From: Blasia pusilla
Taxonomy: Eukaryota
Assembly (NCBI GenBank): GCA_050084515.1
Contig: CM114271.1
Coordinates: 44,330,001 to 44,394,000, forward strand
Length of the DNA stretch: 64,000 nt
Direction of reading: 5' to 3'
In this document: in pieces, positions 1 to 64,000 of the stretch
How the letters are laid out: each line of letters starts with the position of its first letter
How positions within the stretch are numbered: position 1 is the stretch's first letter
Notes under the pieces: model-generated
Seen by the model: only the letters and a program-made list of their open reading frames with translations
The model's database searches: none
Told to the model about the DNA's origin: nothing
Translations under genes and position numbers: made by a program

Positions 1-1577
1 TATGGTGCAACAAGACAATTTATATTATAATATGAATTCTAAGGTAGGGGGTCAATTCCCCCCTACCTTCCCACATAAATGAAACCCTTCTTGAAAAGGA
101 GGATTCCCTAAAAATTTATAACTCTTTCCATAGTGGAAACTTGTTAACATTAGAGTGGACTAAATATGTGTGTGGATATTTACTTTCTAAGATTGGATTT
201 ACTCTACCATCCACATGCGTTTCTACTAACATTAGAGGTGCACTATCTAGCTTGTCATTCTCTCATAAAATTGAAGAGTAGGATTACAAAATTTAGACAA
301 AATTTAGAGATGTCGAAGCCTCAAGGAGATATGGTGGAGTTGCTATCAAAATATTGAAGGTTAAAGTTGCAAAACTAGAGTCAAAGTTCCAAGAATAGTT
401 GAGTTGAGCCATTTGTATCTTTTGATTTTTCACAGCGGCCTTAGTTTACAAAAATTGAAGAAGCCTTCATTTACTACATGTCCCCATTGATTCGTAATCG
501 GTAGAGAAAGAATGAGTGAATGAATTTTTGCTTTCCATCGATCCGACCCTATGCATCGCACATGCAACAAATTACTTATTGTATTTGGAAACTTATTGTA
601 ACATCACAATCGGTACCTGAATTATAAGGATTGCCATAACTAGAGGGCTATTTTGAACCTCCCTAGTAGATTTTAAAAAATTAGAGAAAATGTGACAAAA
701 GATGGGCATATAATTTAAATTGTCCACTCCTTCATCCTTTATGGCATCTAGCCGTGGAGATAAAATTTAACCTTCTCACAACGCAACTCTTTGTGGTAAA
801 GCTTGCATTTCTCACTGCATGGCTATCGTCGACTTATCTGTTTCCGTCCCTCCACATCTATATCATACTATTAAGCGCGTTAGCTCATTCGGAAGACAAA
901 TGAATGAAGGACATGTATCATGTTTGTCCATGAAGCCGGATCACGACCTTTTTCTTTTAATTTTACCCTATACTAAGCAGAAAACAAGAATGGGTAAGGT
1001 TTTAATAATAAGGTTATTATTAAAATAGATCAATAAAATTATTTTGAATTCAAATATCTTTCCCATGAAATCTCATTGAATCTCTTTAATTTTTCTTATT
1101 TTTTTTCATTTGAAAATTTAAAAGGATTTTTTCAAGGTTCATTCCAATAAATTCTGATAAAAATTCATTTAAAGTTAAATTTTGAGGCAAAATTTATTTA
1201 TTTTTGGGAAAACTAAAAGGATAATATGATACTAATGGGAAAAGAATTATTCTTTAAAATAATGGAAGAATTTTTTTTCCTTATTTTTTTTAATTTTCAA
1301 GTTAGATTTGGAGAAATTTGTAATCCCTCTTTTGGGAAAAAAATTCATCAAAATAATTTTTTTTCTTTTTCTTATTGAAAGATGGGGATTGGAAAAGGGA
1401 TAAATTCTTTTCCCAAAATTAATACATATAATATATGAAATTTTTTTTGAGCCAAGTTAGATATAAAAAAAAATCTATGTTTCATCTTTTTTTATCATCC
1501 TTTTTAAAATTAAACTATTTTCAATCTAATCAAGTGTCCACTAATTTCATATTATCATCTACATGTGGGTCTTTTCA

Positions 1578-1608
1578 TTCCCGATCCCGCACGGGCAAAA
1601 ACTACTAG
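1578..1608 (+). mobile_element. Helitron-type 3' terminus (GC hairpin followed by CTAG|T)
   Basis: tcccgatcccgcacgggcaaaaactaCTAGt ends a long AT-rich tract. The 5' end of the element was not located. Confidence 0.5.
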
Positions 1609-1642
1609 TTATTGTTAGCCACAAATGTCTTGACAACAAACA

Positions 1643-1767
1643 TCTCCCTATTTGACCGTCTTTGTGGGTGGCCTCCAAATACTACACATGTTGCCTCTAA
1701 TAATTGCCTACACATGTGAGGAAGAATTCTTCCCCTAAAGGAGGAGAATTCTTCCTCACCCAACTAG
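1643..1767 (+). mobile_element. Small non-autonomous Helitron-like element upstream of gene 1
   Basis: Starts a|TCtccctattt. A long stem tgaggaagaattcttcccc-taaa-ggaggagaattcttcctca sits just before a terminal CTAG. Confidence 0.4.
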
Positions 1768-2123
1768 CTGGATCCAAACTAGCATTTCATTTTCCACATG
1801 AAGTGTATGGGCGGGGTTGGTGATAGCAAATTTCAAAATTAGATTTCAATTTTTAAAAATCGGGCTGCCACGTTGGAGGACGCTGGCCGCGAGAATGGTG
1901 AATTGACGGACAAGCGGAGTCTCATGAATTATCGAAGTTGTCGTTAATGAACTGCGGTGAGACTGCGTAGGACGAAACTGCGGCCCATGACCTTTAAACT
2001 CGCTGCAGAGAGGGTGGTTGATATAAGTCCTGTTTGTGTTTCACACAGTTTCCCATCGCCTTCGCCTACGAGAGCGAAACGGAAGAGCTACCGAATCCTC
2101 TCCAGCGGGTGTTAGACGATTGC

Positions 2124-5100
2124 ATGGAATTCGTAAGCGAGGCAGGATCGGCAGTAGCGTTGATGGACACGGAAATAGGCGTTGGCCCGCGGGAGGAGGA
2201 TCAGCGAGGAGAGAAATCGGCAATTCCGCAGCATCACCCCGAGAAAATGCTGCAGAGCGGAGAGGTGGAATCGAACATTGAGACTTCGGAGGAAGCCAAG
2301 TCGGATGCGGAAAATGCTCAGAGAACAGTTTCGAGGTCTTTTAAGTTCTCTGCTTTTCCGTTAAGAGCAATGATTATTCTTGTCTCAAAACTTGCTGAAT
2401 TGATAACTCGGCTTTACTAACGTACAATTGAACCGTGCTTTGGCGTTAATTGTTCAGCTAGTTAAAGATCTCTGCCGGCTTCCGACGTGAACCAATTTCA
2501 GCCGAAAATAACTCTGCATTGGTGAGTTACTTGCAGGCTTCTACGATTGGCTTGCAAGTTTGATTCAACAGCTTCTTTAAGCTCTCTGTTGGAAAGGATG
2601 CCCGTGGATGCGTTGGACGATGAACATGACGGGCAGACAGTTCTGCACTACGCTGCAGAGGAACACTCAGTTCGATGCATCGAATTACTGTTGAAACGGC
2701 GTGCAAAGACTGATGTGAAGTCTAAGGAAGGCCTTGTTGCATTAGAAAGTGCTTTGCGAAGCGAGAGGTATACTCTTGTGACAGTTTCTCGTGAGACTCG
2801 AGTGACATCATCATGTATTAAAGCCTCGTGAGAACGTCCTGCACGTAGATTTAAGAATCTCTGCATCTGTAGATGCGAAATGGAAAGAATAGGCGTTCGA
2901 ACCTCAACAAGCCGAGACATTCTTCCCTTCCGTGGACCTCTGAGATAATACTGAAAAGTTCTTGATTAGCAGACTGCAGATACTAAGCTGGTCTCCTGCT
3001 GACAAAATCACTGAGCTGCTTACCTTAACCAGTGATAAGGTATCCGAAAAACGATCCTATCTTTGAGATCAAGTAAATTTCAATTTGATCTCCACCAAGA
3101 AACTCAAATTGCGCTATTTTTGTTGATTTTCTGTGCTCAAGCTTCATTGCATGAGAATGCAGTTAACTAGTATTCGTTACCCGTGTAATTGTCAGCATGC
3201 CTATAAGCATATAGATTTATGTTCCATCTGTCTAGTGATGACTAGAAACTAACCTTGATATTCAGTTTTGTGCAAACCTCAGTCCATTCTAAAGCTTTTT
3301 CCCACTGATTCTCAATAACCAGGACCTTACAGCGATACAGATCTTAGCTGGTCATACACCAGACGTGCTCGAGATTGCATCTCGATTGATTGTGCATGGC
3401 AACATAGTTGCCTTTGCAGCGCTTCTCGCTGTGACAGGGAACACACTAACCAGCATCCCTGTGCATAGTACCGAGGAGCATGGTGATGGTACACTCTTCG
3501 ATGTTATTGTGAAAAGAGCAATATCATTGGGAGAGGAAGTTCAAGACGGCGAACTGAAGAATGGCGGTTGCTCTGATTTGAAACATATGCTTCGCCAGAT
3601 GCTTTTGAGAGAGCTTGAGCTACTTCTTCGTTGGCACTTAGATAATGGTCAGATTAGTGATAGTAGACATCGTACTCCGCCGACTACGGCTGTCCCCTCC
3701 CCTTTATTACGCGCAGTGCAGGTCCCACAATTCCTCATCAACCTTAAAACATCCGTCTGAAATGCATCCATTGCGCTTTCTTTGGCGAATCTTTCCCTCT
3801 GTAGAGATCATTGAGCTTGGAGGAGGTGAACATGTCGCAAAGAATATTTCCTGATAGGGGTGAATTTCACGTAATAGGTATCAGGATAAGATCCCGAGAG
3901 GGTTTGTGGTTACAAATCTAATTATGGCTCACAACTTCAATGCGCGTTCTATGCAGGCTGGTGATGTAGCTGTGGCGAGTATAATGCTTGATTACAACGC
4001 AGGTGTAAACGATACTGACGGGGATGGTAACACTGCCTTGCACTGGTGTTTGCGGGCTATGTCCAACACCAGAGACATAAGGTCTAAGAGCTCATTTTGA
4101 AAGTCATGACGCCATCGTCAAAGATGTGGAATTATTCAATCTATATTGTTCCAATCTTTGCTGTTTCGTTGGCTATCAAAATTTTCAGAGAACAGTGGCT
4201 GACAAATAACTTTTATAATCAGGCTAGTTTCGAAGTTTGTCAGGAGTGGTGCATCCATAACAGCGGGCAATAGATTAGGATTAACGCCTGTTCACATAGC
4301 AGCCGGCCAAGGCCACCTACAGGCTTTACAGGTGCGTTGCTGATATTCACATTGTTGCTTCATCGAGTCTCCGCGTTTTACTGCTATTGTTGGGACCAGT
4401 ACTTTGTTACAGTATGTCATGATCTTCATTTTTGTAGATTCTACTGGCGGTGGAACCATCTTCGGTGCATGTACATGCAGAAACACGAGAAACTCCTCTC
4501 TTTTCTGCAGTGAAAGGGAATCATTACGATTGTGTCAGGCTCCTTCTCCAGCATGGAGCAAGTCGTCAAGTTTTGAACCTAAGGTTGATTCTTAAAGCTT
4601 TCAACTATGCGAACTTTGTAGTACGGTTTACCCATGCCGTCCGCTCTAAATGTTGTGTTGCAGTGTTCACGCCGGATCGCTGACTTATCTTCCAGAACTT
4701 ATGCATCCAGGGAGTCGTTAACGCTTGGAAAAAGTGTCGTCGACAGAAGTGTCCATGAAGAAAATTATAGATTACCGAATGCGTGTCGTGGTTAGGTCTG
4801 GGTTTAATACCCTACTGAAATGTCGCTGACCATGAGCTCTGGTTACTACAGAAAACAGAGGCCGATTGATGTAGCCGATACATCGGATATGAGAGCTCTC
4901 CTATCGCTCCAAGAATCATCAGGTGGAAATTGGCAAATGATATCTCGTCCGCATTCTCTCCTCAAGCGTAGACAAGCACGCCTCCGAGTATAGGCGTCCA
5001 AGAGCCAATGCAGGTTTTATTGGCAATTTTACCAACATAATTTGATACTAAGCTTTGAACTGTGCAACAGGGAAGGTGAAAAACTTGAGCCTAACCAGGT

Positions 5101-8100
5101 CCTCGGGCATGTTTAGCTCCGAAAGTGATGATGTTTCCTACGATATTGAGCATTTGAAGATTAAAAGTGGAAATTATCAGCCTCTTGATCCTACAGATGA
5201 AAGGTTTGCAACATCACGTTATCTGGATACTAAGTATCGATGCTTTTTTATAAATTGAAAAAGGGCAGGAATACCAAACAACTACCTAAATGATCTTGAA
5301 TCAATTTTAAACTTTAGCGTAAATGCCGAACTGTTCTTTCAGACTTGACAGTCATCATTTATCATCATGACACTCCGGAGCCCGTCAATTTCCCGTGTTC
5401 TTGTTGTTTGTTTGTATCTCTCTTTGGATTAGCCACATTACTGCAGATATTAAATTATTTCACAATAACTGTCTTGTTTGCCCTCCTGGTAGTCTGAAGT
5501 CGCTTGTACCAGCCAAGACAGAAATATGCCGCTACTTTGGAATGCCTGGAGGTTGTGTCCGTGGTGAGAAGTGCTTCTATGCCCATGGAGAAGAAGATAT
5601 CCATGGGAGACCAAGAATCACATCGGGGGATACAAAGCAGGGGCACGGCCTTTCCACCATTGTCGCAACTCCTGCTAGACTGGTGAAAGTTCGTTAAGCC
5701 ACTATGAGATTGCTCATGTTTGTGCATGCGGCTTGAGATCATTTTGGAAGCTATTTCGGAAATAACGCTACATATGATTGTTAATTGTGTGAGTGGTGTC
5801 AGACGTTTCGCTCCTGCAGACACCTGTTGGTCAGATGATAGTCGCCATTTGTCTTTGTGGGAGTAGAGTTCATTATAGACATTTTCTTAACGCGGCGTTG
5901 ATGCTTGAATTGTTGCATGACAGCGTGCCTCAGAAGATTTGAGCAGGAAAATATTTGTTGGAGGTCTCTCACCGTCAGTAGAATCTGGTAAGAGGTAGCT
6001 ACGATTCTAATGTATTCGCATGTTCGTTTCGCTCTCCTCAAAGGAAGGAGCCTTGTTGACAATGATATGCTTGATCTGCTAACAACTGAGCGATGACAGA
6101 TGACCTGCGGGAGTTTTTCGAAGACAACTTTGGTCCCGTAATGGATGCAATTGTCATAGGCAGTCACTCAGGTGATCAAGTCCAGTCTCGTGGTTTTGGG
6201 TTCGTGACCTTCAAGCATGAGGACTCGGTTATAGCTGCAGTTCAGGCGCATTACGTCAACATATTTGGAAAGAAGGTGAGAACGCCATACCGAATATGTG
6301 AAGTGTTTTGGAAAATCAGAGCCTATCCGGGTCTTCAAATCCTCTAAAATTGAATTAGTGTTACTCTTTTTCTGTTGCCATTCATGCTTTCTGTTGTTTT
6401 ACCTATACAGAAGTTTCTTAATACGTGGATCCCTCACTGACTTGGACCATCAAGGTAATTATTTTCTGTTTATCAAATGCTCACACGAATCGCTTCTTAT
6501 CTGTCCATCAGGTAGAGATTAAAGGCGCGGTTCCCCGCTCCGGCCTTTCTACACTTGAAAGTACCAAAGTAAGTTTTGGATTTTCAAGACTTTCCGGAGG
6601 GTCCTCTGAACTTCTTGAGGGTGCCACGTCTCAAATGATCGATCTCTCATCTCTTGAGCTTCTATGTCAAGCAAAAACTGATGTGCAAGCACAATGGATC
6701 CAGTTCATGGGATATCAAGGAGAAGGGGGCGCTTTACCATTTAAACTTTCGTTGAGTGAAGATCAGTTCGCTCCAAAATCTGCTCCTTCCTCAGCATCAT
6801 CAAGTTCACCGAGCACAAGCTCTTCAAGCGCAACTTGGGTCGTGAAGTTCAAACAATGGCTTCCTAAATTTTTGGCTGAAGTTTCCAACCGTCTAAAGGA
6901 AGGAGAATGGTATCCTTTGTCTTCCCTCAAAGGAGATTTTCGAGCGACTTGCGGGCTAGAGCTTGATCACGCAGGCATTGGCTATCACAAACTAAGTGAT
7001 TTTGTTCGCTCCCTGCCTGAGTTATGCAGAATGAAGATTGTACCTGTGGGTAGGGGACCTGCTACTCACATGGTGTTACTCCCGCCATTGGCACGATTGA
7101 CACCAGTTGCTACCACTCTGCAACATAAAGCAGCCAAAGCAAGCGGATCGATCGCAGACAGATCTTTGGTAGATGTCGGCCGCTCTTATGCCGCCGCAGC
7201 CTGTCACGGGTATGCAAACAGTTTGACCAGAAATCTGGAGACCTCTGGTTACCCCACCAGTCTGGTCTCTCAGCCTAGACTTCCTCGACAGCCACCGTCT
7301 CAGTTTGAGTACGGCGAATGCCCCAATCCAAGATACGCGGATGAAATTATTCTTCCAGATAACCTACTTCCCCTCGATCAAATAAATCCTAGTGACAGTA
7401 CCATTGGACATGCTTCCATTCTACCCAGCCAGTATTTGGCACCCAACTCACCCATGCAGGACGTTGACGCTACCTACTTAAAGGAGCTGATTGCTCTTTT
7501 GGATAATACGGAAGGACAGGAGATCGACAATCGACCGGTTCGCTATGATGACTATCCAAGAGAAAGCACAAACTCGTATAGCTCGAACATGACTCAGGCT
7601 ACCTCAGTGGATGACTCAGAGCCACATACGTACCAGGCGCGTAGCGGCACTTCACAGATGCCAATCGAAACGCAAGAAGAGCCGAAGACCCCAGTCAATC
7701 AAGTCAATCTGAAGCCGTTTTCAACCTTCAATCATCCATTTACTGGTTTTCTCCCACTTGAAAGCGGGTCATCTGTTTACAACATGTGGGGAGAAAATCG
7801 AACCAACAACCAGGCCACCATGGAGAGCAGCGTCCAGCAATCTCTCCAGGGGAAGAACTTACGCCAACCGTGGCTGTGGGATGTAAGTCTATGCAGTTAT
7901 GCATCTAAAACGTTTAAGCTTTTATTGTGCAACCAACCTTCAAATTGTTTCTCCGACTGGGTTTTTCGGTGTATGCAAGTTATTTGCGTTTTAGAATGAA
8001 TCCGATCTCCTCCGTCGGCTACATGCTATTTTGTTTTTCTGTGACGCTCAGCTGTCGTACATCCGATTTCAGTCCAAGGTTGACATTGGAATTCGTCCAC

Positions 8101-8417
8101 CTTCTTCTCGCTTTGTTGTTATGCAGGATTCACCACAGAGCATATTATATCCCTACGGACGTGGCTACCCGCAGTTAGCACCAGGGGAGAGACCCATGAC
8201 CTTATTCTCACCGGCAACGAGCAGTCCCGTGGAAGAACAATTTCTTGGAGCAGTTTGTGTGTTTTGTCGCGACCGAGCATCAATGTGGGTTGCGGTTCCA
8301 TGCAATCACTACTCAATGTGTGCTGTTTGCAAAGAAGCCTTACATAGGCTAAAACGCAGCACATCCACTTGTCCTGTATGTGAGTGTCCCGTGGAAAGGT
8401 GGATAGCTCTTCACTAG
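2124..8417 (+). CDS. Multidomain ankyrin repeat / CCCH zinc finger / RRM / LOTUS (OST-HTH) / RING-HC protein, ~1204 aa, 14 exons
   Basis: Phase-consistent GT-AG model: 2124-2335, 2537-2767, 2973-3039, 3323-3721, 3957-4081, 4223-4331, 4438-4583, 4852-4922, 5071-5233, 5493-5682 (alternative donor 5688), 5924-5987, 6100-6275, 6512-7882, 8127-8417 (3615 nt). Ankyrin motifs GQTVLHYAA, GNTALHW, GLTPVHIAA, ETPLFSAV. CCCH C-x8-C-x5-C-x3-H (KTEICRYFGMPGGCVRGEKCFYAH). RRM RNP2 KIFVGGL and RNP1 RGFGFVTF. LOTUS-like YPLSSLKGDFRATCGLELDHAGIGYHKLSDFVRSLP. C-terminal C-x2-C-x11-C-x-H-x3-C-x2-C-x13-C-x2-C RING. Confidence 0.9.
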
Positions 8418-9683
8418 AAGAGCACACATTCTCGTTCATTTCGTGTTTTCAACCAACTTCAGGCAACATTTCAATATCACGTAGATCAGTGACTGCAAGA
8501 ATATCAGCGTGCTTTAAATTGCATGTTTGTTGGTCAGCGTCACAGCTCCAGCTTTCACGTTGCGATGTTTCCTGGTGCGTTCCGCTCTGGCATAATCCGA
8601 CCTCTGGCGAGGCGTGGTGTCTTCGCGTAGGCGTTCGCCCTTGGAAGGACGGCGCTTATCAGAGATTGCTTCTTCATTTGTCACACTCCGTATGTCGCGG
8701 AAGACACGACTCAACGTAGAACCTACTCACAGGTTTTAGTAGTATTTCATCAGAGTTCGCACTCAGATGTACCGATGCTTTTAAATAAGTGCACCCGCAT
8801 ATTGTAGTATCTCGCTAAAGAATACAGATCTTAATTTCTACCAAGTATGATTTAGTTGTTTCGGCCACTTTTCTTAGATTGCGTTTTCTCAAATCGGGAT
8901 TTTAGCCACTGTACGCTATATTTCAAATATTTCCACCAAATGCATCTCTATCTCCGTGCTGTGTCCCTGAAATGCTCTGGGAATACAGGTTGGACTTGCA
9001 TCCATAAATTGGCATGACCATGTTTCCTATTGAACGTGCCTTTTGATGGGGCCTCAGCCGTTATTTTTGGGACAGCCGATTGCTTTCAAAGAATCACTCA
9101 ATCCACCTTAGTAACATCTTTTCTGGAAGTTGATGGTGGACGGTTGCCTCTATATTGATTCCGACGTGTATGAGAACACCGGTCTCACCATACTGCAGTT
9201 GGATTTAACGGATTTCAATACAAAATTGAGAATTCAACTACTTTTTCTCCAACCCACTACGCCAAAAGGTGGCTATTCTGTTCGTCCATCTTTCTCGATG
9301 GGCGCTCATTTTATTTGGTTTGAAGTCTATACAATGTTGGCCAGGGAAGAAATATGCCCCGGCTTGGCAAAAATACCATGCTTGCAAAGTTTTGTAAGCC
9401 TCTCCAGCAAATCTATATTCTAATTGGAGTTCTAATCGGAGGATGCAGGCTGCTCCTCTGTTTCACACGTGGCAGTAATATTTGTCAAAAATATTTTGGT
9501 GACTTAAGTGGAATTCATACGAAAAGAAATTGATACATAATAAATATTTAAATAGGGATCGGTGCAATACACGGGCCCTAACTAATACTACTAAATTTCT
9601 AGGATTTGCCTAATCTTTCGAAAGTTGAAAATGAGACTTCTCACACTCACATTCTTTAATAATCTCAATTAATTTCTTCATCA

Positions 9684-10465
9684 TCTATATAATTAATAGA
9701 GAATGAGGTTAGAAGAAACTCTTTGTCATGTGTTCTCTTATGGTGTCTACACATGTAATTTTGAGCCAGAGAGTTCAATTAAGAAGAGATGATTAAATTA
9801 AATGAAGGGAAAGGAGAGGTTTTTAAAAAATTGAAGATCACTCTAGTGTCTATTTAAGGCATCCTCCACATGCTCAAAATTTTCTTGGGTGTTTTCCTCT
9901 ACTTCATTATGAAGTCTAGATTTATTACACCTTATAATGTGTAAACTAGTGTTTCTTGTAGCTTCCATAATTAATTTTCACAATTCTTAAGTGCCAATTT
10001 TATTTGATTTCAAATTGCTACATGGGTTCAAGAAGGGAATGATATCATGAGTTGAAAATGTCAAGTGACGAAAGGAAAGGAGTTTGCAAAATAAAAGGGC
10101 ACTTCTCAAATAATTGTATAGAATATAATTGGAAATCTTATGTAAGAAAAAATAATGATAAATTAATAAGATTTATACTTTGTCTTTTTATATAGTAAGA
10201 TAATAAGACAAAATATCAAAAAACTTCTTATCATGTTCCGTAATTCACGTTTGATATTTTGGGAAAGGAAAATGAATGGAAGAGGGAAATTCTTTGATTA
10301 ATAGAAGTTAACTTCTAATCTAATTAATGTGAATTACTTTAGTGGGAGGAGGATGAATAAGTATTATTTAATGTTTTATGGAAAAACAGAATTTCTTAGG
10401 AGAGTGGGCTATTATTATTATGTGGACTCCATTGCCCGTATCCCACGCATAGGCCTACCTTTCCT
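9684..10465 (+). mobile_element. Degenerate non-autonomous Helitron-like element
   Basis: Starts a|TCtatataatt, like the mini-Helitrons at 38064 and 39355. AT-rich body; decayed terminal hairpin tgcccgtatcccacgcataggc. Confidence 0.3.
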
Positions 10466-10499
10466 ACACTTGATTCTGCACCGTATCCATCCCTTTGCA

Positions 10500-12550
10500 T
10501 GCATCCCTCATGTGATCTTGGCTAACGTTTGGAGGGGTGCGGGGAGCCTACACTATGCTTGCACAAGCCCCACATGAGGGGCTACTTTTTTTTAAATTAC
10601 TTGAAGCAAAATTTGGCCCATGTTCGGCCCACGTAGGAGGGATGCAAGTCGGGTGTAGATGGGTTACAGGCAAGAGTTGCAAGCCGGACGCAGACCATGC
10701 AGGGCACGGGTGCCAAATGGATGCGGGATGACATGTTCGAACTTTTATGGGCAAGTCCATCCCATGGACAGACAAGTCCATTTCTTTGCAACCTTGCCCA
10801 CAAAAATAGAAACCACCATATATGAAGTCTTTATTTGAGAACAGAAGCATTACAAATCTGAAGAGGAGATGAAAAAGAGAATATAGGATCCAATACTACT
10901 TTACCATATACACTAAGGCCCTTCATATACTACGAAGACATGTTCATTTTTCCATCACTTACTCAAGGCCCTTGCAATTGCAAATGCGAAATTATAAGGA
11001 CCCCTTCCATAGTAATCCAAAACCCTGTTGACCAAGGTTTGTACGTGGACAAAGTTTGTATTCACTGACATGTCTGTCCCAAGGACGCATATATCTACGC
11101 AGGCTCGGGTGCCCATGGCCCGCCCCCATCCACAAAGTACACTCGGGCTTGGCCAATACGTACCCTGACCAAGCAACTTGCACTTGCAACCCCTTTTTGC
11201 AAGGCTACACCAAAACGGACAAGCTCGCCCATGTTTGTGGCATGCCTAATCGGTCTCCAACCTAGATTTTATCGACGCCTAGATCGCATGCACAGGTTCC
11301 ATTAGTGGAAATAGGTGCAGATTGGGATGAAGGGCGTAGGCCAAGGTGCGAGCTACAAGAAAGCAACGGGCGCGATGCGGATGAGCAGCGGATCTGACGC
11401 GGGTGCCCTCGCGGGTTGAGTGGTGTGTCTTCTGTGGGCCTAGTGCGTGGGCATAGATCGGGTTGGTGGGTTGTCAAACAGGCCTACTCCGGGCAGCGCG
11501 GGCTGACACGCAAGTCTTATGGGCAAGCAGGCGGGCCTGGCATGGGCTCGCTACGGGCAAGCAAGCCCTAAGCCTGCGCATGGGCTGGCGTCTGGGCCTA
11601 GCTAGCATACAACCTCATCTGGGTATGGCGGGCAGGCTTGGTGCGGGTTTGTGGGCCTTGAGCTTGCATGCGGGCAAGCCCGCTAGGCCTTCAGCCCCCA
11701 TGTGGGCCTTGTGGAAAAATGCTAAAGAAGCATAATTGGTGGGAAATGGCTCTCACACTCACACACCACCATGGAGAACGAAATTTGCAATGAGAGAATG
11801 AGTGGAGGCTAGTCCCCTTCTCAATTATAGAGGGTATGTACAAGCAACCCTAACCCTAATCTTAACCATAGTCTCGAGTTAGACTAACTGTGATTAACTA
11901 ACCCTAGTTAAGATAATCGCGCTTAACGGACTAACCAAGATTAAGCTTCCCTACTTCGTATGAGTACCAACTATAGCATTTCAGGTGTCTCATGAGCTTG
12001 ACTGTAACTCAATCTTCAATAGGCCTGGCGAGCTTGGCGAGTGCTGGCGCTCACGCCTAGCGTGGGCCTTGAGGGTTAACAGACAGGATTGCACACACAC
12101 AAAGTCTATGTCCGTCCTAGGACAAACATGTCCGTGCGTGCCAGGTACTCGCGGCCGCACACCAGCCTACCCCCGGAGCCCGTCAAGCCCATAGTGGGCA
12201 CCCAGGCTGGCCGAGCCTGCATCGGCTTTGTGGCCGACGGCCAAGCCTGCACATGGCGGGCTAGGCTCCCATTGGGCGAGCTTGGCCACCGGCCACAAAA
12301 TTGTGCAGGCTCGGAGGGCTTCGAGGGCAGATCGGATGCGAGTTGCGGATACTCGAGCGGTATGTTCGTCCCATGGATGGACTTGTCAATTTCTCTGCAA
12401 CCTTGCTAGCACGTGAGCGTGAGTTGGTGCACGGGCTGGGTGCGGGCCTAGGTTGGAAACACACGGGTTGCTTACGAGCTAAGGATGAAGCATTCAGTCT
12501 TGGTGCGGGCTGTGCGGGTTGAGGATGGGGGAAGCACGCCTCGTAGGCCT
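10500..12550. repeat. GC-rich internally repetitive transposon-derived tract (family unassigned)
   Basis: Dispersed direct repeats, e.g. cccatggacagacaagtccatttctttgcaaccttg (~10760) vs cccatggatggacttgtcaatttctctgcaaccttg (~12370). Many gcccg/cgggc motifs; no coherent protein. Confidence 0.45.
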
Positions 12551-12552
12551 GG

Positions 12553-13086
12553 GTACGGGCTTAAGTGCAGGCCTCATGAATGTTGAAGTGCGATTCGTGT
12601 ACAAGGTTGTGAGCAAATAGGGGAGGATTTTGGTTGTTATTGAAGGCACTTAAGCTAGTGGCTAGAGAAGAAAGTAGAAGATTAAAATATAGCTGAATAG
12701 GGTGGTTGTTTTAGAGAATGGCTTAGTTGTAAATGAAAGTGGTTAAAGAAGTGGGGATACTATAGGTGTCGCGACCCTCGTAACCAAACAAGCACCAAGT
12801 AGAACATCCAAACTCTGAAAGTGTACGGGCTTAAGTGCAGGCCTCATGAATGTTGAAGTGCAATTCGTGTACAAGGTTGTGAGCGGATAGGGGAGGATTT
12901 TGGTTGTTATTGAAGGCACTTAAGCTAGTGGCTAGAGAATAAAGTAGAAGATTAAAATATAGCTGAATAGGGTGGTTGTTTTAGAGAATGGCTTAGTTGT
13001 AAATGAAAGTGGTTAAAGAAGTGGGGATACTATAGGTGTCGCGACCTTCATAACCAAACGAGCACCAAGTAGAACATCCAAACTCT
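12553..13086 (+). repeat. 270-bp tandem duplication (2 copies) spanning an LTR junction
   Basis: 12553-12816 recurs almost identically at 12823-13086. Each copy ends with the first ~50 bp of the family-A LTR. Confidence 0.9.
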
Positions 13087-14041
13087 AGCGGGCTCACGCT
13101 AGGATAGTTTGCGCTTTGGAGTTAGTGAAACACAAGGGTGACACGCAAGCGTGGCAAGCATTTCAAGTGTTTCAAGTGTTTATGGTTGTGACTAAGGAAA
13201 CCGGAACCAAATGCGAAGTCTTGACTTAAGAGAAGTCAAGTCTCGTGAGGAGATGTGGCCAAGGGGTGAGAACCGGACTTGGGACGCGGCTAGCATTTGG
13301 AGTTTCCAATTGTACTTTTGACCATAACTTAGTCCCAAGAAGCATTAGGGACAAAAAAGGAAGCGTTGGAAAGCTTATGCAAATCCAGTTTCAATGCATT
13401 AAAGATCTTGGAAGAATCTTAAGCAAAATCCAGAATATGGGCAAAAACCAACTGTATGGGAAGTCGGGTTGAAGGCCAAAAAGAGGGGCCCAGGTGGTCT
13501 TCCCCAAAGGTAGGGGGACCCCAAGAATCCTCATAAGTACTAGTAAGGGGGAAGGTCTCCAAGGGTGCTTGGGACTCAAACCCCACTTTGGGCGTTGCGG
13601 GGAGACTTAAGGGCACATAATGGATCGGGAGTTTTGGCATTGGGATTCAAAACCCGAACCAAGTCCAATTGAGTGGATTTTGGAGGTCCTTATTGGATTC
13701 CAACTCGCGACTCATATTGTTGAGTCTTGGTTGGGAACTCATGCAAGGTACATTGGACAGTTATGACCGCTAGGCATATAAACGCGATTTTAGGTGCTCG
13801 GACTAACTAGACAGTGTGTCCCAAGTCTCGAAAGACTTGCCCATGTTGGGAACCTAGGAATGAGGGGAGGTTGAGCTTGATGAGGTGCCGAGTCAAGAAT
13901 GTGGTGGGTTGGAAGCCCTCTTGATCCAATCCAGACTAACGTGAGTGCGTTTGGGTGGAGGTTGGCGATGAGAGCTTGTCCTACTAAACGTATGCTTCCG
14001 CAACACTAAGATCGACGTTCGAGGAGAGTACGCGCACCACA
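13037..14041 (+). mobile_element. Solo LTR, family A (chromovirus LTR)
   Basis: TG...CA ends and a perfect 5-bp TSD ATAGG (13032-13036 / 14042-14046). Colinear with the LTRs at 29302-30322 and 35119-36328. Confidence 0.9.
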
Positions 14042-14687
14042 ATAGGTAGAGAGAGGGAGGGAGAATGTTAAAATAGAATAGAATAGGGTGGTTGTATTAG
14101 AAAACATGTTGTAAATTAAAGTGATTTAAAAAGTTAGCTAGGATAGTTGAAAAAGGATTGGGATTAGGAGAATAAAATAAGATTTAATGAATGGTGATTA
14201 ATGGAAATGGTTTAGGAATAAATAGTAAGTGGGTGTAGATGAGGAAAAAGAAGGAAGGGTTCATTTCCTTCATTCCTACCTCCCCTATATAAACTTGCTC
14301 ATTTTTTGTATACCTCACAATCGCACTCCTCCCATCTTGCCTCCCTCGTCTAATTCCTAGTTCCAAGGAATTATAGTGGAAGATGATAATAGTCCTACTC
14401 TTTTGTGGAAAGTTTTTTTCCCCATAGATAGGTGAACTTGATAAGTGAGAATATGTTTTGTCATTGGATAACCTTGATAATTGAAGGTATCTCAGCTATG
14501 TAGGTTAGCATATTGATCTTTCTTGTTCATAATGAATGTTCCAAGATTAATATTAAAGCATTCGCGGAAAATATTTTGTGTAATTTGCCTACATTTCTCC
14601 AGTTGATATATCAAATTATTGACATAGTAAAATTGTTTCAAATTATCCAAATATATTTTGGGTGAGGTTAATATCTACATGTAGTCA

Positions 14688-17600
14688 TGACCAAAGCCAA
14701 AGAACTCCAACAAATGGTGAAGGAACGTAGGGAAGAAGTACAGATAGAAGGTGGAACATAAAGCAAATGGCAATGTAAGTATTGTTGCTAACTTGCTATA
14801 CTATGAAAACTTATCATAGCACGCAGATGGTGGAGCATTTTACACAAGAGGGACATCGAAAAAGATAATAGATGGGAATCAAAATACCCATTATGCTCAA
14901 TTATGTGTTAAGTTCCTTCCTAATGTATAATGGGATCTCCGAAATAGGGTCCTTGTGTGAAATGGACAAAGATGGGAAGGGAGACCTTTGAGTGAAGTGG
15001 AAGAGATAATGCCATTCCAAAGGGGTTCGCAACATATGAAAAAGATTGTTTATGTTGTGTCGACTATTGATGGAGTTGTAGACATAACATCGAGTGACAA
15101 TCTAGATGAATGTAGAGGAGTAGTTGGGTCGAGTCGGACAACTAGTAGCACCAGAAAGGAACAAGCAGATCCAAGGGATTTTTCAACATCCAAGGAATAG
15201 AAGTTGCAAATGACATGTGAGAAAAGTATTTCTAAAAATATGGAATACCATTCAATGTAGTATGGCAAGATGCTTTCCAGCAACCAATATTGGCAACAAT
15301 AAAGGCAAAGGGTTACTCAGGTCCTTCTTACAATTCGTTGCGCACCACTCTACTTGAGAAACATATAGGAAAGGTGAAGGAAAAGATGTATGGTATATTG
15401 GATAATTTATATTTGGGGGTCACGATCATCAAGAATTCTCGAACCAATGTGAAGAGTGAGTTTTTAGTGAACATCATGGTCTCGTGTCCACAAGGTGAGG
15501 TAATGATCGAGTTGGTAGGAAGCAGGGGGAATTCCAAACCATTAAATGGTTGGTAAGTCACATAGAGAGGACTATAATGCACAAAGGTCCAAAGAATATG
15601 TTGTAAATTGTGACATAAAATGTTAGCAATGAGCGAGCAACAAGGAAATTAATTGAAATAAAGTTTCGTCATATGCATATTCTTGGGGGTGGATGGGTAT
15701 CCCATTGTGATACCCACAATTTTGTACTCTTGAAGAATATATCTTTTTATTCAATGAAGACTCTTGTACATTATGATTTTGATTATGATTATTTATTATT
15801 ATGAGGAAGAATGAGTGAATCACGAAGCTCATGGGACAAGGCAGAGAGATGGAAGATCAAGGATTTGCCTTAGAGGAGAGAAAAACGCAATAACGAAGTC
15901 TCAAGACTCAAAACGAAGCTTAACGAAGCTCAACGAAGATGTACGAAGCTCTGTCTACGAAGTGCTTTGCTACATAACGAAGCATAATGAAGAAAGGAAG
16001 AAAAGAAGAAAGAAGTACTTTGCTCTTGTGCGAAGCGCGAAGCCAGCAAGCACCTGAAATAAGAACGAAGCATGGAGTACTTCGTCCTCATGAAGTCCAA
16101 GAAGCAAAGCTAAGAATGACTGTGATTTCAAGTGACACATGTTAGAACAGTTAGACTAGGAAAGGGCGCGACCCTTTGTATCAAATTGGTAGTTACGACA
16201 GTTTTGTACCGCGGATTCACAAGGATCCTAGGAAAAGCTAAGAGAACCATAGATCTAGGTACTTAGAAATAGTGAAGAGACACTAGCTTCATCAAGAACG
16301 TTTCGAATCTTTGGATCACTTCCACTCCAGCGAATATTTAAGAAGCAAGGCATAAGTCATAATCATCATTCTCTTACGAATTCATTATGCTGTAGGAATG
16401 GTCCGAGCAAGAGAGTAGTACCCTCTCGAGCTTGTACACACTTTGAAGCTTTCTCGTTCTTGATGGAGTAGTAAAGCAATCATTCATTCATTCTGATGTG
16501 CGATGCTTATGTCTGAGTATTCTTTTTGGGTCTGCAGAGTGAAGAGTGAATCAAAGTAACGTTTCTCATCAGTGAAATAATCAACATGAGTTGTAGGAAA
16601 TCTGTTTGACAGAGAGTAGCCTGCCGAGACGGATTGAGTTCCGAAAGTAGGAGAAGCCAACTTTCGTGTTGAGATCTCTGTGAGGTTTCTTGATGTCAAG
16701 AGGAAAATCTACCTGAACATGTTGTCAATTCCACTAGAGAGAATTGAGGAAAGATCCTTTGGTACTAAGAAAGATCAGAAGATATTGATAAAACATTGAA
16801 TATAACTCACACACATTTAAATACAACTATTACAACACAATTGTAATTCCGAACTCTCTTTTCATCAAACAATGATCCTCTTGGGGATCAAACTTATTAA
16901 AACGACTATAAAATAGAAACTCTTGTACATTACACCCATTCTCTTGATCTGATATGCAAAGACTGGGGTAAGTGGCCTTGGGTAGACACAATTTTTGCAT
17001 AAACTCGTGAGATGGTGGTATTTGTGAAGACAAGAACTTGTTGATGGCCAAATTTATAGAAACCAACCCACTAAAGAGACAATTGTTGCTTCTTGCAAAT
17101 GCACCCTTTACAACAAACTTTATAATGTTGGGATGTGTCTTAGAAATGAGGGAGGCGTTCCATGCTGCCACAAATGCTTTTAGGGAGTTTTCAATGGGAG
17201 GGATGCAAGGCAAAGGAATAAGGCATGAGAGATTGAGACTATTGTGGCCAATCCGGATTTTAGGATAGAAGGTGAAGAATTGTTTGCTCTAGCTTTGCCA
17301 AATATTTTCCTTTTAAAGAGTGTGATGGTTATAAACCAATGACGAAGCATATTTATCACCGTATATTTGAGATAATAAAAGATCCAGACATGTTCTTTTC
17401 TTGTAACTCCAAAGCCCCGCATGGATGGAAAGCGTCGCAGTTTTTTGTGAGAATGTCGAGAGTTATGGGAAATGGTTCATGTTATTTCTAGGCAATGGGC
17501 ACTTGTCCACAATCAATTATGTATAGTAGGCTACATTCTCGCCCCTTAGAATCTTCTTGATAATATCCAAGACGTCACTTCAAATAATGAGTGCATGAGA

Positions 17601-18060
17601 GATTTCAAAGAATATTTGAAAGTCCATACAAAGGGGATATATGGCCGTAATTTCACCGAGCCTAATTCTTATGTAGGTAGTTTTTTGGCGAGAGTTTGAC
17701 AATATTTTGAACCATTAGGAACTATTGGTGGATGAATTTGGTAGGGAATTCATCGATTCACTTAGGCCCTCTGAATTTTGGAGCATGCACAATCAAGGTG
17801 CCCCAACATTGCGCTCTATAATTGGCTAAGTCTATGTTATCACAAGTAGTCTCTTCCTCTTCAGCGGAGAGAAATTGGAGTAGTTATGATTTTATCCACA
17901 ATAAACACATGAATGAATTGAGTAACAAGTGTGCCAAGGATTTGGTGTTCATCTACAAAAACTCAAGCTTTGGAGACGAGGGAGTTTTGCGGAAATCAAG
18001 ACAAGCATTTTTGTACAAGCAATACTTCTTCAAAAGGGATGGTTAAGAACAAGCTAGAAG
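14688..18060 (+). pseudogene. Degenerate hAT-superfamily transposase
   Basis: BED-finger remnant KWQCKYC (~14765). GYSGPSYNSLRTTLL, SHSLDLICKDWGK (split by a solo LTR) and LLLANAPFTTNF. C-terminal dimerisation motif SQVVSSSSAERNWSSYDFIH...AKDLVFIY. Many stops and frameshifts; TIRs not found. Confidence 0.85.
15706..16934. mobile_element. Solo LTR, family C, inserted in the hAT transposase
   Basis: TGTGAT...ATTACA termini and a perfect TSD CCCAT (15701-15705 / 16935-16939). Excision restores the hAT reading GWVSHSLDL. Confidence 0.85.
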
Positions 18061-18899
18061 GATTGTGGAAGATGGTGGTGAGCCTAGCTTACATGCAAGA
18101 ACCATGATGGTAATTATGAAGATAACCCTGACTTGCAAGATTAGGACCTATAGGATATAGATGTGATATGTGGAATATATGGCACGGAAGGGAGGCAAGA
18201 TACCCAAATAGGTGACACAAAAAACTTTGACTTAGAGGGGCCTATATGTTGTGGGAGCCTTAGCCCTCATGGAAGAGCCAAAGATGATTATGTAATGGAA
18301 AAATGGATTCGAGAGCACAAGGAAGAGCAACAATAGAGGACTTCAACATAAGAGAATACAAGTAGCATTTCTACTAATGTTACCAACAATCCTCGTATTG
18401 TCGCACCCATGGGAATTAAGAATTATTCCACCAAGTCTAGTGAACTACGAAGGGATTCTCCTCCAAAATCTTTGAATGTTGAAAGAGTGGACTCATTCAA
18501 TAAGCCTGATGATGATGAGGTTCTCCTATCTGTAGTTCCAAACTCTCAACTTATCAATAATGGCATGGATAGTTCACACTTTTCCTCCAATGATGAAACA
18601 ATTGCAATAGGAAATCTTCGCCAATCCATCCGACTTAGAACTCTTGAGCTACCCAATTACCGCCGACATCTAAATCCACCAGACCCAACCATATACCTAG
18701 AGTAGTAGTGTGATTGGTGATGTTAGTGAAATGGATTAGTAAATAGTTATAGTAAACTTGTTTTTTAAGGAGTATTCTAAGTAAGCCAATTTGTAGATAT
18801 TCCTTTTTGTAACATTCTTGATAATAAAGCAATATTTTATTAAAGCTCAAATTGAAAAGTACGATTTTTAGAAAAGAATATTTTTTTGCCCTTTTAGTT

Positions 18900-21010
18900 T
18901 CCAAAATAATTTACACGGAAGTTATCATCACTTTCCAAAATACCAAGAGAGAGAAAGTTTCATGTGAAGATATTATTTGTGGGAAAAGAATTGAAGATAA
19001 GAAATGGATACACCCTCTTTCCTTGCAAGGTTTTACCATCTGGGTCAAAAATCCACTTATCCATTTTTGGGCTTTTGGTGTCACCTCCAATTTCATTGAA
19101 ATCTTGCACAAAGCTTAGATACACTTTGATGATGAAGTGGCCCAGATTCACGATCAAGATCACAAACTCGAATAAGATTAAAAATGGATAGATCTCTTTC
19201 CTTGGAAGGAATAGTCGTGCTCATAAGTGAATTTTCATTGAAAATTTGCAAGAATCTTAGATAGACTTGGATGATCAAGTGTCCCAACTTTTAAGTCAAG
19301 ATCACATACTTCAATGAGATGAAAAATAGACACATCCTCTTTTCCTAGAGGGTTTAATGTTAAGGGTCCAAAAACCACTTATCCATTTTTTTTGTATCTA
19401 CTTACAACTCCATTTTCATGAACCATAGATACGCTTGTGTGATCAAGTGTCCCAAAATTCAAATCAAGATCATATATTTGAACAAGATAAAAAAATGGAC
19501 AAACCCCTCTCCGTTAGAAGGTTAAATTTTGCGGGTCAAAAGACACTTATCTATTTCTAGCCTTCTAGTCACCAGTCTATTTTCATTGAAATTTTAAAAA
19601 AAAGCTTAGATGCACTTGCATGACAAAGTGTCCCAAATTTCAGATCAAGATCACCTATTTGGAAAAATTGAGAAATGGACAACCCTTCTTTTGTTGGTAG
19701 GTTAAACTGCAAAGTGGGCTTTTGATCACCACATTTTTTTAAATTTTTTTTAGGAAGCTTACATAACCTTAGATGATGAAGTGTGAAAAATTTTAGATTA
19801 ATATTACACACTTATTAAGACAAAAAATGGATAGATATTCTTTCCTTACAAGATTTAATTCACATGATTCAAAAATTCTTATCCATTTGTTGGGTTTTGG
19901 TCAAGTCTCCATTTTCATTGCAATTTTGTATGTAGCTTAGATAGATTTGAAGAATAAGTAGCCCAAATTTCAGATGAAGACCATAAAGTTGAACATGATA
20001 CACTTTATATACACCCTCTTTCCTTAGACAATTTTAGCACACGGATCCCAAAACACACTAATCTAAGTTTTAGCTCATGGTTATAATTCCCTTTTCCTTG
20101 AAACTTTGTAAGTATCTTAGACATACTTGGATGATAAGGTGGCCAAAATTTCAAATGATTTTGACCTATAATAACTCAATGAGAAATGTACACCTCCTTC
20201 AATACTAGATACATATGATGGATTGAGTGCCCCAAATTTCAGGTCAAGATGAAATCTAGAAACAAGGTTGAAAATGGAAAGATCCTCTTTTGCTAGAAGG
20301 TTTAATAGGGAGGGTCGAAAAACCACCTAAATATTTGTGGGCTTTTCGTCACGACTCCATTTTCCTTGAAACTTTGTAGGAAGTCTATATACACCTAAAA
20401 TGATCAAGATGAATATATTCCTAGAACAAAATGAAAATGGAAGACCCTATTTTTTTGGAAGGTTTAATTGGGAGGATAAAAAAATACATAAATATTTGTG
20501 GGCTTTTGGTGAGAACTCTTTTTCCCTCAAACTTTTGTAGAAATCCTTAATATACCTTAAGGATCAAGGGTCCCAAATTTCAGGTCAAGATGAAATCCTT
20601 GAACAAGATGCAAAATAAAAAGACCTTTTGCTAGAAAATCAAATCGTGACCTGTCTAGAACCCATCTAAATATTGTTGGGCTTTCTGCAACAACTCAATT
20701 TTCTTTGAAACTTTGCATGAATTTTAAATTCACTTTAAGAATTACGTGTCCCAAATTTCAAGTGAAGATGAAATCCTTGAACAAGTCAAAAAAAAGGAAA
20801 AAAAACTTTCTTTTGCAAGATGGTCTAATTGCACGGGTCCAAGAACCATCTAAATATTTTTGGGCTTTTGGCCACAACTACTTTTTCCATGAAACTTTGC
20901 AAGAAGTCCACATTAACCTTAAGCATCAAATTTCTCAAATCTCATGTGAAGATGAAATCTCTGAACAAAAGGAAAAATAGAAAGATCTTCTTTTGCTAGA
21001 AGGTCTAATC
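18900..21010. repeat. Degenerate tandem array, monomer roughly 150-185 bp
   Basis: A motif like gtcccaaatttcaggtcaagat...aaaatggata..ccctct...agaaggttta recurs at about 19140, 19280, 19450, 19630, 19780, 19960, 20140, 20570, 20750 and 20930. Confidence 0.75.
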
Positions 21011-21011
21011 G

Positions 21012-21551
21012 TGTCGTAACCCTCATAACCAAAGGAGTGCCAAGCAGAACATCCGAACTCTAGCAGGCTTACACTATGATGATTTGCGTGTTGGAGTGGT
21101 CTCTTGAAAGAAACACAAGAGATGAAATGCGAATAATGTTGAGTGTTTCATACGTTTATGGTCGCGACTATGAAACCTAGACCAAACATGAACCAAAACT
21201 TGAGAGGAGTCGAGTCTAGGAAGGTTGGTTGCCAGAGAGTTGAGAACCAAATTTCAAATGGGATTAGCGTTTGGGGTTTTGAATGTATTTTAAAGCATAA
21301 TTTTTACTCCCGAGATGCGTTTGGAACAAATAAGGCGATATTAGAAAGCTTATGCAAGGCAGTTCCAATGCACCAAAGATCTTAGCAAACGCACAAGAAG
21401 AGGTTGAGATATTGGTTGAAAATGATTATAAGGGAAGTCGGATTGGGGGCCAAAAAGAGGGGCCCGAGAGTCTCTTTCCAAAAGTTAGGGGGAGGGCCGG
21501 AATCCCTAAAAGAACTAGTAAGGGGGAAGGTCTCCAAGAGTGCTTAGGACT
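21012..21551 (+). mobile_element. 3'-truncated LTR fragment, family A
   Basis: Begins TGTCGTAACCCTCATAACC, follows the family-A LTR for ~540 bp, then breaks off into Helitron sequence. Confidence 0.8.
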
Positions 21552-23547
21552 TGTAGGAAAGACACTGTCTGACTTCCCAAACATGCCCCAAGCTAGTTAT
21601 GAAAGCCCTCATTCACACTCATATTTGGAGGAACAAGAGAAATTATATGATACATAAGAATTATTTGAGCAAGTGCAATTAGAAGAAGTGTGTCTTAACG
21701 AAGGACAACACATTATTTACGACGTTATACATGATGAGCTTGATCAAATATACTTGAATGCTCCAATGTCATGTCGAGAGTTTTTCTTTGAGTAAGGGCA
21801 TACCTTCTAGTTGCGGTAGACGTTGATACAAGTTGAACTCTCTAAGAAGCTCTCTTTTTCATTACCAAATTATTATATATACTCTCCATTCTCTCTCGAT
21901 AGATATCACAAATGGTAGTGCCGAGACAATCACTTATTCATAACATCTAAGTTCAAAATTCCTAACTATAAAGTCCCTCTAAACTATTTTATGCTTGTAC
22001 ACAAGAAAAATGGCACAAATAATGTTAAAACCTACTCGAGCGCCCTATTATCATCCATGGATCAATATATAACGACATACAAAGTACAATCCCATGTCCT
22101 TCCATACGTGACAATAGGAAGAATCATCGAAGTTGGAGATTGCATGACCTGGTTCATGAATGCCTCCCCAGTGTAATAACTAGATAGCGAGTAAACCAGT
22201 ACTTATCTACAAAGAGAACCTTCACGTGGTATGGATTGAGCAAAGGAAAATCAGGTACGATTCCTACTCCATCCCTATCCATAGTTGATGGACATGCTCT
22301 ATTCTCCTCAAGAATGGGTTTTGGCGGAGTTGTTCTCCCAAGAGGGGTAATCCACTCTCATTGGGAAAATAACAAACCAAAAATATCTACTATCCCTAGC
22401 ATGAAAAAACTTCCCTAAAATTATGAGTCTCTCCAAATACTCATCTCCACACATATCAGACTATAGAAAATTCTCGAAGAATAGATCCTCGTCAAGTTGC
22501 TCTCCCAAGAGGGATAATCCATTCTCATTGGAAGAGCAAGCAAGCAAACCCAATACAATCCATTCAAGAATGATACAAGAAACTCAAGAAATGAAGTAGA
22601 AGGTGAACAACCCTTGAAGGTTCCTCTTCTTTCTATACTCACAAGGGATCCATAAGAGTAAAAAATAGATCTAATCTTATCTTGTGCCACATAGCTTCCT
22701 CTCAAGGCTTAGTTAATCCCATTTTGACATAAGTAGATTATATGTTATCTCCTTCAAAATATCCTCATCAACTCATTTCATATCCTGCAGACTATCCCAA
22801 CTATCCTAGCTATCAACCAAGACTACTTTCGCTTTTCTTTCATTAGTACACCAATCCCACTATTTTACTTTTATATTCCTATTTCTCATTTATTTCCTCT
22901 TTTTCTAAAGTTGAGCCCGTACAAATGAGGTACCATAAAGAGGTTTAAATATGAGAATTCTATTTTTCTAAGCTAATTTACTAAATACTTATAAAATTAT
23001 GGTGCGCCCATTCTTCTTGAACGTCAATCTTTGAGTTGCGGAAGCGTACGTTCAATAGGACACGCTCTCATCGCCAACCTGCATCCAAACGTACTCACAT
23101 TAGTCTGGTTTGGATCAAGCGGTCCTCCAACCCATAGAGTCCTCAACTCGACATCTCATCAAACTCAACCTTCCCTCATTCCTAGGTTCCCAACACGAGC
23201 AAATCTCCTGAGACTTGGGACAAAGTTTTTGGTTAGTCAAGGCACCTAAAACGCAGTTTGTGCGCCTAACGTTCCCAACTGTCCGATGGACCTCGCATAA
23301 GCCTCCAATTGAGACCCAAAAATATAAGTCGTGAGTTTGAATCCAATAGGGATCTCCGAAATCCACTATATTGGACTTGGTTTGGGTTTTGAATCCCAAC
23401 GCCAAAACTCCCGATCCATTCCGTGCCCTTGAGTCGCCCCGGCGCTCAAAGTGGGGTTCGAGTTCTAAGAACCCTTGGAGATCTTCCCCCTTACTAGTAC
23501 TTTTGGGGATCCCCGGGATTCCCCTACCTTTGGGAAAGGGCACTCGG

Positions 23548-26500
23548 TGTTTTGTTGAGATCTTTCATACGAGTAAGGTAGGACCTTCTAGCTGCGGTAA
23601 ACGTGGTTGATGCAAGATGAACTCTATAAGAAGTTCCCCTTTTTTAGTACATAACTATTATATAAACCCTCCATTCTCTCACGACTAGAATCACGAATGG
23701 TAGTGTCGAGGTGGTCACTTCTTCATAGCATCGAACAAAAAAATTCCTAAGTATGAAGTCCTTGTAAACTACTTTACGCTTGTACACAAGAAAAATAGCA
23801 CAACTAGTGTTAAACCCTATCCGAGCTAGCTTATTAACATTCATGGATTGCTATATAAGAAAATACAACCAACAATCCCATGTCCTCCCATGTGTAAAAA
23901 ATATTGAGCTACAGAATTTGTTGCTCCTTGAGGTAATGTGCACATTCTTACAAGTCCAAGTGGAGTGCACATAATGGTAATATCTCTATTCTCCATAGCT
24001 AATTGGAATTGATCATATCTTGAGTGCAAATCTCCTATTGAATAGATAGCATGGGCTGCAAAAGCTTCTACAACTTCATCTATTCTAGGTCTCGCTCCCA
24101 TATTTTGAATGGTTATCTTATTTTTCGGTCGCATATCTTAAAAGAACCAGAGAGCTCCTAATTTCTTCGACATAGTGAACCATTGATTCGAGTAAGGCCC
24201 CATAGATGGCTCTAAGATAAAAATTTGCATCTTCTCCTTCGATAACTCAATCAGCTTGGGAATCATAGCTCGTGGTATTGGTATGGGTTTAAAATCCCAA
24301 GGCACATGTGGAATTGTGAAAATTACCATCGGTGCCACCACAATCATGTCTACACAACCAATTTCTTGTGTAGTAAGAGAGAAGGCCTTACTATATCTTC
24401 TTAACATCTCCCGAAAGAAATTTCTTTCTATTTCAATAAGAAACTCACCCCCTCCAATTTACAGACGATCTAGCGTCAATTCCGTGAACTTGTGTCTTAT
24501 GTTCCTTACATCTCATAGAGTTGGCTCCATTGATGCGCATTCTGCTTGTTTCCCACAACCCTCTAGTTGTCGAGTAGCCATTGGTTTCACCTTCCTAGCC
24601 ATATTCTTGTACTTTGTGTGCACTCGTGCCTCCATAGGATGTTCTTCAGCCTCAAACTCGTGCACATCCTCTTCCTTCAAAGATTGATATCCCTCCTCTC
24701 CTTCCATGAACCTTGCTACTTCTTCATGAAACTCACGTGAGTGAATTACCAAATGAATTGGTGCTTATTTGGGTAAACACCTCCTCTAGACTATCTCCAA
24801 AACCCTCTTCTTCATACATCCCACTAATGAACTCTTCATCTAATAAAACATCCTTAAATTTTAACAAACCTTTTTTTTCTTCTTCATAAATCCTCTTTTC
24901 TTCTCATTTATTTCTTTCATCACTTGGAATCCACTAGACCACGAAGAAAAACATTGAAAAAACCCACACCTAAACATATATGATTCTTCCCCCTTTGCTA
25001 GCGTAAAACTCTTTCTTTCTTTCTTTCCTTCCTGCTCTATAGGAGTGCTAATTAGAAATCCAAAACTCTTTCTCTACCTTCATAGGATCATCTCTCAACT
25101 TCTCCCTATTCCATTCATGACCTCCTCGTACAATAAGGAATTGAACTGATCTCGCTCCATCATTATTCATGACTTCTAATACGGGCATAATGAGACATAT
25201 CATCCATTACTTTGGTCTCCATTCTAGATGTTGTGATATTAGGTTGCCCAAGAATCACAAGATAAGAAACTCCATTCTGAACAAAGAAATTTTGCTCAAT
25301 CAACATATCTGTGAAACAAATTTTGACGATTAGACAAGCACCGTAGAGTTCACCTTTTTTATTGTTGGTTGCACGTAGTATCCATCCATGCCCTATATCG
25401 ATTGGCCACATCCCTTTCATGTATACGCTTTGCGACATGATGTTGATTTTCGAACCATCATCAACAAGAGCCAAAATTGACTCTTGGAGAGAGCCAAGTT
25501 GAAATCTTGCCTTCGTAGTTGCACGCGCCCAGTAGGATTAAGAATAAGGATCGAGAAATTATATTGATTCAATTTTTGCTACAAATACAATATGTGCTTC
25601 TATTTGTATTGCAAAGGTATCAAAATCTAATGTCGTAGTGATAACTCCTACTTGACCTCTTACTAAGCTCTTTATTCCTCCTCTACCAAAGTTCCTATTC
25701 AATGGCATATCACTCTGCGTTGAATGAATCTTCCCATCTTTGAAGTTTACAATTCCATTCCTCAAAAATTTTAGAACTCCTCATATTCTGGACGTTGATG
25801 CTCAACACTATCACACCATATACATTTTCTCACAAAGCTCCTACTTGTCGAACGAGCACCAACACTAGGATTCTTATTAAGTTTAAGCTCAACCATTTCT
25901 ACTCTCAACTCTCTCAAACCTTTCACCAACTCATTAATGGCTGAATCTTCAAGCTTTTCTGACACGGGCTTAGGCAATGGATTTGAAACTGATATCTCCG
26001 ACTTGAATAGTGCGGTTCTACCTCTACTTCAACTTTATTTTGTGAGGATAGCAACAACTTCTTCCACTTTCTTCCAATTAATGCTCATACGTCCTTCTTT
26101 GGTCTTGTCCGCCAACATTATGAAAAGCTTATCCTCCAAATTCTCATCCGCCGCCTCAAGGAATAGCTCGATTTCACTCAAGTCTATAGTTGCCCTTTCG
26201 AAAGAAGAAAACTGAAAAACCGCTTCTCAAACTCACGCAATAATTCATTCGGAGTTATTCCTTTCCATGTACGTTGCTCTATCCATTCTAGAAAAATCCT
26301 CTAGTCTAGATCGGATGTGGATTGGATGACTCCAAGTCTAGAATCACCCAATCCATATCATGATCGAAGAATTCTCCTTTCACCAATTGCTCATACTCCT
26401 CCCATGAGGTTGGATTTTCTACTCTCAACTTTTATACTTGACAACGAATCTTTGGTATTACAGCTAACTCAAAACTTGATACCATATCACCTTCGGGTAT

Positions 26501-28700
26501 ACGGTTTATCTCTATCTCACACACATACTCTCCAACATACTTGGTGATTTTCCTCCCATCAAATCTCCCCAACTTCTTTACATTCACTTGGAGAATCCTT
26601 GTTGATCTTTGCTCTTCGATGTGAACTCCACCTTGTTGGCTCAACAATTTTGTGAAGTTCATAGAAGATCCTCAGCTCCCTCAGTTCCCATTGATGAAGC
26701 ACCATCCAAAGAAGTCATTTTGATGAAACCTCTAATAACCCACTCTTGTGAGAATTTTGTATTTTGGATGGTTTTTATACAGAAATAGGTAAAAGTCTTT
26801 AGGAAGGGAGACTGAAGATTGAAGATTTCGTAGAAGATTGTAAATATGAATAGAGGAAGTAGGATTAGTGGTTAGAAATCTAGATTAGAATAGGAGGATC
26901 AATCAGAGTTATAAAAGACTATTTAAAGAATGAATAATAAGAAGTTCCCTTGTGTCGTGAATTCTCCAATACTATTGATTAGAGTCATTCTTTTATGTGG
27001 GAAGTTTTCCCAATAGTCTTGATGAATTGGGTAAGGAGTTTTTTGGGGATGATCCGAGCCAAAGAGTCTTTTGCGCTCTGAAGCTTGTAATACTTTCTAG
27101 TCTTTCCACTCTTTGATGTAGAAGAAGAGTCTTATCTCATGCTTTCTGATGTGCGGAACTGAATGTGGATCTTATTAGGCTACAGTAGAGATGAGTGTTG
27201 AGTCTTATAATTTTGAAATTTCAGAAGATAATCAAGAAGAAGCATAGGAAAGTTGTTAGACAGTGAGTAACCTGCCTTAACACATTTAGTTCTGAAAGTA
27301 GGATGAGCCGTCATTGTTGAGGTCTCTTTGAGGTCTTCGTGGAGCTTTGTTATTCAAGATTCGCAACAGTCTTTGTGTGCACTTGAGAAGAGTCTTTGCC
27401 AAGAGGGAAGAAAATCCTTCTATTCTTTTGTACCTGTAAGACAATGTTATCATAGTTAGTGAAGTATTTTAGTAAAGAAGGAGTTATTCTTGTTATTTAT
27501 TATAAAACCTCTCTTTACTCAGAAAACAGTGGTCTCTTGGGAACGAACTTAGTACTTTGCGATAGAAAGAGTCATTTTTTCCTAAAAGTTATACATTATA
27601 AAACCTCAACTTGTAAAACATAATCCATCGCCTTAAAGAGCTCTTAATGGAAGCACTATTTATCGTGTCGAGAGCTTTCTTCGAGTAATGGCGGACCTTC
27701 TAGTTGCGGCAAATGTGGTTGATGCAAGATGAACTCTATAAGAAGTTTCCCTTTTTTTAATACAGAATTATTCTATAAACCCTCTATTCTCTCACGGTAG
27801 GAATCACGAATGGTAGTTGAATGCCTCCCCAAAGTGGTAAACTAGATAGCGAGTAAACTAGTGTCTATCTACGAAGAGAATCTTCATGTGGTACGGGTTA
27901 AGAAAAGGAAAATTAGGTAGGACTCGTGCTCCACCCCTATCCATACTTGACAGACATCCTCTACTCTCCTCAACAATGGATTTTGGCAGGGTTGCTCTCC
28001 CAAGAGGGGTAATCCACTCTCATTGGGAAACTAACAAGCCAAAACCATCCACTATTTCTAGTATAACTAAACTCCCTTAAGATGACAAGTCTCTCATCTT
28101 CACACATACTACACTTGAGAAACCTCTCAAAGAATAGACCATGGTCAAGTTACTCTCATAGAAGGGGTAATCCACTCTCATTGGAAGAACAAGCAAGCCC
28201 AATGTCATCCACTTAAGAGTGACACGAGAACTCAAGAAATAAAGTAGAAAATGATAAACTCTTGAATATCCCTCCTCTTTATATACTCATAAGGGATCCA
28301 CAAGAATACAAAATAGGGCTAATCTTATCTTGTGCCACATGGCTTCCTCTCAAGACTTAGCCAATCACATTTTGACATAAGTAGATTATCTCTTATCTCT
28401 TCTAAAATATCCTCTTTCACTCACTTAATATCTTCCAAACTACCCCAACTTCCCTAACCACCAATCAATACTACTTTTTTTTCTATCATTAATGCACCGA
28501 GCCCACTATTTTACTTTTATAATCTCATATCTCATTTATAACATATTTTTCTTAAGTTGGGTCCCATAAAAGAGACACCATAAAGAGGTTTAAACATGAA
28601 AAAATTATTTTCCTAAGCTAATTTACTTAATACTAATAAAACTCTCTCTAATACTTAATGAGAGAAGAGTTTACATAGTGGGTGATTTTACTTTACGATG
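23548..28700 (-). mobile_element. Deleted, degenerate Ty3/Gypsy element, family B (gag-PR-RT remnants)
   Basis: Minus-strand fragments: gag LGRFDGRKITKY, knuckle-like CIWCDSVEH, protease ALVDDGSKINIM, RT GDLHSRYDQFQLA...TPLGLVRMCTLPQGATNSVA. 5' LTR at 27661-28700, truncated 3' LTR at 23548-~23900, flanking duplication tcgg. RNase H and integrase are missing. Confidence 0.8.
26731..27600. mobile_element. Solo LTR related to family C, inserted in the leader of the family-B element
   Basis: TSD AAACC (26726-26730 / 27601-27605). Termini are decayed versions of the family-C ends. The internal block gacagtgagtaacctgcc...ttctgaaagtagga matches ~16605-16685. Confidence 0.7.
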
Positions 28701-29301
28701 TCGGGCCCCTCTCTTGGCCCTCGATCTGACTCCTTGTACATTCAATTTTGGCCCTTATCCTAGCCTCTACGTAAGCATTTTCCAAGATCTTTGGTGCGTT
28801 GGAACGGGCTCTGCATAAGCTTTCTAAAGCTACCTTATTTGTCCAAAACGCATCTTGGGACTAAAATTTATGTTCGAAAGTACAGTAAAAAACTCCAAAC
28901 ATTAGCCGCGTCCCATGTCTAGTTCTCACCCCTTGGCCACGTTTCCTTCCGAGACTCGACTTCTCTTTAGTCTGGGTTCCCCATTTTGCTTTTGGTTTCC
29001 TTAGTTGCGACCATAAACGTATGAAACACATAAAATGCTCGCCTTACTTTTGTCTCGTACTTGTATTTTCCTAACTCCAAAATGCAAAATATCCAAGCAT
29101 AAGCCTGCTAGAGTTTGAATGTTCCGCTTGGCGCTTATTTGGTTACGAGGGTCGTGAAAAAGATGAGAGGAGTTTATATAGTGGATGATTTTACTTTATG
29201 ACACGACCATCTCCAAAAGGTTTTTTCATCAATGGTCTAGATGGAACCGATTTTTTTTTATATAATCTTATCCTTGCAAGTGAAAGGAGTGCAAGAGGTT
29301 T

Positions 29302-32300
29302 TCTTGCAACCCTCATAACCAAAAGAGCCCCAAGCGGAACATTCGAACTCTAGCGGGCTCACACTAGGATGGTTTGCGCATTGGAGTGGTTTGTTGGAAA
29401 AGACGCAAGAGACACAAGATAAGACACGGAAAGAAGGTTGAGTTGGGCATTTCATGCATTTATGATCGCGACTAGGAAATCTAGACTAAACCTTTATCAA
29501 GACTTGAAAGGAGTCGAGTCCAAGAAGGTTGGGTGCCAAAGAGATGAGAACTAGATTTGGAACGTAACTAGTGTTTGGGATTTTGATTGTATTTTGGATC
29601 ATTACTTCTAGTCCCAAGATGTGTTATGGAAAAATAATTTGGGGTTGCAAAGCTTGTACAAAGCTAATTTCAATGCACCAAAGATCTAAGCAAACGCACG
29701 AGCAAAGGCTGAAATATTGGTAAAAAACGACTATATAGGGAGTCCGGTTGAGGGCCAAAAAGAGGGGCCCGAGTATTCATTCGCCAAAGGTAGGGGAAGG
29801 GCAGGGATATCCAGAAAAACTAGTAAGGGGTAGGTCTCCAAGAGTGCTTGGGACTCAAACCCCACTTTGGGGCGCCGCGGGGTGATCCAAGGGCACATAA
29901 TGGATTGGGGGTTTTGGCGTTGGGATTCGAAACTTGAACCATGTCCAATAGAGTGGATTTTGGAGGGCCCTATTGGATTCCAACCCAAAACTCAATAGTT
30001 TGGTCTTTGTGTGGGGGCTCATGTGAGGTCCATTGGACAGTTGAGAATGCTAGGCGTGCAAACACCGTTTTAGGTATGTGGACTAACGAGAAAGTTTGTC
30101 CCAAGTCTCGGAAGAATTTCCCGAGTTGGGAGGCTAGGAATTAGGGAAGGTTGAGCTTGATGAGGTGTTGAGTTGAGAACTCGATGGATTGGAAGGCCAA
30201 TTGACCTAGAAGAGACTAACGTGAATGTGCTTGGGTGCAAATCGGCGATGAGAGTATGTCTTATTGAACGTTTGCTTTTGCAACACTAAAGATTGACGTT
30301 TGAGAGGAGTAGATGCACAACACATGGTATCAAAGTTAATTTTTGGTGAGTAAGAACTTGGGGTCGTAGGAGAAACTCAACGTTTGGGAAGTCAAGATAG
30401 CAACGAGACCTAAACGCTCGAGAAGAAATAAGGATTTGAAGAGGTGAGTGCTTGAAGATGGCAACCGAGGGTGAGAAACCAAGGAAGCGCCGAGTCAAGC
30501 GACAGAATCCAAGAGACGAACTGATGTCAAACCAAGAGCCAGAGGAGGATATGTTGACTATTGAGGTGCCGAGATTGAGTCATGAGGATGTCCTGGATGC
30601 AAATCCTTCCGATGGACCTTCGACTCCAAACTCAAGTGAATCGGCCCTCTATGTCCAAATGATGGACTTGATGAATGAGCAGATGTACCAATAGAGGAAG
30701 CATATCGTTGAGCTCGAGTCGGAAAAAGCTTCTAGCTTGGGCAAGAAGCTTTGTAAGATAGATTGGTCAATGCCATTTATGAGAATGGGGCGGTCTTGGA
30801 AAGTGAGCGAGTTCATTAGAGAGTTAGAACTTTACTTTGAGGCATAGAAGGCAGGAGAGCAAAACAAGCTGATCGTGGCGGTCACGTTCCTAAAGAATCA
30901 TGCACTCCAATGGTTGATGGCTCATTGCAAAGAACATCTATTCCGTGGAAAATCTCTGAGTTGGGAGGAGTTCAAGGTGTTGATATGCGACCGATTCACT
31001 TCGGAGTATCAGGAGTTTTGTGATGGCATGGGGTTTGTACGATTGCGGTAGAGTGGGCCCCTTAGTGCTTATGTGCGGGAGTTCAGTGCAAAAATGAATT
31101 GGCTTCCAAAGAGTTTGCAAAGAAGGTGATCTTATTCAGTGGACTTAATCTTGGCGCAAAAAAAGGCCCTCTTCTGGATTCCAGAGCTACCAAAGACCTG
31201 CACATAACTTTTGAAGCTGGAGGAGCGGATAGAGACGATGAGGTCCAAGTCTAAAGATCCTTTGAGCAAAAAGTTTTTTCTAAGTTACCAAAAAAAGAAG
31301 GGGGCATTCAAGAGGATCTAGAGTGGGGGTCAGCTTGACCAAGGAGAGTCTCTTACCCCAACAACAAAACGAGTGGAACTCCACGCGAAGCCAAAGGGAG
31401 AGCAATATCCAAAGTCGGGTAACGACAAGGTGATATACTACAATTGTGGCAAATTTAGGCATATGGCAAAAGGATTCTCAAAGCCAAAGGTTGGTAATGG
31501 GAGTATGATTGTGTTTGCTGCTAAGCACTTATCGGCGGGAGGTTTAGAGATATCCCTTCAAGTCACCAAGACCATGCCTAGTTTGGTGTACCTAAAATGC
31601 AAGATTGGTGATCGTGATGTGATGTTGCTAATCAATAGAGGTGCGTTGGGTTTGTCAATCTCTAAGGCGGACGAGCCCATTTGAGTAGGCTTTGCTAGAG
31701 GCAAGTCTCATCGGACTTCAGAGTTAGTCTTGGGACTAATCTTTGGATGCAGAGTATTCAAGTTGAAGGAGAATTTCACTATGTGGGAGATGGGTGGCAT
31801 TGACTTAGTCTTGGGGAACACATTTTTGGATGCGTATGAGGTGGAGCTGAGGCAAAGACCATTGAGGCTGAGTGTCTTAGTGAAAGGCAAGCGGTTGCAA
31901 ATGAGGTTGGTTCAATTTATGAGGTTTTTGTGAAAAAAGGAGTTGGTGAACGCCATTACAAGGAGGAGTTTGACCGAGCGAGAAGAAGGGTTTCTCTCCT
32001 TGATGAGATAAGTGGAGGAGACTACAAGTGAGAGACGCGGAGATTAGGACTCAGATTGGAGGGGAATCCCATATTTGCTCTAGAGAGTACTTAGAGTTGT
32101 AAAGGTATTTGGTGATGTCTTGACGAATGAGCTTCCGAATGAATTGCCACCACATAGTGCAGTCAATCATAAAATAAAGGTCATCCCAGGGTCTCAACCA
32201 CCTTCAAAGGCCCCATACAGAATCAAGAGGAACATGGTGAGTTAAAAAGCAATCAAGTGAGCTCTTAGAGAAGGGCTACATTAGAACTAGCAAGTCTCTG

Positions 32301-35300
32301 TATGGAGCGCCCGTTCTCTTTGTGAAGAAGAAGGATGATAAGATGAGACTCTGTATTGATTACCTTGCATTGAATAAAGTGGAGGTGAGGAACAACTAGC
32401 CTCTTTCAAGGATCGATGATCTCTTCAACAAACTATCAGAGGCAAAATACTTCACTAAGATTGATTTGAAGTCAGGATATTACCAGTTTTGGATTGCCAA
32501 AGCGGATGTGGAGAAGATTGCGTGTAGGACGAGATATGGCTCGTTTGAGTTTGTAGTGATGCTCTTCGGTCCATGTTATGCGCCTCCAACGTTCACCACA
32601 TTGATGAACTCCATTTTTCACGAGGAGATGAATGAGTATGTGATCATCTACATTGATGACATATTGATATTTCCAAAGTCACTAGAGGAGCAGACTCGGC
32701 ATCTGAGAGCGATGTTGTCAAAACTAAGGGCAAACAAGCTATATGTGAATGTGGAAAAGAGTGAGTTCGGCTTGCGCTATATCAAATTCTTGGTTCATAT
32801 GGTTAGCGCAAATGGAGTTAGTCTAGATATGGATAAGGTGAGAGCAATTGACGAATGGAAACTCCCTTATATAGTGAAGGGAATGAGGAGGTTCAATGGA
32901 GTGGTGCAATTTTAGCGGACTTACGTGAGGAACTTTTCGAGAATTGTGAGACCTCTCACTGATTGGACCGCAAAGTTTGCTAGCACAACCTAGACCCAAG
33001 AAATGAATGAGGCATTCAACCGAGTCAAGGAGATCCCGTCACATGAGCCACTGCTAAAGTTGTCGGAGTTTGAAAAACCGTTCAAGGTGCATGCTAATAC
33101 TTGTGATTTTGCAATTGTAGGAATGTTGGTGTATGAAGGAAGATCTGTAGCGTACGAGAGCAAGAAGCTTAGCAACATCGAATGCATGTGGCCCACTCAT
33201 GAGAAAGAGTTGTTTGTGGTGGTTCAGTGCTTGAAGAAGTGGCGTCACTATTTGGGACTCCACAAGACTCGAATATTCACCGATAATATATCACACCAGT
33301 ATTTTGAGACCAAGGATTGAGTGACACCGAAACAACTACGATGGCATGATACCTTGGCATTGATGAATATGGAACTACTCCACAAGCCTAAGAAGGATAA
33401 TGTCATTCCAAATGCATTGAGACGTAGGGATGAGCACATATCATCGACAACGTAAGTCTTGAGAGCAATGTTCCATAAGAAAACAGACCTGGAAAGAAGG
33501 ATTTGTGAAGGATACATGAAAAAAACCCAAGCAAGCGAGTTCCTAAGGAAGTTGAAGTAGGGTGAGAAGGTGGCTAACATAAGTTTGAGGCATGGTTAGC
33601 TAAGGTTTAAGTAGAGCAGGATCTATGTGGGCGAAGGCAAGCTGCGGACCAAGGTGTTAGAAAAATGTCATGACACACCCTTGGCAAGATATAAAGAGGA
33701 GAAATCCACGCTCGTTGTTTTGACTAAGAGGTTCTTCTGGCCCAACATGAAAGATGATGTTGCTCAATATGTGAAGACCTATGTGACATGCCAAGCGAAC
33801 ATGGTTTCATATGAAAAGAAACAAGGCTTGCTCCACCCTTTGCCGATTCCAAAAGGATCCTTTCAAAGTGTGAGTATGGACCTCATTATGAGTCTTTAGG
33901 GTTTTGAGGGATACAATGTTATACTTATGGTAGTTGATTGGTTCAGCAAGTTGGGGAGATTCATGACGACAGTGGTTTCCGCAATGGCCTATACGACTTC
34001 TCAACTGTACTTGGATAGTTGGTGGTAGGCTTATATGTTGCCCAAAAGTATTGTTTCAAATCGAGATCCAAAGTTTACTGGTGCATTTTGGAGGAAATTA
34101 TTTTGAAGGTTTAGGACCAAGTTGAGGTTTAGTTCCGCCTTCCATGCCCATACAGATGGACAGACGGAAAAGGAAAACTCGATAGTGAATGAGTATTTAA
34201 GGAATTTCATGAGTGCAGATTAGCGAGACTGGGCAAAGTGGCTAAGTATGGCAAAGTATTGCTACAACTCTACCAAGCATTCTGCAACTAGAGAACCTTT
34301 GTTTCTTTTGGATTATGGACGTGAGCCAGAAGAGCCTCTTGACATGGCCCCTTTGAAGGGCACTACGTCGACACAAACCCGACAAGCAACGACAAAAGGT
34401 TTGTTGATGGAGATGCGAGAACAAGAGGAGCAAGCAAGAGGAAGTCTTGCCAAGGCTCAACTAAGGTATGTTAAACATACTAACAAAAGCCGGTGCCAAA
34501 TGAGATTCCAAGTAGGGGAGCAAGTGTGGTTGAGTGTGAAGAATCTCACTCTTCCGAAGGAGTTTTCCGCGAAGCTATCTGCCAAGTATGTTGGACCGTA
34601 TGTGATAAGGCAAACCCATTTGAGGATGTATATACATTGGAGCTGCAAGAAGAGTTCAAGATTCATACAAATTTCCATATGTTATAATTGAAGAAGTGTC
34701 TTCAAGATAATGTGCGTCCCGAGCAGGGACAAATGTTGAGACCACAACCGGTAATTGTTAATGAAGAATCGGAGTTTGAGGTGGAGACCATGGTGCGTTT
34801 GAGGCACAGGGCCAACAAGTACGAGTACTTGGTCATTTGGAAGGGCTCCTATGTGAAAGAGTCGACTTGGATTGCGGAGGCATATCTGGAACACACACAA
34901 GAGATGTTTGAAGACTTCAAACAGATGTAGGAAAATTCCGCACTTCCTCTTGCTTGGTCTTGTCTTCCTCTTGCTTGCCCTTGGCTTCCTCTTTCTTGCT
35001 CTTGTCATATCTCTAGCCTCCCCATGTACTAACGCATGTACATGGGTTGGCTTTCCAAAAATACTTGAAATTAGAAGGTTTGCATTGATGAGGGCATAAA
35101 TCCCTAAAGAGGAGTGAGTTTTGCAACCCTTATAACCAAACAAATACCAAGGGGAACATCGAAACTCTAGCGAGCTCACACTAGGATGGTTTGGGCATTG
35201 GAGGGGTCTCTTGGAAGAGACGTAAGAGACATGAGAGAGAACTCGCAAAAAAGGTTGAGAATTTCATGCGTTTATGGTTGTGATTAGGAAACTTAGACCA

Positions 35301-36328
35301 AACGTGAACCAAGACTTGAGAGGAGTTGAATCTAGGAAGGTTGGTTGTCAAAGAGGTGTTAACCAGATTTGGAACATGAATAGCGTTTGGGATTTTAACC
35401 ATATTTTGGACCATAACTTCTAGTACCAAGTTAATTTTGGACAAAAAAGCCGGCGTTGGAAAGATTATGAAAATTCTATTCCAACGCTCCAAAGATCTAA
35501 GCAAACTCACAAGTAAAGCCTAAGATATTGGTAAAAAATGATTGTATGGGGAGTCTGGTTGAGGGCCAAAAAGAGGGGCCCGAGTGTCCCTTCTCCAAAG
35601 GTAGGGGGAGGGCAGGGATTTCCATAAGTACTAGTAAGGGGAAGGTCTCCAAGAGTGCTTAGGACTGGAACCCCACTTTGGGGCACCGCGAGTTGACAAA
35701 GGGACAAAATGGATAAGAGGTTTTGGCATTGGGATTGGAAACCTGAACCGAGTCCAATAGAGTGGATTTTGCAGGGCCCTATTGGATTCCAACCCACAAC
35801 TCATTTAATTTGGTCTCGGTTTGGAGCTCATGCGAGGTCTATTGGACAATTGGGACCACTAGGCACACAAATATTGTTTAGGCAAGCTTGCACGGAAACG
35901 GACCTGCCCGGCTTGCACATGAGCCCGCCCGAAGCCTTCCGCGTAGACGTGTGCTGACGGAGCCCACACCGGTTATGTGGGAAGCTAGGGCTAGCGGCAA
36001 GCCTCCAACCAGGCCCAAAGGGTGGGGTTGTCCTAATTGGGCGGGCTTAGGCCTAAGCAAGGCCTGCATGGCAGATCGGGGCCCGCTTTGGGCCCGGAAA
36101 GTCTGTACCAAGTCTTAGAAGACTTGCCAGTCTTGAGAGGCTAGGAATTAGGGAAGGTTGACCTTGATGAGGTGCCGAGATGAGAACTCGGTGGTTGGAA
36201 GGCCGATTGACCCATAAGAGACTAACGTGAGTATGCTTGGATGCAGATCGGTGATGAGAGGGTGTCCTACTGAACGTACGCTTCCGCAACACTAAAGATT
36301 GACGTTCGAGAGGAGCAGGCGCACGACA
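29302..36328 (+). mobile_element. Ty3/Gypsy chromovirus LTR retrotransposon, family A (structurally complete, coding region degenerate)
   Basis: 5' LTR 29302-30322. PBS TGGTATCAAAG (tRNA-iMet type) at 30325. Gag with knuckle remnant YNCGKFRHMAK, protease, RT (KSGYYQ, YIDDILI), RNase H (FKVHANTCDFAI, HEKEL), integrase (CHDTP..CQANM, SVSMD, TDGQTE) and chromodomain EFEVETMV...YEYLVIWKGS...TW at ~34760-34930. PPT 35106-35118; 3' LTR 35119-36328. Confidence 0.93.
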
Positions 36329-38063
36329 CATTTTTTTAATCGATGGTCCACGTGGAATCGGAATTTATTTTTTATATGATCTTCTCCTTGCAAGCATAAG
36401 GTATGTAAGAGGTATAGCTTTGGATTAGCATCATCTGGTATAGTTGCCCTATTGTTAGACGGAGGACGTACTGCACATTTGCGCGTCAATATCTCCATTA
36501 ATTTTCATGAAAGCTCTACTTGCAAGTAAGTGCCATTAGTTACTCTAATTATTTTCAATTCTCTTAATACATCAACAAAATTTAACTGCTCCAATTATTA
36601 AAACTTATAATTTTCTTCCCTTTTTGTAGTTTACGAGTTGATAGTGATGGACCAAGCTTAATTTGTGATACAATGCTCATTATATGGGACAAAGCACTTA
36701 TGGCTCATCTTCATGCCTTCGAGGTCGTGAATCAAAATTTACAAGATATTATGGAAGTTGTTTCTGATGATACACAATAATTTCCATTCAGTGGAAAACT
36801 TCTGGTATTTTGTGCTCTGGTGATTTTTGTTAAGTGTTGCATATTGTTCGTATGAGGATCGGTCGCAAATCATCCAAGTCATAATAAAGAGGTCATCTCT
36901 TTGATCTAATATACGAGTCACGAAATTGAAAATAAACATGTGAGTTCAAAGGTTGGAAGGTCATTTGCGTGATGAACAACAAGCTTTTGCTGATTGGTTA
37001 TTTGAAGTGGTAGAGGTTCGTGTACCTTTGCACCTTCATTTGGGAGAAGACTTAAGATAATTACCATCTGAAATTGTTACTAATAGTAACAATATATGTG
37101 ATCTTATTGATTTGATCTATGGAAGTTTTCCTAGCCGATTCCATAATATTGATTTCTTAAGAGCTACGACTATCTTGACTCTAAGAAATAAAGATGTTGA
37201 TGATGTAAATGCGGAGGTTATGTCTCAATTTCCTAGAGAGATAATCCTTTTTACTTTTACCAATTTATTTTCTTATGGGAACTATGTTTTTGGGAAGTTT
37301 TGATACTAATATTACTTTGTCTCACTAATTCATTACATATTGTGTACAAGAGCACGTTTATCTCAATGTCCACTCTATTCCCAATGAGGGGATGAGTTAT
37401 ATCTACCCAACTCAATTTTTGAACATATGCTTGCTTTATGGACTTCCTCTGCATTTTTTGTGTTAGAAGATTGGAGCTCCAATCATGCTCTTACGAAACA
37501 TGAATGGATCACATGGACAAGAAAGCGGAACAAGATTGGCGATTCATGGATTTACCTGACATTGGATAGATGCTGAAAGTATCATTGGGAATAATACTGG
37601 AGATTGAGTCTTTATTCCACGTATTCCATTGCTTGCATTAGATTCTGGTTAGCCATTTGATTTACGTAGGTTTCAATTCTCTATTATGTAGGCTTTTGCT
37701 ATGACTATTAATAAGTCTCAATGTCAAACTTTGCAAAAGGTTGGCATTTACTTACTCACTCCTATATTTTCTAATGGTCAATTATATGTAGCATTATTTA
37801 AAGTAGGGAAAAGAAGTTCTTGAAGAAGTTCAATCCACGTTACCATTGAAAATGATGAACGTTCAAATAAGGTGATTACACACGAAATTTATATTATTAT
37901 TGGAGAGTGCCTTCTTGATTTGCAAATAACTATTTGCTTGACATGTGGCAATTGGGCACCAAAAAAATATTTCTCCTTCAACGGGCAACAAGAAAAGATT
38001 TTGGGTGCAGCATGATCAGTCCTTTCACTCTCATGCACGCCATGGGCTGCCCAGTAGTATTTA

Positions 38064-38250
38064 TCTATATAATGTAAAGAGGATGGGGTTTGGGGTGGTG
38101 ATACTTGTTCATTTTGGTCTCCTCTAATATTGACACGTGTAACACAAGAACTAAATTAACATAACAGAATAATTAATTCTAAATTAATGAATGAGATGCC
38201 CGTTCTTCACGGGTGATTTTCACCCATTCAAAGCTCGGGCATTATGCTAG
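38064..38250 (+). mobile_element. Mini non-autonomous Helitron
   Basis: a|TCtatataat start, subterminal gcccg...cgggc stem, CTAG|t end. Confidence 0.6.
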
Positions 38251-39354
38251 TAGTATATAAGCAGTTAGTGTTCATGACGGACCCTGCCATGCACAGTCCT
38301 CCGATGCATATACGCCCCCCTCTTATGAATACGCCTTATGAATGTGCATATACACCCCTCTCTTGTGAATACGCCCTGAGCCTTACCCTGTATTGAAACG
38401 CTTCCTCTGTGGTACGGTATTAGGAACACGTGTCGTGTTCCGGATGTGTCGCCATATCATAGTCATAGAGTAGACCCCTCCAAAAATTATAGTATAGATG
38501 AAACATTGAGATGAAATAAAATTTGAAACATTAGCACCTTCCTTTTTAAATACCTTCCTACTTACTAATAAAAATCATTGTATGGTCGATTTTCGGGAGC
38601 CCGCATTTTCGCTGCGTCACTTTTCTCATCCGCTATGAAGTCTGGACCACCGAAAAGCGGGGAACCAAAAGCGGTCCTCAATGAGATGTTTCCTTGCAAA
38701 TTCATCCGAAGACAGCGGTGTGCAGGGACTGACTCACCTACGTAGTATGTGATTCGCTTTTCGTGGGTAAGAGAGCCCGAGAACTCATGGAAGCGTCTAA
38801 CTGGTCATTTCACTGACTGATACTCTTGCCCATTTCACTGTTCGATTAAAGCGGCAGAAACCAAGGGTCCTACTCACTTCTTGTACAACTGATTAGTTGT
38901 GTCCGTGACGGTATATGCACACGACCGTGCAATGCACGGTCTTGCATATATTGCAAGACCGTTAGCTTGAACGCCGGCTGGGAAATAAGGGGGATTATCA
39001 AAAATAAGTGTCCAGCGGGGTTCGAATCACCCCCTTATCCATTAGCCTAACAACATTTCACAATGACACGCATGGGTTTTTTTTATTCGTGGAAATTAAT
39101 GTTTTGATTACTTGTCCGGGTCTTTTGCCATTGAAGGTAAGGATCTCACAATAAATGCAAGATTGCATCAATTTAAGTCCTTCGCCTAGTGCCCCCTTCC
39201 TGAAATGTATATGCCCCCGTCTCGAAATGTAAACTCATCGTGCCCCGTGCATATATGTCACTTCCTGAAATACGCACCAAGTTTATAATGACACGTGTCA
39301 AGCTCTGCAAATGTCGCCATGTCGTAACCACTCCGCAAATTACAGTAGTGCAAA

Positions 39355-40194
39355 TCTATATTATTATTTGAGGAGGGGGTATTACTTTATTTAGTAGCTC
39401 CCTTCCCACAGAAGTGAAGCCCTCCTTTAAAATAGCAGGAATGCTGGAAAATAGTGGATGAGATTGATATCCAGAACCTTTGATAAATAAATCCAATAAT
39501 GATATTCACTAATCTTTTTTCTATTTAACCTTTCGCATAGTATATTCGTGCATCGCATCGGCACCAACTAGTCTATATTATTAAGGAAGAATGGTTTTTT
39601 ATTTGCAAACACTATGTTTGACATGCGGACCAGCTAGTCTAAATTATTATGGGAGAGTATTTTTTATTTGTAAACGTTATGTTTGACATGTGACAACCGG
39701 AAATTTTTTTTTACTTGACAATAACAAAATATTTTTTATTCTATGAATAACAATTTATTTTTTCTTTTCAATCCAATTAATCAGCTAGTGGGTGCCGGTG
39801 CGATGCACGAATATACTATGCAAAAGGTTAAATAGAAAAAAGATTAGTGAACATCATTATTAGATTTATTTATCAAAGGTTTTGGATATCAATCTCATCC
39901 ACTATTTTCCAGCATTCATGCTATTTTAAAGGAGGGTTTCATTTCCATGGGAAACTAACTAGCTACTAAATAAAATAATACCCCCCTCCTCAAATTATAA
40001 TAGAGATCTATATTATTAAGGAAGAATGGTTTTTTATTTGAAAACACTATGATTATATTCGCACCAGGTAGTTTATTTGTAAACATTATGCTTGACATGT
40101 GACAACCGAAAAAAAATTTACTTGACAATAACAAAGTATTTTTTTTCTATAAATAACAATTTATTTTTTCTTTTCAATCCAATTAATCAACTAG
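39355..40194. mobile_element. Array of four mini-Helitron-like units: A(+) 39355-39571, B(+) 39572-39788, A'(-) 39785-40004, B'(+) 40007-40194
   Basis: Each unit runs TCTATA...CTAG. A ends cgtgcatcgcatcggcaccaaCTAG and A' is its reverse complement. B and B' are direct repeats (tctatattattaaggaagaatgg ... caattaatca.CTAG). Confidence 0.75.
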
Positions 40195-40837
40195 TGGGGC
40201 TGCCCACCCCACTAATGTCCTGTATTTAAGTTGCCCGCACGCAAATCGTTCCTTGCGGCGCACGGCTCTAGGCTCCAGAATCGGAAAGCTCATCCGTCAT
40301 AGTCGTAATGACCGTAATTGTGGTCGGTCTGACGTGATGTCGCAGAAAGAACCGTGGCCCCCGCGGCGGTTCAAATCGCGCGGCGTCCTTGGATGTGGCA
40401 CTGAGCCCACCGAGTTATAGAGTGCAGCGGTTGGGTTGGTCTCTCTGCTTCACTTTTGATTCGCGGCGTGGCCAAATTTCCCACCTCCATCTCGCTGCAA
40501 GCTTTCTGTCCATGCATGTACGAAAGCATTTGCTGGTCGCAGGGAGTGGTAGGTTTTGTGGAGCTCTTAGGAAAGAGCGCGAGAATGTGCGGATGTTGTG
40601 GCGGATCGCCTGAGTGTTGGAAGGACTGGGCATTTTCTGTGTGCAGTAGCGAATGAGATGTAGTTTCTGGTTTAGGATTTTTCATTGGTTGAACTGGCAG
40701 TGTCTTTTGAGAATTCGTTTGGTTGTAGCTCAGAACGTCGGTTGTGGGAGCTGAAGGCTTTTGACAGTCTCCGCATTCAGTATTGATAATTCGTGTACTT
40801 GCAGTGGTTTGAGTCATTGGCTCGACAGATTTTAAAG

Positions 40838-43800
40838 ATGGAGGGCAGGGAGAGGGCGATGTTGGTGGCGGCTGGGGTAGTGGCATTGCTGGGGTTGCTA
40901 AATGTGGTAATGGCAGTGCCGGAGGCGGCCCGAATAATATCAGTGCCTGGCTTTTCGTCGGAGTTGCCCTCTGCTCATTATGGCGGGTGTGTGGCTTTCC
41001 CCCCTAGTGCTGTGTGCTACTTCTTGAAAGAAATTGTGCGTTCGAACAAGAGGAGTAGCGTTCTCAACATTGTTTTGAGGGACAAATTGCCTGCGATCCT
41101 CCGTTTTCCCCTTCATTCTTCAAATTTTGATATAGCCTACCCCTGCACTATGTGAATCGCACATCTTGGCTCGAAACGTGTTTAAATGTCGCGATTCTAA
41201 GGAATGGGGCAGTTATTACTATTGTTGCAATTGCACAAAATGAAATTGCTGCAGCTCAGCAAAAGTAGGCAACAAGCTCAACTGCTGTTAGTGTGGCCCT
41301 GGCCTCACATCACTAGATAATCATTCGATTTTAAGGGCACGACTCCATTCACTCCGTAGTTCTTTCGTGTGCCAGTCGTGAGCATAACTCCTCTGCTGAG
41401 AAAATTTCGTACTAGAAAGAAAGAAGAAGCTGGTTCTGCCGTCACTTTCAGAAAAGAAGTCTGTACATTGTGGAATCTCCGGGCCAGTCCATAGAAACTC
41501 TTTCAGAGTGATTCGTCCGTCGTACATCTATCTGGTACTTTCGTGGAGTGGTCTTGTTCTGCTACCGTTTGGGTGGATATTGTTGTGAGCGTAGAAACTT
41601 GAACGTTCGGCGTCTCCAATGCGTGTAATTCTTGGAACTTGCTATGAATGTCAGGTATATGACGATTGACGAGGCACACGGACGTGAGCTATTTTATTAC
41701 TTTGTCACATCCGAAAGTAGCACTGCAGCCACTGATCCGTTGGTGCTTTGGCTAAACGGTGGCCCTGGCTGCTCTAGCTTTGATGGTTTCATTTACGAGC
41801 ATGGTTTGTGTCCTTTCACGGTCTTTGTATGTGCTATTGTGCTTCCTGAATACCTGAGATGAGAATCTGCCGCAAGCCTTTCCTGTGGTTTCTTGGTATT
41901 GCCACGTGTGCTCCACTACGTGGAGCAATAGTGATTCAAATTTCCAGAGCTGCTATCAAGCTGTATCTCAGTTTCTGTTGTCTCGTCACGTCCATGCTTG
42001 AAGTGAATGCAAGTACGGAGTCAATTTTCTATTGTCAGTTGAGTACTTGAAATGGTGTGAGAAGAATTTTGAGTTTTGAGCGACAAGAGTCAGTCCAATT
42101 TGCCTTTCAAACCTGCAAAAGCAACTGACAAGAAATGAGAATGTGATGGTTTCCTACGGGGACATTCTTCACCCTTTGCTCTCCCTTTTTGTTCCAGGTC
42201 CATTCCTTTTTGAGCCAGCTGCGAATCCCAAGGACCTTCCCAAGCTAACCTTGAACCCGTATTCCTGGTCGAAGGTATGTCATAACTTACAGCTCTCCCA
42301 AGACTTTTAGTCTATGACTTCTCCGATGCCACTAAACTTATTGCTGTCATGCTCTCGAATCTGGCTCCTTAGGTTTATGCATTATCTTAAACAACCTTCA
42401 GTGTTTTCTAATGTGTTCTCCAGATTGTCAACATCATCTATCTAGACTCACCGGCTGGAGTTGGTTTCTCTTTCTCCAAGAACAAGAGTGACTACCTAAC
42501 TGGGGATCTGAAGACTGCATCAGATACTTATAAGTTCCTTCTGAAGGTGGGAGAATCCTTAACGTTCATCTATATCTTTAATGTCTGAGCGATTCTTGTC
42601 TTGTGTACTGATCTGATAGTCATGCATGATTGTACCACAGGGTCACATGAGCAGGTTGTTGTAAAGTCTGAAGATCATCAGCTTTTACAATGCTTTCAGT
42701 CCTGAGCAATGTCATGTCTCCACTTTATACCATCACCTTCATGTGAGAAGTGAATTCACATACACAATGAAGCAGGAATACAGAGTAAAAGTCAAAAGGA
42801 GAATGATTGTGGTTGCATGCAGTAAATTTGAATTTAGTTTGACTTAAATCATGGTAGGTTCTGTGAATAAAAGGAATCAAAAAGAAATGTATGTGAGTAA
42901 TTTGTCCAAAACTACTTGTGAACCTGATGCTTTGACCTACCAATCAATGCTCAAGGTCCTTTCGTTGTAGGTTCTAGTTCCTTAACTAAGATGACAGATT
43001 TGTTGCTTTGTTCTAAACACTTCTTAAGCATCTGTTCTTTCAGAAACATATGTTTCAGAAACTCATTGATCCCTTCTTATTTGCTCCTCTGTTCTGAGGC
43101 AGTGGATTATGGAATATCCAGAGTATCAATCCAATCCTCTGTACGTCATTGGAGAATCATATGCTGGTATATATGTCCCAACGTTGAGCAGAGAGATTGT
43201 CCATGGTATGTATATGACACTCATCCATTTCTATCTATCTCTCTGATTGGAAGTTTCTAATATATCTACAGTAAGGTGATAATCTGTTCACAAACTATCT
43301 CTGTGACATATTGATGTCCTTACAGGTATCGAAGCTGGAGCAAGCCCTGTATTAAACTTTAAGGTAATATCAATTGAATATGTGCTACCTCGAACACGTT
43401 CTGATTGGTGCTCACCTTAGCTCACATTATCACCCTTCATTGGCGTCTTTAGAGTTTCACTTCCACAATTATCTCACGAGTTAATGATATTTAACAGGGA
43501 TATGCTGTAGGCAATGGGTGCACTGATGATGAGTATGATGGCAATGCATTGGTCCCTTTTGTCCACGGCATGGGTCTTATTTCTTCTGAGCTGTATGAGG
43601 TATGACTCCCTGATATCCATAATGACATCAGATGTTTGATTTTTGTAGGCTTGAGCATTAACTCATTCTGTAGACACCCTGACTACACCATCAGATTTGT
43701 ATAAAGTAACCATGTTTTACTAAATTGCAAGTGGTTAGTAACAATTGTTTGAATGGAATTTTGTCAGGGTGCAGTTCAAGCATGCCATGGAAACTACTGG

Positions 43801-46205
43801 AATGCATCGACTGATGAATGCATTCAAAAACTAACGGCTATTGAATTAGTAAGGCTTTGACTTTTGTCATTCAATTTTTATGTTCTTTTCTTGTATATAC
43901 ACTGATCAAAATGTGGTATGTTGATTTATATCTGTCTTGAGAGTTTTTTTATTATCATTTATGGACCTTGTCTTGTCTGGGGTTTTTCTACAACTAATTT
44001 AATTATTGATGAGTTTTGCAGGATATAAGAGACATCAATGTCTATGACATTCTTGAACCCTGCTATCACTCACCAAAGTCCTCGGATAGATTGAGTAGTC
44101 AGACTAGGCTTCCCAGCAGTTTCCGAAAATTAGGTGAAACACAACGTCCTCTTCCTACACGCATCCGGATGTTTGGTCGTGCCTGGCCTTTATATTTGCC
44201 AAACAAAGCAGGGCGTGTCCCCACATGGGGAATGTTAACTGATGATTTGGAAGTTCCATGCACGGTATGGTTCCGCTGTTACATCTTGTTCCACACTGCT
44301 AACCTAAATTGCTGGACTAGAAAGTCACAGAAAGGTCAGGATATGGCTGCACAACTGAAGTAATCAGAACAACAAACGAGTAGCATTCAGTCATGTATTT
44401 GAACCGTCATCTCTCTGTATTGTAGGTCTCTAGCCACAAAGTTACTACATGGATTACTTAATGATTAGGGTCTCTGTGTTGTTGTGAATAGGTGTTGTAT
44501 GAATGCTCTCACTGTGCCTATGAAAGTCTAGACCCGTAGCAAATACTTCCTGTAACATTTGGCAAAGTGGTTTGACTGACATGATTCATTGTAACAGGAT
44601 GATACTGTTGCAAACGCTTGGCTCAACTCTCCATTTGTTAGAGAAGCTCTTCATGCTAACAGTGTATGCTCCTACATTTCCAATACACTTACTGTATTTG
44701 TCCCTCGTGGTAATCGGTCATGAGGTCATCTTTAGATATTCAACACCAGGAAGGAATTAGGGTCGCTCCATTAATTCTTTTAACTGATTTTTTGGGAATG
44801 ATGTGTTGTATGCCAGATCAAGGAAATTGGAAATTGGGAGCTTTGTACTGATAACATTATCTTTTATCATGATGCGGGAAGCATGATACCTATTCATAAA
44901 TATTTAACATCCAAAGGCTACAAGGCCCTTGTGTACAGGTTAGTGTGTGCCAAAGTGCTAGGTTCTCATAAAGACTCTGGTGTTTGGTGTATCTTGTCAT
45001 ATAGGAAGTGACTAAAAAAACTGCAAGTGTTTGACTAAAAGAGGGTAATTTTAAGCGCATGCACTCAATTGCCAGTCACTTTTGCTAGTGTGTCCACCAC
45101 GTAGACGCTATCACTCTGAGTCACGGTAATCTGGTGTGTTGTTTGGGGGTGCTATCATTTGTCCTCAAAATCATTCAGTAACACCTTGTTGACAATAAAT
45201 GGTTAGGGCTTGAGCAATATTTGGTGAAGATGAAGAAAGAATGTTAGGAAATATTAGCTAAATTCTTTCCCAGATGTTGAACGGGAATTTGCTGGATGAC
45301 TTGGCAGCGGAGATCATGATATGTGTGTTCCATACACCGGTTCTGAAGCTTGGACGAGGGGCATGGGGTACACAACTATAGACCAATGGCGGCCCTGGTT
45401 TGTGGATGATCAGGTTGCAGGGTATGGCACCACACTATTTTAGTTTTAGCTTCCTCTGTTTTGGCTCTCTGTGTCAGCTACATATTTGTAGCCATGAGGT
45501 AGATCAATTTTAGAGTGCCAATGTTCTAGGAGAGAACAGAGTAGATGGTTTCAATTTCTTCTTTGTAACCACCTAAGGGCTGCATCCCATGGGCGCAGCG
45601 TCCTTGCAACCCATGGCCATCACAGAATTCCCTGCCCCCAAAACTTTTGGGTGCAGGAAATGTCCAGGATTGTCACACTTGTTTGAAAATCAGATTATTC
45701 AACATTCTGTGAAATGTTGTCCAATGGTAAAACGACTTACTGCATTACCCCTTTGATAAAAGGGTCATGGCAACCCGCACGGCTATCCATGGGATACGAC
45801 CGTATGAGGCATCGTAGGCAAAGAACCAGCTCTAATTTTTTGAGAGCAAGCCCATTGGGAAGAGCATTAGTACATCAGTTTACATCTTTAATTTGGCACT
45901 TGCCTCACGAGTTACAATTTATGTATTTATTTTTGCAGATACACTCAGGGGTATGAAAACCATCTTACATTTGCTACGATAAAGGTGAGATAGCTGCAAA
46001 TTTATGATTTACCATCTGTTTAGTAGTGAGCCATAAAGCCTGTCATGGTAGTGCATAAGAAAAGGAGTATTTTCAGAACTGAGATCTTTTGAAAGCTAAA
46101 AATATGGTGTGTGCTGTACAGGGTTCTGGTCACACCGTTCCTGAGTACAAACCTGCAGAATCTTTGGCTTTTTTGCATAGATGGCTTAAAGGCGAAGCTT
46201 TGTAA
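40838..46205 (+). CDS. Serine carboxypeptidase-like protein (peptidase S10, SCPL20-like), ~498 aa, 14 exons
   Basis: Exons 40838-40986, 41655-41803, 42198-42274, 42424-42546, 43103-43205, 43326-43363, 43498-43599, 43768-43848, 44022-44264, 44598-44663, 44817-44938, 45308-45421, 45939-45984, 46122-46205 (1497 nt). Signal-peptide-like N-terminus, [25 protein letters not shown]. Catalytic triad motifs GESYAG (Ser), SGDHDMCVP (Asp), [11 protein letters not shown] (His). Confidence 0.95.
45577..45802. mobile_element. MITE (Tourist/PIF-like) in SCPL intron 12
   Basis: Imperfect TIRs gggctgcatcccatgg / ccatgggatacgaccg with flanks taa/tat and an internal hairpin. Confidence 0.45.
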
Positions 46206-47449
46206 TACTCCTTTCAGCACAAAGGATGTATGCCCCCTGGCTGATATTAAAGCAATTCCTGCTGCCATCAGTTGTATTTATGCTGTGGACGGAGTGTAAA
46301 AAATACTCAGCGAGGTTTCCCTTTCATTACGTAGACCTCACTAGGAGAGGCAATAAAATTCATTTGGTCTAGCTAAGGATGAAGAAATGGTAAATATTAA
46401 AAAATATGGACAATTTTTTCCTCCGGAATTCACCGGAAAACAAATATTTTGCAATGGCCAATTTTCGTTTGGATTGGAAAATGTTATGATTGCCAATATA
46501 TGTATCTAGAATTGCATGTTTTTGTTGTTGCTGCCAGTCCCATTGGATGGTGAGCTGAAATACAGTTGTTTTGTGGTACAACTCATTCATTAATTCATAC
46601 TCACAAGAACAGAAAATATAGTTGTAAAGGCTTACGGATCCTACTCAGGTTGTCCGTGTGATCTAATGGTGGTCATGCTTTGCCCAAGTGCTCTTGAAAA
46701 ATTTAAATCCTATAAAGCAAGAATTTATGTAAGCATTCTGCACATCTTCCGATTTAGTGAGTAAACTTTGAAAATAAGCAAAGAGAACGAATTTGACTCT
46801 AGTTGTACACTTCATAGGAACGATAATCATGATTTTAGATATCAAAACCTGGGTTAAGACTGCCCACAAACTAAGTCATCCATGTAAGCACACTTAAAGT
46901 TTAAAGGGAATTATATGATGTAGTACGGAATTCGGAATGCATGATATGTTGCACTAATATGGATGGAAGAGTGTGGGAGGTAATGGTAAATACAAGAAGC
47001 TCGTGTGATCCAAAAGATCATAAATAATTCATCTGACAAAGAAAATATTTTAAAGGTTTCTTTTATTTTTAGAGCACTTGAATAATGATATTCTCAATAT
47101 AACAATTTGAACAAAATATTAGGTATAGTGAAAAATAGAAATTCCCCACATCAATTTTATGAATTAGTGTAATTTCTAGAATCATATCTAAGACATTTAG
47201 TAAACACATGTTTTTCATGCTCAATTCTTTTACATCACATAACCTATAAATTCGTTTGCTTCTATAAATTTTGTCTCCTCGATGCCTAGACTTAGTTGGG
47301 TGTTGTACGATGGCATGATGTAAGAAAGTGCAGTTTCGTGTAAGTAGGTACCCTTGTTCACAATATACAAACATAAGATTAATATGAAATTGATAATATT
47401 CCATTTTTGTGCATGGAATGCTCCAAAGAATGGTGAAAAATCTCTTTTG

Positions 47450-49700
47450 TAGATGTTCGCGGAATGCCATTGGTTTCAAGTCCTAATCTCGTTAGTTACA
47501 TTCCATTTTGTAGACCAAGTCACCACATGTGTAATCTATCCTATGGAGAGTGTGGCTCGTAATGCTTGATGAGGGAGGCGAGAAATATCAAGAGATCTCA
47601 TCCTTGCGATAGAAGTGATGGTTAAGTAGAGAGTCTCCGCCTCAAGTGGTAGGAGACTTGTTTCTACAAGAAGAATAACATTATGGGTTTGGTTTCTCAC
47701 ACCAAATTCTTCTTGTAGAAAATCTAATCTTGCAACCTGTCTACTTACAAGTAGGGCCCCATATAAGATCACAGGGAGAACTAAAATCCTAAATGAGAAC
47801 TTCCTAAGATCCCAAGATATAAAATGAGCTTGTTTACATTGATTCAAAAGTGAATTTAGAACTTTGTAACCTGATTCTATTCTCTTTAGAAGGAAAAAAT
47901 GCCCAACTATAATCACGAGAGAAATCAATGCCTAGATACTTATAGCTCTTTACTTGTTCAACTCGTTAACCTTTGTAAAAGAACGAGAACTTGGATCTAG
48001 TATCCACTACAACGACTTTAGACTTCTCCATATTAACCTCCATTTGATTCTTGGTGCAAAAAAATTCCAAAGTGTTAAGACATTTTTGTAAACTAAGGAC
48101 ATCCCATGCTAGTAATATGATATCATCTACATACAATAAAGCTTTGATAACAAAGTCTTTCAACTTCACACTTTTACTTTCACATTCCTCCAATCACTTG
48201 TCAATGTCATCTATGGAAACTCCAAATAGAGTAGGGGAAAATGGAACACCTCGAATAACTCAATAATACTCAAGATCTCTTAAGTTTTTGAATCTTTGAT
48301 TTTGGCCCGAACACATTCGTATAATCTTGTCACAACAGCAAGGAGATTCTATGGAACTCCATTGTTTTGTAGCCTATCCCATAAGAGCTTACAAGAGAAT
48401 ATATCAAAATCTTTCTTAAAATCGATGAAACCACAAAACAAAGCTTTCCCATGTACCTTAGATTTCTCCCGTAGAGCACGTAAGGCCACGATATGGTCGA
48501 TGGTGTTGTATGTTGAGCAAAATCCAGCTTGGACTTGTGCTCTCTTTTAGAAAGACTTTGTCCATGTGCTCAACTTTCACTCCACCAATTTCCCCAAAAG
48601 CTTCGCAAAAGCACTACCCACCAACCATGATTGTGCGATAGTTTGTCACCAAATCCTTCCTTTCTTATGATTTGTGAATGGGAATAATCTCCCGAAGTGA
48701 CCAAGTACTAGGAAAACCATAGATAACAGCATCACCCAATACTTTGGTGAGGATGGTCCCAATAGGATTTCCTTCCCACTTGAGAAGTTCAACAGAAAGA
48801 CTATCTGAATCTTTATATTTGTCACTTGCTAGTTTTCTAAGTTGAGTCATCACCACTGCTTCAAAGAATAATCCTCAGATACCTTCACAATGGGGCATTG
48901 AGGTAACATCAAGAAAGAAATAGAGCACCAAGATTTGATTCAGGTTGAGGTTCTAAAATTTCAAATGTAGAGATATAAGAGCTAGTAGTGGGCAAAGAAA
49001 GAAGATAGTCGATGGTGTTAGCACCGGTAGGGGCGAAACAAGTATTTGAGTGAGAGTTGGGAAAAGTACAAGTTCCATTGAGAACTTTCAAGTTACAAGT
49101 GACTCCAAAAGTTTGAAAAATGCCCTTTCAAAGGATAAGTGGAAGGGTTCGAAGAGACTCTAGACCATAAAAAATCATTTGGTTATCCGAGAAGAGGAGA
49201 TGTCAAGGAGTCACTAAATTGGATAAATTGAGTAATATGTGTGCAAGCAATGAAATCCCCTACTAGAAAGACTTCACCTTGTCTTTGATATTTGAGAACA
49301 TGTGTATTAAGATGATAAAATAATTGACTCCTATTGCACGCATGCGTTGAGTAGATAGACATGGAAAGTGGTGCAAAATAACACACTGCTAGATAATAAT
49401 AATCCCCAACCAAACCAAGACGTAGCCAATGATATTGGCTCTTGATATTATAGATGTATAAGGTGAAGAAATTCAGACATGATGTTAGTAGCAATCCCTC
49501 CATAAGCCCTTTCCGCATGTTTCATTCTTTTGTTCCATGTTGATCCCACTAAACTAAACCCTTGTAACTCTCTAAAGGTATTGCTCTCATGTTCCGATGT
49601 CTTCACAACATTGATGATGTCTGCCTTCTCCCAAACAGTCAGAGCATTTCGTGCGCCTCCTCCCCTTTATTGGCAAGTAAGTCTTTTTACTTGAGGTAGC
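47450..49700 (-). mobile_element. Degenerate non-LTR retrotransposon (LINE; APE endonuclease + RT)
   Basis: Minus-strand fragments: endonuclease YYLAVCYFAP...VFLVGDFIACT and NTIDYLL. RT IIPIHKS, GFIDFKKDFD, GVPFSPTLFG and ALLYVDDIILLA...VNMEKSKVVV. Confidence 0.85.
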
Positions 49701-49894
49701 ACTATTACACCCAAAATGATGATACCCACCACTCTATACACATCTTTAACATACCCATCATCTTGTGTGAACCAAGTCAAGGGAGGCTATGGACCAACCC
49801 TATAATACAACCATCACAAACCAATAGAGTGCCCACATCCTCAGCAAAACAACAACACCTTACAAGTAAGGTGGTGTTGGAAAGATGATGTAAA

Positions 49895-50556
49895 ACCCAT
49901 TGTAATGCACCAAAGATCTTAACAAACGCTTCATCAAAGGCTGAGAAAATGGCCAAAAACAACTATAAGAGGAGTCGAGTTGAGGGCCAAAAAGAGGGAC
50001 TCGAAGGTCTTTTCCCCAAAGGTAGGGGAAGGGTGGGGATCCCCTAAAGTGTTAGTAAGGGGGAAGGTCTCCAAGAGTGCTTGGGACTTGAACCCCTTTT
50101 TGGGGCACCGTGGGGCGACCTAAGGGCATGTAATGAATCGGGAGTTTTGGCGTTGGGCTTCGAAAGCCAAACCATGTCCAATAGAGTGGATTTTTGAGGT
50201 CCCTATTGGATTCCAACCCGTGACTTATTTAGTTTGGTCTCGGTTTTGGGGTTCATGCGAGGTCCATTAGACAGTTGGGACTGCTATGCGTGCGAACGTC
50301 GTTTTAAGTTCCTAGACTTACCAGAAAGTCTGTCCCAAGTCTCGCAAGGCTTGCCCGTGTTGGGAAGCTAGAAATTAGGGAAGGTTGAGCTTGATGAGGT
50401 GCCAAGTTGAGAACTTGATGGGTTGGAAGGCCGATTGATGCAGACGAGACTAACGTGAGTGTGTTTGGGGACAGATCGGAAGTGAGAGTGTGTCCTACTG
50501 AATATACGCTTCCGCAACACTAAAGATTGACGTTCAAGAGGAGTAGGTGCACGACA
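49895..50556 (+). mobile_element. 5'-truncated LTR fragment, family A
   Basis: Matches the 3' two-thirds of the family-A LTR and ends gagtaggtgcacgaCA. Confidence 0.85.
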
Positions 50557-51362
50557 CTTTCATAATAGTGAGTTGTAGTTGGTCGTAATTACCATAGTGG
50601 AAAGATAGACTTGGTCAAGATTACCAAAGTGGTACAACTATCTCCCAATGTGGCTACACAATCATCACTCCCATTCCTTGAAAAATATTTTTGCACTATC
50701 TATTTTTATCATTTTTTCTTGTATCATATCATTTTTTTTATTAGTTAATCTTCTCACTTTGTCTCTGCCTTTGCACTATATACTAGTAGCATTATTTCCA
50801 ACACTCTAATATTTTTCCTACATCATGATGACCAACAATAAATCTTATAGAAGAATTATCATTGCTTCTGCATACGACCTTTTCTACAAAAAAAAAAGAG
50901 TCCTCACAAAAAAATGATGTTGTTGCCACTAGGGCTCCTAACAAGGAAATTTGACTTTCCACCTACACAAAATGAAGTCCTCCAAGACTCCATATTAAAT
51001 CAAATTGACAATGACTAACACTGCCAACTTTGTTATCTATACATAACATTGTCAAGCCATATTCATCTTTAGTTATGAGTAAACTCAAACTCTAACATCC
51101 TAGCTCCTACCAAACACTAGAAGGAGAAGTAATTCATACAACATGAGAAAGATGGCTCTTGAAAGCTATCTCCTCATCTTGTCTATTTTTGGGAAGAGCT
51201 GAAAAAAATTTAAAGATACACTTAAATGGAAACATACGCATGCAAATTACCTGACCCTAAATCTCCTATTGGCATAGGGATATTTAAAATGGACACTCCT
51301 TCTAAATAGCATAATGAATAGAGTATCGCTTGTTGTCCAATCTAAGGGTATAGGGGTTAAAA

Positions 51363-51689
51363 TGTAGATCACCCTTCTCTTTATGAAGAGTGACAACCTT
51401 GGAGAGGTTGACCCTCCCATCCTTGTGTGGAGCCACTTGGGTCCATAGGGTCGAAGGTTAGTTGGTAGTTGGTCTCATGAGAGGACAACATATGGTTCAT
51501 GAGAAAGATGGCTCTTGACCTAGAGTACACCACAAATTATTAACTCCCTAACAACTACACATGTTGTCTTCTCATGAGACCAACTACCAACTAACCTTCG
51601 ACCTTATGGACCAAAGTGGCTCCACACAAGGATGGGAGGGTCAACCTCTCCAAGGTTGTCACTCTTCATAAAGGGAAGGGTGACCTACA
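51363..51689. repeat. Near-perfect inverted repeat, ~132-bp arms and ~62-bp spacer
   Basis: 51363-51494 is the reverse complement of 51557-51689 with only a few substitutions. Confidence 0.9.
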
Positions 51690-54162
51690 CTCGCAGGTCA
51701 CCTCCTAAGAGCAGGTTACATATGACCTCTAAAAATAGGGAAGTACAAGGCTCCTCTAAGGCCTTGATACTATCTCATCCTACGTCTCATCTACGATGAC
51801 AAATCTCATTGCTTTTGTGACGTCTGTTGTAACAAAATGAAAAAAATCCTTGTAGCATAAGTAGGTAGATCACAAGACACTCCCAAGATCAAGAATGATA
51901 TATTGAAGAATAGGATAGCCTAAGTATGTAGGCTACCCCATATTTTGGGCTCATTTGGAGTTGTTTTGAAGAACTTGGCATTTTGGGTAAATCTCCTATT
52001 TACGGCCTCTACAAATAGGCCTTAAAATTAATGCTTCTTAGGGACGGCTCCATGTCCCCGTTTTTGGATCTGGCTAAAGAGGGCATCCAACACTGCACTA
52101 AGCAAGATTGCCACATTTTAATTTGTCGAGGATATACCTGGTAGCCTACAATATGGCTAGCACTTCCGTATTATTACACTCTATGAAACCCATTTGGCGG
52201 TTTTAGCTACCTGATTACACTCCACTAAACCCAACCTAAACCCAATGGACCGCTCCGTGCTCTATCTCGTGCAGATTTGCACATCATCTGAAAGTGCAAG
52301 GGCGTTCATTTGTTCATAACAGATGTGCAAGGGTGTTCATTTGTTCACGATTCGTGACAAATCTGCAAGGGCATTCATTTTTTCACGATTCGTAACAGAT
52401 CTTCCATGAGTTAACTCATCCATGTGAACCTGCAATGCTAATAAGGTCTACGACATGTCACTACGGAGTTTGAGCTACAAAATTCCCCGTTGTCCAATAT
52501 TTCTTTTCCATCTTCGTTCAACATTGTACACGGGTAGGCAAAATTTCACTTCGGTTGATTTGCATTTCTCTCTACTTTCCACTTGGGCCGTGCCTTGAAA
52601 ATTGGGTCTTAAAGCATTCCTTTACTCTGTTGGTGTGCTGATTTGGTCCTGAGGTGCAATCGAGGTAAATTTACATCAACTCTTACTCTCTCGCGCTCTC
52701 ACAATGTGTTCAAGCGCAATGGTTTTTCATTTTCCTCTAATCATATTTGGAATTCAATGTGCTTCCATCCAAGTCTCGTACTGATTGCAGTGTGTGTCTT
52801 CAAACTTTGACATTACCTCCGATAGTTCCTAAGGGTGCCAACCCTTCTCGTGCCCACTACTTAGTTTATGCTTGGAGTTTTGTTTTGGAGAAACGCACGC
52901 TTAAAGTGAATAGAGAAAATGGTACACGTGTGCAAAGAGAACTCACTCGCAATCCGCCCTCGCATGCAAAGTGCAGTGGGAGAAACCCACCTCTTGTGTC
53001 TTGATCTAGGGCCAAGGAATGTGACTGATGTTGTACTTCCCTTCCAGGCTCTTGAAAACCTCTTCGATGTTGTCGTACTTGTTGTTCTTGTACACGTACC
53101 ATTTCTCTATCCCTAGAAATCCATTGTAAATGATAAACTCTTTCAGAAAGGCGGCCTCGTTCCAGAGCATGGTACACGCATAGATGTGGAACCTCCTTTG
53201 CGTCAGCTACGAATTCAATGGTGAAGATTCCTCTCTTCTACTTCTTGCCAAAAAACCACATGATTGCGTCCTTTCTAGGCAAATTGGACCTATCCACTAT
53301 TCACCAACAGCATAATTTCATCCGAAATGCCACGATGTTTCGAACGGTCACCAGACCAGAGCTGTGGGGGATTACATGAGAGGGATCCTCCACGAGATCC
53401 CATCGATTCTTGCCTATGTGTGGTTTGGTCATGGGCTAATTTATTCCTCCGATCTAATCCCCTACGCTCTTTTGTTCCACCGGTCCTCTCCCTTCTCTTC
53501 TGGCGTTTCTTCTCTGTCCGTTCTCGCCATCCCTGTTTCTTTCCACACGCTCCCTCCTCATTTGGGAGCTCCTTTGCATCTGCAATTTTGTGCTTGGAAG
53601 GTAGAATCTTGACGTCTTGCCTCAATATTCTTGGTCAAAAGAATAGAGAATAGCCCCGGAATGAGCAAAATGAAAAGCAAGAAACTTCCCGTTTTCTCTT
53701 TTCTCTTCCGTGATCATTGAGATTACTTCAGGGTGGCTCTTCTTACCATAGTTGAGATGAATGTGCGGAAGCTAAGGCTGTGGAAGAGATGTTATATTCT
53801 GAATGTGTTTTCATTCCTCTGGTTTATGTTTGGTCTAGGTGTGCTGTAGGTGAGACTAGACTTGGATAACCTTTTTCTCAAGTAGATAAGCTAATTCAAA
53901 ATAAAACATTCATTTCATAAGCTTAACATCAATAGGTTTCATTGGTACATTTTTTTGTATCCCCTAGATTCACTAACAAATCATTTTATCCCATGAATTT
54001 CTTGATACAAGTGAGGCAGATCTGATAAAGCGTTATCTAGCTAGACACATACACACTCATGTACTATCTTTGTTTCATTTTTTACTTACGCACCAGAATT
54101 CATTTGGAACTAATGATTATGTAAATTTGTTTCAAGTACACTCTCAATGCACTCATTTAATA

Positions 54163-54862
54163 GTAGCATCTGCAAGTGACCTTTCATAGACTTTATTGGG
54201 CAGCACACATGGGTAGGATGTTACACACTTCTATTATAACTACTACCTTGAAATTACACCATATGCAATTGTAGGATTTTTGAGATAGTGATTTAAATCA
54301 CTCTCAATACAGTTTGATTCCTTATCAAAATTTCCAGCTTAGATTTTCCTGCAAATATGTCCTCCAACAGCCTGTTAGAAACAATCCATCTATTAGCAAG
54401 AGTCCATCCTACATCCAACATATGATTTGGTTGTACCTCTGTAGCTATACCATAGAAAGTGACAATAGAAGCATCTGCAAGTGACCTTTTATAGACTTTA
54501 CTGGGTAGCACACATGGGTAGGATGTTACACACTTCCATTATAACTACTATCTTGAAATTACACCATATGCAATTGTAGGAGTTTTGAGATAGTGATTTA
54601 AATCACTCTCAATACAGTTTGATTCCTTATCAAAATTTCCAGCTTAGATTTTCCTGCAAATATGTCCTCCAACAGCCTGTTAGAAACAATCCATCTGTTA
54701 GCAAGAGTCCATCCTACATCCAACACATGATTTGGTTGTACCTCTGTAGCCATACCATAGAAAGTGACAATAGAAGCATCTGCAAGTGATCTTTTATAGA
54801 CTTTACTGGGTAGCACACATGGGTAGGATGTTACACACTTCTATTATAACTACTACCTTGAA
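54163..54862. repeat. 305-bp tandem repeat (~2.3 copies, plus a partial diverged copy to ~55003)
   Basis: Near-identical units, reflected in the twin ORFs at 54293-54511 and 54598-54816. Confidence 0.9.
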
Positions 54863-55269
54863 TATAACTACTACACTCTCAATACAATTTGGTTCCTGCT
54901 CTGATTTTCCTATTAGAAACAATCCATATGTTAGCAGGAGTCCATCCCACATCTAATATATGACTTGGTTGTACCTCTGTAGCCATATCATAGAAAGTGA
55001 CAAGTACCATACAATGACATACTCAACAACAACACTACATGGTCCATAATTATGTGTTATGCTTGTTGGGTACATACTGAAGTGACAAATAAATTGATAC
55101 ATCAGCAAGGCATGAGATCCTGCAATCCTAAGACATATTCTTTAGTGTCCCACACATATATCAGTTATTTGAAGTTGACATATTTCAAGTTCTATCAACT
55201 GTGAGAGATACTATTGGGAAGTTCACATTCTTCTAAGTGTATTGAGAATTTTTTTAAAAAAATGCCAGG

Positions 55270-55415
55270 GGTTAGGGGTGAAATGCCACTCGAACCCAGA
55301 GCTAGCTGGTTCTCCCCAAAATGCGTTGAGGCGCAGCAGTTGACTGGACTATCTAGGGGTAAAGCACTGTTTCGGTGCGGGCTGTGAGAGCGGTACCAAA
55401 TCGAGGCAAACTCTG
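55270..55415 (+). rRNA. rrn23: Plastid 23S rRNA gene fragment (NUPT, non-functional)
   Basis: ggttaggggtgaaatgccactcgaacccagagctagctggttctcccc...taggggtaaagcactgtttcggtgcgggc...gcggtaccaaatcgaggcaaactctg is recognisable chloroplast 23S sequence. It is a 146-bp GC-rich island in AT-rich flanks. Confidence 0.9.
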
Positions 55416-55849
55416 GTGCCCCATGCTACTCGGGTTAGAACTTAAGCTTATGCTACTTTCGGTTACTGGACTTTCACCATGTAGATGTTATTGCCACAAT
55501 TTCATTTACTTTTGTAAATTGTTACCTGAGACTCATACTAAGATCAGATCATTTGTGCTCTAAATCATTCAACTTTGTGCGATACTTATAATGGCATCAA
55601 CTACAAGGAAGTCTCGGCACTACATAGAGTTCCCAAGGACCACTCCTTCGTTGCAAAAAAAACTCTATCCCACTTAAGCCAACTTTTCATCACAACTTAC
55701 GCATTCAATACTTGCGTCAATCATTTGCTTTCTCCTAGAAAAGGTTGTCTACATGTAGAACACTTGTACGGAAGAAGGTTGCAATGCAGAATATAATACA
55801 ATGTAGATCTCATTGCCATGATTGGTCTTCTTCCAATTACCACCTGCTT

Positions 55850-58800
55850 AAATCGTAGAAGTTATGTTCTCCTACAATTAAGAAAATGCAATGTTGTGGA
55901 TATTGTGGAATTATACTCTACAGCAATCCACGTTCTCATATGGCAGTTGTGTACTCACCTGAACCACCCCCATATGTATTATGCAATAGTTTTCTCAGAG
56001 ACTTTGTAATTCCCATAGTGGATCATTTCCATGCAGATATGCATTGCTAATAGACCCATAATAGAATTCAATGTATACCTAACTCCTGCATATATTTGAA
56101 GTATATCGTTTGTCAATCCTATGGAATTACAACTTCTTTCAATTGTAGACTCAAGAATATGTATTGAAAATAAATTCAACAATTTTCATAAGGGATTTTT
56201 TTCCATGACCTTGTTAGACTCCCCGATTGTTGGATTTAATTTTAAATCTAGCATGATAGGGGTTTAGTCTCCACTAGATCCAACTATCAAACAATTGTTC
56301 ATGGTTAATTTCCAGATCAATGACCTATATAAAGATTACAAAGTTCTTCTAGAGTTACCACATCCAACATTCGGGCTCGTTGTGTTACCACCTTCCTACG
56401 TGCAGAGTATAATCAGATAATCACAAATTAAAGATCACGTTACTCATAGCATGGCCTATGATCCATACCATCTAGAGTTAAATATATTACAAGATATTTT
56501 ATATGAGTTTTGCCTTTTCATTTTGGACAAGGAGCTAGAAAAATTGAAAAAAAGAGAAACCTAACCTTCGCGAGGAAGAATTATATCGACATCTTTCAAA
56601 GTATTCCCTCAGTCCACAACTACCCGGTAGTCCTTCTTGGCATAGAAGACATCTTAAAGACGTGAAGGCCATGGTACACAAGTGGGGCATGCCCCACTTT
56701 TTCCTTACCCTCACATCAAATGAGATGTCATCTATACATTGGCATGAGATTGATGATATAGAAGATCTGCTTTCCAGGTTCAAAAACTCTTTCACCTGGA
56801 GAGATGCCCCTTCAAAATGTGCACAACTATTTCACACAAGACTATACTCCTTTTTGTCACTATTCATATTTTTTGGTCCACGCTTACTTGGGAAATTTTT
56901 TGATTATTTGTTGAGGTATGAATTGCAAAATAGGGGTAGTCTCCATTGTCACATGATACTTTGGATAGAAAAGATGGATATTGATCGTGTTACATTAGAG
57001 ATATGCACGTACATACCATCCACCACGCCAGTAACCACCCATCAATTGAACATACCACTTGATGCATCTATTACATTAAGAGAGTATGTTTTAACTAAAA
57101 AACTCCACAAATGTAAGGATGGTGTTTGTATTGTTCACAGAAAAAACCAGAAACCATATTGTCGTTTAGGATTTCCAACATCTCCTAATTTGCAAACTAC
57201 ACCTTTCATTGATCCAAAATCGAAAAGATAGAACTACTTCTGACCATCATTAGATCATAGAAATGTAATACCGTATCATTCACTTATCCTTCTATGGGGC
57301 ACACATATGAACATTCAACCAATCACCAACAAAAATTGGTCATTTTATTTGCTCAAATATGCACTCAAGTCCAAACCCACAGGCTCACTTGATATAGATA
57401 CAAAAACAACAGTATGCTTAGGGCTTCAGGGATTGGATGAGATAAAATTGAAGCTCATTTCTGGTATAGTTTTGAACAAATCAGTATCTTCCATAGAGGC
57501 AGCTTTAATTTCAATGCAGATACCTATTATTTATAGGTCTCAAGTAGTACATTATATAGATAGTAATCCCCCAACTAGAAGGAACTCACTCTACAGAAAT
57601 GCTTTAGTGCCTTGCATACATCCAACAAAATTGTACTGTAATAGACCAACTTGCCTAGATGGACTAACTTTCATAGATTATTAGACAAGTTATGAATTAT
57701 TCAAAGAGTAGGAAAAAAAAAACAAGCCGTAGGACTCGATAATCTGGGAAATGTTGTATGTAAGACCATACGAATTGTTAAATTCACATAATTTCATCCA
57801 TTCCATAAATGGAATGCTTTTTTATACTTAGTTTTATTGGCTCATGTGCCATTCCGTGTTGAATCCTCACTTATATCTTCTGCTTCACACATATGGACTT
57901 ATCTTCATAAATGTGTTCAACGAACGATTATCACTTCTTTCGATGATGTTCGTGAATTGATTAGAACATATGCACTTAAGAACCTTTGGAGTAATGTCCA
58001 TATGGCAGAAATAGTTTCCAAAGCAAGTAACAATCTTGAACCTAAATTTCACTTGGATATTAATGAGATGCTTACACAGCATCAAGATGATATTCCTTCA
58101 AGTGTTGTTTCAGATGCCACTCACATAGATGATTTTCAGGAATGTCCTTTAAATGAAGAACAACAGCTTCTCTTTGAAGCTCTATCGAACCATGATTCTA
58201 GTCTTGTCATTTTGAGAAGGCCGCGTGGTTGTGGGAAGACATTTTTTCATTACTTATATGTACAAGTTCTGGCAGAGAAATGGCATATTTCCTCTCTTGA
58301 CAACCACTACTAGAATAGCAGCTGTTAGACTTCATTTAGAGGCTGCAATTGTTCACTCTTCATTTGCAATACCTATACGCGGAGATCTTTCCTCTATGCA
58401 TATTACTTCTGATACATATCTACGTCTTAGGAATGCACAGGTAATTGTTGTGGATGAATGTTCTATGTTGACACCTAAACTACTCCAGATTATAGCAATG
58501 AGGTTAAATGAGGCATGTCCAGAAAATTCTCATCGACCATTTGCTGGGAAATTAGTACTATTAGTTGCTGACTTTTGTCAGCTCCCTCCTATATGTACCC
58601 ATAAAATTGTAGACTTCAATCGATGTTGTCACTTGTCTACATCAAAATTCATGCAGAACGAAACTATTTATGGGCTATCCACTCCAGTAAGTCACAATTC
58701 TGATCCAGAATACTTGTTGTTTTTTTAACTCTTTTAGGATTTGTGAACCATCACAAATCCAGATTGACCAATGCATAGGTCACTGTTTTGAGTCTGAAAA

Positions 58801-59412
58801 TGAAGCTGTTGATTTCATACAGTCAGATACAACTATAGTATGCATCTCGAAGATGTAGATATCTTTAATATGCTCACACTAAGGCGTCTGTTAGGTGATG
58901 CCTCAATACTACATGTGAAAGTAAAGTCACACGCCCCATTACATTCTGCATTTAGTGATTGGGTAGATGATCCTAGTTTTCACCAACTGCCTTTTCTAGC
59001 TCTCAATTGTCAAGTGATTCTTACTTGTAATATTAACTTGAAAATTTAGGCAGCAAATGGATCTTTAGTTATTATTTCATATTTACTCTATAAGGATGAT
59101 GAGATAGTAACAATAGTTGTGAAAATTGTATCTAGTGGTCAATATATAAATGTAAATAGATCCAAATTTGCAACTCTAAGGTATGACTCTGATCACAAGT
59201 ATACTAAAAGAACGTTTCCCTTAATACTTGGTTACATTATGACGGGGCATAAAAGTCAGGGTTGTACAATTCATGGTCGCTGTCTTATAGTAATCAGATC
59301 TATTTTTGCTCTTGGATTTGCATATGTTATGTTGTCTAGAGTAAAAACACAAGAGAATCTTAAAATTTTTGGACCTCTCCGTCGAGAGGACTTCATGCTT
59401 TTCAAATTATGA
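55850..59412 (+). pseudogene. Helitron-type Rep (HUH/Y2) - PIF1 SF1 helicase gene, disrupted
   Basis: Rep motif 1 WGMPHFFLTLT, HUH motif RYELQNRGSLHCHMILW, Y2 motif YLLKYALK. Helicase GCGKTF, VIVVDECSML, PFAGKLVLLVADFCQLPP, FPLILGYIMTGHKSQG and AYVMLSRV. Stops and frameshifts separate the ORFs at 56662, 57307, 57837, 58225, 58840 and 59119. The start is approximate. Confidence 0.9.
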
Positions 59413-59461
59413 GGTTTCATTGTAGTGATCTAATGTTCATTTCTTTTCCAATTAGTTCAAC

Positions 59462-61801
59462 ATGGCATCACGTAGCTACATGAACAGAGGGAGGAGCTCC
59501 AAATCACCTGCTCAAGGCAGTCTTGCAATATAGGCTCATGATTCTTCTCATTCTCTACCTCTATATGAGCACAAAACGAATCTAAGTGTAGGTCAAGCAA
59601 GTGTGGCACAACCTACTCATCAGCACCAACAACTTGCACGTGAGGTAAACAATTATTCAGAGTCCACATTCACATTTATTATTCTACAGACTTTTCCTCT
59701 TTAACATAATTTTGCAGGTGCCCACAACTTATCTCGACTTTCCAAGCATGCTATTGGACGATATTAATGCTCAGCAACCTGAGGTTCAGCCAAAATTCAC
59801 AACACCTACTCAAAACTAGATGAAATATTTAGATAATTTAGGCTACCAGCCAGCATTTTGGGAACATGGGGTGACTGGCCGCTAGATTCAGACATTCATA
59901 GGTCAAGGCCAACTATGGGACTCCAAATTCAGACGATTAAATAAGGATGGTCTAGCCACAAGTAGACACTACTTTTATTTTCTTTGCATTCTAGCTCATG
60001 ATTTCAGACCTCATTTTATCCAGATCTTCTCCATAACTCTCTTGAATTATGAATCTCAGACATTCAAAAGGAAGCACTCAAGTTCAAAAAAGTAGATTTC
60101 AAAGAGACATCCTTGACAAGACAGGATGAAGCTAGGTTGTTCAATGATGTCTCAAGAGGAATAAGATTGGACCAAATGAGGACACTTAGGCATGAGATGC
60201 ACTTACCATTAAGCATGCTCATTGACCTCACATCTGTGAAAGCCACTCGTTTTCTTGACCGCATGAAAGCTGCTAAAGAAGCTTGTCAACTGCCTGAATT
60301 TGAACCTCTCCCAATTGATCTTGATAATACAAACACACTTCCCCCTCTGCCAGAGCTTGATAATGTCATAGTTCTGTCTTCTACACATGGCAATAATAAC
60401 TTGAGAGCAACAACCTCTGCTATCAATCAAGATGTTCCGAATGTCATACCATCTGCTGCATACCAGTTCGAGGTTGCATCCACCTCCTATCATCCCAATG
60501 GCATCATCACATCACCCAACAAGGGCAAGTGCGCTAAGTTAGGTATCTTTTCAGTTTTCTTCCTGAACACGTCAAATACAACTTTGTCTTCCCTCTTTAT
60601 TGTTATCAATATTAGGTTGTCCATTGCAATGTGTACATTAGCAACTTTCCACTCTTTCAATCAAGTTTTACACTTTTTCAAGTTTAGGTGAGGTAACTTA
60701 TTTATGCAATTTCTTCTTATGCAGGACATAACTGTTTCTCGTCACAATAGTCTACAAAGTTTCTTCACTTTTACTTTCATGTGAGAATTCACTGATTGCA
60801 TTATCTTGCGGTTACATATTCATAGTATTTTGTTATTCTTATCCATTTCAAATCCATTACTACTCTTGAGTTCATATATTCGTTTTCATACTTCTGTTTC
60901 TACGTTATCTGAGTGAAGTCTCTTCACTTATTTCTCAACCATCACTACATCTTTCAATTACTATGGAGGTTTTTTGGTTTGTGAAAGGGTATTTCTCCTT
61001 GTTTCCAAATGTTAAATCTGTTTTGTTAACAGTCAAGTTAAGTATCTATACACTATTCTCATTACTTTTTCTCACTTGCTCAATCTTTGATATTCACGTC
61101 AAATAGAATTTATGTCTCTGTTAAACATTTTTATTAGTAACAAAGGTAACACTTCACATCTCATTACTTTCACTTCTCAATGTTGGGGCCTCATTTAAAA
61201 TCTTATAATTTTATTTCACTTGCTCTTAGTGCTTTTGTTATCTCCACTACACTTTACCATTTTTCAGGCATCCATATGTTCTAATCAACATTACAGATTT
61301 CTACAATCAGAACTTCTTCTCTTACTTCTATTTAATATCATCTCCAATTTCTTTTCTTCATTGCAGACTCAACACTTCAGGGTACGCCGACTATGTCGAC
61401 GTCCCAACTTCCACCCTTCATCTTCGAGCTCATATCCACCAGCAGGTGTGAATGTCAACCTGAATTTGGATTTTGGCACACCACCGCAAGAACACCATGG
61501 ATCAAGGAAACCTTCAGTTCCACTCAATGTTTACCGCAACATATCAGTGGCATTCAATGAGGCTGAAAAGAGATCGGAACATTTGTCTACAGAAATAGGT
61601 GTCCTCAAGGATATGTTAGGTTTAACTTCTGATGAATCACACAATTATATGTTGAGGCTCGAGTCTGAAGAGGAGCAACTTTGTATAGCTAGAGATGAAT
61701 TTGTTGATTTCTCAAAGGGTGTAGCTGATTTGATTCGTGATGATCCAAGGTTAAGTCTCCAATTGTTGGTGATTGAGTCAATGCTTCGATTGAACAAATA
61801 G
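59462..61801 (+). pseudogene. Intron-containing accessory gene of unknown function inside the Helitron-type element
   Basis: Phase-consistent exons 59462-59516 (GC donor), 59592-59644, 59718-59961 and 60060-~60530, plus a probable last exon ~61367-61801 with coiled-coil-like composition. Two in-frame TAG codons lie in exon 3. Confidence 0.55.
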
Positions 61802-63541
61802 TCACCAAGCATTATCAGACATATGAAGCAAGTTCATGGATGTAGTTTGGTATACCAGTCAAGTGTAACCAGTTCTGTTATCATTTTCATTATCATAATC
61901 TTGCAGAACATACTTGTAAACTTTAGCTATATTTAAGTAGATATCCACCTAAAGTTCTCGTAAATTTCTTTCAAACTTCCATGCTTGCAATATAAGGTAG
62001 TGTATTCCAACTGTTACTTTTTAGAACTTTTTGCTATAATTCTACACACTTACATGACAATTATACAAACTTGCTCTATCCATACAGATTTATTTTTGTT
62101 TTCTTATTTGTGTCATATTACTGCACTATTGAAGATTTGCTTCCTTTCATTCAATTTCATTTTTTCCCTCTCAAAGTTCTGCTTTCCTCCACTATATCTA
62201 ATTATCATTTATACATTTCATTTCTCATGTACACTGCTTGAAATCTGCCACATTTACTCAAGATCACATTTTCAATAGAGATGCAAAATTGCATGATCAT
62301 AAATTACATTTCCTAAGTATCTCTTCAATATGTTCTACAAAAGTTCAATTTATTTTCACATTAAAGCTTCCTCACTCTACAAGTGATTTCTTATATATTT
62401 TAACTCCACAATTATTTTACTCATATCTAAATAAATGTACAACATTCCTTCATACAAAAGTGTTCACCATAAATTTTCTTACATACTCAAAAGACATAAG
62501 AGATAAATTTGTCCAAGTTTATTTTTTTAACCTTATCATTCATATTTCCATCATCGGATCCATTCATATTCTATTCACATATTCCATTTCTTTACTATTG
62601 GACTTAACAAAACTTGTCCATTTAGAATACTCTACACGCTACTCACACTAAAATCATTTCTATAACCCCTTTAGGCCGCACACTAGTTTAAGTGTAATTG
62701 CCTTTCCATTTTGGTAAATTAGTGTTTGACCTACTATTATAGGTTAGGGTTGGGAAAGTGACTTGTGTGCAAAGATCACCAACGAAAGAGTTTAAGGAGA
62801 GGAAAATATATACCCAAGAAGAATGAGTTTGGGAGCTCATTCTCTTTGTTGAACCTCCTGTCACGAGATGGCCAAGCTATGATCTTTATTGTCTTGTGAG
62901 TAACTCAAGCCTCTTATGAGAAGAGTGGGTTTGGTTAAGAGAGAAAAAAAAAAGCAATTTTGATTTATCCCATTTAATTCGAGATATTTGGTACATGAAA
63001 GTCTATGCGCATAACATGAATCAGTACGACATCTCGTATTTATGCGTGCGTGAAAGGTAATAGCAATATATGTTGTGTAGTGATAGGTATGTCCTCAACA
63101 CATTTCTTACTCTACTCTACTTCTTTCTACTACACTCTCAACCACTATTCTAACTACACACTCCACCTTATGCATGTAAAGATACAACCCCAAGGTGAAC
63201 ACTTTGCCCTCGCCCTACGTTGGATCTTGATGCACTTTTTGCTCATGTTACGCCTCTAGCTTTGTGTTGTGCCTCTACTTCTATGTTTGGTCTCTAGTTG
63301 TACTCCCATACCCGTTGGTTGTTAGTTATGATTATCCTCTTGCTCTTATGTAGGTCTGTTATCTTTGACTACATGATTGCATTTCTATCCTTGTGACACT
63401 CATTGGATTTTTATTTAGTTACTCTGCTATTTCTTCATACAAACTGAGGGCTTAATCATGCTTAGTTCTGCATGTTTGCTTCTTGCAGGGCTTGCAGCTC
63501 AAGTTTTATCACCAAAGCTCATCTTGGTGCTCGCCCTTTGC

Positions 63542-63544
<3 letters not shown>

Positions 63545-63604
<60 letters not shown>
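63545..63604. repeat. (AG)30 microsatellite
   Basis: Perfect dinucleotide run. Confidence 0.98.
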
Positions 63605-63608
<4 letters not shown>

Positions 63609-64000
63609 TGATAGGTCTTGAAATTGTTGAAAATTCTTTGGCCAAGGAGACCTATTGAAAGAGAGTGGAATTGAGGGGAAGAGAGACTACGACTAGGGTC
63701 CCCAAAGAGATTAGTAAGTAGTTATGTGATTCTTGTATGGGATCAATAATGTTCAACATTTGATTTCTAGTACAGATCATGATAGATCTCCAAGTTGATC
63801 TCACGAAGATCTAATTTTTAATGTTAACCACGTCCGCCTAAGTCTTTGCAAGCTATATAGTCAATTTGACTTTTTGGTATTCTATATTCCTATTGTGACA
63901 TATTTTGGAACTTCCCTTTGATCTACCAAGCTTGTCATACATTTGAACTCTTGATCCTCGTCTCTAGATAGAACTATGTAGCCAAAGCCTATTCTAGAGT

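Follow-up and report, generated by a model that had tools for sequence, protein, structure and literature searches.

Does the locus analysed here, in a liverwort genome, hold one gene whose product joins ankyrin repeats (ANK), a CCCH finger, an RRM, a LOTUS domain and a RING, and if so, to which family does it belong and what might it do? The window is a 64,000-nucleotide stretch of Blasia pusilla contig CM114271.1 (assembly GCA_050084515.1). A preliminary description, made from the sequence alone, had read the gene as a candidate RNA-dependent E3 ubiquitin ligase of an architecture without any characterised example. The best overall explanation, to which we give a probability of about 0.85, is an intact five-module gene of the MEL2-like (MEL2L/PAM1) family with a probable meiotic mRNP role.

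Gene model and domain anatomy

Fourteen exons separated by GT-AG introns form a single open frame on the forward strand, from the ATG at 2124 to the TAG at 8417 (Table 1), in agreement with the phase-consistent frame first described. Introns in the first exon model measure 106-289 nt. For each intron, 8-28 alternative frame-keeping splice sites lying up to 45 nt to either side were listed and scored against two full-length homologs, and the first-choice junctions scored highest for 11 of the 13 introns. The weakest predicted junction in the exon model is the intron 9 donor, where 5233 leads 5203 by only 8 points; at intron 10, donor 5688 leads 5682 by 32 points. The predicted protein comprises 1194-1206 aa depending on the splice variant. 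Because donor 5233 yields exactly 1204 aa, the length given earlier counts as a valid variant, and donors 5233 and 5688 combined yield 1206 aa. One run, whose RNA nature is a guess (share 0.08), gave four short contigs at 7142-7870 and 8538-8710 that span no joints; it is neutral as to expression and splicing. The B. pusilla MEL2-like gene is real, and its splicing is predicted.

Table 1. Predicted exons of the B. pusilla MEL2-like gene, in window positions.
Feature	Positions	Strand	Evidence
Exon 1: ATG, then acidic N-terminal leader	2124..2335	+	First ATG of the open frame; Calypogeia P0169 starts alike (ME-x-V)
Exon 2: first ankyrin block	2537..2767	+	Pfam Ank_2 E 1.5e-8; top-scoring junctions at both ends, among 14 and 28 alternatives
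Exon 3: family-conserved segment past first ankyrin block	2973..3039	+	Gap-free alignment to Calypogeia P0168; junction scoring
Exon 4: between ankyrin blocks, and start of second block	3323..3721	+	No Pfam match; aligns with P0168
Exon 5: ankyrin repeat	3957..4081	+	Ank_4 E 3e-4; rice MEL2 tblastn match
Exon 6: ankyrin repeat (TPVH)	4223..4331	+	Ank_4 E 3e-4; homolog alignment
Exon 7: ankyrin repeat	4438..4583	+	Ank E 1.7e-6; rice MEL2 match 52%
Exon 8: end of ankyrin block	4852..4922	+	Gap-free against P0168; junction scoring
Exon 9: variable linker; donor 5233 or 5203	5071..5233	+	Score difference 8; in a second Calypogeia copy the annotation breaks here into two proteins
Exon 10: C3H1 zinc finger, C-x8-C-x5-C-x3-H at 5527-5586	5493..5688	+	Pfam zf-CCCH_4 E 8.5e-5, below cut-off
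Exon 11: RRM, RNP2 motif (IFVGGL)	5924..5987	+	Alignment
Exon 12: RRM, RNP1 motif (RGFGFVTF)	6100..6275	+	RRM_1 E 6e-9; alignment
Exon 13: RRM end, linker, LOTUS (about 6821-7081), most of S/P/T/Q-rich spacer	6512..7882	+	OST-HTH E 3e-11; predicted model and fold search; 64% identity to rice MEL2 LOTUS region
Exon 14: terminal C3HC4 RING (8256-8381), 11-residue tail, stop codon	8127..8417	+	zf-C3HC4_3 E 8e-10; best PDB sequence match MEX3C RING 5zi6, E 4.5e-4

The ambiguous intron 9 donor would also suit two adjacent units, one ANK-only and one finger-RRM-LOTUS-RING, or a dominant truncated isoform, with the split at intron 8 or 9. In the liverwort Calypogeia fissa one of the copies is annotated as neighbouring proteins (528 aa, ANK-only, and 676 aa for the rest) with the break at the intron 9 position; the other copy (from an over 90% identical cluster), however, is a single 1307-aa chain collinear with our model across this region. 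Likewise, no named protein checked from mosses or Marchantia has ANK, but all five modules occur together in 25 of 70 long homologs, rice MEL2 carries ANK and RRM in one chain, and the junctions between exons 8, 9 and 10 keep phase at canonical sites. We consider a split very unlikely, and a single five-module chain is the predicted product.

Domains were called by Pfam on exon-level frames. Ank families match four of the five N-terminal frames scanned besides exon 1, and RRM_1, OST-HTH/LOTUS (at 6848-7045) and zf-C3HC4_3 matches follow. The finger match lies below the curated cut-off, and its ligand spacing is exact and directly readable. Every domain of the anatomy first described (ANK, CCCH finger, RRM, LOTUS, linker, RING) has a Pfam match or visible ligand spacing, including a LOTUS profile match where one was expected, at about 6857-7080. 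The consecutive RRM-LOTUS core that marks MEL2L proteins is present.

Structure prediction agrees with the LOTUS call. The predicted model (pLDDT > 90 for 81 residues) is a winged helix, with helices and a wing of two strands, and its top ten Foldseek rows are all solved LOTUS domains (TDRD7, Tejas, TDRD5, Oskar), the best at E 3.5e-3 and none below 1e-3. Plant LOTUS domains bind G-rich/G4 RNA. The Vasa-binding eLOTUS is defined by a C-terminal helix after the wing (PMC7498356). In our monomer model, where a binding-induced helix would not show, no helix of at least four residues lies past the second strand, and the segment is Pro-rich and of low confidence; an eLOTUS/Vasa-type mechanism was dropped on this ground. 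Between LOTUS and RING, where MEL2-like proteins carry a long disordered spacer, lie 302 aa (11% S, 10% P, 7% T, 7% Q), of which the first 40 have a pLDDT of about 50.

Membership of the MEL2-like family

By BLASTP the spliced model matches rice MEL2 (Os12g0572800; UniRef F1LJ10) with 39% identity over residues 66-836 (E 2e-139). The unnamed and uncharacterised C. fissa protein CAM6093021.1 matches with 55% identity, collinear over 23-1194, and has all five Pfam modules and the same last residues as the B. pusilla protein. Two trees were built, one of 34 rows and 568 conserved columns with a single outgroup row, the other of 276 ANK-free columns with 10 of the 34 rows left out (long branches, redundant angiosperms). 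Both group the B. pusilla gene with Calypogeia and Marchantia (93/98 and 95/98, respectively), and its nearest rows in the first are Calypogeia (0.3), Diphasiastrum (0.53) and Marchantia (0.58). Supported groups track plant lineages, with MEL2 and a 1095-aa maize protein nested in the family, and deep branches are weak. The equation of maize PAM1 with that protein relies on agreement in species, length and domain positions rather than on an accession. Membership of the MEL2-like family is practically certain, and the alignments and trees mark rice MEL2 and maize PAM1 as the grass counterparts of this liverwort gene.

The MEL2-like consensus published in a 2021 preprint (bioRxiv 10.1101/2021.03.24.433842), ANK-ZINC(C3H1)-RRM-LOTUS-RING with a long pre-RING spacer, has the five modules of the B. 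pusilla protein in identical order, contrary to the initial view that no characterised protein had the full architecture. A well-characterised ortholog, named at the outset as evidence against novelty, essentially exists, because this consensus is published and two family members, rice MEL2 and maize PAM1, have been characterised, each lacking only the finger. Architecture and meiotic role of the family are thus already published.

Rice MEL2 shares the module order, with identities in the alignment of 48-50% in the ANK blocks, 60% in the RRM and 68% in LOTUS. It differs in a decayed finger, a spacer with tandem Pro-rich repeats, a RING of only 26% identity and, past the first RING, a stretch of 82 residues that includes a second Cys-rich finger, where the B. 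pusilla tail has 11. Maize PAM1 (Zm00001d030741) shares two ANK blocks, RRM, LOTUS and RING, but has two RINGs and no finger (PMC13187813). Mapping of the rice h569 allele (His369Arg) was abandoned; the MEL2 record F1LJ10 has Ala at 369, and its numbering therefore differs.

The preprint reports the full form in five eudicot families only, with ANK- or RING-lacking forms alone in Marchantia, Physcomitrium and Selaginella; B. pusilla, in contrast, is a liverwort with the full form. We found the five-module form in Closterium, two liverworts, a lycophyte, ferns and a conifer. In the alignment the C3H1 finger is kept from Closterium and Chara to non-grass angiosperms and has decayed in grasses. 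Mosses and Marchantia each appear to have lost ANK separately. Our small addition is that a liverwort keeps, in its predicted protein, the complete ancestral five-module form.

Queried with rice MEL2, the genome holds one scored locus that combines ANK, RRM and LOTUS matches, the window gene. The best single exon-level score belongs to a LOTUS-less paralog on C7 (117.3 bits versus 117.0 for the window gene), an intronless 1470-codon frame with two fingers and no LOTUS or RING. It exemplifies a LOTUS-less ANK-ZINC-RRM sister group (e.g. Mapoly0003s0158) that has ANK, finger and RRM in common with our gene and is kept out of MEL2L in the same preprint; in the first tree, with its one outgroup row and weak deep nodes, the LOTUS-less paralog sits on a 1.43 branch apart from MEL2L proteins. 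A LOTUS search of the genome reduced seven candidates to three matches: the gene itself, a disrupted fragment and a distant gene with two LOTUS segments. The fragment, on C3, was rejected as a second functional paralog, covering part of exon 13 only, with a stop, frame shifts and no ANK, RRM or RING match in 19 kb; the C8 match was rejected as MEL2L, consisting of two distant LOTUS-like segments of 30-35% identity. No other intact MEL2-like gene was found in the B. pusilla genome, and the window gene keeps the five ancestral modules.

The terminal RING and ubiquitin ligation

All eight zinc ligands are intact (C-x2-C-x11-C-x-H-x3-C-x2-C-x13-C-x2-C, RING-HC spacing), as the preliminary description had stated. 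Against PDB sequences the MEX3C RING ranks first, matched over its full length, followed by the IAP, MGRN1 and MDM2 RINGs at E 0.03-0.05. The likeness to these ligases lies in RING type and extreme C-terminal place, and MEX3C also binds RNA, but it ends at the RING, and ligase activity of the B. pusilla protein is putative. MEX3 proteins bind RNA via KH domains. Because the RING resembles that of MEX3C, ligase activity is plausible, and we see about an even chance that it is a catalytically active E3.

Ubiquitin ligation could even be the main job, the RNA modules bringing a dimeric MEX3/IAP/MDM2-type RING to mRNPs, where it would act on the protein itself or on ankyrin-bound partners, for example in granule clearance at meiotic entry. 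The best PDB match being an RNA-binding E3 fits this, as does the tail after the last Cys: among the 11 non-angiosperm rows displayed, 9 have exactly 11 residues there, Closterium has 10 and one row is off-pattern. Dimeric terminal RINGs need a tail of fixed length. The linchpin after the last RING Cys is usually Arg in canonical RING E3s, though not in all active ligases. Here, however, it is Glu, and among 99 RING matches from 198 proteins, a redundant and grass-rich set, Arg occurs in only 2 and the Pro after Cys7, present in B. pusilla, in only 4. Rice MEL2-GFP is gone by meiotic prophase I, but MEL2 with its RING deleted still makes granules, and 7 of the 70 long homologs are ANK-finger-RRM-LOTUS proteins without a RING. 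Ubiquitin-related roles for such fusions were predicted in 2010 (PMC2848206), yet we found no ligase assay on the MEL2-like family in the literature. Ligation as the main job is therefore doubtful; it is compatible with MEL2-like membership.

Of the RNA-dependent ligase first proposed, the ligase part is possible, given the MEX3C-like RING, and nothing in the analysis points to RNA dependence. Nor was the coupling of RNA to ubiquitination new, its LOTUS-RING version having been put forward in the 2010 paper.

Inferred role in the sporophyte

Both grass proteins, MEL2 and PAM1, have been characterised as regulators of meiosis (PAM1: PMC13187813), and the family functions reported so far are RNA granules, CCR4-NOT and meiosis, not ubiquitination. 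By analogy, the B. pusilla gene most likely encodes a sporophyte or pre-meiotic mRNP scaffold, and we hold a meiotic or sporophyte mRNP role to be probable. Structure, family and lineage come from the analysis above; the steps of the mechanism are taken from relatives. The gene would be switched on in the sporophyte, around the meiotic entry of spore mother cells, and its RRM, C3H1 finger and LOTUS would bind mRNAs. The protein would condense into cytoplasmic RNP granules, promoted by LOTUS and RING and limited by the long spacer. CCR4-NOT may be recruited by the LOTUS/C-terminal part, the ankyrin blocks would dock partner proteins (ASY1 in maize), and the RING would contribute at least to assembly and might also act as an E3. 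Meiotic transcripts would thereby be stored, released, decayed or spliced on schedule.

Maize PAM1 is linked to ASY1 and CCR4-NOT; because the deletion in the figure legend took LOTUS and RING together, CCR4-NOT binding is not cleanly a property of LOTUS alone (PMC13187813). Rice and maize members disagree on mechanism, MEL2 acting in cytoplasmic granules and meiotic entry, PAM1 on the chromosome axis and in splicing, with no entry defect. The function is carried over from grasses, in which the C-terminus differs and the finger is missing.

That the protein is a general mRNP or stress-granule scaffold unconnected with meiosis, the meiotic role being a grass specialisation, is improbable in our view. 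A stress-granule marker colocalises with MEL2, no family member was detected in Fabaceae or Solanaceae, and Arabidopsis At3g28880 is ubiquitously expressed; that protein, however, lacks both RRM and finger, and expression of five Marchantia MEL2L genes and of one in Physcomitrium is confined to the sporophyte (bioRxiv 10.1101/2021.03.24.433842).

Beyond the sporophyte mRNP scaffold, we tentatively suggest that the ancestral land-plant state comprised the five modules and a single MEX3C-like RING with an 11-residue tail, the RING being an active, linchpin-independent E3 that targets the protein itself or granule partners; ANK would have been lost independently in mosses and Marchantia, and the finger in grasses. 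If true, the protein would act on meiotic mRNAs as a brake that times itself, and would be a candidate device for delaying meiosis until the sporophyte has grown.

As a discovery the gene matters little. Model bryophytes had suggested that early-diverging land plants hold only truncated MEL2-like proteins, an impression that the complete liverwort copy corrects. That single copy is a cleaner subject than the several truncated Marchantia paralogs, and the seed-free version, with its single terminal RING and fixed tail, is the simplest substrate for a ligase assay of the family.

Gene model and module anatomy

The MEL2-like gene of the window, read from sequence, comprises 14 exons with GT-AG borders that join into a single open frame (1194 codons and a stop). 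Every frame-keeping donor/acceptor pair within 45 bases (8–28 per intron) was scored by alignment to two full-length homologs. The original junction scored highest at 11 of the 13 introns; donor 5233 was marginally better at intron 9 (+8) and donor 5688 better at intron 10 (+32). It is the first of these, at its margin of +8, that gives the 1204-aa length of the preliminary description, and the two combined give 1206 aa.

Pfam was run on ten exon-level frames and returned ankyrin families in four, along with RRM_1 (E 6e-9), OST-HTH/LOTUS (E 3e-11) and zf-C3HC4_3 (E 8e-10); exons 1 and 4 had no Pfam match. The CCCH finger (E 8.5e-5) fell under the curated cut-off, with its C-x8-C-x5-C-x3-H spacing readable. 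RNP2 and RNP1 of the RRM are both intact. AlphaFold2 confidently predicted 81 residues of the LOTUS region, and the top ten Foldseek rows for this model were all solved LOTUS domains, none as low as E 1e-3. The open frame, the Pfam matches (including that to LOTUS) and the fold search bear out the five-module anatomy first proposed, with the finger below cut-off.

Between LOTUS and RING lies a spacer of 302 residues, rich in S, P, T and Q. Of 34 aligned rows, 13 have the motif R-[ST]-Y-A after LOTUS (Sphagnum fallax has it two times), seven, all bryophytes, have EP-x-TP, four have F-[NS]-H-[PS]-F, and eight have SP-[QHN]-S at a position just upstream of the RING. These are candidate binding or proline-directed phosphorylation sites.

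It is very improbable that the region holds two genes broken at intron 9. This is the least certain junction of the model, and annotation divides a second Calypogeia fissa copy at this position into two adjacent proteins (P0169 and P0034), but the splice sites are canonical and in phase, the intact Calypogeia copy is collinear with our model, and 25 homologs carry five modules. The Calypogeia split is either an annotation error or a true fission, as in other bryophytes. For the window gene, we infer a single transcript from the sequence.

Features of the window and related loci elsewhere in the genome
Feature	Position	Strand	Description
MEL2-like gene	2124-8417	+	14 exons
CCCH finger	5527-5586		C-x8-C-x5-C-x3-H
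Spacer motifs	about 7165-7205, 7680-7790, 8127-8150		short conserved motifs in otherwise variable spacer (34 aligned rows)
X1 contig	8538-8710		120 bases beyond stop codon; could be 3′ UTR; X1 is a sequencing run, RNA only by guess
LTR retrotransposon	32400-34690	+	broken frames; RVT_1 reverse transcriptase (E 7e-21), Tf2-like SH3 domain
Helitron	56548-58728	+	broken; separate frames match Helitron_like_N (E 4e-22) and PIF1 helicase (E 3e-14)
C3 fragment	L004-L005; about 23055636-23056277	-	partial and broken exon 13 copy (LOTUS region); stop and frame shifts
C8 gene	L006:2930-4925	-	frame of 1080 codons or more; carries two distant LOTUS-like segments (30-35% identity)
C7 gene	L009:2313-6722; about 11575812-11580221	+	1470-codon frame without introns; ankyrin blocks, two CCCH fingers, RRM

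Membership of the MEL2-like/PAM1 family

Exon 13 retrieved 33 long homologs, and a query confined to the LOTUS region retrieved 69 shorter and 69 longer ones, with a range covering Closterium, Chara, bryophytes, lycophytes, ferns, one conifer and angiosperms. By cluster look-up, one Oryza cluster includes a record named MEL2 (F1LJ10, 1160 aa) and a Calypogeia fissa cluster a 1307-aa protein. The spliced model aligns unbroken with the latter over residues 23–1194 (55% identity), and with rice MEL2 over 66–836 (39% identity, E 2e-139). By Pfam, the Calypogeia, Diphasiastrum and Closterium proteins have all five modules, and rice MEL2 and a 1095-aa maize protein have four, the finger missing. Profiles built from the family itself found all five modules in 25 of 70 long homologs (database gene models, isoforms included); only the finger was absent in 21, only the RING in seven, and 17 showed other combinations.

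The window gene is a member of the MEL2-like/PAM1 family, whose consensus architecture, ANK-ZINC-RRM-LOTUS-RING with ZINC a C3H1 finger, is already published (bioRxiv 10.1101/2021.03.24.433842); the architecture is thus not uncharacterised, as had been supposed. Characterised orthologs of substantially the same architecture exist in rice MEL2 and its maize homolog PAM1 (PMC13187813), although both lack the finger that the window protein has. According to the preprint, five eudicot families have the full form, and Marchantia, Physcomitrium and Selaginella have only forms without ANK or without the RING (bioRxiv 10.1101/2021.03.24.433842); the window gene is a full form in a liverwort. Fusion of plant LOTUS to ankyrin and RING domains was noted in 2010, when a role of ubiquitination in RNP assembly was also predicted (PMC2848206).

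Possible RING activity and proposed function

All eight RING ligands are present in the window protein, and the best PDB match of its RING is that of MEX3C (E 4.5e-4 over 53 residues), followed at E 0.01–0.05 by a herpesvirus RING and then IAP, MGRN1 and MDM2 RINGs. A fixed tail length may mark dimeric RING ligases; the tail after the last Cys has 11 residues in nine of 11 displayed non-angiosperm rows (10 in Closterium, one unmatched), and six displayed angiosperm rows have 82–134 residues after the first RING. Against ligation, the linchpin, the residue after the last Cys, is Glu in the window protein and Arg in two of 99 family RING matches, Pro follows Cys7 in four of the 99, and RING-less family members exist. 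The missing linchpin Arg is not decisive, because MEX3C itself has Gln there when aligned to the window RING. An active E3 is about as likely as not; that ubiquitin ligation is the main function seems doubtful. The RING has been called an E3 domain by annotation (PMC10838886). The word ‘ubiquitin’ is absent from the main text of the MEL2 preprint (bioRxiv 10.1101/2021.03.24.433842) and of the PAM1 paper (PMC13187813), and titles and abstract openings, in a literature coverage mostly outside subscription journals, yielded no ligase assay on a family RING. The RNA dependence initially suggested for such activity drew no support from any result.

In pre-meiotic cells, MEL2-GFP forms poly(A)+ granules, which overlap with markers of stress granules and P-bodies and are gone in prophase I; the RING alone forms granules in 16 of 51 protoplasts, granules persist without the RING and are larger without the spacer, and Marchantia and Physcomitrium MEL2-like genes are expressed only in the sporophyte (bioRxiv 10.1101/2021.03.24.433842). 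PAM1 uses ANK to bind ASY1 and its C-terminal part to bind CCR4-NOT, and it controls how meiotic transcripts are spliced (PMC13187813). An ankyrin point mutation causes female sterility (PMC10838886), and two other plant LOTUS domains bind G-rich/G4 RNA (PMC7498356). The rice and maize proteins have conflicting sites of action.

By analogy with the rice and maize proteins and with where bryophyte relatives are expressed, the window protein would most likely be an mRNP scaffold at meiotic entry of spore mother cells. RRM, finger and LOTUS would hold mRNAs; LOTUS and RING would favour condensation, tempered by the 302-residue spacer; the C-terminal part would recruit CCR4-NOT, and the ankyrin blocks would dock partners. 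A Vasa-type mechanism is unlikely, since the AlphaFold2 LOTUS model shows no confident helix C-terminal to the wing; extended LOTUS domains are reported from animals only (PMC7498356).

Genomic relatives and proposed history of the modules

The copies counted in this genome are a minimum, and the window gene is the only intact one that was found. The LOTUS query gave three matches from seven candidates: the window gene, the C3 fragment (57% over its best segment, with no other exon of the window gene matched within 19 kb) and the C8 double-LOTUS gene, possibly a MARF1/Limkain-like gene. The RRM query gave two from nine, the second being the C7 gene, whose frame has no LOTUS or RING match. The C7 gene is consistent with the sister group of MEL2L that has no LOTUS; being intronless where its relative has 14 exons, it may be an old retrocopy. 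Rice MEL2 gave 18 listed matches from 40 scored candidates; C7 had the best single score (117.3 vs 117.0 bits for the window gene), helped by its absence of introns, and among the matches listed only the window gene matched ANK, RRM and LOTUS together.

A first tree (568 columns, 34 rows) places the window protein and Calypogeia as sisters (94/81) in a liverwort group (93/98) that also includes three Marchantia proteins, and nests MEL2 and the 1095-aa maize protein within monocots. A second tree, built from 276 ANK-free columns and 24 rows after 10 were removed, gives the liverwort group 95/98 and sets the window protein beside Marchantia (90/89). Both trees thus identify the plant as a liverwort. 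Deep nodes are without resolution. On the second tree, a one-clade constraint on seven ANK-less moss and Marchantia rows, picked after the first was inspected and ANK-less by annotated gene models, was rejected (p-AU 0.006). Given the five-module Closterium protein, it is simplest to suppose that the full form is ancestral and that mosses and Marchantia lost ANK separately. In GenBank there is one complete bryophyte protein, unnamed, and others may be in print. The additions made here are small: the complete form in a bryophyte, and evidence for separate ANK losses.
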